Part shown: in pieces, positions 1-64,000 of the stretch
Layout of the letters: the number at the start of each line of letters is the position of its first letter
How positions within the stretch are numbered: position 1 is the first letter of the stretch
Assembly: GCF_009914755.1 (NCBI RefSeq)
Contig: NC_060931.1
Length of the DNA stretch: 64,000 bases
From: the human T2T-CHM13v2.0 reference genome, Homo sapiens
Strand: one strand, 5' to 3'
Notes under the pieces: generated by a model
Seen by the model: the letters and a program-made list of their open reading frames with translations, nothing else
Told to the model about the DNA's origin: nothing
The model's database searches: none
Program-made: the position numbers and the translations under genes

Positions 1-1271
1 CCCATAAGCATAGGGTTATGCAAAAATGGACAAAGCAAACCAAAGCGAAAATGGACAAATGAGATCACATCAAGTTAAAAACCTTCTGTACCACACAGGA
101 AGCAATCAACAAAGTGAAGATACAACCAAAAGAATGGGAGAAAATATTTGCAAACTACCCATCTGACAAGGGATTAATAAGCAGAATATAAGGAGTTCAA
201 CTCAATAGAAAAAAAGAATCTAGTATTCCAATTTAAAAAATAGGCAAAATATATTAATACACATTCCTCAAAAGAAAACATGCAAGTGGAAAACGTATAT
301 GAAAAAGAGAAGGTGCTCAACATCATTGATATCACAGAAATGAAAATCAAAACTACAACAAGATATTTTCTCACCCCAGTTAAAATGGCTTTTATCTCAA
401 AGACAGGCAATAACAAATGCTGGCAAGGATAAGAAGAAAAAGAAACCCTTGGAAACTGTTGCTGGAAATGTAAATTAGTACAACCACTATGGAGAATGGT
501 ATGGAGATTCCTAAAAAAACTAAAAATAGAACTACATGTGATCCAGCAATCTCACTGCTAGGTATATAACCAAAAGAAAAAAATCAATATTTTGAAGAGA
601 TATCTGCACTCCCATATTTATTGCAGCACTATACACAACAGCCAAGATTTGGGAGCAACCTAAGTATCTACCAAAAAACAAATGGATAAAGAAAATTTGG
701 TACATATACACAATGGAGTATTATTCAGCCATTTAAAAAGGGATATCCTATTATTTGCAATGTGGATGGAACTGGAGGACATTATATTAAGTGAAATAAG
801 CCAGGCACAGAAAGATAAATTTCACATGTTCTCACTCATTTGTGGAAGCTAAAAATAGATCTAATTTCCAGTCAACAAATACTTAACTCTGTAGTCATTC
901 TCTAGAAAGTTCTATCATAAATAGAGCTCATAGAGCTAAAGAGTAGATGATGGTTACCAGAGGTTAGAAAGAGTGGTAGTGAGGCAGTGGGGATAGTTAA
1001 TGGGCACAAAAAGATAGTACCCATTTATATTTTACACGAGTAAAATATAGTATTTGATAGCACAACAGGGTGACTACAGTCTAATAATTTATTGTACATT
1101 TAAAAATAACTAAAAGAGTATAATTGGAACGTTTGTAACACAAAGAAATGTTGAATACTTGAGGTGGATACCCCCATTTACCCTGATGTGATCATTATAC
1201 ATCATGTGCCTGTAATAAAACATTTAATGTACCTCATAAATATATACACCTACCATACAAATAAAAAAAAA
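1..1271 (+). mobile_element. L1 (L1MA-type) ORF2 3' end and 3' UTR, continuing left of the window
   Basis: Degenerate ORF2 C-terminal sequence and L1MA-like 3' UTR (tacccccatttaccctgatgtgatcattatac...aaatatatacacctac); A-rich tail at about 1258-1271. Confidence 0.9.
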
Positions 1272-3439
1272 TTAAAGAACGATTTTAACTTCTATTTGAA
1301 TTCATCTAGAATGGGTAGTGATTAGTTATAAGGACACCCTCAATATAACCAGTTTTTAAAATGTTATAACAATGTCAACTTTAACACTGTACATCTTGTC
1401 TTTAAATCTTAAGGACCTATTTTTCAATCAACAAATACTTAACACTGCAGGCATTCTCTAGAAAGCTCTATCACAAAATAGATCCCTGCAGAGCTCTTGA
1501 AATAGGCCCTGTTAAGACCAGTAGTATTAGAAAAGAAGTCTATAGAACATTCCAGCGATTCATTGCTCTTTGTTTTTGAAGTTCTAGCCTTAAACTAAGC
1601 CCAACCTTCAAAAAACCACATGATTTGTCCCCAGGAACTCTAAGTCTCCATTGAAACAATTTACTTTCATTGTGTTGAGGCCTCAGCTGCTGTGAAGTTT
1701 GTCTGTAAAGAATAATTATGTGAAAAATGTGTCAACATCCTCTCTAAAAGAAAATAGATCATGTTGCTTATACTGTTCATTATGGTTTTACAGTCCCAGA
1801 GGCCTGAATTATCAACCAGATTCACGTAAGAGTCTTCCTCAGCCTCAAACTTAATGATTCACAAAGAATTCAAAACAATGGTGCCAGTAGCATGAATGTC
1901 AAGAAGACCTCAAACATCAGATGCAGTTTTCAGAATACCCTTTTCTGAACTGGGTTCATTTGCTTTCAATTATATCATCTAATCAGGTGCCAGTCAAGTT
2001 AACACAGGGAAACCACTGAGTTTGGGATCTTGTAAAATTATGTATTTCATTAATAACATAGTCCTGTTCTGGCTATATAACTAAATCCCACTATTCATCA
2101 CAGCTGCAGCATATAAATCCATAAATTTCAGATTCCTTTATAATAATCAAAGTAGACAAACTAGGTATACGTTTGTAAAAGCTTTTCTGTAAGTCCTTCC
2201 TTTTTATCTTTTAGCCTGTGTATTCCATCAGTCAATGTTTGCAAAGATTCAGATGTATGTCCCCTCAGGTATTCCGGAGGTGAAAGGAAACTCATTACAG
2301 ACCCACTATTAAATCTTTCCTTCCCATTTCCTATATTAGGATCCCTGGAATAAACAAACTCTAAGAATCGGCAGTAGAAAAATTTTCTCTCTCTTAAAAA
2401 TCTGATGGGCTTATTTTAACTGACAATGAGAATTACATAACTCAATGCATTTCCCTCTTTAGATTCTACAATATCATGCATAAAATGAGTATATAGTCTT
2501 TAAACTGTTTATATTCAATGTTTTATTTGTACCTGTATGTATTTTCCTTTGGAAATTGACCTTTTATTTCAAGCAATCTCAAATCATTTGGGGGATAAAT
2601 ATAAAGAGCTAAAATTTGTATGTTTATCTAGAAAAAAATTACAATAAGCTTTCTTTTTCCTTCATAAAAGATATTGTATCTATAGGCATCATTGACAAAA
2701 AGACTTCTGATGGCAATATTATTTGTTTTCCACCTCTGCTTCTTCATCCTTTTACACTTCCTTATCACAACTAGAATTTATACACATCGTGGTTAAAGGT
2801 CACGTAACTTAGTTCCTATTTTTGGAGATATTTTTCTACCACATTTCCCAAGCTAAAGCTCTCTGAGCTAACTGTAATGAACCCTGCACTGCAAACCCAG
2901 GGACCTTAATCAGCTGTTGCCTATTCACTCCTTCTGAAGTTCCAAAGTTCCTGAACAGTGAAAGGCTTAAGGGAACAGAAATTCTAATCCATGAAACTTG
3001 AATAGCTCTCATGGGCTGACAGCATCATCATCATGCTGAGAGAAGGAATGAAGAGTGAAGGCTACCAGTGGTTGCACAAGAGAGGGAAAAGGAATAGTGA
3101 GAATAGGTGTTGTATTTTATGATTAGGTAAAGCAATTAAAGGGAAACAGACTATCAAAAAGAAAAAAAGACCAAGATTGACTCCAAGCATATAGTGAAAT
3201 TTTTCTCTTTTACTTAGGTATGTCAAGTACCTAAGTAAATTATAAATTTACTTAGAATTATAAAATATTGAGATTAAAGGGACTTTAAAAATCGTTTTAT
3301 CCAACCTCTTCATTCAAACAAATTTAAGATCAAGTTGGAAAGAGAAAGACTGAATATAGTGGCAAAGCAAATCTTCTTTTCCTTTTCTCTCCAAATTTCT
3401 TATTTTTCTTTTGAATTTATTTATGGCTTTTCTTTGCTG

Positions 3440-4520
3440 CATCCCATTTTGGAGGTCAAATTTATCAGTCTTTTCCTTAATAACTTCAAGAATATTAGTT
3501 AGGAGAGGGTTTTTTTTCATTTCAGTTTATAGAAGAATTCACTTATTTTTAGTTCATGTAGAGTTTTTTGTGTTTTCATTTTAAAAACTCAGGTCTCTAA
3601 TTAATTAGAAGAGTTATTCTTGTTAACTCCTCTAATTAATTTGAATTAAGAGCCCACTTTCATCTTTTTTCAATGTTTCTCTAGTAAACTAACACCACTT
3701 GTTGAAAAGTTTATGTTTTCCCCAATTATTTAAAACGCAGAAACTGTTATATACATTTGGGTCTATTTTTGGATTTTTGATTGTGCCATTGGGCTGTCAG
3801 TCCATTCATGTGCCAATCTATATTGATTTAATTTAGAAGCTATACAGTATGTTATCATATGTATTAGGGCTACCTTTCTCATTTCCTATTGCCCCTTTTT
3901 ATTGTATTTTTTTTCTTCATAGCCATTTGAGCTTCATAGTTTTTGTATAGACTTTATAATAAATTTATCTGTTTTTTAAAACTTGGTTTTTTTTTTTGAG
4001 TTCTTATGTAGAATTGATATCTTTGTGATGCTTATTTATTCTAAGAATATAGAATACCTTTCCATTTGTCCAAATATAATGTCATATGTTTCGTGAGTGT
4101 TTTAATGTTTTCCTTGTACCTTGTGTGCGTTTAACTTTACACTTTCTTTTATTATTTTCTGGTTGTTCTATTCATTCGGAGCATCCAAATTTTCATTCTA
4201 ACCTTCCGTCTTTATTCTCCTCTTTGTTTTAGTTTTAGATGTTACAATTCAATATATGCAGCAATAATTGCCAGCAGTCCTTGTACTGAAATTATCTCTT
4301 AATTGGATGAATACTTTTCTCTATCAAATTTCTTAAGAAGAACTTGTGAGTAAAATATGAACTGACTTCTTACATGGTTAAAATCAGTTTTCAGTAGTTG
4401 TGAAAATTGAAGGACAGTATATAAAACCCTTGGTTCACACATTGTTTCTTGGAAATGTTATTCTACTTTTATCTAACATTATATGCTGACAATTTCCAAC
4501 CTGAGTTTTAAAATTTCTTA
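3440..4520 (-). mobile_element. Highly degraded old L1 fragments (L1M/L1ME-like)
   Basis: T-rich stretches resembling antisense L1 ORF2 (tacatttgggtctatttttggattttt; ccatttgtccaaat); boundaries approximate. Confidence 0.5.
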
Positions 4521-5140
4521 TTTGTAGTTGTCTTTCATATCTGCAATTATTTGTTTAATTATGCTCAATTCATGTTTCAGTATTGTGTTACAATTTCCCT
4601 TTGATTTGTGACTTTTTCTCAGGACAAGGCAATTGTCATTATTTTACAGAACTCTTCCATTTTCTTTTCCTTTCTTTTTTTAGAAGAGTGAACAAGTAAA
4701 TAGTGCTCACCATCTCCTCTAGAGCAGGATAAGAGATGTTTCAGTATCAAAGTAAAATGTGCCACAGTTTCCCATTATTACTGAATGGTAGCACTTTGCC
4801 TCTCTTACGACTTGATTTTCTCTTCCTGGGACTCAGATGTCTCTTTGCTATCAAGTAAACCTTCTGGCTACTTGTCCATTACCTATTTTCAGTTATGTTT
4901 TCTAATGCTGTCTTCAGTATCAGAAATGATGAGAAATTGAGCATTTTTCCCTTGGAGAATATAAGTTGGCCCTATCTTGCTAGCTGAGTCCTACATATCC
5001 AAAATCAATAACCTCAGTTTCTTCCCACATTCCCTAAGATTTAAAGAATAATTAGAATGCTGTAAATCAGTGTGGTACCAGATGCACCCCAGCAAATGAT
5101 AGCTCTTGGAATAGCATCTGAAATGATAATGTGTACTCAC

Positions 5141-5378
5141 TTGGAATTCAGAAATGAAAATGTCCCAGTGCCTTGCTTTATTACTGAAGGGAATCAGTCT
5201 TACACCACAGCAATTGCCTGTTCCCACCAGCTGACAATGAAATGAATACGCTGTAGGAGCTGAGATGATTGTGGCATTAAACTTAGCAGCCTCTCCATGA
5301 TCCTGCAAGACTGCTACTGAATCTAAACTAAATCAGTTCTGAGAAGAGTCTGTATAGAACTTGTTCATCATTTGAAAT
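5141..5378 (-). pseudogene. Pseudoexon of a V-ATPase accessory subunit S1 (Ac45/ATP6AP1 family) paralogue, LAMP-like luminal domain, with a premature stop
   Basis: Minus strand reads tttactcattttccccctccag|A TTT CAA...TTC CAA|gtgagt; 238 bp, phase-2 start and phase-0 end. Translation FQMMNKFYTDSSQN*FSLDSVAVLQDHGEAAKFNATIISAPTAYSFHCQLVGTGNCCGVRLIPFSNKARHWDIFISEFQ matches the recalled Ac45 family pattern WF-FNA-P-YSFHC-W-DFQ. TGA at 5333-5335 occupies the conserved Trp position. Confidence 0.85.
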
Positions 5379-5904
5379 CTGGAGGGGGAAAATGAGTAAA
5401 ATCAAATGAGTTAGAAAAGACATTATCAACTAAGAGACAGCTCAGGGATGTTTTAGATCAGGCTGAGAAAATAGGACAGAAACAGCCAAACAGCCTGAGG
5501 AGAGTTGACATCATCTGCGAAAATCTAAGAGATTGTTTTATTACTGTCATCAGTTGTGATTATGATAATAATAGTGATCTGGTGTGCAGTGAACACAAAA
5601 CAATGCAGTAGCAACAGGACTGGCTATATATAAAAAAAGGAATAATATAGATTTTCTGACTGGTAAGCTTGGCATCTAAGTTACCCAGACTATAACCAGA
5701 GCAGGGACATCGAGGAAATTGAGTAAATGCCTGAGATAGGGCAAGCATCTGCATATATTATGACATTGGTCTTACTTAGTCCTTTAATCTTTCACTTAGA
5801 AGGGTAATGAATGAGGGAAAGATCAGTCCTAGGGACATTATGAGTGGAGGGAGCAAAGCAAAGGTGACAAGTATATTAATATCTATGGGTAAAGCTTTCT
5901 GAAT

Positions 5905-6012
5905 ATGACATCTCATTTAAGGTTCACAACAATGCAATCAGTTAGATACTATGATTTCCATTCTATACATGAAGTAATTGAAGTTTTGAGGAGTTAAGAA
6001 AATTATCCTAGT
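5905..6012 (-). mobile_element. MIR fragment
   Basis: tctcatttaaggttcacaacaa...ttccattctatacatgaagtaattgaagt resembles the antisense MIR core. Confidence 0.5.
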
Positions 6013-6319
6013 GCCAGCTGGCCTGTAAGGAAAGCAAGTGGCCAGTAAAGAGAGCAGGGGCTGAAAGCCCAGTGAGTCAGAGCCACAATATTCCAGATTG
6101 AGGGCCTTGCACCAAAGCTGGACAAGGAGATGAAATGGAAGTTGCCTGAGATGTGATCTCCATACAAACCTTTCTCATCTACATGACCCTGCTGTGAGTC
6201 ACTTCTTTAATGTTAAGGAAATTGGACAACACATGAGATCGGGCATCACAAGTAAATGCATAAGGGGAAGAACTAGTTACAGTTCTCCAACTCCTATAAG
6301 AGCATACTCATACTCCTAT

Positions 6320-6645
6320 AAGTCATGCATCACTTACATATGGATATATGTTCTGAGAAATGCTTTTCATCAGATTACTTTGTTGTGCAAACATCATAGA
6401 GTGTACTTACACAAACCAAGATTGTATAGCCTACTACACACTTAGGCTGTATAACATAGCATATTGCTCCTGGGCTACAAACCTGTAAAACATGTTACTG
6501 TACTAAATACATATGTTACTTGTGTATCTAAACATATCTAAACATATAAAAGATACAGTAAAAATACAGCATTACAATCTAATGGGACCACTGTCATACA
6601 TATGATCTGTCATTGACCAAAATGTCATTATGTGATGCACAACTG
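6320..6645 (+). mobile_element. Tigger3a/MER7-type non-autonomous DNA transposon
   Basis: Ends agtcatgcatcactta...ttatgtgatgcacaactg with flanking TA; internal catcatagagtgtacttacacaaacc and gctacaaacctgta. Confidence 0.85.
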
Positions 6646-6916
6646 TACTTTTATACTTATGCTCCTATCTTTAAATAAGTAGCCCCAGAAAGATATAAGA
6701 GATTTTTTGATTGGATGGACATAAAATTCAACTTGTTAATGCCAGGTTTAGCTCTGGTAACTAAAATATCAAACTACTTGGGAAGTATGAAGAAACTTCT
6801 TGGGGTCACAATGCATTCTTATGTCTGTGATATTCAGCCTCTGTAAATATTGATGCAATTGTAAATCATGCCAAACTCCATTTCCTAACAAGTATTAATT
6901 ATAAGAGAATTATGCA

Positions 6917-6985
6917 AGAGTTTGAGTCCAGCCTGGGCAACATAGTGAGACCCTGTCCTCAAAATAAAAAAAATAATAAAAATAA
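6917..6985 (+). mobile_element. 5'-truncated FLAM/AluJ-type monomer
   Basis: gagtttgagtccagcctgggcaacatagtgagaccctgtc plus A tail; degenerate TSD agagaattatg/agaggattatg. Confidence 0.75.
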
Positions 6986-7209
6986 AGTGAGAGGATTATG
7001 TCTGAAATGGCCCTGAATTGTCAGTTTACCTTTTTACTTCTGACTAGTGTATATTTGTAAAGAATTCCTTACAATTAGTTATGTTTTGTGAAAGCACAAA
7101 ACCACAGTGACATTTAAGCCAGGACCATTATTCTGTGTTTTTAATAAATGTACAAATTAAGGAAAAAAGAACAAAAGAAATTAAATATTTTAAATGTGTT
7201 ATTATCTGC

Positions 7210-7520
7210 AGTGATTTTTCTGTATGTTTGATTTAACAATTACTGAAAAATATGACTAAATGTCGCATTTTCTTTTGTATTTGTCTACAAAGAATAAATC
7301 TTTTGCTGATCTATCAATTCTTGATATATTTTGAAATGTTATTTTTAATACACTTAAGCTTAAAATACAGTGAAGTAGTACTTTAAAAAGTTACATTGTG
7401 ACCATTTTTGTCTTTAATGATCCTTTATTCCCTGTAAGTTTTCTTTGTCTGATGCTAATGTAAGTATACCAACTTTCATTTGCATAGAAACATCCTTTTC
7501 CATCCTTTGGCTTTTAAGTT
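7210..7520 (-). mobile_element. Degraded old L1 fragment
   Basis: Antisense L1-like text (tctttgtctgatgctaatgtaagtataccaactttcatttgcatag...catccttttccatccttt). Confidence 0.45.
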
Positions 7521-7641
7521 TTCTTTATATAATACTAATATAAGTATGCCAGATTTTGTTTGGTTGGAAATATCTTTTCTTATTCATTGATTTTCACTAT
7601 TTTTGGATCTTAACAAGATATAGCTGAGTCGCATACATGTG

Positions 7642-7858
<217 letters not shown>

Positions 7859-7864
7859 TATATA

Positions 7865-8112
7865 TTATGTTTTTTCTTACACATTGATACCCAAGATAAA
7901 ACTTAATTTATAAATTAGGCCTACTAATAGATGAACAATACCTAATAATAAAATAGTACAATTATAACAATATACTGTAATAAAAGTTATGCAAATATGG
8001 TCTCTCTCTCAAAATATCTTATTGTACTGTATTCACCTATTTTCAGACCATGGTTGATCATAGTTTATTGAGACTGAGGAAAGTGAAACTATGGATAAGG
8101 GGAGATTACTAT
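7865..8112 (+). mobile_element. MER44-type (Tigger family) DNA transposon fragment
   Basis: ttaatttataaattaggc...ctctctctcaaaatatcttattgtactgt...gaaactatggataaggggagattact terminal repeat. Confidence 0.8.
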
Positions 8113-8124
8113 GTTTAAAAACCA

Positions 8125-8462
8125 TATGAATAGAGGGAACACAGAGAATTTTTAGGGCAGTGAACTACCCTGTATGGTGCTATGATAATGATGAATATAT
8201 TTCACTATACATTTCTCCAAACCCATAGAATATCCAACACCAAGAGTGAGCTCATGTGAAAAATGGGCTTTGGGTGTTTTTAAAATGTTATGTCAATGTA
8301 AATTCATCAGTTATAATAAATATAACACTGTGGTAGGGAATGTTGATGATGTGGGAGGCTATGCATATGTGGAGGCAGGCGATATATGGGAAATATCTGT
8401 ACTCTCTATTCAATTTTGCTGTGAACCCAAAACTTCTCTGAAAAATAAAGTCTGTTTTTTTA
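8125..8462 (+). mobile_element. L1MC 3' UTR fragment
   Basis: acacagagaatttttagggcagtgaa...tcaattttgctgtgaacccaaaacttctctgaaaaataaagtc. Confidence 0.8.
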
Positions 8463-8621
8463 AAGTATGCACACTAGATGTGCTCATTACAACTAGAATG
8501 TCATTGCTTTTTTCTAGACCAGCTTAGCTGACATAGCTAAGAAATACAAACACACATATTACATTTTTTTTCTATATTTTCCACCTCCATTTCTACCTGG
8601 GAATTTTCTATATCTTTTCTC

Positions 8622-8742
8622 TTATCCATTCAATCAGTAAATTTCTTAAGATATATCATGTGCCAAACAATATGTTTGGTGCTGGGGAAGATGTGCAGAA
8701 TAATATAGGGTCCTTGCTTTCAGGGAGCTTAGATTCTAGGTG
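8622..8742 (-). mobile_element. L2 3' end fragment
   Basis: ccattcaatc...catgtgccaaaca...ggtccttgctttcagggagcttagattctag. Confidence 0.55.
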
Positions 8743-9859
8743 TCTTAGCCTAGGAAGAATATTTTAGTTTTACTGTAAGATACCTTCAGATAACTCATCA
8801 TTCTCACCACACTTCTATTTTAACTCTGCAAGATTAGATAAGCTGTTCCTTATAATACTGAAGATATAACACTATATCTTTATTTTGTTGTTTGTTTATT
8901 AGTATGCAAAATTCTTACTTATATGGCTAAGTAAATACTTTTATTTCTTAGCACATCAAAAGGAACTTGTCAAGTTTTGACTAAGTTTTTTTTCTCAAAT
9001 GGCTAAATGTAAGCTTAAAATTTTTAGAAAATAATTGTAAAGCACAAAAATGCATTTAAGAATTGGAATAGAAAATTGTGGAATTTCTATACAGTTTCCC
9101 TAAAATATTTGAGTTATTTAACAAGAAATTTTGAAAGAATGGAAGACTATTCATACAGGTGCTTTCAGAAAACAAAATACTCACCAATTATCTCAAAGTG
9201 TCTCATCTGTGCAGTCTTGTAAAATTAGGAACATAGCTGAAGGCATATTTCATCCCCATAAAATTTTACTTAATAAGTAATTTTATATTGTTTTAATCAT
9301 AATTTTATCCTAAAATTTCCTTTCATATAATTACAAACTGTTTTCTTAAGATTTTAAGTTGAATGCTTGCTGAATTAATTGTCTATATTTTAATCACATC
9401 AAAAATATTTTTAAAATTTAAATTTACTTTGATCACTGTTGTGGCCTTATTTCATAGTTTCAATTTATACATAGGTTAAATGTTTATAATTTCAGAAACA
9501 TTCTATAGGCTTATTTTATTCTTTCTTTATTTATTGGCCCAATTGTTACTTTAGATAATTTTTTAAATTAAAAAAATCAGCTTTCTTTACACAAATTCAC
9601 GGTATTCTGCTTTAAGAGTGATCTAAAATATATTCTTCAAATTTTCTGATTTTCAAATTTATATAGATTTTCTTTCTGTGTGTTATAAAAACAATTTTGG
9701 AATGTAAATAATGTGCACTTAAAAAGATGGATAATCCTTTTAAGTCTATAAACTTTGGTAAATATTAATTATTTCCAATAACTGAATTTATTTTCTCTGT
9801 GTTCTTGTTTTGTTTTACCGGGATTTGGTACAAATAGTATTGAGCTAAAATCAATACAA

Positions 9860-10075
9860 TCTCTGGAGGTCAACTACTGGGGTTTAATATTAGTCTCACC
9901 ATTTATATATGATCTCTGTCAAATTACCTGGCCTTTATGTGCCTTAGTCTCATTATTTCAAAAATGGGAATAATACTATTTGCTTTATAGGATTTATGTG
10001 AGAATTAAGTATTTACAAGATGCATTTAAAACGTGTACATAAAACTAGCACTACACAAATGTTAGCTATTAATAC
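9860..10075 (+). mobile_element. MIR
   Basis: gtgccttagtctcattatttcaaaaatgggaataatacta...ggatttatgtgagaattaa MIR core. Confidence 0.6.
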
Positions 10076-11354
10076 TATAGTTGCTTTAAACTCCACTTGG
10101 AATTTACATTTAGTATTTTTTCTTGTTTTCTCTATTCAGTTTTTTCTTTTTAATTTTTCTGCTTTAGTGTTATGCTATAGTAAAACAATTATTTGATTCT
10201 TCATTTAAATACAATATGTCTTTGATGAGTAATTTAGACATCATTCACATAAAAAATTGCTCTGCTACTCCTATTATCTGCCATTCTGTATTTGTTTTAT
10301 CAGTGATTGCATTTGTTATATAGACTTTTTTGTTTATTTTATAATTTTAAAACTTTTATAATGGTATCTTTGAACACGTTTTAAAAATCCATTGAAATCA
10401 CCCACTAAAACTCTTTCCAGGTTAATTATCAATTGTGTCTCACAAGCCAACTTAGCAATTTCGATCCCCTTTATAATGGAGAAAGCATTTCACAATTTTG
10501 GGCTTTCCCTCCTTGCCTTCTCTGACTCCTGCTTTTTCTTAGGCTAACCCAGGGGCCCATTTTAATGGGGTGAGGGAGAAAGTTTAATTAAACTAAGCAT
10601 TTGGTCTAATAATTACTGAAAATAACCTCATTTCTTCCTTTTCTTGGTCTTATAATTTCTTCTTGTTCTATCATTATCTGCTCTCCCAGCTCACAATTTT
10701 TCTTTTATTAACTTAAATTTCTGCAGAAGAAAAAAAAGTGGTGCTTTAAAAAATATTAGCTTTTTGGCATTACAGGGCTGAATGGAAACTATTCTATTAT
10801 TTACAGAAAATACTTATTCCAAAGCAAGGCCACTCTTGGAAGGAGAATGAGAATTTAAACTGAACTGCTCTACTTAATAATGGAAAGTATTAACTTGTTT
10901 GTAGGCTGGGTGACATCTACACAAAGATATTATGATTTTAAACTGGAAGAGATTGAGGGTTTTGGGACTGGGGAAGGGACAAGAGAGAGGGGTGATGTGA
11001 AAGAGGCGGAAATGCTCATAGTGTTCATGAGCCCCCAAAATTTGTGAGGTTGGGAAATCTCTGTAAAATGGCAGAGGTGGCACCCTTAGGAGCAGTGACC
11101 CCGACATCCAATTTAAAGTTACCTTTTCTTCATTAAAATTTCTGGGAAGATTTCTTTTGGGCCACCACCTATTATAGCCTAGTAAGAGCTTGGACCTGAG
11201 GGATGTTGAGAACCACTTTGGTGTGAAGTTGAACTGCAGCTGCACAGAGTGATATAAAGATAACCATATATGGTAGAGAAGCCCTCAGCAGGGTCTGAAG
11301 CAAGAAGGAGAAGTGATGTGCTTTGGGTGTGTGCAACCCTGCCCTCAAAATTGG

Positions 11355-14300
11355 GAATTTCAAAAAGTTCATGGAAAAGTAGAATTAAAAGATAAAAATT
11401 TAAAATATAAATTTTGTCTGTCAACATAAGCTCCATCAAGTTCAAGACACATTTGTAAGTAATGATACCAGACATTTAGTTCAACCCTAAATAACTGAGG
11501 GTCCTGGGAACTTAATCATGTCAACATAATCATTTTTATATTATTAACTGAAGAAAAATGTGTGGTCTTACCAGATTTTTTAAGATTAAGAAACAAAAAG
11601 AGCCAAATCAGAACTTTAAGGTAAATGCCTAAGGATTTCCCATCAAAACTCCCACAAAATTCCCCTTATTTTATGTTACAGTGGAGAAAGACTCTCTGGT
11701 GAAGCTTTCCAACTCATTTTTCTGCTAAACCTTTGGCTAATTTTCTCAAAACACCCTCATAATAAGCAGATACTATCACTCTTTGTCCCTCCAGAAATGC
11801 AACCAGCAAAAGGCCTTGAGCATCAAAGTGACCTTTCCTCTTGATTAGTTTCCTTTTGTTTTGACTGGACCACTTCCACCTCTTGATAGCTTTTGCTATC
11901 ATTGTGCTTTGTCTTCAGGATTGTACCGGTAAAGCCATGTTTCATCCCCTGTTACAATTCTTCAAAGAAATGCTTCAGGATCTTTAATTCCACTTGTTTA
12001 AAATTTCCATGAAAAGCTCTGCTTCTATCTGTAGCTGACCTGGATGCAACAACTTCTGACAACCATTGAGTAGAAAGTTTGCTCCACTTTAAATTTTCAG
12101 TCAGAATTTATAAGCTGAACAAATTGAGATGTCTTTGGTGTTGGCTATTGTTTCTGCTGTTAATCATCAGTCCTCTTAAATTAGAGCAAAAACGAGATGA
12201 ATTTTTTCCTTGCAAATCGATGTGGATGGTCAGTTGCTACAGGCTTCATCTTCAACATCATCTCATCCCCTTTCAAAACGAGTTATCCATGAGTAGGAGT
12301 ACCTATTCTTATATCAGATTAAACAGACTTTAAAGCAACAGTAAAAAGAAAAGAGAAAGAAAGTCATTACATATTGATAAAAGGATCAATCAAGAAGATA
12401 TATTATAATTCTAAATATATAGGCATCTAACTCTGGAGCTCCCAGATGCATAAAACGATTTCTACTAGCCCTAAGAAAAGAGATAGACAGCAACACTATA
12501 ATGCAGGGAAGGGGCTTCAACTCTCCAGTGACAGCACTAGACGGATCACTGAGGCAGAAAGTCAACAAAGAAACACTGGACTTAACTGCACTCTGGAACA
12601 AATGAACCTGACAGATATTTACAGAACGTTCTACCTAAGAATTGCAGAATATGCATTCTTTTCAACAGCACATGGAGCATTCTCCAAGATAGACTACATG
12701 ATAGATCACAAAACAAGTCTCAATAAATTTTTTAAAATTGAAATCATATGAAGTTTATTCTTAGACCACAGTGAAATAAAATGAGATATCAATTCCAAAA
12801 GGAACTCTCAAAACTATACAAATACATGGAAATTAAGCAATATGCTCCTGAATGATTTGGTGGTTAACAATAAAATCAAGATGAAAATTTAAAAATTCTT
12901 CAAAATGAATAACAGTGACACAAGTTATAAAAAGTCTGGGATACAGCAAAAGCAATGCTAAGATGAAAGTTTATAACACTAAATAGCTACATCAAAAAGT
13001 CTGAAAGATCACAAATTGGCAGCCTAATGTCACAACTCAAGGAAACAGAAACAAAAACAAACCAAAATCCAAAGCTAGCGGAATAAAAGAAATAACAAAG
13101 AGCAGAACTAAATGAAATTGAAACAAACAAAAAATCAATGAAACTAAAAGTTGGTTGTTCTTTGAAAAGATAAAATTGACAGACCATTAGCTAGATTGAC
13201 TTCTCTTCTAGAAGAGAGAAGATTCATGAATAAACACTTCTCAAAAGACGATATACAAATGGCCAACAAACATATGAAAAAATGCTCAGTGTTGGTAATC
13301 ACACAGGAAATGCAAATTAAAATCACAATGAGACACCACCTTACCCCAGCCAGAATAGCCATTATTAAATAGTCAAAAAAAAAAAAAAATACAGATGATG
13401 TGGATGTGGTGAAAAGGGAACACTAATACTATGGTGGTGAGAATGTAAATTAGTACAATCTCTATGGAAAATAATATGGAGATTTCTCAAGGATCTAAAG
13501 TGGCCCTATCATTTGATCCAGCAATCACACTACTGGGTATCTACCCAAAGGAAAAGAAGTCGTTATATCAAAGAGACACCTTCAGGGACATGTTTATCGT
13601 AGCACAATTCACAGTTGCAAAGATGTGAAATCAACCTAAGTGACCATCAACTGATGAATGGATAAAGAAAATGTGTTATATATACACCATGGGATGAATA
13701 CTACTCAGCCATAAAAATGAATAAAATAATGTTTTTTGAAGCAACCTGGATGGAGCTAGGAGCCATTATTCTAAGTGAAGTAATTCAGGAATGGAAAATC
13801 AAATACTATATGTTCTCACTTATAAGCAAGAGCTAAGCTATGGGTACACAAAAGCATACAGTGGTATATTGGACATTGGAACCTCAAAAGGAGGGGAGGG
13901 TGGGAGGGTGGTAAGGTATAAAAAACTACCTATTGAGTACAATGTACACCACTCAGGTGATGGGTGCACTAAAATCTCAGACTTCTACACTATACAATTC
14001 ATCCACATAACCAAAAACTACTTGTACCCCTAAAGCTATTGATTTTTTTAATGAGTTATTCATTGGTGAACTGTAGATTTCCTTGGGAGTGTTTTTCCCA
14101 TATACTTTTCATAAAACATCAACAGTTTCACCATTCTTCCACCCAAGCTTCACCATAAATTTAACATTTGTTCTTGGTTTAGTTTTAGCAGAATTCATGT
14201 TGCCCTGATAGAGGCTAATTTCAAACTGATGTTTTATCCTTCTTAGTTTGTCAAATTAGATCATATTCATATATATTATAACAAGTCAAGTTCATTATTG

Positions 14301-14403
14301 GTGCAAAATAATATGAATATGAGTTTATTTTGATACAAAAAATGAAATCCATGCATAGATTTTTATAATACACATTTTCTTTGAATTTTTTTGAAGACAC
14401 TTG
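11355..14403 (-). mobile_element. Hsmar2 mariner transposon, degenerate, split by an L1 at 12291-14048
   Basis: Terminal repeats ttcaaaaagttcatggaaaa (about 11359) and ttgaattttttttgaagac (about 14380-14400). ORF 11714-11902 contains DAQGLLLVAFLEGQRVIVSAYYEGVLRKLAKGLAEK, matching the recalled Hsmar2 transposase. Confidence 0.9.
12291..14048 (+). mobile_element. 5'-truncated L1PB (L1PB2-like) with a large internal ORF2 deletion
   Basis: ORF2 endonuclease region at 12291-13225 joined directly to the ORF2 C-terminus and L1PB 3' UTR; TSD gagttatccat (12280-12290) / gagttattcat (14053-14063). Confidence 0.9.
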
Positions 14404-15534
14404 AATCACGGAAAATAGGACTGAATTTCCTACAATCCCCTATCATGGGGACTAGGTATTAAAATAAATTATGACCATGGAGAATGCAAAGACTTGGCAA
14501 ACTGGTTACATTTAAGATAGGTAGTTTTTTCCTAGGGTCATACTTAAGCTTTTAACTTCCAATGTGAGAATTCTCTTTTAAAAAGCAACTCTAAAAATTG
14601 TGGAAAATGCTCTCTATTACAATGGTTTGTGGCTTTTTGGAGTCAAGAATTTCATGGAGAAAATAGTTCCTACACCCTTCACCAGAAAAATGGACCCATA
14701 CTCATACACAGAAAATGTTGTCTAAAATTTAACCTTTGTTAAAAACCTGGAAACAAACCAATAATCCTCCCTCCATAAAATTTAATGTTACATGGTAATT
14801 TGTTTCTTCTGTTAATTTTTATGTCACAACGAGTACCTTCTATTTCTGCTCTTACTTTGTTTTTAGTTTGCGTTTTCCCCCTATGCCCCCACCCCCCTCG
14901 TTATACCCTTGATGATGCAGAACATTTGGTTGGTATTTACATTGAGAAAAAAAAGAAGTGGCTTCCAAATCAGTTTCACTGGTATTGCTCTTCTGTTCAA
15001 TTGGCCTTTGTCTTTCTCTAGTACAGTAGAGACAAACCATTCAACAAGCTGAGTAATAGGTTCTAAGCAATTGGAAACATTCTAAAAATTTTGATTGGTT
15101 AAAGTGGACATTGCATTCAAATGTTTTATAGACAAACTGAAATCTCCTATATCTAACCATAAAATTCCATATTAAATTTGCAGTTGCACATTCACTACAA
15201 CATCAATCAATATTATAACTTTTCAAATTTGTTCTCTTGTATACCTTTTTTGATGACAATACATTCCTTGGTTTGAAGGGGATTTCTGAGCAATTGAATT
15301 TTTTAGTAAAAGGTTTTAAATGATCAAGATTGAATTTCTCATTCCTAAGGATATTGTTCATTTGTTGATTGTCTTCTAGTATATTCTTATTGGGCGGCAC
15401 AGAGCAATGCCCTATCCCTTAGGATAGCATGTTCTCAGGAACATGCTAGTGGGGTGATGCTATGCCCTCCCGTCCATTAAATCCCCATCCTTAAGGCCAG
15501 TCGTCGATGCTCATATTTTATATTAACTCAAAAT

Positions 15535-15640
15535 GAATTTTCTGAACATCTGGTTATATACCAGGCATAGTACCAAACACTAAGAATACAAATGAAAAAT
15601 GTAGATACTGTCTAATCCTCGAAGAGCTTCACAGCCTCAT
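15535..15640 (-). mobile_element. L2 fragment
   Basis: tataccaggcatagtaccaaacactaagaatacaaa...tcctcgaagagcttcacag. Confidence 0.45.
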
Positions 15641-16265
15641 TAGCTTAAAAAATGGACAGTATTATTTAGGGCTGTCATTCTAGCTAAGTAATACTAGTAT
15701 CTCCCCTCTAGAAATCTATAATCTGACTAGGGAGTGAGACATAGCAAGTTATGTAATCATGCAAGATTATAACAGTTTCAATGCCAAATGAATTGCTGGG
15801 ATATTAAATGCTAAAGGAATTCAGGAGAAAAAGAAAGCACATAGTTCAACATTTAAGACACCAAGAAAAGTTTCTGAAATTATCCATCCAATAAATTGAA
15901 GGATTATATCTGCCTGAAGTAAATTAGTTTGGTCATTTTTTTCCAGCAAGTGTCCTAGGATCATGGTGTTCCACATTATTGGAGTCATTACACCTGTGTG
16001 CATTAACTATTGAAGGTGTAAAAATATAATAACAAACTGTTTACCTGCTTATATGGGAAGACATATCAAAGGGCGTTTGAAACAATCTACGTTATTTGCT
16101 GTGAACAACATACACCTTTTTTTAAAAGAAATGAGAGAGTTGTCATTTATAATTTGCCAGGTAACATCTTAATTTGTTGCAATCATTCCAAGCAGTTGAA
16201 CTGATCCCTGCAGAGTTACCTGCTGAAAAGCAATATCCATGCTTCAGGTCAAATTTAGATTCACA

Positions 16266-16532
16266 GGCCAGGCACCGTGGGTCATGCCTATAATCCTAGC
16301 ACTTTCAGAGGCCAAGGCAGGAGGATTGCTTGAGCCCAGGAGCTTGAGACCAGCCTAAGCAACATAGGGAGACCCTGTCTCTACAAAAATTAACTTACCC
16401 ATGTGTGGTAGTGTGGGCCTGTGATCCCAGCTACATGGAAGGCTTGAGCCTGAGTGATTGAGGCTGCAATGAGCCATGATGGTGCCACTGCACTCTAGCC
16501 TGAGCAATAGAATGAGATCCAGTCTCAAAAAA
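16266..16532 (+). mobile_element. AluJ with a short right-arm deletion
   Basis: J-type ggaggattgcttgagcccaggag and gaggctgcaatgagccatgat. Confidence 0.9.
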
Positions 16533-16552
16533 TATATATACGTATATATTTA

Positions 16553-16586
<34 letters not shown>
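16533..16586. repeat. (TA)n/(TG)n compound microsatellite at the Alu tail
   Basis: Visible directly in the sequence. Confidence 0.9.
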
Positions 16587-16727
16587 CGCATGATAGTGAG
16601 CCCTGGGCTAGGTTTTACTTGACAGAAAACAGATTTCTTTTGTCCCCAAAATATGCTCAAGAAAACACTGTTTTGAGAGCCCCTAGCTAAATTGGGATTC
16701 CAGTACCGAGCAGTTAGTGACCCTTCT

Positions 16728-17140
16728 TTAATGGGGAATGAAGGGGAGCTGGATGGCGGTGTTTACTGTGTGTCTTTCACAGGATACTTCTTTTACCTGG
16801 CAGATGGCCTAATGTCTAGTTGTCCGACCCATGATCACAGGAGTTCATGAGAAACTTGTTTACACTGGCAGATGCCCTTGTCTGACCAGTTACATGCCTC
16901 CCTGACCATCATTCTGGCACTGGGAACCTGATCTTGTGCTCTCCCTGGTGTTCTGGGGAAAATCCTACCTGGGGCAACCCTGAGTTTTTCAGAGGGAAGG
17001 CACAGATTCAACACACAACCAAAATAAGAATCATGTTTAAAGATTTTCTGTTTCTTTCAACTTCAGATCCTGGGCAGGGCGAATCAGGAGGGCAGTTCTC
17101 CATCCCCAGGTCACACAAGGCAGTAATGAAGAGTCGAGCT

Positions 17141-17171
<31 letters not shown>

Positions 17172-17400
17172 GCAGAGAGAGAAAGCACAAGAGGCAACTA
17201 GCAGCATATATAAGGGAATAGGGTATAGGGTGTGGGTCACTTTAAGTTTCTGGGTAAATGTCTGAATGGTTTCTTTAAAGGGATCCCAGTCTGCTAGGCA
17301 GGAGAGATTCCTCTAAGTTCTCATCTCTGGCCACCAGCTTGAGCCATTTGTGTGTGATATAGAATTGGAAACTGTGTCAAGGTTGACTGAGCCCTGCTTG
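16728..17400 (-). mobile_element. ERVL-class LTR (MER54/MER73/MER74-like), copy 1
   Basis: ctggcagatgcccttgtctgacc; cagatcctgggcaggg; homologous along its length to 18895-19890. Confidence 0.7.
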
Positions 17401-17809
17401 CAACAAAAGCAAGCAATGCAGCAACAAAAGGGGCACTTGCCCCAGCAGTACTTACGTTTGTGAGGCACATGGCTATTCAGGCAAAGTAACCCCCATTATG
17501 GGTGAGGGTTAGGCAATTTCACCCCAGCTCCACTTCATCACTGCACAGTGAGTGCAGAATTGTATCACCCTCTCTGACTTTACTAGGAGGGAATCACTGA
17601 TGCCCTGGAGCTTGGTAGCCCACATCTGTATTGCTGGCCAGGTGGAGGTAGAGCTCCACCATCCTGGCCAACTCACTGTGGCTTAACACTAGCACTTCCT
17701 AATGTATAGTCAATACAGTCAATACAGTTCTGACTACTACCAAGCCTTCAGGTAACCGGAAAAGTACACCTGGCCAAGGAGCAACACACCCTTAAATAGT
17801 GGCCCGCTG

Positions 17810-18098
17810 GGCCAGGCACGGTGGCTTATGCCTGTAATCCAGCACTTTGGGAGGCTGAGGTGGGTGGATCACGAGGTCAGGAGTTCAAGACCAATCTGAC
17901 CAATATGGTGAAACCCCATCTCTACTAAAAATACAAAAATTAGGCGTGGTGGCAGGTGCCTATAATCCCAGCTACTCGGGAGGCTGAGGCAGGAGAATTA
18001 CTTGAACCTGGGCAGCAGAGGTTGCAGTGAGCCGAGAGTGCCACTGCACTCCAGCCTGGGTGACAGAGTGAGACTCTGTCTCCAAAAAAAAAAAAAAA
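17810..18098 (+). mobile_element. AluS (Sg-like)
   Basis: Full dimer with poly(A); TSD aaatagtggcccgctg (17794-17809) / aaatactggcccactg (18099-18114). Confidence 0.95.
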
Positions 18099-18368
18099 AA
18101 ATACTGGCCCACTGTTTAGGGGACCCAATCCCAGGAAGTGCTGCTGGTTCCTCACAGGGAAACACCTTCCTTACACTGGGACCTGCTCTTCAGTGGCTAC
18201 AGGGAAGTTTGATAGCTCTAAGAACCACCAATAGCCAATGCAATTTCTGGAAAATCTCCAAGGCAATGCCCAACAACAGCAGTACACAGTTATGCAAAGC
18301 AAAGCTACAGGCCACTAGCAAGCAGTGCTTTCTTCCCAAAAGGACCGAGCTGTTTGGGAGAGGGAATT

Positions 18369-18757
18369 TGTATTAGTCCATTTTCACACTGCTATAAAGA
18401 ACTGCCTGAGAGTGGGTAATTTTTAAAGGAAAAAAGTTTCATTGACTCACAGTTCCACGTGGCTGGGGAAGCATCAGGAAACTTACAATCATGGCAGAAG
18501 GCAAAGGGGAAGCAAGGCAACTTCTTCGCAAGGCAACAGAAAGGAGAAGTGCTGAGCTAAAGGAGAAGAGCCCCTTACAAAATCATCAAATCTCATGAGA
18601 ACTCACTCTCACTAGAACAGCCGGGTGGGGGGTGGGCATTGGAACTGCCCCCCATGATTCAATTACCTCCACCTGGTCTCTTTCTTGACACATGGGGATT
18701 ATGGCGATTACAATTCAAGATGAGATTTGGGTGGGGACACAAAGCCTAACCATATCA
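18369..18757 (-). mobile_element. THE1 (THE1D-like) MaLR solo LTR
   Basis: tgtattagtcc...aaccatatca termini; 5-bp TSD gaatt/caatt. Confidence 0.9.
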
Positions 18758-18894
18758 CAATTAGTAAACCATGTGCAGCTAAAATGCACTGTGGCAGTGT
18801 ATAACCTGTGCCAACTGTCCCATACTCATCACCATTTGTTTTGAGACTCCTCCAGTTAAATCGGGGTTCCAGTGACAGAGTGTAGCATTGCTAT

Positions 18895-19890
18895 TGTAAC
18901 AGGAAATAAGGAGAGGAGAGCTTGATGTGAGGGTTTACAGTGTGCCTTTATGGGATATTTCTTTAACCTGGTAGATGACCTAATGCCTAGATGTCTAACC
19001 CACTATTAGGGTTCCCTCATATGGGAAACCTGTTTACATTGGCAGAGGCCCTTGTGGCTCTTGTCTGACCAGTTTATGCCTTCCTGACCATGGCTCTGTC
19101 ACTGGGAGCCTGACCTTGTACTCTCCCCTGGTGTCCCAGGAAAAATTCACTCTGGGGCACTGATATAGTTTGGCTGTGTCCCCCTCTCCCCCCAGATCTC
19201 ATCTTGAATTCCCACATGTTGTAGAAGGGACCCAGTGGGAGGTAATTGAATCATGGGGGCAGGTCTTTCCTGTGCTGTTCTCATGATAGTGAATAAGTCT
19301 CATGAGATCTGATGGTTTTAAAAAGTGGAGTTTCCCTGCACAAGCTCTCTTCTCTTGTCTGCCGCCATGTGAGACATGCCTTTCACCTTCTGCCATGATT
19401 TTGAGACCTCTCCAGCCACATGGAACTGTAAGTCCATTAAACCTCTTTTTTTTTGTAAATTGCCCAGTCTTGGATATGTCTTTTTTAGTAGTGTGAAAAC
19501 AGACTAATACAGGCACCCCTAGTTTTTTAGATAAAAACTGCAAATTCAATACACCACCATAACAGGGAACTAGTTCAAAATATTTTTTTCAACTTACAGA
19601 TCCTGGGCAGAGAGGGTACAATGAGTTAAGAGGGCAGTCCTTCTTTCCTTTGTCATGTGAGTCAAGAAAGAAGAATCAAGCACAGAGAGAGAGAGAGAGT
19701 GTGTGTGTGTGTGTGTGTAGAGAGAGAGAGAAAAGAGAGCACACATGGCCACTAGCAGCACATCATATATATAACAGAATAAGGTGTGGGTCACTTTAAA
19801 TTTATGGGCAAATGTGTGAATGGTTCATTTAAAGAAGGCAGCTGGAAAGAGAGGAGACAGGTCTGCTAGGTGGGAGAGGTAAGCCTTAGT
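18895..19890 (-). mobile_element. ERVL-class LTR (MER54-like), copy 2, interrupted by THE1
   Basis: ggcagaggcccttgtggctcttgtctgacc; acttacagatcctgggcag; ggtgtgggtcactttaa shared with copy 1. Confidence 0.7.
19161..19511 (+). mobile_element. THE1 (THE1A/B-like) MaLR solo LTR
   Basis: tgatatagtttggctgtgtcccc...gactaataca; perfect TSD ggcac (19156-19160 / 19512-19516). Confidence 0.93.
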
Positions 19891-19944
19891 GATGAGTCTT
19901 AGCAGCTTTAATCCTCCTCTGCTTTTGTATTTCCAATCATCTAC

Positions 19945-20769
19945 CTGAGTTGTTTTTGCTCACACTTCTGACACCAAACATGTGGGGTTTTTCCTCACAC
20001 CTCCTAATTTTCCAACTCGCCAGGTACCAACTAAGTGCCTAAAATTTAATTAAATTCTGACATTAACTTCCTTTAGTTAGCTTAGACCTCACAAGTTAAG
20101 GGCCCAGTCTCAGAAGTCTGCCCTCACTTCAGATGCCAGTCACAATTCCTAGGTTGTTATCTGTACTTCTGACCAATTACCTATAAATCTGATGGTTACC
20201 ACAAGCCCCTCCTCAAGTTCAGTATTTCCTAGAATAACTCACAGAACTCAGGAAAGCACTTTACTTACTATTTATGGTTTATAACAAAGGATATAACTTG
20301 GGAACAGCCACATTCTGCACCTCTCCAGGTATGTTCTCTTCTGAGCACCTTGATGTTTTCAGCAATCTGGAAACTCCGAACTCTTTTGTTTAGGGTTTTT
20401 TTCTTTTTAGATAGGAGTTTTAACAGAGGTTTCATTACATAGACATGATTGATTATATCATTCTCCACTGGTGATTAACTGAATCTCCAGCCTCTCTCCC
20501 TGCTCCTGAGGTTGGGAAAGGGGCTGAAAGTTTCAACCCTCTAACACATGATTGGTTACTCTGGCAACTAGCCCCCATTCTGAAGCTATCTAGGGGCCCA
20601 ACAAGAGTCACCTTATCAACATAAACTCAGGTACAATTGAAAGAGGCTTGTAATGAATAACAAAAGATGCTTCTATCACTCCTCTCACTCAGGAAATTCA
20701 GTGCATTGTAGGATCCCCATGTCAGGAACCAGGGACAAAGACCAAGTGTATATTTCCTATTGTATCACA
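19945..20769 (-). mobile_element. MER21-family LTR
   Basis: cacttctgacacca; cacagaactcaggaaagcactttactta; ggaaccagggacaaagacca...tatcaca terminus. Confidence 0.8.
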
Positions 20770-21095
20770 CTACCCTACACAAATTCTTTCTACTGGGGTT
20801 CTTATGCCTGCTGCCTATTACTTGCCTTACTCCCTTTTCAGCAGACCTAAGGAAACCTAAAGGAACACCTATTGACAAGAAATACCAAAGGATTACATTG
20901 ACTTGTAAATACTAAAATTTGTACTGCATTTCTTTAGAATCTTATGAGAACCAATACAGTTTTGGTCTATATTTCTCTCTGAAAAATGGAAAAAGATGAA
21001 AACTATTACTGAATCTTTCTGTGACTTACAGATAGCTTCTGACCTAGAAACATTTTAATCAAATTTACCAAATCATAAGCTCAACATGGGAAGAT

Positions 21096-21615
21096 GTTTT
21101 TTAAATTTTGTATTGTGATAAAATATATATAACAAAATTTACCATCTTAATCATTTAAGGGTACAATTTGGTGATATTAAGTACATTCATAATGTTGTGC
21201 AACCATTACCAGGTGTTGTGCAACCATTACCAGGCATATTGTGCAACCAGCCAGGCGTGGTGGGCACCTGTAATCCCAACTACTCGGGAGGCTGAGGCAG
21301 GAGATGGCATCCATCTATAGAATTCTTCTCATCTTGCACAACTGAACCTCTATATCCATTAAATAAAAACTCCCCAGCCTCCCCTCTTTCCAGTACCTGT
21401 AAAGCACATTTCTACTTTCTGTCCCTATGTACCTTATAAAAGGGTATTTGTATGTTTGTGATTGATTTTTTTTACTTAGCATACTGGCCTCAAGGTTCAT
21501 CTGTGTAGTAGCACATGTCAGAATTTCCTTCCTTTTTAAGTCGAGTAATATTCCATTATATGTATGTATCACATTTTGCTTATCCATTCATCTACCAATG
21601 GACACATGGGTTCAT
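21096..21615 (-). mobile_element. L1MB 3' UTR fragment carrying a complex internal insertion
   Basis: aaatttaccatcttaatcatttaag...ttatccattcatctaccaatggacac. Confidence 0.85.
21249..21304 (+). mobile_element. Internal Alu fragment without poly(A) tail or TSD
   Basis: agccaggcgtggtgggcacctgtaatcccaactactcgggaggctgaggcaggaga. Confidence 0.85.
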
Positions 21616-21624
21616 TAAAAGACA

Positions 21625-21715
21625 TTTTTATCTTTGTTCACTACCATATCCCTAACATTTAGACAAATTTCTGGCCTGAATTAGGTGTCTGGTGATTGTT
21701 AAGTAAATGAATGGC
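21625..21715 (+). mobile_element. L2 3' end
   Basis: tttgttcactaccatatccctaacatttagacaa...taaatgaatg. Confidence 0.55.
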
Positions 21716-23617
21716 TAACAGTTAAATGTGTGGTCCTGATTATACTTATAACAGCATGATGTTCATTGAATAAGTTGTCAATGTGAGTGTGCTTTTGGGT
21801 AACCTGTGACCCAAAATCTCTTCTCTTCCCTGACTTTATATTTCTAGTTCTTTCTTTTACTATCCTTTCACTATGCATTCCACTGATTTCTCCCATCTTT
21901 TTCTATTCTTTGTTTCTCAGTGTTGTATTAATACAACATTGTAACATTTATGTAGCAATGCTGGATAGAGGCGGGGTTGGTTGATTCAATAAATAATGCT
22001 TGGACATCTACATTATGCTGACCTCTGTGTTAGCATTGGAACGATTATACCTATTTAGTATTGTCTATTGAATCTTAGTTTAGAGCCTTAATTTTCAGTC
22101 AGGTTTTTAAAATGCTGAGCACTACTCAAAAGAAATTCAGTGCTTATGAAGTATTTACTAAACTGCTTAACTCAAGCAATATACAGTAATCTATTCTAAA
22201 GATTATACTCTCTGAAAGCAGTGATGAAGCTTAATTCCTTCATTTATCCAAATTAAAGTGCCTTTGGAAATCATTTACCACACATATATATATCAAAAAT
22301 ATGTCTTAAATAAACCAAGTTCACTGCCAGGTCAAATGAGGTTGGAGATGTTCAGAGTGGTTTGGTGGTAGAACAATTTGCAAGGTCTACAGTTAGTGAT
22401 TGAGGTATACTATTCACTTTTTAAAATACTGCTTGTCAGCTAGAATCTAGTATATTTTGTTTCAATATAACTTGATTTTATAAACACCTGAAGATAAGGA
22501 TTTGGAATGTCAATATAGCTCTATTGGGCCTAGCTATTCAACCTTCTAACTCAATTTCTTGTTTTTCTTCTGATTTTTTATATCTTTCAACACTATAACA
22601 TACAAAAATAACCTATCTTGTCTTCCTTTACTGGACCTAGAATTATTATTTTATGTCATATCTCATTTCTTTAAAAAACAAAACCAAGATTCCTGTGCTC
22701 TTTATCTTTTTGAATGCCCAAAAAAGGTCTGTCTTCCTGAGCAAGGTCTATCTTCATCTAAGCACAGCCAATAGAAAATAACCTGCATTCCTTATACCAG
22801 CAATCATACCCTGGTGGATTTGAGATTGACGGTGGCAGATTTGATAGACTTACAGTTGCTTTTCTGAAAGCACATATTTCCTCATCAGCATTTTAAAACA
22901 ATAAAACTGCAGGGAATACAGAAGATCTCAAAGTATAGAACAGAACAGCTATAGTAGCAGATCAGATAGAAACAACACCAGGCAGGCCAATGATGAATCA
23001 GTGAAGAGTCAGAAATCTTAAGGAGATGGAGGGAGATAGGGTAAAAACAAGCAAACACAAGGTGGTTATTTGATAACTCCAATATCTGAAACTATAATAA
23101 ACTTCTCTAGCATCTTTTCAAAAATTGTCGTTTCTTCTTGTTTTCTATAGTCTAGTAAATTTGTAATTGAATTGATACAGGGTATGAAAAATTTTAGAGA
23201 AATTGTGCATTGGTAGGCAGAGTAAAAGAAATTCACCTTAACCCAGTCTGAATTTGAAATTGAGCTAGTTTGAAGCTGAATTCTGTCTTTGTGTGGCCTG
23301 ATTGATTTCTGGTTCGTCTTTTCTATTAAGGAGTAACCCTTTAGGCATTCCAACGGAAATCCTAGATTGTTAACAAAGCCTCTCCTCCATAGTGATTTCT
23401 GAATTCCATTTTTTTTTTTGTCTCTCAAATCCATAAAACAGACAAAAACCTCTGATCAGATTTTTAGCCTTTTAACCATCAGTTACAAATTGATGAAAAA
23501 CTTAAGGGAAAAGCAGCATGGAATGCTGCATGTGTTCACTTTCATTCCTTTCTTTCCAGTAATCTGGTCTTCAAGTCCTTGTTTCCTGGGAAGCTCTCTG
23601 AAGTCCTCAAACAGAGA

Positions 23618-23637
23618 ATGTGTGTGTGTGTGTGTGT
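23618..23637. repeat. (TG)n microsatellite
   Basis: Visible directly in the sequence. Confidence 0.85.
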
Positions 23638-23737
23638 ACTTTAATTCAGCTTTTCACTTTTGTAGTTTTTCTTGGAGAATTGGTCTGCTACAAGCTAGTC
23701 TGCCATAGCTGAAAGCAGAAGTCATGATGGGCATCTA

Positions 23738-24109
<372 letters not shown>

Positions 24110-24769
24110 TCATCTTTGTGTTTGTTTTCTTTATACCTGTGGGAGTTGCCTTTTTACTGGTTGACCTAACATTTTCTTAGACTCTTCTTTATGGTGCCAC
24201 CAACATTGTTCTTCCCTTTGAGGGCCAATCCTTCAAACGTTATGGCTGCTTTTATACCTCTTTGGCTGCAATGAATTACTGTCCTGTTTTCAAATCTGCC
24301 ACTCATCCTGCTGTGTGGCTTCTGGCATTCTCACTGAAGAAATCTGTAGAGAGATAAATATTGTTCTAGTGATTTTTGAGAGATAAGTTTATGTAAGTAG
24401 TAGTTCTTCCTCAGCTTAGAAAATACTAGTCCAGGGTTTCAAAAGATGACTGTAATTTCCAAGCTTGGAAGAAATCCAGCCCATGGAATTGGAAGATATC
24501 TTAAAGAACACACAGTCCAATCTTTCATGGAGAAGCCAACTTGCCCAAGGTTCCATGTCATTAGGTCCAAGGAACAGTAAGTGTCTGCTTCCTGCCCGTG
24601 CTCTTCAATACTCTTGCTGTAGATCAGTTACTTCATGGAAAGATTTCTGTTGACTCATAACTCTTGGAATCTGCATCCCATACCCTAAAGTTTCTCTTTG
24701 AGATACTAGTTTAGGATGTTAAAAGATAACTGCAAATTCTAAGTTTACATGTTAATGTATATATAAGGG

Positions 24770-24995
24770 TGTTGTTTTAAAGCAGTTCTCCATGGAACAG
24801 ACATTTATATGCAGAAAGTTTAATAGGGGAGCATAAGAAGTAGGGCTAGGCAGAGGGAGGGTTTAAACTAGATGAATTCACAGCAAAGGTTCATACAATG
24901 ATGTGGGTACTGTGAAGCAGGGATGGCCCCATCAGTGTTGTCCTGCTTTTAGGCAAGGGGGTTGGACATTTATGCCCCCATCTGGATAGTTAACC
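24770..24995. mobile_element. Old ERVL LTR fragment (LTR33-like)
   Basis: gcagaaagtttaatagggga...ggcagagggag...gggatggcccc...gttgtcc...ggcaaggggg resembles the recalled LTR33 consensus. Confidence 0.5.
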
Positions 24996-27900
24996 AGTTA
25001 CTAATTAGTTAAAAATGACTAATTAGTTAAAAAAATTAGTTATTAATTTTCAACTAATTACTAATTAGTAAAACTAGTTAAAAATGACTAATTAAAAATG
25101 AAAGCTAAATAAACTAAAATGTTTATTTTTGTCTCTCTGCTAGATTGTCCTTAAAATAAACAGCAAATAGCAACAATCTGGAAGTGAAATAACCTATGGT
25201 TTTATTCATAAACATTTTGCAGTTGTTATCAAAGACAAAGCATTAAGGAGGTATGCAAATTTCACATTCATTCTGACTCTTAGAAAAGGATGAAGGTTAC
25301 CAAAGTTCAGGTACTTGCTTTCTAAAGAGCACCTTTATTGTTCTCATGGTTCTTGTGCAAGTTTTATTGAGAGGCTTAGTAGAATAATGATCTTGAAGTC
25401 AAAGGAACTAAAGAGTAGACATTATCCTTTGGTCATGCACTTCACCATGTTTGAAGCTGAATAAATGTTTATTTAATAAGAACAGTGACTTTACAGTCAA
25501 AAAGGAATGTTTGCACTTGCCTATGGCAATGATTGCAAGTATTCACTAATATATTTAATGAAAGGAATTAATATTTTTTGATAGAAAATGTATCATATTA
25601 ATATCTTTACTGAGTTAAAGAACATGAATCAAGCACATGATCTTTGAAATTGTCAAATTTCAAATTTGTGAAGGCATTATTTAAATGATAAATGAGACAA
25701 TTTTTAAAAATAAATTATTTAAACACATTTTCAATGTTCTCAGTTCCAGCCAAATTGAAAATGAAAGTAAAATTTTATTGCCTTCTTGAAATTCTAAAAC
25801 ACATCTTGTATTAGTTTTCAAATTATCTTCAGTTGAGTGTAGGTGGATGTATAGTTACACTTAGAAGTCAATTTAAACAAGTTATATATTTGAGGTCATA
25901 ATGTTTATAGAAAGAATGGAGAAAAAATATTTCTATGTGAAACCATCAAATGAAAAATTAAGAATCAATTTGAAGGGATGGAAAAAAATCTCCTACTAAT
26001 CTGTGACTCCTTTAACCTGCCAGAGAATCCTTATTTTTAACACCTGGTATAATGCAGAAACAAATATTGATGACTGGAAAACCGTAAGACTGTCTGATTT
26101 TTATCTTCTCAAATTCTAATCATAAAAGAGGCTACATAAAATTAGCACCTATAGAATGATTCAATGAATATCTCAAATCCATACCTGATGTTACATATCT
26201 TTCCCCAAACAAGTTCACAAAATTTTACCCTTTCAATCTATTTATAACTCCCCTCTGTTGGAGGAAATAAGAAGAATTCTGTGATTGTTGCACATGATAC
26301 TTGGGAGGAGCCCAGGCATTCGGGTAATTTTTATGCACCGAGAGTGTCCTGTACATATTTAATGCTTAGTTGTTAAATACTGATATTTAACAATTTTACT
26401 GTTGTTAAAACAGAACAGTTTAGCAGATTATCTACTGGAGAACTCTGAGGACATGATAGATAATAGGACGGAAGAACTATAAAAAGACTGGCAAGGAGGG
26501 GTTCTGGTCATTCAATGGAGGAACCTTGAGTATACAGGGCCAGGAGATGTACTCAAGAATCTAAAGACAGGCTTGGGAGGGGCTTCAAGATGGATGACTA
26601 GATGCATCTGGTACTCACTTCTTCCACGAAGAGGAACCAAAATAGTGAATAGATAATTACACTTCAAATAAATCACCTAAGAAAAACACTGGAATTCAAC
26701 AGAGAAGTGACAGGAAGCACCAAAAGCAAAGAAGGAGAAGGAAGCAAGGCAGCCTTCTTGACTGGTGTAGGCTGGGGACCTGGAGAGGCTCTCTAATGGA
26801 AAAGGGTAAGTGAGAGATTCCCAACAGTCCACATTCCTGCTGAAGACTCCTAAAATCCTAGCTATGGGAGAGCCCCTTGACCCTCACGGAGCCTGAGACT
26901 AACAAAGGGAGTTCCCTGGAGACTGCAATTGCATTGCTCCATAGAGGGAGCCCACACTGAATCCTACAAGCCCCCAAGTCCTAAGCAGCTGTGTTGACAT
27001 TCCCTGCCTGCAGCTGATACTAGGCTGAGGCAGAAGCCACTTGCAGCAACCTTGCTCCCACCAGCAGAGGGGTGGTCATGCATTTTCACATGCCCTGAAG
27101 ACAAATTTCACTACCACCTCTGCAGGCTGAAGCACAAGTGAAGTGTATGACCCCCAGCCCTCTGTCTGCAGGTTCTCCCACTGACCGCATACATGTCCTC
27201 CAGCAGGGCTGCAGCACAGGTGCTGCTGCCTCAACCCAAGCATTCCACTGGCAACCTAGGGACCAGCCCACCCCTACTTACCATAGCCGGGACCTACATG
27301 CACCATCAAAGGGCTTAAGGACAAGTCCACCAGGCCTAGCTCTGCTCCCCTTGAGTACCCAAGCACGCTATTCAGGGGTCTGTAGATTACCCACCCCAGT
27401 TCACTATCATTGGCACCAGAACACTTCTCCCAGAGTCTGAGGTCATTCCCACAAAAACTGCTGCTACCATCACAGCTGGCACCCACCCACACATGCTACC
27501 TGCAGACTTGAATTCTGTGCTGCCTAACCCATCACAACCACCATCAACACCAATGCAGACCACTTGTGTCCCAGAGGGTTGTACCACCACTGCTAATGCC
27601 ACACCAGCTGCCCAGGGACTTGATAAGCTGCCCACCCACCTGACTAATCACTGTCACTCCTGACATCTGAGCAAGCCACTGGAAGCCCAAAAATAGGCCT
27701 GCCTTGACCCTCTAGCACCAGTGTCAGTGTATGCTGCCCTGAGGCCCAAGGATAGATAAGCTCAGCCCACCACTGCCACCACTGGGACCCACAGACTGGT
27801 CCATCTGGCATCCCAGACACCAGCATAAATTCATCACAGCCTCCACTAATGACTGCACCTTATCCACTGAGGAAATCATATAGACCAATGATGCTGCTTA

Positions 27901-29276
27901 GAGCCAAATATACAGAAACTACACTACTGCACACAACCAGAATCAAAGCCAAAGCACCCCACCCAACCAACATCATAGATACATCTTCAGGAAAAAGTCC
28001 TCCTCTACAAAAGCAAATTCAAAAAATTGGAAGAAGCAACTACTACACCAGATGAGCAGATATTAATGTAAGGACACAGGAAATGTGAAAAAGCAAGGAA
28101 ATATGACACTTCCAAAGGAACACAGAAGTCTACCAAAATAGATCCCAATCAAACGGAATTTGACAAAATCTCCCAAAAGATTTAAAATATTCATTTTAAA
28201 GAGGCTCAGTGAGATAGAATATTGAAAAGCAATACAAAGAAATAAAAAAACAATTCAGGATATGAATGTGAAATTTAACAAAGAGATAAATTTAAAAAAA
28301 AACAAATTTTGGAACTGAAGAATTCCTTGAAAGAAATATAAAATATATTCAAAATTTCAACAATAGATTAAATCTATCAGCAAAATTTCTCAGAACTTGA
28401 AGACAGGTCTTTCGAAATAAACCAGTCAGTCAGAAATATAAAGAAAGAAATTTTTTTAAAAAGAGCAAAGCCTATGTGGCATATGGGACATCATAAAGTG
28501 ACCAAATATTTAAATTTTTGGTTTTCAGGAAGACAAAAAAAAAAAGGATTGTAATACTTATTTAATGAGATAATAAATGAAAACTTCTCAAGTCTAGTAA
28601 CAGATTAAGACATCCTGATACAGGAGACCCAGAGATCCCCAAATATATAAAAGTCAAAGAGATTTTCTCCAAAGCACATTATAGTCAAACTGTCAAAAGT
28701 CAAAGACAAAGAATTCTAAAAACAGCAAGAGAAAAGCATCTAGTCACTTATAAAGAAACATCGATCAGAATAATGGTGAATTTCTTAGCAGAAACTTTAC
28801 AGGCAAGGAGAGAATAGGAAGATACATTCAAAGTACTGAAAGAAAAAAGTGCCAGTCATACCCAGTGCCATATCATACCCAGCAAATTCACCCTTCATAA
28901 ATGAAGGAAAAATAAAGTATTTCTCAGACAAGCAAAAGCTGAGAGGATTAATCACCACTAGACTAGCTCTACAAGAAATGTGTAAGTGTATCCTACACCT
29001 GGAAGTGAAAGAAAAGTATCTGTAATCATGAAAACACATGGAAATTTATAAAATATTTCATCTAACAGCTACAGAGTACTCATATTTCTCACCTGAACAT
29101 GGAAAAGTCTCCACGATAGACCATACGTTAAGATATAAAACAAGTCTGAACAAGTTTTTAAAAATCAAAATTGTATCAAATGTTTTCTCAGAACACAAAG
29201 GAATAAAAGTAGAAATTAATAAGAAAAAGAACTTTGTAAACTGCACAAAACATGGAAATTTAAAAGCATGCTCCTG

Positions 29277-29646
<370 letters not shown>

Positions 29647-31447
29647 TTAAGGAGGATATTTTAAAAATTTTAAAACAAATGAAAATCAAGACATAACATA
29701 CCAAAACGTATGGGATACAGCAAAAGCAGTGCTAAGAAGAAGGTTTATAGTAATAAATGACTACATTGAAAAAGTAGAAATATTTCAAATAAACAATCTA
29801 ATTATTCAATTCAACGCACTAAAAAAGCAGGAGCAAACCAAATCTAAAATTATTAGAAGCAAAGAAACAATAAAGATCAAAGAAGAACTAAACAAAATAG
29901 AGACTAAAATAATTACAAAAGATCAATGAAACAAAGAATTTGTTTTTTGAAAAGATAAGCAAAACCAGTAAGTCACTTGTTAGGCTAACAAAGAAAAAAA
30001 GGAAAAAGACCTAAATAAAGAAAATCAGAAATGAAAAATGAGACATTACCACTGATAAAACATAATTATGAAAGTTCATCAGAAACTATTATGAACACCT
30101 ACCTATACACTAACAAACTAGAAAACCTAGAGGAACTAAATAGATTCCTGGACACAGTCTACGAAGATTGAATCAGGAAAAAATAAAAAACACAAACAGA
30201 CTAATAATGAGTAATGAGATTGAGTCAGCAATTTTAAGAAAAGTCTCCCCCAAAAAAAGTCCAGGGCTGGATGGCTTTACTGCTAAATTCTACCAAATTT
30301 TCCAAGAAGAAATAACACTAATACTCCTCAAACTATACCAAAAAATTAAAAAGGAGGAAATTTTCCCTAATTCATTTTACAAGGCCAGCATTACACTGAT
30401 TTCAAAACCAGACAAGGATGCAACAATAGCAACAACAAAAACTGCAGTCCAGTATCCCTGATGAGCACAGACACAAAAATTCTTAACAAAATACTAGCAA
30501 ACAAAATCCAAAAGCATATTTAAAGATACACCATGATCAAGTGCAGCTTATACCAGGGATGTAAGGATGGGTCACCACACACAAATTAATAAATGTGATA
30601 CATCATATCAACAAAATGAAAGACAAAAACCATATAATCAACAGATGCAGAAAAAGTGTTTGATAAAATTCAGCATCCTTTCATGGTAAAAAAGACTCTC
30701 AGCAAACTATCCATAGAAGGAACATACCTCAATATAATATCATAAAGGCCATATATGACACTCCACTCCACATCATATTGAATGAGGAAAAGCGGAAAGC
30801 CTTTCTCTAAGTACTGTAATAAGAAAAAGATACCCATTTTTACCACTCTTATTCACTCTAGTACTGGAAGTCCTAGCTAGAACAATCAGGCAAGAGAAAG
30901 AAATAAAATACATCCAAATGGAAAAGAGGAAGTTAAATTGTCCCTCTTTGTTGATGACATGATCTGATATGAAGAACACCCTAAAGGCTCCACCGAAAGT
31001 TCCTAAATATGATGAATAATTCAGTAAGCTTGCAGGATACAAAATCAACATACAGAAATTAGTAGCATTTCTATAAACTAATAATGAACTAGCTGACAAA
31101 GAAAAGAAAGCAATCCCATTGATAATAGCTACAGAAATTAAAATACTTAGAAATAAATTTCATCAAGCACATTAAAGGAAATGTGCTACAGGGAAAACTA
31201 CAAAACATTGATGAAAGAAATTGAAGAGAACACAAACAAATGGAAAGACATCCCATGCTTATGGAGCAAAATGATTAATATTGTTAAAATAACCATACTG
31301 CCCAAAGCAACCTACAGATTCAATGCGATCCCTATCAAAATACCAATGTCATTTTTCACAGAAATAGAAAAAACAATCCTGAAATATATATGAAACCAAA
31401 AAGAGCTCAAATAGCCAAAGAAATCCTGAGGAAAAGGAACAAAACTG

Positions 31448-31703
31448 GGTCAGGCGCGGTGGCTCACGCCTGTAATCCCAGCACTTTGGGAGGCCGAAGT
31501 GGGTGGATCACGAGGTCAGGAGTTCAAGACCAGCCTGGCCAAGATGGTGAAACCCCATCTCTACTAAAAATACAAAAAATTAGCCAGGTGTGGTGGCAGG
31601 TGCCTGTAATCTCAGCTACTCGCGAGGCTGAGGCAGAGAATTGCTTGCACCCGGGAGGCAGAGGTTGCAGTGAGCCAAGATTGTGCCACTGCGCTCCAGC
31701 CTG
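31448..31703 (+). mobile_element. AluS lacking its 3' end and poly(A), nested in the L1
   Basis: Ends at ctccagcctg; TSD aaggaacaaaactg (31434-31447 / 31715-31728). Confidence 0.9.
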
Positions 31704-31872
31704 TGGAAGCAGGGAAGGAACAAAACTGAAGATATCACATTACCTGACTTAGAAATATATTACAAGTTTATGGAAACCAAAATAGCATGATATTAATATA
31801 CAAATAGACATATAGACAAATGGAACAAAATAGAAAATCCAGAAATAAATCCACATATTTACAGCCAACTAA

Positions 31873-32160
31873 TTTTTTTTTGAGACTTTTGTTCTTGTTG
31901 TCCAGACTGGTGTGCAATGGCGTGTTCTTGGCTCACTGCAACCTCCGCCTCCTGGGTTCAAGCAATTCTCCTGTCTCAGCCTCCCAAGTAGCTGAGATTA
32001 CAGGTGCCTGCCACCATGCCCGGCTAATTTTTGTATTTTTAGTAGAGATGGGGTTTCACCATGTTGGCCAGTCTGGTCTCGAACTCCTGACCTCAGGTTA
32101 TCCACCCACCTCGGCCTCCCAAATTGTTGGGATTACAGGTGTGAACCACTGTGCCCGGCC
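31873..32160 (-). mobile_element. AluSq/Sp-like nested in the L1
   Basis: Full dimer; TSD cagccaactaa (31862-31872 / 32162-32172). Confidence 0.93.
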
Positions 32161-33084
32161 TCAGCCAACTAACTTCTTACCAAAGCATCAAGAGCATACA
32201 TTGTGGAAAGAACATTCTCTTAAATAAATGGTGTTGGTAAAATTGAATATTCATATGCAGAAGAATTAAACTACACCCCTATCTCTTAACATATACAAAA
32301 ATCAACTCAATATGAATTAAATACTTAAACAGAAGACCCAAAGCTATAAAAGTAGTAGAAAAAAATGTAGAGAAAACACTCCAGGACATTGGCATAGGCA
32401 AAGATTTTATGCCTAAGATCTCAAAAGCACAGACAACTGAAACAAAAATAGACAAATGTAACTATATTAAACTGAAAAGCTTCTGCACAGCCAAGGAAAC
32501 AATCAACAAAGTGAAGAGACAACCTGTTGAATGGGAGAAAAAATTTGCAAACTATTCATCCAGCAAGTACTAATATACAGAATATTCAAGGAACTCAAAT
32601 AACTCATCAGTAAAAAACAAATAATTCCATTAAAAAGTAAGCAAAGGACATGAATAGAGTCCTCAAAATAAGTCATACAAATTACAAACAGGTAAATGAA
32701 AAAATGTTCAGCATCACTAATCATTATAGAAATCAAAATCAAAATCACAATGAGATATCATTTCACCCCAGTTAGAATGGCCATTATCAAAAAGGTAACA
32801 AAATAACAAATGCTGTTGAGGATGCAAAGAAAAGGCAATTCTTAGAAACTGTTGGTGGGAATGTACATTAGTACAACTACTATGGAAAACAGTATGATGA
32901 TTTCTCAGAAAGTAAACCATATAATTGAGCAATCCCATTACTGTGTGTTTATCCGAAGGAAAAAAAAAAGGGGATGCTTGCACTCACATATTTATTGTAA
33001 CACTATTCACAATAGCCAATATGTGGAATCAACCTAAGTATCCATAAATGAATGAATGGATAAAGAAAATGTGGTCTATATAAA

Positions 33085-33452
33085 TGTATTGATCTATTCT
33101 CATCCTGCTATAAGGACATACCTGAGACTGGGTAATTTATGAAGGAAAGTGGTTGAATTGACTCACAGTTCTGCATGGCTGAGGAGGCCTCAGGGAACTT
33201 ACAATCATGGTGGAAGAGGAAACAAACACATACTTCTTCACGAGATGGCAGGAAGAAGTGTGGAGCAAAAGGAGGAAAAGCCCTTTATAAAACCATTATA
33301 TTTCATAAGAACTCACTATCACCAGAACAGCATGGAGGTAACAACCCCCATGATTCAATTACCTCCCACTGGGCCCCTCCTACGACACGTGGGGGTTATA
33401 AGAACTACAATTCAAAAGGAGAATTGGGTGGAGACACAGCCAAACCATATCA
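33085..33452 (-). mobile_element. THE1 (THE1C-like) solo LTR nested in the L1
   Basis: tgtatt...cagccaaaccatatca; TSD ataaa/acaaa. Confidence 0.9.
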
Positions 33453-34759
33453 ACAAACAATGGAATAGTATTCAGCCATAAAAAACAATGAAATCCAGGC
33501 ATTTGCAGCAACATGGATAGAACTGAAGGCCATTATGTTATGTGAAATAAGACAGGCACAGAAAGACAAATGTCACATATTCTCACTAGGACCTAGGAGC
33601 TAAAAAATTTGATCTCATGGAGGCAGGGAGTACAATTACTGATTCCAGAGGCTAGTAAGGGTGTGTGATTGAGAGAGCGGTGTGAAGAAAGGTTGGTCAA
33701 TGCATACAAACATACAGATACACAGAAGGCACAAGTTGTAATGTTCAATAGCAGAGCACGGTGACTGTAGCTAGCAACAATATATTTTACACTTTAATGT
33801 AGCTAGAAGAGAGGACTTGAAATGTTCCAAACACACAGAAATGATAAATACTCAAGATGATATATACTCTAAATATGCTGATTTGATCATTACACATTCT
33901 ATGCGTGTAAAAAATGTTAAATTTACCCCATAAATATGTAAAATATTATATATCCCAAAAAACCCTTAAGACATACTTCACGGATTTCATAGTTCTCCCT
34001 GATGTCAATACTGTTAGCTCACTTGTTATTTTCTAATATTCTCTCAGGTAATAACTTTCTCCAGTTTTCATTGTGGGTTCCTTGTATATCTTTTCATATT
34101 TTTATAATTGAGAATGTTAACATGCTTCTTGTTTCTTTCTCTTCTTACCTCGAAGACTTTTGTTTTTCCTCAAGCACAACCAAGAACCACACTGAGGTAA
34201 AAAGTAAAAATGTTGGCCCTTATAAGAAAATTATTGGTTACCTATATTTTACTATTGATGGATTGAGAAATAATAGCAAGAGCAAAGAATCAACCTGTGG
34301 CCTTTGGTTTTCAAGCTAAATATGTATTCTTTCTTCATTTTTAACATGGATCATTAGGTACAAACTTACTTGATTATGGCTTGTTACTATTGCCATTTTT
34401 TAGTATAATATCTTGTTAAAATTTTCCCTCATTCTTCCAAGGATTTATCTTTTCATTAAGATCCTCTGGTCCTAAATATTTGATAAATTCTGTATCAAAG
34501 CTTTTATGATATTTAGTGAAAAAGTGATAAAAAGTTGTAATTAATTAATCTAAAAGCTCAATGATCAATTTTTAAGTAATAATGGTCTCCATAAAAGTAT
34601 TTTGGCAGTGAAATACATAATATATATTTCAGTCTAGATATAGATGATTTTCTACTATACTTGCTCTTTTCTTTTATGTAAAGGTTGTTAGTTTGTTAGC
34701 TGGTTATACAAAGACTAGTCTGAGTATTGATCCTGATTCCTTGGTATATTTTATTCAAA

Positions 34760-34930
34760 TATTTTATGTGTATCATGTATAGAGATAGAAATAAAATTCT
34801 GTAGAAATATATATATATTTCATGAATATATTTAAGTATGTATATTCATAAAATATAGTTTTATATTTCACATATATTTATACATATATTTCATATGTGT
34901 GTAAGTGTATAAATAGATAAGTGTATGGAG
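34760..34930. repeat. AT-rich, TA-dominated low-complexity tract
   Basis: Visible directly in the sequence. Confidence 0.7.
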
Positions 34931-35811
34931 TATCTATTCATGTAATATTGTAAAACAAGAATTTTTAATGACCATACCTGAATAATTTGAAATGCTATCT
35001 GTGGATTAAGATAGTACTTAAACATAAATTTCCAACATGGTTCCTTACAGTGTATTACTGTTTAGATACTAGGAATAGAAAAGCATGTGATTATATAGTA
35101 TTTCTTCTTTTTAGATTTCAGGTGTTTGAGTAGAAAAGGCTGCTATCCAAGTTTTAAGAGCTAAACTTTAAAGGCACACTAAAACTGAATGTTCTCAGAT
35201 TTAATATGAGCAATTTCCTTGCTCTTTTGCCTGCCTAGTAAATCATTTACTCCAGCAGGCAAAATTTTTCTTTCAAAAAAAAGCTTCTTTTGAAAAAAAA
35301 ATCTCAAAATAGTGTTGAAATAGAAGCACTGTGTACTTGCTCTGGATACAAACCTACCAAGACAGAAAAGTGGTTGCCTTTTCACTCATGACCCAGTGGG
35401 AAAATGTAGGAAATGAGTTTTAAGTGAGAATAAATGATGTTATCTAAAAATCTTTTTTACTAAAACAGAAAAAAAAAACCTTACAAATGATTAGAGGACA
35501 GGGTTTAAATTTTCATAGTAATGGAACTATACAAGTATACATTTTGTGCCCAAAGGACCTAGAAGACAAAATGACACTTCAGAATTTAATATCTGTACCT
35601 ATTCATTCTCCTCCCCAAGCTCTAAGAACAGAACAATCCTGATGACATCTGACAGTCCAGAGTCCAAGTTAGAAGCATTCTAATTTTCCTGTGTTTATTT
35701 CTTATTAGAATGGAGAAGAAAAAAAAATTCATAACCAAGACTATAACCAGGAAAGAAGCATTACATAAAAGAGGGAGCCAAAACTATACTATAGCTAAAT
35801 TTTTCTCCTCA

Positions 35812-38193
35812 TGTCTCTTAATTGGACAATTGAGTCCATTTATTTTCAACACTATGGGTAAGAAAGGACTCACTGTTGCCATTTTGTTGCTTGTTTTCTG
35901 TTTTTTTTTTTTTTTGTTTTGTTTTGTTTTGTTTTTTAGACTTCTTATTCCTTCTTTTTATACTGATTTTCTTCATGGTTAAGTGATTTTCTCTGGTGGT
36001 ATGTTTTAATTTGTTTCTTTTTATTTTTAGTCCATCTAGTATAGGTTTTTACATTGTGCTTCCCATGATACTTAACAAAAAAATTATTATAACAAGTTAT
36101 TTTAAGGAGATGACAACTTTTCTTAGATCACAAATAGAAACAAAGAAAAAATGAAAAACAACTTCTGCACTTTACCTCTATTCTCCCCATATTTTGACTT
36201 TATGTTGTCTCAATTTACATATTTTTATATATTGCCCATCTCTTAACAGATTGCTATAGGTATTATTGTTTTTGATAGATTTGTCTTTTCGGCTTCAAAT
36301 TAGAACTATGAGCAGATTGCACACTGCAATTACAGTATTAGAGTATTCTGGCTGTGTCTGTGTATTTAATATTACTAGTGGTTTTTCTATCTTCAAATGT
36401 TTTCTTTTTGCACATTAGTGTTTTTTTCTTTCAGATTGAAGAATTTCCTTTAACATTCCTTGTAAGATGGGGGTAGTGTTGGTGAATTCTCTCAGCTTTT
36501 GTTCATCTGGGAAAGATTTATCTCTCCTTCATAGTTGAAGGATAGCTTTGCTAGACATAGTATTCTTAGGTAGCAGCCTTTTTTTCGTTCTTTCAGTACT
36601 TTGAAAATGCCATCCCCTTCCCTCCTTGCCTGTATAGTTTCCATTGAGAAGTCTGTTGACATATACATTGGAGCTCCTTTATAAGTTATTTGCTTCTTTT
36701 CTCTTGCTGCTTTTAAGGTTCTTTATTTGCCCTTGATTATTGAGAATTTGATTATTATATACCTGGTAGTAATCTTAATTGAGTCAAATATGGTGTTCTC
36801 TGAACTTCTTGTATCTGGATATTTATCTCTTTCTCAATTTTTGGAAAGTTTTCTGTTATTCTTTCTTTGAAAAAGATTTCTACCCCCTGCTCTTGCTTAA
36901 CTCCCTCTTGAATACTAATAATTCTTATATTTGGTCTTTTCAGGTAATTTTCTATATCTTGTAGGTGATCTTTCTTTCTTTTCATTCTTTTTCTCTTCTG
37001 ACTGCATATTTTCAAATAGCCCGTTTTTGAGCTCACTGATTTTTTCTTCTGCTTGATCCATCCTGCTGTTGAAAGCCTCTACAGAATTTTTCAGTTTACC
37101 AAATATGTTTCTGAGTTCTAAGATTTGCTTGATTTTTAAAAATTATTTCAATCTTTTTGTTAAATTTCTCCAATAAATTTTTGAATTGCTTTTCTATGTT
37201 ATCTTGGAGATCCCTGAGTTTCCCTAAAACTACAATTTTGAATTCTTAGAGAGTTTATATGTCACCATGTTATTAGGGTTAGTGACTGGTTCTTTGCTTT
37301 GTCCATTTGAGGAGGTCATAGTTCCCTGTTTGCTGTTGTTCCTTCATGATGTATCTCTATTTGTTTGTATTGAAGCATTAGTTATTATTGCAATCTTCTC
37401 TGTCTGGCTTATTTTGGTTTTTACTGGATATATTTGCTTTGTAATTTACCTGTTGATTTTATTTTGTTTGTTTGTTTTTTTCTACTAGGTTGCTGCCCCA
37501 TTTTCAGCACCATATGGCACCTTAAGCCCAGGTCTGCCTTGGTTCTAGTAAGCAATCACAGTACTGTTTGTCCCATATTGGGGGAAGCACCAAAGGAGAT
37601 ATCCCAGAAGTGTGAGAAGGCTGGGAAGGGGCCCCTTCCTATAGGGCATCTACGGAATAGACTTCCTACAGCACGGAAACAGCCTGCTGAACAGCTACTC
37701 TGATTTGGTGTCTACTTTGGCCAACCTCAGAGAAGAGTTTCTAGGGCTGTGAATGGAAGTGCCACCTCCCTCCTTTCTCTCTGTCCTCAGGAATATTTCT
37801 CATTTCAGGTACCTATGATGGTTCTCATGGGTTGAAACAGGGACAAGTCTCCTGCCAGGGAACCCAAAAGGATGGGAAATATTGTCCAACTTGAACTCAC
37901 TTTTTCCAGTGTGAGTTGGGGAAACTGTGAGTTGGGGAAAATTTTTCTATGTACTTTCTGTCAGGAGATTAGGGTGAGGGGCATTGCAGATGTGGAAGTC
38001 CACTTCTCTTACCATTTGCTCAGAGTTTTTCATTTCTCTGCGGCCTCAGGAATTGTCTAATCATCATATTTGAGTTCTGGGATATTGCTGGTGATAATCT
38101 CAGTACTGAATATTTGGTTTTTATATTCTCTTGGGGGTAGGGTGGGAGAATAATGCCAGCTACCTTCTCTACTGTTATTTTGGAACCAGAAGA
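35812..38193 (-). mobile_element. L1 5' portion (5' UTR, ORF1, start of ORF2); 3' part absent
   Basis: ORF 36755-37036 is ORF1-like (LKRPNIRIISIQEG...ITENFPKIEKEINIQIQEVQRTP); 5' end cttctggttccaaaataacag on the minus strand. Confidence 0.85.
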
Positions 38194-38317
38194 CTCTTCT
38201 CATGTCTCAAAAGAAGAAGTGACTATATAAAGCTTGCTCCTTGGTACCTCTACCATTAGGGTAATAGAATACATACAGAGAAATACAGAAATACAGATGC
38301 ACCCTTACTCAAGGGAT

Positions 38318-38320
<3 letters not shown>

Positions 38321-38372
<52 letters not shown>
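38321..38372. repeat. (GATA)13 tetranucleotide STR
   Basis: 13 perfect units counted. Confidence 0.95.
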
Positions 38373-38373
<1 letters not shown>

Positions 38374-38684
38374 GTGATAAAAGGACAAACCACACATTGG
38401 TCAAAAACAGAATTCAGACAACATAAATTTTCAAGGCAGATTTCAAAAATTAAGATTAACTAACCAAAGATGGATAGGAAGCTGAGAAGAGTATCCAAAG
38501 ACCAAGTAAGAAAGACCAAGTTAACCTGCAAGTGGAATATTCTGTCAAGCACTGCTGTGGCTGCAGTTAATATTTACCAGGCTCCAACCTCCAGGTCTTA
38601 AGTCTTAAGGGCAATGTGCGTGATTCCTAATAAAACGTGTGGATACAAAAATTAGGCAAGGTTTGTATTATCAGTCAAAAGTGG

Positions 38685-38910
38685 CTCATTATAATCCACA
38701 TTACAGGATTCATGAGGAAGATACGATTATTTCAATGGAAATTATGCTAAAAAGGCATTTGATAATATTCAACATGTATTGCTAATTATTAAAATTGGTT
38801 TCTTATTAAAAGTACCTATTATAAATGAATATATACTATCATGTATAATGACAGATTTTTAGACATTTCTGCCAAATTAAAAAGCAAATCATCTGCACTT
38901 TTAATTAATA
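38685..38910 (+). mobile_element. Degraded old L1 ORF2 fragment
   Basis: tgctaaaaaggcatttgataatattcaacat resembles the DAEKAFDKIQH-coding region. Confidence 0.55.
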
Positions 38911-39489
38911 TATTAGTGGGGGATGAAGAGAGGGAAGAATTTCCATCATGGGAAAACTGTAGTCATGAGAGAATAGAAAAAATATGAATAAATAAGGGAT
39001 ATCAGGCAGTGGAGCAAGAGGAGAGCAAATCAGAGAGAGGAGCAGAGGGGCCCAGGTAGGCAGTCTCCAGAGGATGGAGAAAGGCACTCCTGTGATTACT
39101 TTCCTGCCCTTCACTGTAGCTTCCCTGAGGTCTGGCCATACCTGGGAAGTCCCAGGCTGTTCGTGGAATTTTGTGTGGAATTCATTCAGTAAGCCCATAT
39201 TTTCTTTTATGGGGGGGCGGGAACCTATTTTTCTGATTATAAAATGTCACCTTTGAAATTCAAACATATAAGAAGTATAAATAAGGTGAAGATCAGCCAT
39301 AATTTTAACACTTATTGGTGCTTAATCTCCACTGTTTGAGTGTAATGTGCACCAGTGTGTATGTATGTACATGCATACATATATATATATAGTATTTGGT
39401 ATTTTCATGCCATGCTGGTGTGAACTTATATAACCATTGGAGGAGAAATTTGGAAATGTGTATTGGGAGCTACAAAAATAATCCTACTT

Positions 39490-39835
39490 TTTTTTTCAAC
39501 AAAAAGTTTTAAGTACCTACTATGTACCAGGTATTCCTCGGGGCTTGTGGGATATACCTCAGAACAAAACGGGAAGAAATCACTGGCTGCATGGAGCTTA
39601 TAATGAGAGAGAAAAAATAAACAACTAATATAATAAATAACACACATATTGAATGCTTGAAAAAGATGAATGCTACGAAAGAGGAAAGTAGCAGAGCAGG
39701 GTAAGGAATGAAATTCCAGATGGGGCAGGATGGGGACATGTTGAAATGTGAAATAGGGTTGTAAAAATCCGAGAACAGACTTGCAGATTGGGGAAGTTAC
39801 CATGCAGACACCTGGGATAAGATCATGCCAGACAA
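39490..39835 (-). mobile_element. L2a fragment
   Basis: ttcaacaaa...acctactatgtaccagg...catggagcttata...catgcagacacctggg. Confidence 0.7.
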
Positions 39836-40915
39836 ATTATTATTGATGAGAGAAATTTCCATTTTAAGGATATATTCTAAAGAAATATAAGTATTTATGT
39901 ATTTTATATTGTTTCACAGTAATGGAACATACTTCATATACTGTTATGTAATCTGTCTTTATCAATATATTATTACACATTTTATGACAATAGGCATAGA
40001 AGTACATCATACCTTTTTTGATTAGATGGTATTCCAATAAAGGGTGTGCCATAAGTTATTTAACCAATCCCCGAGTTTTCACTTTTGCAGAGTACTACAA
40101 ATGACACTTTTGTATCAATATTTTCCATATGGTTTGTTTTGTTTTGTTTTTTGCTTTAGAACAGGAAAGTGGTATCTCTCAGTCACGGAGATGCACAGTT
40201 TTAAGGCATCTCCTTGACCAAGAGACACCACCTTTATATTAACATGTACTTTATAAGCTGACAATCCTTGCTCTCTTTGCAAATTCCTGAGATTGTGCAT
40301 GTTCATTGCCCAGGTCATAATGGCTGCTGACATTCAATCTTTCCATGAGGAGTCCCTTGCAGTCCCAGCACATCTTCCTGGTGTTTTCTCATCTGTTCTC
40401 GGTGAGATGGTGGGGAAGGTGGGTGGAGAACCAGACAATGTCTTCTCTTCACCTCCCTTCTGAGATCCAAGCGTCACTTAGTGATCACTGACAGCCATGA
40501 GTTTTGTGCTTACTGGTTTGCATTCTCTGAAACCCAATCATTCCTATGAATCACACATACTGGTTTTGTACAGAATAAAATAAAAAACATTTCCTCTCTC
40601 TCAGTTATTTTTCCCTTATTTCCCCACATTCTTCTCTAATCATTCTGTAGACCATTCACATTCCCTGTAGTAATGCCTACAATGTTTTGATATGAGTTTG
40701 CTACTTACAGTCCTGCTAGTTTATAAACAAACAAAACTATTGCTTTCCAGTGCTGGCAAGGTTCAGAGAAAAAAAAACAGCACTTTATTTCTATCTATGC
40801 TGATTTTAGCATAAAATACTACAATCTTTTTGGAAAATAGTTTGGCAAAATGGAACATGAGCTATAAATTTTCATATACTTGGTCTCAGCAATCTCAAAT
40901 GTAGGAGTACATTCT

Positions 40916-42166
<1,251 letters not shown>

Positions 42167-42266
42167 AGGAGTACATTCTAAAGGAACAATTCAGAATATG
42201 GATATGGAAAGGCATGTTTACAAACATGCTGATTGTAATATATTTCTATAATTCCCCATCAACACC

Positions 42267-42540
42267 TGTATTAGTTTTCAAAACAAAGGTGACTTTGTTA
42301 TAGATCACAAACTAAGTGGCTTAAAATGACCAAAATTTATTCTCTCGGCATTCTGGAGGCTAGAGGTCTAAATCAAGGTGTCAGCAGGGTTTGTTCTTTC
42401 TGAGGGTTCTGAGGGAGAATCTGTTTCATGCCTCTCTCTTAGCTTCTGGTAATGGCCAGCGATTGTTGACATTGTTTGGTTTGTAGATGCACCATTCCAA
42501 TCTCTGCCTCCTTCTCACATGTGATTTTCCCTGTGTCCCA
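42267..42540 (-). mobile_element. MLT1 (MLT1C-like) LTR fragment
   Basis: aaatttattctctcggcattctggaggctagagg...aatcaaggtgtcagcaggg...gggagaatctgtttcatgcctctc. Confidence 0.8.
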
Positions 42541-42974
42541 TGATGTTAAACAGTTATGGGAGAGGTTGGCCTTGGGCTGAATCCTGTTTATACCAGATTA
42601 CCTGACTTGTGGGAGAATCAGTAGAGATTATGACTTTGCCAATAGTTACCACCATGAGGACCACTTCCTAAGAGTCGTCTCCCCTTCATGTCCATGATAG
42701 AGTGGGTCATCATGCCACTTTTAGGCTATCAGTCAGCAATATAATGTTTGGTATTCATTGTTTAAACCCTCCAAACTCTTCAGGCAAGAAGAGCTGTCCA
42801 ATTCACAGATTCAGTCAGGATACCATTGAGTACTAACCTTGTAGAGTCACTGAAAGGATTTAAAGTTGTCATTGTTAGGATTTACATTTTAAACCTTGAA
42901 ATGTGATAGAAATTTTGCTGCCAGTATACACAGTTCTTGGGATTTAACCACTTATTAAAAAAACACCCATCTTA

Positions 42975-43325
<351 letters not shown>

Positions 43326-44835
43326 CTAATAGGATGAGAAATATTCCATCACATAGTGCAATTTGTGTGTCTACCCATGCCATTGATAACAAGAAAAGAG
43401 ACAAAAAAATAGCCTCCAGGGGTCCAGAATGAAGTGTTTCCCAAGTTGAAAAAGAAATAAATACCAAAAAAAGAAAATAGAAAAATTCATTATCTTCATG
43501 TTATGGAAAAATTGTATGTTTCTTCACTTATCAATTGCAGAGGAAAGAAGTAAACAACATCAAAATACATCCTTTCAACAGAGACACTGGTTGTAAATAA
43601 GGTTTCATCATTTGTATGCTTGTCCAAAGTGGTAACTTAGAATGACTGCTACCAGCTCTGGCTGTATCCAGAATGATAATTATGAAGTAAGTGCTGAGCA
43701 GATGCTTGGAAATAAAAGTTTGCCCTGAGCTGCCAGGAGCCTAAGGACAAAGCTAACAGTCCCCTTAAACCCTTAGTTTGGGAACAGAATTGTCAATACA
43801 GCCACAGTCTGCCAATTTGCTAAGCATCAATAGACATTAGCCATGCATACAAATATGGATTATTTTAAGAAAATAAATTGTCACTGACATATAATTATTT
43901 TTGCTTTCCTTTCTATGGATCTGTGCCTACTCTGAATATCTTAAAGCAGCAACTCAAAATTAATTCATAAGAAAAGGAGAAACAGGCTAGTAAAAATTGT
44001 ATTATAAGCTCACAGCAAGAAATACGTGTTTAAAAAGGGATTTATTCTTTCTTATTGGAATGAACACTTAATTTTCTACCTAAAATGAAATAAAACTTTA
44101 AGAAAATTTAAGGCTGCTGAGAAATCAGTTTTTCACATGCCAAACTGTGTTAGCAAAGTTGGGAATAAATCATCAAAGAAATCTGACTAGTACTACACTG
44201 CAGTTCCGGCAATATAATATTTAACTTTATATCCACATGAAGCAACTGTAGGACAACTATCACTAATGAGTTCACTGAATACTGTGATCTAATACCTTTG
44301 AATAATAGACAATTGGCATTCCTCCTCTTTGTGCTCTGAATTGCTCTTCTCTTGCTTTCCCTTCTTCTCATCTTCCTTCCATTGCTACTTCTCTGAAAAT
44401 ATCTTCCTTGTTACGACATTAAAAGATTTGCACCACTATCCTTATGCCCTCAATTTTCTCCCTTTCTGATTTTCCCACCACTACTGGTATTAAGCCTGCT
44501 TCCTTGGCAGCTCCTTTAGGTGACAATGACAAGAGTCACAGACTTGTCCTCTGTCTTTCTGGACTGTTGATGTGACATGTATTAAATTATACTCTTTATT
44601 TAGAATGAGAACAATGATTGGTAGTCTTTCTACAAATGGGCTTAAATTTCTGTTCTTTCATTGCTTGACTGCATTTTGAGATTGCGATCCAAACAAACTG
44701 AAAAAATATTTGACTAACAGTTACAAAATTTAGAAGTTTTGAAATGAAGGATTGTCTTTGTCATTTTGTGGCTTCTAATAAATATTTACCATTGAAAGAA
44801 AAATTTGGCCAATAAATTAGGAGTTATATAAGTAT

Positions 44836-44878
44836 AGTATATATATATATAGACTCTATATATACACACACACACACA
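44836..44878. repeat. (TA)n(CA)n microsatellite
   Basis: Visible directly in the sequence. Confidence 0.8.
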
Positions 44879-46169
44879 GAAGTTTATATAAATATAAGCA
44901 TTATAGTTATCTCAAATCTCTTAGTCAATTAGAGTGAAGGTCTATTATGATATTTTAAAAAAGATAATAAATGCTATTTTTGGAGTGCCTACTGTGTGTC
45001 AGAGACTTCACATTTGTTATTTAACACACACACCACCCCGTGATAATTACTGCTATCTCCGTTACCGCAACGAGCACAGTCAGTCTTGGAGAAATTATGT
45101 CACTTTTCCAACTTCTACTGTCCTGCTAAACCTTTCACAGTCTCAAACATAAAATCCATTTAATTTGCTCCCCATGATTTAGCGATATATTAGGCTAATT
45201 CGAAGGACATGAATTTATTTTGATAGAACGTAACCCATTTATGTAGGGAAGTATTTTATAACAGACTTTTACTATATTTTTATTTCACTCCTATAATTCT
45301 TACTAGGAAATGATTTTTGGTTTGATATTCTTGAATCATAAGATTGAAATCTACACTTCCTTCTTTGTGCTGCTTAAATCTCGCTCTTACTGCAGAACTT
45401 AACGCATTTCAGGGAAGCTCAAAGTTCCCTTAGCAGCAGATTCTGCCAAAGACTCTTCACTAACACGTATTCTGTTGAATTCAAGGGGCTTGCAGATAGA
45501 CTTTCCTTAGCCCTCAGTAGTGATTCTGATAGTGAGGGAATGTGTTGAGGAAAAAAGCATAACTGAGTACCTATTTGCTTGCCCTTTGGAAGGAAAATGG
45601 CAAATGCTTTTACTCCAGGAATCCAACTTGTCACAGGACAGTCATGTGGAAATGAATCAAGTTAATTATCCCTTTCTAGGAAAACTTACTTCTGGACATA
45701 CTAGTTAAACATTAGGACTTAGAGAAAATAATTTTGTACACTGCCTACCACAGAGAATTATTGCAGATTAGGAGAAGTATATTGGAAGTATTCAGGAGTG
45801 AAGTTGTTTTGGCAGAATCAGGGCCCCTGTGCTCACATGAGACGTGTGGGTCACTTGAAAGAAGATTCCATTATCAACTTTATTTCTTAATATTCATTGT
45901 CTATAAGACACAGACAGTCTGTGACGATTTAGATGGTCAATCAAGGGAGGCATGAAAGCACTGTTTTCCTCAGAAGAACTCTGAACTCCTTAACATGACA
46001 GATTTTTTCTTATTAATTTTACCCTCACTAAAGGTCAGCTGAGAATCAAATGAGATACCCATATAACCATAGTAAATGCATCTTCAAACATAAAGTTACA
46101 TATATACGGTATAATAATTTTGAATACATAATGCTTATTAAATTTTATATGCATTTAGTAATATAATGT

Positions 46170-46342
46170 TTACAACTCTAAAATATGCAGTATTTTTATC
46201 CCCCATATTATAGATGGTAAACTGAGGCACTTGTGAGTTTAAGTAATTTTTCCAAAGTCCACATTGCTAGTGATGGGCTCAGCTGACTTGAATCCAGGAT
46301 TCTTTTGCCCCAGAATGTGTGCTCCTAACCACTATGCATTGC
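46170..46342 (-). mobile_element. MIR
   Basis: ccccatattatagatggtaaactgaggcac...gctcctaaccactatgc. Confidence 0.75.
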
Positions 46343-46372
46343 CTGCCCTTCATAAAGTCCCATAAAAGAGTG

Positions 46373-46585
46373 GGAGTTGAATAATGAGAACACATGTACA
46401 CAGGGAGGGGAACATCACACACCGGTGCCTGTCAGGGGGTGGGGGGCTAGGGGAGGGATAGCATTAGGAGAAATACCTAATGTAGATGACGGGTTGATGG
46501 GTGCAGCAAACCACCATGGCACATGTATACCTGTGTAACAAACCTGCAGTTCTGCACATGTACCCCAGAACCTAAGGTTAAAAAA
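46373..46585 (+). mobile_element. Short 5'-truncated L1PA (PA7-like) 3' end
   Basis: L1PA 3' UTR plus poly(A); TSD aaaagagtg (46364-46372 / 46586-46594). Confidence 0.92.
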
Positions 46586-46663
46586 AAAAGAGTGTTTTCC
46601 TAAGGTACTATGTCCTTAGTCATGCATGCAAGTTGTCATTTCTTTTAATAGGCTGTGATCTCA

Positions 46664-47590
46664 TTTTTTTAATTTTTAAAAAATATTTCATTTTTATGGA
46701 TAAGTACTAGTTGTACATATCTGTAGGGTACAGGTGATGTTTTAATACATGCATACAACGTGTAATGACCAAACCTGGATAATTAGAATATATATCACCT
46801 CAAATATTTATCATTTCTTTGTGTTGGGAGCATTTAAAATATTCTCTTCTAGCTATTTTGAAAGATACAGTAAATTATTGTTAACTATACCTGCCCTATT
46901 GTGCCATTGAACACTAAAACAGACTCCTTCTAATTGGATTTTTGTGCCCATTAACCACCCTCTCTTCATCCCCCTCCTCACTACTCTTCCTCACCTCTGG
47001 TAAACACCAATCTATTTACTACCTCCGGGAGATCATTTTTTTTTAGCTTCTACATATAAGTGACAACATGTGATATTTGTGTGTGTGCATGCATGCATAC
47101 ATGCCTGGCTTATTTCACTTATCATGTCCTCCACTTCCATCCATGGTGCTTCAAATGATGGGATTTCATTTTTTACGGCTTATAACATTCCATTGTGTAT
47201 ATATGCCACATTTTGTTTATCCATTCATCTGTTAATGGACACTTAAGTTGTTTCCATATCATGGCTATTGTGAATAATGCGCAGTAAGCATGCACCTATA
47301 GGTATCCCTCTGACGCAGTCATTTCTTTTCTTTTGTGTAAACACCCAGTAGTGGAATTACTGGATTGTATGGTAGTTCTATTTTTAGGTTTTTCAGGAAC
47401 CTCCAAACTGTTTTCCATAGTGGTTTTACTACATCACACACCCACCAACGGTGTGTGAGCATTTCTCTTTCTCTGCATTCTTGCTAACTTTTGTTATTTT
47501 CTGTCTTTTTTAATAATAGCCATTCTAACTGGCTAATCATCAGGGAAAGCAAATCAAAACCACAATGAGATATCATCTCACCCCAATTAA
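46664..47590 (-). mobile_element. L1MA 3' fragment with a 5' inversion
   Basis: Antisense 46664-47532 followed by a sense segment at 47533-47590; TSD core aataggctgt (46647-46656 / 47591-47600). Confidence 0.88.
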
Positions 47591-48324
47591 AATAGGCTGT
47601 CAACCTTCAATTCTTTTGGAAAGGATCTGAGTGCTAATCACCTTTGACTCTGACAGAGCAAACCTTTGAACATATTGGGTTGATTATAGTTGAAAAGAAA
47701 CCACGTTTAAAACAAAATTATTTTACCTCAGAGGTAAGGATAACCATGTTGGAAATCTTCATAGTAGCACAGAGGTATAGATACTGAATATATTTGAGTT
47801 CTAGCTTCTCTGAGACAAAGTCATTCATTCACTCAAATATTTCGTGACTAAAATCTCCTAAGAAAGGAAAATAGGGGCAATATTCAAACTAGAGCCTAGA
47901 CCAAAGCAAGGAACCCTGAGCTCTTTGTGGAAAGCCAAAAGCATAACAAAAGGAAACCAAAGTCTTCTCAGGGTCAGGCTTAATGTGGCAATCCTCCGAA
48001 CAATATGCTTGGAGAAGCAGCCATCAGTGGTCAGCTCAGAAATTTCTGCCAGTGGAAACGTATAGGGTGAATCTTATCCTATTTGGGTGTTTTCATCTTC
48101 TCCCATCAGCAGATTGATTATTAGTTTATCAGGTTAGTCAGTTGGAACCTGTTGAATAACATACAGGGAGGGAAGGTTTTAATCAGTGAGCGGAGCAGGA
48201 ATATAAATGGCCTTTGGTGGTAAGGAACCTGAAGAGACATCTAGCCATTACTTGTACAAGCAAGTGTGGGTTATGAAGGATTTTTGGTAACGCACATAGT
48301 AGGTAAAATATTTTACCAAGTATA

Positions 48325-48460
48325 CGAAGACCTAACCTTTCTACAAATTATGTAGCATTGAACAAGCAGCTAAGCTTCTTTGGGTTTCAGTTTCCTCATC
48401 TGTGAAATAGGAGGGGCCTGGAATAGATGATTACTATAGCTCTTTCCACCTCTAACAACT
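48325..48460 (+). mobile_element. MIR/MIR3 fragment
   Basis: tttcagtttcctcatctgtgaaatagg core. Confidence 0.65.
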
Positions 48461-49784
48461 GGAAGGTTAAGGATTAACAGCAAGTTCATTAAGGTCAAAG
48501 TCAGCTTTAATCATTCAGCAGTGAAGCTAGAGTTTGCAGTGATGAGAAGGCAGAAGTCCTAACTTAAATCTCACCCTGTCGAGCACCTCTTTTGCCCTTC
48601 AATAATCATAAAGTTCTAACATCTTCGAAAGCTACTCAGGGCCAAGGTTCCTTAAGTACTCAAAAAAATTCAATTAAAAATCACTGAAAAACCTTCTCAA
48701 AGGAAGGATTTAAAAAGGATAAAAGAACCATGAATGGCAACACTTACTTTAGAAATCTCTTCAAATATTAAAAACAGAACATTGCAAAACAAAAAAAATA
48801 GCTCTCAATTGTACAGTATTCTGTCACAGTGCAGTTTGGCATCATGCCAAATATGCAAACACAGTGAAAAATTATCTTATGTGTTCTCTAAGGGTCCAAA
48901 GTTTTCTCAATTCAAGCCCATCTTCTCTTCCAAAGGAATGATAAATCTGAGATGAAAACAAGTCATATACACAGAAGGAATATAGACTCATAGTCCATTT
49001 ATTTACAAATATGTACTGTTCCTTCACCATATGGTTTGAACAAAGACATTAAAATGTGAAAACAACAGCAGGTCTCGAGCTTAGCTGCCATAGAAATAGA
49101 TTAGTTTCCAGGTCTGGCCAGTTCTCAGAGACATGTCGACCCACAGTCTGTTCAACCACAGGCACTTATGTTTCAAAAATGTCCCTACGGAACTCTACTT
49201 TCTCCTTTTTGCCTGCAGATGAATTAAATTAATGCTTTGCATATTTGGTTTTAAAAAATGACTCTTCCCTGTTTCAGTGGTCCTTTCTTTCAAGAATAAT
49301 ATTTTGTCTGGCTATTCAAATACTGTTTTATTAATAAATGACATATGCTAAAAGCCAACCAGATCTGAATGTTGGCATGAGCATTGTGTCTTCAGCCACA
49401 TCATGTCCCACATTTTTGGCGCCTTAGAACTTCCTAATCTCAGTTCCTTGGTTCCTTCCACCTGCCTCTCAGCTGGTCCAGCTCCTTTGTTAAGTCTCCT
49501 CTTGTTCTATCCCCCTCCCCACCACTACTCAGAGCCAGTCTCCTCTATTATACTCTAGCCCACAGTTACTTTCAAATATAATTATCTATGTTCTAAACAT
49601 CTAATCTGTGAATTAGTGGTACCTAATAAAGACATTGGCTAGAAAACATGTATTTAGAAGGACAGCAAAAAATCGTGTATATGAATTGCTTTTGGAATAA
49701 AGTGATACAGGTTTAAGCCCCTGTTTTATAATATGGTAACTTTTCTTCTACTGGGTCTAAACAACATTATTTCCTTGTAAAATA

Positions 49785-50105
49785 ATAATAATCATTTCAT
49801 ATTTATTGGGCATTTACTATGTCAGATATTGTGCAAAGTTTTAATACACATTATGTCATTTAATCTTTACAACAGTCCTATGAGCTATGCATTACTCATA
49901 CCTCACTCATTACTCAACCTCACTTTGAAATAAGAAAACTGAGGCCCAGAGAGATAATGAAACTTGACTAGATTTAGGGTTTCAACCCACGTTTATCTGA
50001 ATCCAGCACCAAACCTCACCTTGCAATGTTTTTATGAGGATCGAATAAGATGGTGTATGTAAGGACATAGCATGGGTTATAAAGTGCTGTGTAAATGTAA
50101 GCTAC
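49785..50105. mobile_element. MIR fragments (antisense then sense)
   Basis: catttactatgtcag...aagaaaactgaggcccagagag; atgaggatcgaataagatggtgtatgtaag. Confidence 0.7.
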
Positions 50106-50472
50106 TGTCCTAACCAAGACTTTAAATTAATGAATACAGGAAGTGTAGGCATTGTGTTGAGTTGGAGATGCAGAAGATTAGAGGGCAGGAATTAAACCTA
50201 CAGGCTTCTTATTATGGAGAATAAGGATTCAGGATCCCAAGAGGAACAAAATATTGTACAACAAATAAGTATAAATAAAATGCACTATGTGACTAATGAG
50301 AGGCCTCTTTGAACAAGGTAGCTCAGGAATAAAGAAAAGTATAATTAGAAAACTTTGAATTTAATAATCACTTCTTTCTTTTTTCTTTGGTTTTCAATGT
50401 CACTATCATTAATTCTTCCCAAACTATCTAATATAATAAATAAATGCCTCTTAATGCTATTTTTCCTAACAG

Positions 50473-50981
50473 TGAAAGAAAAGTTGCACTGGACAGGTTA
50501 AACTGGCAAGAAAGACTATTGCAATAAGAATCAAGACTACTACAATTGGTGATTAGAGATTGGACTCTAGTCCTCGAACACAAAAGCTAAAGAGTTTTGA
50601 AGCACTGGAGTGAACTAGTGGAATAGTACTGGAGGATGAGGACTTTAAGGGGAAAATTTGTCAGTGTGATTACACTATTGGTTTTTGCTAATTGACGCTT
50701 ATCAAAGTTAGGCCCCTACCTTTCCACAGAGACTAAGAGGCAGGGGCCCTAGCTTTCTAGATGGTTCCACTTCAAAGGGAATACTCCCAGGTCCTTGAGA
50801 AAGATATTACTGGGAGTAAAATTGTCAAGAAGCTGGAAGACAATTTACATCTCAAAGGGGCAGAGAAGAAACTTACAATCACAAGTTTTTCAAGGTAAAT
50901 GCTCTAAGAAAAGTTATATCAGGGGCCAATCAGAAGACTGTCTAAGGTTTAGTCAAACTGAAGTTAAGGGTGTTTTGGTCA
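50473..50981 (-). mobile_element. MER31/MER67-family ERV1 LTR
   Basis: ctcccaggtccttgagaaag...atttacatctcaaaggggcagag...gtaaatgctctaagaaaag...ttggtca; TG...CA termini. Confidence 0.8.
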
Positions 50982-51039
50982 CTACATCTAAGCACATCAG
51001 ATAATTAGATCCCCCCTTTTTTTCTGAACACATCTTTTC

Positions 51040-53600
51040 TGAAACTCTCTCCTCCCCTCTTTAATCTGGACTAGTTGCTCTCTAGGCCTGATGCACAGCT
51101 GTCAACCTGGGACTTTCTTTGCTTATCTTCCCTTATCTGGAGACACTAGTTTAGCAGAATACATAGATTTAGAAGAATACATTCTTCATTAACACCCTGA
51201 GACATGGTGCATACAAATAAAATTTTAAGACTTTAAGTGTCTGAAAATGTTCTTTTCTAGTCTCACTAATGACAAATCATTGGACTGAATATAAAAATCT
51301 AAGTTAAAAATCATTTTTACCTAGGTGTTTTCTTCTGCTGTGTTCTAGCTTTCACTATTCCTATTGAGAAGTCAAATACTGCTTGGTGCTCAATTTCTTG
51401 AATGTCACTTACTTTATTTCTAAAAGCTTGTCTTAGTCTATTCATGGTGCTATAACGAAGTATCATAAACTGAGTGATTTATAAACAACAGAGATTTATT
51501 TCTCACAGTTCTGGAGGCTGGGAAGTCCTAGATCAAAGGACCAGCAAGTTCAGTATCCGATGAGGATTCATTTCCTTGTTCATAGATGGCTCTTTTTGCT
51601 GTAACCTCACATGGTAGAAGGGGCAAGAGGTCTCTCTTTGGTCTCCTTTATAAGGGCACTAATGCCATTCATCAGGGCTCTGCCCATGACCTAATAACCT
51701 CCCTAAAGCCCCACCTTCTAATACCATCACATTTGGGGTTAGGATTTCAACATGTGAATTTTGTAGGGACACAACATTCAATCTATAGAAGAGCTTGTAA
51801 GATATTTCTATTATTCCTGGTGGTTTGAAATTTTATTCATTGCACTGGACTCTGAGTGACCCTTTCATTACGAAATCACATGTTCTTCAGTGATACATAC
51901 GTTATTGGATTAATTATTTGAAAATTGTTTTGTCTCCCCTTCTCTTTTCTCTGTTCTCTCTTTTGGGAACTCTTATGAATCGGACATTAGGTCTCATGAA
52001 TTTATCATCCAATCTTCTCTCCTTCTCCAAATTTCTTCGCCTTATTGTTCTATTTTCTCAAAGATTCCCTTGATTTTATAATCATATTGATTTATTTTAC
52101 TTTATTCTTAATCTCTAAAAGCTCAATTATTTTATTGCTTCTTTTAAAATATTCTGCTTTTGTTTTATGAATAAAATATTATCATTCATTTCTATGAGGA
52201 TATAGATTTAAATATTGTTTAAAATCTCAGGGTTTTTTTTTTCTTTTTGTTCTCTGGAGGAATTTCTTTTCAATTGATTATTTGGTTGATTTGTCTTTCA
52301 AATTGGAAATTTTTCCAAACTGTTGAACAATCCTTGGCTGTCTATTTATATTTAAGAGTGTGGCACTCAAGAGCTATTTGGAAGTACACTCTAGCAGATA
52401 TTGGAACACAGGGGTTTCATAGCAGGATCTCCAAATGTCAGTGTCTTTGCTAGATATTCTGCGTATGCACTGCCCCCACCATGACTTTTCTCCATTTATG
52501 TCCATCCTGCTCTGTCCCTGGAGGCTGACACTGAGAACTACACACTTAGACTTCCTGAACGGCTGGGCTTCAGTGAATAGACACTCTGAGGCTGTTCGTG
52601 AGCAAAAAAGGAGAGCATTCAGGGTATTTTTTTTCTCTTGATTCATTCTCCGTTTCAGCACAAAGTCTCTAGTAGTATTTGTAACTCTCTACATGTCAGT
52701 TTCTGTTGGGAGGGCTTTGTTCCACTGCTCCACTTTGTTCCTTCTGCCCTGGAGATGCAATGGCTTCCCACCGTTGCTAGGTGCTGGGTGACTCACCATC
52801 TCTCATTCATTTGCTCACATGATGGTTAGTATTAAGCAGCTCCTTCATTAACATCCTTCATTTGAATCCCTTAGGGTGAATCTGCTTTCCTGCCAGGATA
52901 GTAGTATCCACAAGTTTGTTTTTTGTTTTTTCTTTTTTTTTTCCCCTTTGGAATACTTCAGTTTCTCCAGAGAATAATCCTCTAATATTTTTTCAGAGAA
53001 TGGAGGAAGCATATGCCTGACTATGAATGCTCATAAAGCAAGGATCATTGGGGTGGGGGTTAAAGTTTCCATATGTAGCCTTTGGCTCCATGTTATCACC
53101 ATTTTATTGCAGTAGCTCTACCCTGTCTGCTGCTATCCCTGGTATTTTTGAGATTTACTTTCCACAAAGTAAATGTCCATTTTCTTGGTGGGGTTGGGCT
53201 ATAGGGGATGCAGGAAAAGATCATCAGGTCTAATTACCTCTCAATGAGGTACTTCTTAGCCAGTTCTTCTTGTTTTCAGCCCCATGTCTCATTCCAACCT
53301 TCTGCAGTATGGGTATCTCTAAGTCCTGAATCCTTCCAAGTGACATGGTATGAATTAACCTGCTTTCTTCTTTAATGACATACCTCTCTTATGGCTGTTG
53401 TTTTTTTTTCAGATCTTTTCATTCCTTACATTCATTTTCCATCTTCTAAAAATTTTTGGCATCTCTGATCGCTGTTGATGCACTGCTGGTTCTCTTTGTC
53501 CTTTGGTGTTTAGACCATATTTATACTTTTCTTCCAACTTTACTACAATTTTAGTGGGATTCATAGGGGAATTTAAAAATCATGTTTTTATTTCACCACA
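51040..53600 (-). mobile_element. Highly degraded old L1 (ORF1/5' region; L1MC/L1ME-like)
   Basis: Antisense ORF1-like text (tctgaaaatgttcttttctagtctcac; ctattgagaagtcaaat; tttgggaactcttat); boundaries approximate. Confidence 0.5.
51429..51790 (-). mobile_element. MLT1A-type MaLR solo LTR
   Basis: tgtcttagtc...atttatttctcacagttctggaggctgggaagtcc...ggatttcaacatgtgaatttt; TSD aagct/gagct. Confidence 0.9.
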
Positions 53601-53714
53601 AAACTGGAAACTTCTCCCATTACCTTTTAACAAGTGTAGATCTTGGCACTGAGAGCACCCAATATTGCTGAAAGGAAAGGTAGGTAGGACAAAAGAGGAA
53701 GAGCCCAGAAGGAG

Positions 53715-53759
53715 AAAAGTTACTCTGCATAAGACCTAAAAGTTACTCTGCATAAGACC
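53715..53759. repeat. 23-bp tandem duplication
   Basis: aaaagttactctgcataagacc at 53715-53736 and 53738-53759. Confidence 0.9.
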
Positions 53760-54284
53760 CAGAGAGGGGGGAACCAGGGCAGAGCTGAAAAACAAATATG
53801 TACAATAGAAACTTTGATGACATTTCCCAAGTCTTTTATATAAACTCTTTATCATATTCTCCCCAAGTCTTCCAAACAAAAACAGTATAAAACTTGTTTT
53901 ATTCACTAATGCTTTCTGGCATAGGTAGCCTTTAGGGGAAAGTGCTGGATTCAATTATGAGTTAATGCTACACATGGAGACAAGCAGCAGCTGGGCTCTG
54001 TTGCTTCTTATATTCCTTTCTTTTTTCTCTTTTCTTCCTTTCTTTCATTCAATTAATATTAAATGCTGTCTACTGCGGTATTATACTAGATACTATGAAC
54101 TATAAATCTCTGTTTTCAATAAGTTTACAGTATGCTTGGAGATGCTGAGGAGTTCACTGCCATTATGGAAAAGTGAGAGAAGTGTGGGAAGTGCTGCAGT
54201 AGAATAATGAACAGAGAGTTTGGTGTAGAGATGAAATCAGACAATCTCTGTCCACAAAGACCCTACATTCAAGACAGGTGGTTA

Positions 54285-54526
54285 GAATTTAAGATTTAAT
54301 ATATAGTTAATAATATTGCATTGTATACTTGAAATTGCCAAAAGATTGGATTTTGAATATTCTCACCACACACACATACAACAGGATAAATATGTGAGGT
54401 AATGGGCGTGTTAATTAGCTTGGTTGTGGTAATCATTTCACAATGTGTACGTATATCAAATCATCACATTGGATAGCTTAAACATATGCAATGTTATTTG
54501 TCAGTTATACCTCAATAAAGCTGGGG
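54285..54526 (+). mobile_element. L1MA8/9-like 3' end
   Basis: ttctcaccacac...tgtggtaatcatttcacaatgtgtac...ttatacctcaataaagctg. Confidence 0.8.
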
Positions 54527-54649
54527 TGAAATTTTCACCTAAGAGAGTGTATATTTTATACAAAAATATGTTATTAACATTTTTATTAATTCATCCAATG
54601 ACTCTGCATTTACTACCTTAAATAAAGAATTAATAGAATAAGGTAAAAA

Positions 54650-55180
54650 AGAACATTCTAGACGGTGCCAAGGTCTGTGCAGGGACAGTGAACCTGAAAC
54701 AGAGTGACATTTTCAGGGGCAAGCAAGACATTTAATGTAGACACAAGGTGAGAAATATGCAAGATAAGCACACGAGGCAGGCCGTAGTGTAGTGGAGTGC
54801 AGGGTGGCATAGTGTGAATTTCATCCTGAAAACTGTGACAGAGTTTCAAGAATTTCAGGATGAGATGTAAGATATAAACAGATTTAGATTTTTAGAAGAC
54901 TGGGAGCATTGTAGGGGATAATGAGGTGGACAAGATCAGAGGCAGAGAGAATAGAAGAAAACTAATTGCAGGCCAGTCATAAGTATGCACATTGAAGGGG
55001 CTCTGTCAGTGGCAGTGGAGCTAGAAGGAAAGGAGAAAGTAGGGAAGAGATTGTGGTTGGTGGTTAAAATCTATAGAATCTGGCAATTGGTTATTGAAGT
55101 AGGGAAGGAGGCAGAATTAAAAATATGTAGAAAGAAGACCTAAAATCATTCTTAGGTTTTCAGCTTAGATAACTGATTTC
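54650..55180 (-). mobile_element. L2 fragments
   Basis: gaacattctagacgg...gtgcaggga; cagatttagatttttagaaga; ttaggttttcagcttag. Confidence 0.5.
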
Positions 55181-55634
55181 AAGAGACTCAAAGGTTGTTT
55201 AGAGATCTTAAATTGCACACAGATGATATCTGGAGAGATGAGAATCAAGAGCAAAGAGAAAAACCAGACAGAAGTAATGGCAATGGGCCTAATAAATAAT
55301 ATTTGCTATGTGAAGATATTAGAGACTAGACATTTCTAGTTAAAACTCAAACCTAAGTGAGTTCCTAATGCTTTTCTAATGTTCACAACTCAGGGAGCCC
55401 AGAAGAACCTTATGAACTCCAGGAGAAAATGTAGTCTTATGCCAGAACTGACGCTGCTGCTGATGATAATCTGGATACATTTGAAGGGGTGCAGGGAAAT
55501 TACACTGGGTGCCTCTCTGAACATCCTGAGAAGCACAACCTACTGGTAGCTAAGTGCCCCACATGGAAGCACACTCAGCAGTAATAGCAAAAAATGCCCA
55601 CATTTGTGGCCTTGTAATTGCATATAAGTTGTAG

Positions 55635-55890
55635 CTGAATACACACATTTATAGTGAGAGAAAGTAGAATTGTGGTTGCTAGGGACTTGGGGGTGGTGGA
55701 GGGATGGGGAATGATTGCTAATGAATATAGAATTCATTTTTTAGGTGGTGAAAATGTTCTGGAATTCAATAGTGATAATGGTTGAACAACCTTGTAGATA
55801 TATTAAAACCACTGCATTGTGTACTTTAAAAGGGTGAATGTTATGGTATGTAAGTTACATCTCTCTCAATTAAAAGAAATAAAATAAAAA
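55635..55890 (+). mobile_element. L1MB 3' end
   Basis: agaaagtagaattgtggttgctaggg...ggtggtgaaaatgttctggaatt...actttaaaagggtgaat. Confidence 0.8.
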
Positions 55891-56581
55891 ATATATATAG
55901 CCAAGGGCCAGGGCCTAGGTGCCACCAACCAGATTATATGAGTATGAGGCATCTCCTTGTCCTAGGACCTTTGGACCACAGCACTACCCTCTGAGCTGGG
56001 CTCTATTCATCTCACTAGAGACCATCTGTCTTGTCAGTAGAAGCTTTAAGATAGTGGTCTTTACCATACTCTAGGACATTTACAGCTTCTCTTATCCTTA
56101 GGGAGAGCCTATTACCCAGGGAACAAAAATAGGAGAAATAGGAAAAGAAGAAAGTCATACCAACTAGCCCCAGTGAAAAGTGTCTGCAGCTTCTAGCTGA
56201 CAAGTGGCTATTTTCTGTAGGACACTGAGACTTTGTTCATTAAAGAAATAAGTGCACACAGAAACATACACTAAATATATATTTACTAAGAAAATGAAAT
56301 ATCTACCTCCTTTATCTTCATTATGTTTGATATTTAATAAAGTTCTTGCTTAGGTTAGAAAGTAAAAATAATGTATTGAGTCATTCTAGTAAAACAGAAA
56401 AGGATTTTTCTTATCAAAAGTCAGATACTACATGCCTTTGGCTAGCATGACACAATAAAAAGATCATGGGCTTTAATGTCCATAAGATACGGGGTTTGTC
56501 ACTAGTGCCTTATGATCTTGGACAAGTTTTTTGGAAGACAAGCCTTTGTTTCATCAGCTCTACATTGAAAATAAAATGAAT

Positions 56582-56756
56582 GGGGAGAGCGGGGAGGGAT
56601 AGCATTAGGAGATATACCTAATGTAAATGACGAGTTAGTTGGTGCAGCACACCAACATGGCACATGTATACATATGTAACAAACCTGTATATTGTGCACA
56701 TGTACCCTATAACTTAAAGTATATTAAAATATATATATATAAAAGAAAGAAAGAAA
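56582..56756 (+). mobile_element. Short 5'-truncated L1PA 3' end
   Basis: gggagggatagcattaggagatatacc...aacttaaagtat; perfect TSD gaaaataaaatgaat (56567-56581 / 56757-56771). Confidence 0.93.
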
Positions 56757-56886
56757 GAAAATAAAATGAATTAAATTTCATAAAACATGCAAAGTGTCTG
56801 GAAGCATTTGACAAGATGTTTTCAATGACCATTTACTCCATTCCCTATTGTGAGAAAGGATATTGTTCTCTGGTCTTTTTTCCTGT

Positions 56887-56922
56887 TTCTCTCTCTCTCT
56901 CTCTGTCTCTCTCTCTGTGTGT

Positions 56923-56953
<31 letters not shown>

Positions 56954-56966
56954 ACTCTGTGTGTGA
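56887..56966. repeat. (CT)n(TG)n compound microsatellite
   Basis: Visible directly in the sequence. Confidence 0.9.
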
Positions 56967-58494
56967 TTCTCTCAACATTTCTTTAAAAAATCGGGAGTAT
57001 TTGAATCTTCTACCAAAAAGGAGGTACAGAAATCTAAGATTCTTTGAATGTCTCCTTTAAAAAAGAAAGAGAAAATAATCTACCATATTTTAAATTTTAG
57101 TTGTTTCTTTGAGTCGTGTAAGCATAAAATGGATGAAGATTCTGGAAGCTCAGTGATTTTCCATTACTTAGGCATAATAAGGTAGCTGATAGGTCTCTCT
57201 GGTGCTTTCATCATCACTTTCATCCTAGCTATGTTCAGTTAGCATATTATTTGCATGTTGGCAAGATAGTTACTTTAATATGCAGTAATAAAAATAACAG
57301 ACATAACCCAAAAAGGAAAATAGAACACCTTTTTAATAACTGATGTGTTAAATGAGGAACCGTTTTCTTTCATGAGAATATATTACTTGACCTTGTGCAG
57401 AGACAAGTTCATTGGATTTAATTTTGAGGAACAGATTACATTTTTTCTAGCCAGAGATGGTCTGATTTGACTGGAGTCTGATTAGGATGCAAAGAGGCTA
57501 TTAAAATATTTTAAGCATTTTTTCTGAAGAGCAGTGCATTAATTGCTTGCAAATATTCATCACTCAAACCTCCTACTCTATTATGCTCAAACCAGAGCTG
57601 TAAGATTATGTTTTTATTGATGTAATTAATAACAGATGTTACTTGTTAACTTGGTTATCGCCAAATTGGACATTTGACAAATGTACCTAGGGCCTTGATT
57701 CAGTGAATTTAATATAGATATGAGGCAACATATCGACCTCAAAAGATGAAATCAAGAACATTACTGTGGAAATTTAAAAAAAGTAGAGAAAGCATTTTAC
57801 CAAGTTTTGGAAGAGTAAAAAATAATGATTTTTAAAACTAATCCTTTTTAGGCTTCTCTAAATGTTGTACTCAATTTAAGACATCTGTTCAATATACAAC
57901 ATCAATTGAAATGTTAAAAGATAGTTTAAAATACCAGAAGCAAGAACACTACAGAAAGCAATAATACCCAACACACAGAAAATAGATCATGAGAAACAAT
58001 AAATAACCCACCACTTTGCTACACTTTGCATTCTACAATCAAGAAAATCTAGCTCTTATATAATCAGAAAATCAAAGGAATAACAGAAATGAAAACCTGC
58101 CCTATTAAAATTCTGCAAATTATAACCATGAAAATTGCACTCTGATGGGCACCAATTGATCTCGATTGTGAAAAGTCACACGGAACTAGATTCACAAATA
58201 TCATCTAAGAGGCAATAAGATTTTAAATCAGACTAGATTAATTTGCAATTTGTCTATGGGCTGAATTGATGTTTACCTTTATATTACTTAAAAGAAAAAT
58301 CAGAATGTTAGTGAGTATTTTCTTTTATTTAAAGAGATAAACTATTTTCCAGCTTTAAGCAATCTGTCTCACTATCTTAATTACTGAGCCATGTGAATAT
58401 GTGGGGAGGTGGTGGTAGGGATGTGAGAAGCAGTGAAACAGGTAGACATTGGTGTTGACTTGACCAGACATAATCACTAGGTAGCTGCAGAAGC

Positions 58495-58662
58495 CATTAC
58501 ATTCCACAAGGCCAGGGTAGGTGACTGTTTGATCCCGTTTTACAGATGAAGAAATGAAGCTGAGTGGTTATTACTTGTGCAAAATCCAACAACTGGTTAA
58601 TTGTAGAGCTGAGAATCAATTCCAAGTCTTCTGCCTCTAAAGCCTCCACTTTTTCAACTAGG
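58495..58662 (-). mobile_element. MIR
   Basis: atcccgttttacagatgaagaaatgaagct core. Confidence 0.7.
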
Positions 58663-60352
58663 CTACTTTCAGAAAGACAATGAAAGAGCTCCATATTATG
58701 ATTAACCCTCCTTCAACAATAAAATTGAGAGCAGGCCAGGTGGCTCCGGGTTTGCACCCCATCCTCTTTGGTGCCCCTCATATACACTAATGTGAGCTGA
58801 GGTCTTGACAGCTGGAAATGAAGATGCCCAATCTTCCCTGACATTTATAGCTCACCTGGTACATAAACATATTATGTTATGCCTCATGTGGGATTCAGAT
58901 AAATAGAATACAGTCCTTGTAACAAGATGCTTGTAGACTGATTAGAAGACAAGGGAAGGATCATCCTTGCTTTTATTTCCCCAAAATTAAATATAATGAG
59001 AAGTTCAAGCAACTATGGAGGAAAGTTGGAAGAGATATTTTTGGTCAAGAGGACTTTCAGAAGTTCTATGTATTAAACCACACAGATAGAAGTCAGCTTC
59101 ACAGAGGCATCAAGATATCATATCTATATAACTGCGCAAACATAACTCCATTCCCTTTTCTGTACTCCTTTCCCTTTTTAGTACTTTCACAACTCATGTC
59201 CTATTGCCCCGCTAGGGTCTCCAGCTGCCTAAATCCTACCTTGATTGTGCTGGGCAATTTGCGCTCAACATCTTTTGTTTTCTTTTGTTGCCCTTCAAAA
59301 CTTGCAGTCCTATTTCTTCATTCATAGTACTCTGCTTTGTCCTGGGAAAATCCAAACTTAAATGCCTACTCTCCCAGGTAAAAATTATACTTGAATGACT
59401 ACAGATAGTTGCCATTGGTAGCAATGTTAGACATCAAGGTAAGCTACAGATATTTTTAAGAAGATCACCAAAACTTCCAAAGGAGTGTTTATTGTATATT
59501 CTTACTCAGACCATATTCTAGAACAACGGTTCCTAAACCTGTCTTAGATTTAGGAGTTTCTATTGATTTTATTTAAAAATAATGGATGCAATCAATATTT
59601 TTAACCAGGTAATTAATTTGACCTTTGTTCACATTCCTTTTCTTGTTATTTAAGTTAAACAACAACAAAAAAGACCTGAGCAACTTTGCTTAATTAAAAA
59701 CAATTCACTGTAGACACTTCAAATGTTTCAATATATTGCCTATGACTCAATCTGCCCAGTTAAAAAAATTACTTTTAATTTCTCTTCAAATTTTCACTGT
59801 ATTTTACAATTACTATCCCTTAATAAATATTGAAAACTGAAAGTTCAATGTAGTAGAGGTCCCACTGAACCGGCTTTATCCCTTAGAAGCACTTTCTTGA
59901 CCAGAGGTAAATAAAACAGACAAATAGAGTCTCATAGGTAAATACTATCTTGGAAAAAAAGTGAAAAAATAGACTAAATTAGAGTTGCCATTTAAATTGC
60001 ATATATCAAAATTTCAATAAATACTTGAGACGCAATATATAGTTGTGAAACTATTTGCCCATGTAACCAATGTCAACTCACTTCTCTAAACTTCCATAAG
60101 GGTTTCAGATCCAAAATAAGGCACACTTATGATCATTGGTAAGAAACAAAAGCTAACCATAACCGGCATAAACATAATTGGATTTTATATTTCCATAAGA
60201 AATAACCCTCCAAGGAAAAGACTGGTAAAGAGGTTACTCAAACAACTATATTTCCTAAATCTGAAGGACCTTCTGGTGCCTTGTAAAAGAAACAAAGCAC
60301 TTTAAAATGTAATTACTTGGGAGAACTACAATCTTGAAAAAACCTACATCTT

Positions 60353-60654
60353 GGCCGGGCGCAGTGGCTCACGCCTGTAATCCCAGCACTTTGGGAGGCT
60401 GAGGCGGGGAGATCACAAGGTCAGGAGATGGAGACCATCCCGGCTAACACGGTTAAACTCCGTCTCTACTAAAAAATACAAAAAATTAGCCAGGCGTGGT
60501 GGTGGGCGCCCTATAATCCCAGCTACCAGGGAGGCTGAGGCAGAAGATCACTTGAACCCTGGAGGCGGAGGTTGCAGTGAGCTGAGATCGCGCCACTGCA
60601 CACCAGCCTGGGCGACAGAGCAAGATTCTGTCTCAAAAAAAAGAAAAAGAAAAA
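60353..60654 (+). mobile_element. AluSc8-like
   Basis: Full dimer; TSD ctacatctt (60344-60352 / 60657-60665). Confidence 0.93.
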
Positions 60655-60816
60655 TACTACATCTTTTACGAGAAAGTACAGTACCATTGGACTAAAGTTT
60701 ACGGTGATTGGTAATTCCTTATAAATATACAGATTCAATAGTTAAAAAAAAAATCACTAGTGTGTCACCATCACTGTCTAAAAGACCCTTTAAGATTCAT
60801 TTAGAAATAAAGTCCT

Positions 60817-61156
<340 letters not shown>

Positions 61157-62194
61157 TTAATTTTATTATTATTTGAACTGTCCCAGAAGGCTGTGCGACT
61201 CCCCATTTTATAATGTCATAGTTACCAAGTATTCCAATATTGATTTAATTTCATAAAGAAACTTTTTTATAGGAAACACAATTTACTAACCAGATCAAGT
61301 GGGATTCTAATTGATTTCTTAAATTTTATTATAAAAATTGGCATTCTTATATATAAATGAATTCCTTCAGGATGACTCAGTCTCTCCCAGAATTTACTTA
61401 CTCCTGACTAAAATGAGAAAATTGGGTTTCTGTATCTGCAAATTGGAGGATATATGTTGACCCCATCCAGAAGCAGACACTCTTGAAACCCAGGTCAAAA
61501 GCAGCTTTCCCTTTTAATTCACACTTTCCTCATTACTTCCACAAATGTTAATTTTTAAGATTAAACACCATTACTCTCATCTTTTTTGCGTGCATATTTA
61601 GGATGAATTTCTATTATATTGGTCTCACTTTACAAAGGATAAATTACCCATATATTTATATTGATGTTTTAAGAAAGACAAATTTGTAGTCCACTTAATT
61701 TGACTAATATGCACCAGGCATCATTTTAGAAGAGAAAGTGGATTGAAATCAATCAGTAAGTGAAAGAGAGTTACTCCAAAAATGTTACAGGGCTCCCATG
61801 TCTGGAAACACAAGGACTCTCTATGGGACAAAGTGATACCAGCTGTCACAACACCAACATTTGAGACATTTGGGGCAGCGAACCCCAGGCCGTGCCTCCT
61901 GGGCAGGCAGAAATGCTCAATTTGTAATCTACTTAGACACAACTACCAAAATCTATGGCTAGTTGCCTTTTCAAAAATTGCAGAAGTTTGGAGCCACATG
62001 ATATTTTACTAATTAGCAAACCCAAATGCTTAATATTTCCAATGAATGGAAGATTTGCCAGAGGTTTCAGAATTTGCCTTTTATCACGTCTCCTAGAAAT
62101 AAGGTGGGACTTCCCAACTGTCTATCTAGAGCTTACTATAGCCCCACCCTCATTCCCATTTTAATTGCACTGAGGGAAGAAACTCATGCCTTTC

Positions 62195-62484
<290 letters not shown>

Positions 62485-63079
62485 GAAACTCATGCCTTTC
62501 AATCCTCACTGCAGCTACATCCCTTAGAAGCACTATATTCACCAGAGGTAAATAATTACTTTATGTAGATTTAATTAACCTCAAATCGGCTAGTCTTGGC
62601 CCCAAACCTTCTTTAGTCTCCCAAATCAGTCTAATATGAGAAATTGAATATGTTCAGCTTGATATGCTTTTGGGGTGTACATGCATCTATCTGCTTGGGG
62701 TAGTAGATAAGCAACCACTACTTTGATGAGTGGAAGTTTCAACTGCTAGGAAAAAGTAGAAATAAACGAAGCCATCCCATCTAACAAGACAAAAAAAAAA
62801 AAGAAAAAACACCCACAGGAAAGATAGTTGGATATCAGGTTGACATGCACTGTCTTTACTTTTAGGTTAAAAAATAAGATTAGAAAGAGTTGCTATCCTG
62901 AGGCAAAGTGAACATTGTTTTTTTCATTTTGAATAAACCCAAGTTGTATTCAAATAATTTTTGCCACGACAGATAAACATTGAATAAAGAATGACTCATC
63001 TAATATGTGTTCCACTATATGTGAAAATAACAGGAAGAATGACAGTCTTCAAAATTTTTCTTTTAATATCTCCGAACAA

Positions 63080-63372
<293 letters not shown>

Positions 63373-64000
63373 TTAAACAAATTAAGTACAGGTTATTTTT
63401 AAATGGCATCATAAATTTTTAGTTTTATTTGGAAATTTAATTTGTTTACTATTTCAGCTTCCACAAACCCAATTTAATTAACCCATTCTATTCATGAAAA
63501 ATGTAGCATGAAAGTGTGAGAACAAGCAGATGGCTCACAGCAAGTTGCCAGGGACAATTCAGTCCCAGAAGGGTTCAGCAAGATCATCTAATGTAAAGAA
63601 CAACACACTTGTCTCAGGGTAAACTAATGTTTATTACCAGAGCATATTCTTTCTCAATAATATTTGGAAGCAGCTTGAAATATACAACCAAATATAGCAA
63701 TTTCACACTTAGATGTTTAAAAAGGTAATATTACCTTTCATATTTTCCCCAAATATTCAAGGATATCTGGGAGCACTGTTTAAAAAATCAAAAATGGAAG
63801 AAATCAGAAAATAACCAGAGAACAGGAAAGATGGTAGCTCCAAAACATTGCAAAGCACTTTAGACGAACCCTCCTCTAACTTGCCTGAATTTTGGATTGC
63901 TGATGCTCAGGAGAAACGGTGTAGAGGATGTCTTTTGGCTGCCTGCCATCCTCTGAACTGGGGCTGAAAAACCACTGAAGTACAATAATAATGGTAAATT

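What the first reader, a model, noticed from the sequence alone, without database searches (positions are those of the whole stretch)
5141..5378. Fossil exon of an Ac45/ATP6AP1-family V-ATPase accessory subunit paralogue (candidate unitary pseudogene, possibly Ac45LP)
Seen in sequence: a strong polypyrimidine acceptor (ttttccccctccag) and a consensus donor (CAA|gtgagt) bracket 238 bp with no frameshift and a single stop. The ORF track shows only the part after the stop. Established knowledge (recalled, not searched): the penultimate ATP6AP1 exon encodes [53 protein letters not shown]...WQMMLQDFQ with the same phase-2/phase-0 boundaries. This exon aligns end to end (F..N..Y..S.. [W->*]F; FNA...P..YSFHC..V; W....EFQ). 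It is too divergent to be ATP6AP1 or ATP6AP1L itself, and intact splice sites at homologous positions argue against a processed retrocopy. Inference: it is a remnant of a third family member. An Ac45-like paralogue (Ac45LP) has been described in non-placental tetrapods and reported absent from placental mammals. The good preservation suggests a later or more patchy loss than that, or residual constraint.
Basis: partly seen in the sequence, partly recalled or inferred. Interest (0 to 1): 0.92.

Follow-up and report, generated by a model that had tools for sequence, protein, structure and literature searches.

The report
Dead exon of lost Ac45LP gene
This is a leftover exon of a proton-pump helper gene (Ac45LP) that birds, frogs and platypus still use but placental mammals have lost; the leftover is real, but it was already reported in 2009.

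Summary
On the minus strand, 5378..5141 is a 238-base exon-like block: one base plus 79 codons, one TGA, no frameshift. A strong acceptor and a gtgagt donor flank it. It matches the luminal domain of V-ATPase subunit S1/Ac45 (Pfam PF05827, E 6.5e-14). In a tree it falls with bird-type Ac45LP proteins, apart from human ATP6AP1 and ATP6AP1L. It lies between IQUB and an SLC13-family gene, which is the Ac45LP position.

It is not new. Jansen et al. [quoted passage not shown]

- The whole exon and both splice sites survive, not only the part after the stop.
- The TGA is absent from 4 of 4 related non-human ORFs.
- A probable, badly decayed exon 10 relic lies 24.4 kb downstream, outside the window.
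- No trace of exons 1-8 was found in 194 kb.

Exon 9 is better kept than exon 10. That is a weak hint of constraint, not proof.

The parts
5379..5392 (-). Polypyrimidine tract plus AG acceptor of the exon 9 relic
   Evidence: Read directly. The AG lies one base before the F codon, as in ATP6AP1 and ATP6AP1L.
5141..5378 (-). Relic of exon 9 (penultimate coding exon) of Ac45LP: 1 base plus 79 codons encoding the second half of the VAS1 luminal domain
   Evidence: Pfam PF05827 E 6.5e-14. PDB ATP6AP1 chains E 2e-9. It is the best human match of the Ac45LP-type proteins P0004 and P0010 (E 1e-23 and 9e-20, 60% and 51% identity). Tree placement.
5333..5335 (-). TGA at codon 15, in place of the family's conserved W codon; the only break in the exon frame
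   Evidence: All 4 of 4 closest non-human ORFs (P0001, P0073, P0074, P0075) have W here.
5135..5140 (-). Consensus donor gtgagt
   Evidence: Read directly. Its position is homologous to the donors of ATP6AP1 and ATP6AP1L.
5087..5134 (-). First ~50 bases of former intron 9. Read through in the exon frame, they resemble the read-through tails of ORFs from other species.
   Evidence: The tails of P0008, P0003, P0011 and P0014 after the exon end resemble the human read-through, by eye. No DNA from other species was available, so the conservation was not tested.
1..5134 (-). The in-window part of former intron 9. The intron runs on beyond the window's low end to the probable exon 10 relic. That relic lies OUTSIDE the window at window places -19407..-19216 (chr7:124,600,593-124,600,784; L010 593-784, minus strand). 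Its pyrimidine-rich AG acceptor is at places -19215..-19201. The form accepts no places under 1, so the relic is entered here.
   Evidence: Exon 10 relic: hmmsearch pieces at E 0.19 and 2.7 with consecutive profile positions. The acceptor and terminal TAA were read directly. A frameshift-tolerant alignment spans 67 of 69 columns with 2-4 frameshifts plus deletions. Semi-global score is 40.2 against 28.4 for the next best in 168 kb; Gumbel P is 0.0015 per 10-kb strand and 0.025 for all 168 kb. The local version was not significant (P about 0.26). The relic keeps 12 of 24 invariant residues. No family match was found in window 1-5134 itself.

Best explanation
The block is the relic of exon 9 of Ac45LP. 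Ac45LP is the third vertebrate member of the Ac45/ATP6AP1 family of V-ATPase accessory subunits. It is intact in birds, reptiles, frogs and platypus and lost in placental mammals, so in human it is a unitary pseudogene. The human locus cannot make the protein. Exons 1-8 are not detectable, exon 10 is a frameshifted ruin 24.4 kb downstream, and exon 9 carries a TGA. Most likely the exon does nothing now and is decaying neutrally. It is still readable because the human lineage changes slowly and because this exon started out conserved. Shown here: family membership, clade, synteny, homologous splice sites, and the state of the other exons. Inferred: that it is not used and not under selection.
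For: Family: PF05827 at 52.8 bits, E 6.5e-14; PDB ATP6AP1 chains at E 2e-9. Clade: the relic and 3 non-human ORFs form a clade at 100/99, nested with 14 Ac45LP-type rows at 99/97; human ATP6AP1 (97/99) and ATP6AP1L (98/93) lie elsewhere. Reverse search: P0004 and P0010 hit this exon at 60% and 51% identity, against 31-35% for the ATP6AP1 and ATP6AP1L exons. Naming: P0010 is 76-96% identical to named bird 'V-type proton ATPase subunit S1(-like)' proteins, and birds are reported to have only Ac45LP. Synteny: IQUB at +149 kb (hub), an SLC13-family exon at -184 kb, and the published order. One bird model of this protein is even labelled as an IQUB isoform (P0088). Prior report: Jansen et al. found only a partial exon 9 between IQUB and SLC13A1 in human and mouse. 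Gene death: no exon 1-8 match in 194 kb (all other hits E>2), and exon 10 is broken. Neutrality is compatible with the counts. The lineage to the ancestor of the relic clade changed 10 of 61 clear columns, against 4 on the intact P0003/P0004 lineage (p 0.18). Human keeps 14 of 19 invariant residues, which corresponds to about 0.13 changes per base. From recall, that is near the neutral distance of the human lineage since the placental ancestor. With about 30 substitutions and 4.4% of single-base changes giving a stop, at most one stop is expected more often than not.
Against: Exon 9 has no indel at all. At about 30 substitutions and one indel per 8-10 substitutions (a recalled ratio), the chance of none is 0.02-0.05. 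Exon 10 is at least as conserved among intact proteins (pairwise identity 0.69 against 0.64), yet it has decayed more. Relic identity is 0.36-0.38 against 0.53, invariant residues kept are 12/24 against 21/27 (Fisher p 0.046), and it has 2-4 frameshifts plus deletions. In 6 of 6 pairs of the primate-like ORFs the exon differs less than the read-through flank (8-12% against 12-27%). The p values are 0.03-0.5 and the pairs are not independent. The frame was still fully open in the ancestor shared with these ORFs, because the human TGA and the P0074 frameshift are lineage-specific. The exon was noticed because it is well kept, so these contrasts are partly selected for.
Confidence: 0.72

Rival explanations
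1. It is the same Ac45LP exon 9 relic, but it survives because the exon and the first ~50 bases of intron 9 carry a non-coding function that outlived the gene. Examples would be an enhancer embedded in the exon or another cis element, so that selection has slowed its decay (an 'exonic remnant').
For: There are no indels in 238 bases, while the exon 10 relic has 2-4 frameshifts plus deletions. Invariant residues kept are 21/27 against 12/24 (p 0.046). The exon diverges less than its flank in 6 of 6 primate-like pairs. Read-through tails of ORFs from distant species resemble the human intron start. The paper reports the same lone exon in mouse, a fast-evolving lineage (Fig. 2b not seen).
Against: Each test is marginal and made after the exon had been picked for its preservation. 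The substitution level fits slow neutral decay. RefSeq lists no functional element in the window (hub table). There is no Rfam match and no unusual RNA fold at the exon-intron junction (z -1.46; 17 of 200 shuffles fold as well). No DNA of other species could be read here.
Confidence: 0.2
2. The exon is still spliced into some unannotated transcript, coding or not, using its intact acceptor and donor.
For: Both splice sites are close to consensus. The frame is open in several related ORFs.
Against: No gene is annotated in the window (hub table). The human frame has a TGA and no ATG before it apart from codons 3-4. No upstream exon of the family was found in 194 kb. The non-human ORFs are read-through ORF calls running into the intron, not spliced models. 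Expression could not be tested with these tools.
Confidence: 0.05
3. It is a duplicated fragment or a retrocopy of ATP6AP1 or ATP6AP1L rather than a third family member.
For: It belongs to the same Pfam family and has the same exon boundaries.
Against: Identity to the ATP6AP1 and ATP6AP1L exons is only about 31-35%, against 51-63% to Ac45LP-type proteins. The tree separates them with support. Splice sites and a 24.4-kb intron rule out a processed copy.
Confidence: 0.01

Closest known systems
Ac45LP (Ac45-like protein) of Xenopus, chicken, zebra finch, anole and platypus; Jansen et al., Cell Mol Life Sci 67:629 (PMC2812417)
   Same: Same clade in the tree. Same place between IQUB and SLC13A1 (hub). 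Same exon 9 boundaries. The paper itself reports this human and mouse exon 9 remnant.
   Different: The human copy is dead. It has a TGA in exon 9, a frameshifted exon 10, and no detectable exons 1-8. The paper speaks of a 'partial' exon 9 after a stop. Here the whole exon with both splice sites is seen, plus a probable exon 10 relic that the paper's text (passages and sections 15, 16) does not mention.
Human ATP6AP1 (Ac45, chrX)
   Same: Same Pfam domain and homologous exon with the same phase and boundaries.
   Different: About 31% identity to Ac45LP-type proteins in this exon, a separate clade, and an intact 10-exon gene.
Human ATP6AP1L (Ac45RP, chr5)
   Same: Same domain and homologous exon boundaries.
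   Different: A separate group in the tree (98/93) and 31-35% identity. It is described as neuron-restricted in mouse (passages of PMC8541823).
Exonic remnants of lost genes kept as conserved non-coding elements, and enhancers inside exons (recalled from the literature; not searched or read here)
   Same: A lone exon outlives its gene and is better kept than its neighbours.
   Different: No conservation track, chromatin mark or reporter test supports a regulatory role here. The hint rests on marginal statistics.

Membership tests
Ac45/ATP6AP1 family (V-ATPase subunit S1) | Significant match to the luminal domain VAS1_LD (PF05827) | tested here: met
   52.8 bits against a cut-off of 26.9, E 6.5e-14, profile positions 64-136 of 140. 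Genome-wide E 3.8e-11.
Ac45/ATP6AP1 family (V-ATPase subunit S1) | Two conserved cysteines (paper, section 15) | tested here: inconclusive
   The exon 9 cysteine is kept, inside a 10-residue motif identical to intact Ac45LP rows. A cysteine aligns at the exon 10 position, but only in a frameshift-tolerant alignment.
Ac45/ATP6AP1 family (V-ATPase subunit S1) | Highly homologous transmembrane domain (PF20520) in the last exon | tested here: not met
   The probable exon 10 relic is broken by 2-4 frameshifts and deletions and keeps 12 of 24 invariant residues. No intact helix can be read. This is as expected for a pseudogene.
Ac45LP subgroup | Groups with Ac45LP and not with Ac45 or Ac45RP in a tree | tested here: met
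   Nested with 14 Ac45LP-type rows at 99/97; ATP6AP1 and ATP6AP1L lie in other supported groups. The rows themselves are unnamed. The label rests on P0010 being 76-96% identical to named bird proteins and on the paper's statement that birds have only Ac45LP. The tree uses only 81 columns.
Ac45LP subgroup | Locus between IQUB and SLC13A1 | tested here: met
   IQUB at +148,955 (hub table). An SLC13-family exon at chr7:124,435,866-124,436,033; the name SLC13A1 for it is recalled, not given by a tool. Published order.
Ac45LP subgroup | No proline-rich region; distinct C-tail (paper, section 15) | tested here: inconclusive
   The exon that would hold the proline-rich region is gone. The exon 10 relic scores 42-66 against 8 Ac45LP-type tails, 46 against ATP6AP1 and 35 against a shorter ATP6AP1L piece. 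This leans towards Ac45LP but does not decide it.
Functional protein-coding gene | Complete open reading frame across all exons | tested here: not met
   TGA in exon 9, broken exon 10, and no exons 1-8 in 194 kb.
Processed retrocopy | No introns and no splice sites at parental exon borders | tested here: not met
   Acceptor and donor lie at the parental borders. The next exon's relic is 24,356 bases away.

The most novel reading that the evidence does not exclude
Exon 9 of the dead Ac45LP gene, together with the first ~50 bases of its downstream intron, has been held by selection for a non-coding role for some 100 million years after the gene died. Such a role could be an enhancer or other cis element serving a neighbouring gene. 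This would explain why this one exon, and no other, is still nearly intact in human, in several primate-like sequences and, by the 2009 report, in mouse.
Probability: 0.2. Interest if true: 0.5.

Novelty: already known. Interest (0 to 1): 0.22.

Why it matters
The relic is physical proof that the ancestors of placental mammals had a third Ac45-type V-ATPase accessory subunit and lost it. That point was made in print in 2009, so the finding itself adds little. The extra details found here would help to date the loss. These are the complete exon with working-looking splice sites, a stop codon absent from 4 of 4 related non-human ORFs (no ape sequence was available), a decayed exon 10 at 24 kb, and nothing left of exons 1-8. 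They also raise a modest, testable question: is the lone exon kept by something other than chance?

Tried and rejected
**Exons 1-8.** An hmmsearch with a full-length Ac45LP-type profile over six-frame pieces of 194 kb (window places -40,000 to 154,000) found only exon 9 and one exon 10 piece. The other 5 hits had E 2.5-17 and looked like noise on inspection. Whole-genome reverse searches did not pick up the exon 10 relic either.

**Exon 10 statistics.** The local frameshift-tolerant score was top of 168 kb but not significant (P about 0.26). Only the semi-global version was.

**RNA.** Rfam on 3500-7500 gave only snoU13 at 19.8 bits, below its 46-bit threshold. The fold of the exon-intron junction is not unusual.

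**Other weak PF05827 hits.** The hits on chr5 and chr6 (L006-L008) scored at most 9 bits with my profile and were dropped as noise.

**SLC13A1.** The Pfam PF00939 scan did not list a hit near the window because only 90 of 650 candidates were scored. A paralogue exon used as a query found it.

**Relative-rate test.** The relic lineage against an intact lineage gave 10 against 4 changes, p 0.18, not significant.

**Not done.** No structure was predicted and no complex job was sent; neither would bear on the question.

Full report
**1. The observation**

The feature lies on the minus strand. A polypyrimidine tract and AG occupy 5392..5379. The exon-like block runs 5378..5141. A gtgagt donor follows at 5140..5135. 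After the first base, 79 codons are read with one TGA (codon 15, 5335..5333) and no frameshift. The other two frames have 5 and 6 stops.

**2. Family**

- With X at the stop, the 79 residues match Pfam VAS1_LD (PF05827) at 52.8 bits (cut-off 26.9), E 6.5e-14, over profile positions 64-136 of 140. The 64 residues after the stop alone give E 1.1e-9.
- phmmer against PDB sequences finds 6 distinct sequences, all ATP6AP1/subunit S1 chains, at E 2.1e-9 to 3.8e-5. The TGA aligns with a conserved W.
- A six-frame scan of the whole assembly with PF05827 gives 8 matches at E<=10. Three are strong matches for this half of the domain: chrX (73.9 bits), chr5 (68.8 bits) and this one (54.2 bits, E 3.8e-11).
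- The chrX and chr5 exons (ATP6AP1 and ATP6AP1L by place; names recalled) have the acceptor one base before the F codon and the donor right after the FQ codon, exactly as here. Exon lengths are 232, 241 and 238 bases.

**3. Which member**

- A search of 1.84 billion representative proteins gave 72 hits at E<=0.001.
- The nearest (89% identity) and three more from the second library (89%, 84%, 84%) are short read-through ORFs from small contigs. They run from the exon into the intron.
- Next come intact proteins at 47-63% identity. These continue into a transmembrane and C-tail exon.
- The reverse search supports the pairing. Two such proteins, P0004 and P0010, find this exon as their best human match for that region (E 1.1e-23 at 60% and E 9.2e-20 at 51%), against 31-35% for the chrX and chr5 exons.
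- I built an IQ-TREE tree of 73 rows over 81 columns. These were the 70 of 74 stored proteins whose match covered at least 68 profile positions, plus the three human exons. P0075 was fetched later and is not in it.
  - The human exon and 3 relic-like ORFs form a clade (100/99), nested in an 18-row set with 14 intact-type rows (99/97).
  - The human ATP6AP1 exon (97/99) and the ATP6AP1L exon (98/93) sit elsewhere.
  - With so few columns, deeper forks are not resolved.
- The rows are unnamed, but P0010 is 76-96% identical to named bird 'V-type proton ATPase subunit S1(-like)' proteins. All named rows among the 120 listed of 652 hits are from birds.
- By Jansen et al., birds lack Ac45 and have only Ac45LP. 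The intact-type set is therefore Ac45LP.

**4. Place**

The hub table puts IQUB at +148,955. An SLC13-family exon lies at chr7:124,435,866-124,436,033, that is 184 kb on the other side; that this is SLC13A1 is recalled. The paper gives the order ASB15, IQUB, Ac45LP, SLC13A1, FEZF1 in Xenopus and chicken. One bird model of this protein is even labelled as an IQUB isoform (P0088), as expected of adjacent genes.

**5. Already in print**

PMC2812417 is Jansen et al., Cell Mol Life Sci 67:629. I read its abstract, passages, and sections 15 and 16 in full.

- The legend of its Fig. 2b mentions the stop codon preceding the open part.
- Full-text searches for 'Ac45LP' (3 papers hold it, 2 listed) and 'Ac45-like' (4 hold it, 3 listed) turned up no later treatment of the human relic.
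- The 2021 paper on Ac45RP is known to me only through passages of PMC8541823 and is not in the library.

- *(a) The whole exon survives.* This includes the 14 codons before the stop and both splice sites.
- *(b) The stop is absent from the related ORFs.* The TGA is missing from 4 of 4 related non-human ORFs, which have W. One of them, P0074, has its own frameshift near the 5' end. The lesions are therefore lineage-specific, and the frame was open in their common ancestor.
- *(c) A probable exon 10 relic exists.* It lies on the same strand 24,356 bases downstream, outside the window (chr7:124,600,593-124,600,784; window places -19407..-19216).
  - It begins right after a pyrimidine-rich AG acceptor and ends at a TAA.
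  - It aligns to 67 of 69 profile columns, with 2-4 frameshifts and 6-8 deleted residues.
  - Evidence for it: two adjacent hmmsearch pieces with consecutive profile positions (E 0.19 and 2.7). The semi-global score is 40.2 against 28.4 for the next best of 168 kb, with P 0.0015 per 10-kb strand and 0.025 overall (150 shuffles).
  - Evidence against it: the local score was not significant (P about 0.26), and the genome-wide reverse searches missed it.
- *(d) No trace of exons 1-8.* None was found in 194 kb.

**7. Neutral or constrained?**

Points for constraint:
- Exon 9 has no indel, while exon 10 has several.
- Identity of the relic to 8 intact proteins is 0.53 for exon 9 (intact pairs 0.64) but 0.36-0.38 for exon 10 (intact pairs 0.69).
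- Invariant residues kept are 21/27 against 12/24 (p 0.046).
- The exon differs less than its read-through flank in 6 of 6 non-independent pairs (p 0.03-0.5).

Points for neutrality:
- Human keeps 14 of 19 invariant residues, and the ancestor of the relic clade kept 16 of 19.
- The relic lineage changed 10 of 61 clear columns against 4 on an intact lineage (p 0.18).
- This level, about 0.13 changes per base, is near what I recall for the neutral human branch since the placental ancestor.
- With about 30 substitutions, one stop is unsurprising, and no indel has a chance of 0.02-0.05.
- The exon was chosen for being well kept, so the contrasts are inflated.
- No Rfam family and no unusual fold were found.

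I put about 0.7 on a neutral, unused relic and about 0.2 on some non-coding constraint.

**8. Verdict**

The interest lies only in the details added here and in the open question of why this one exon outlasted the rest.

Noticed in passing
window places -19407..-19201 (chr7:124,600,593-124,600,799; L010 593-799), minus strand: Probable relic of Ac45LP exon 10 with its acceptor and a terminal TAA, 24.4 kb downstream of exon 9. It is broken by 2-4 frameshifts. The text of the 2009 paper that I read does not mention it.
   Followed up: yes
window 5087-5134, minus strand: The start of the former intron 9, read through in frame, resembles the read-through tails of ORFs from distant species (P0008, P0003, P0011, P0014). 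This suggests a conserved element next to the donor. It was judged by eye on protein strings only, because no DNA of other species was at hand.
   Followed up: partly
window 4709-4809, plus strand: Weak snoU13-like match (19.8 bits, gathering score 46, E 0.55). It is most likely chance or a decayed copy.
   Followed up: no
L006 (chr5:145,302,079-145,302,312, minus), L007 and L008 (chr6): Weak PF05827 matches elsewhere in the genome (26, 20.8 and 19.6 bits, with 1-5 stops inside). With my Ac45LP profile they scored at most 9 bits, so they look like noise.
   Followed up: partly
P0088: A bird protein 87% identical to the Ac45LP-type query over its full length is labelled by its source as an isoform of the IQ motif and ubiquitin-like domain protein (IQUB). 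This is probably a naming slip caused by the two genes being neighbours.
   Followed up: no
[quoted passage not shown]: [quoted passage not shown] The window with the relic is on human chromosome 7, so the two numbers appear to be swapped.
   Followed up: no
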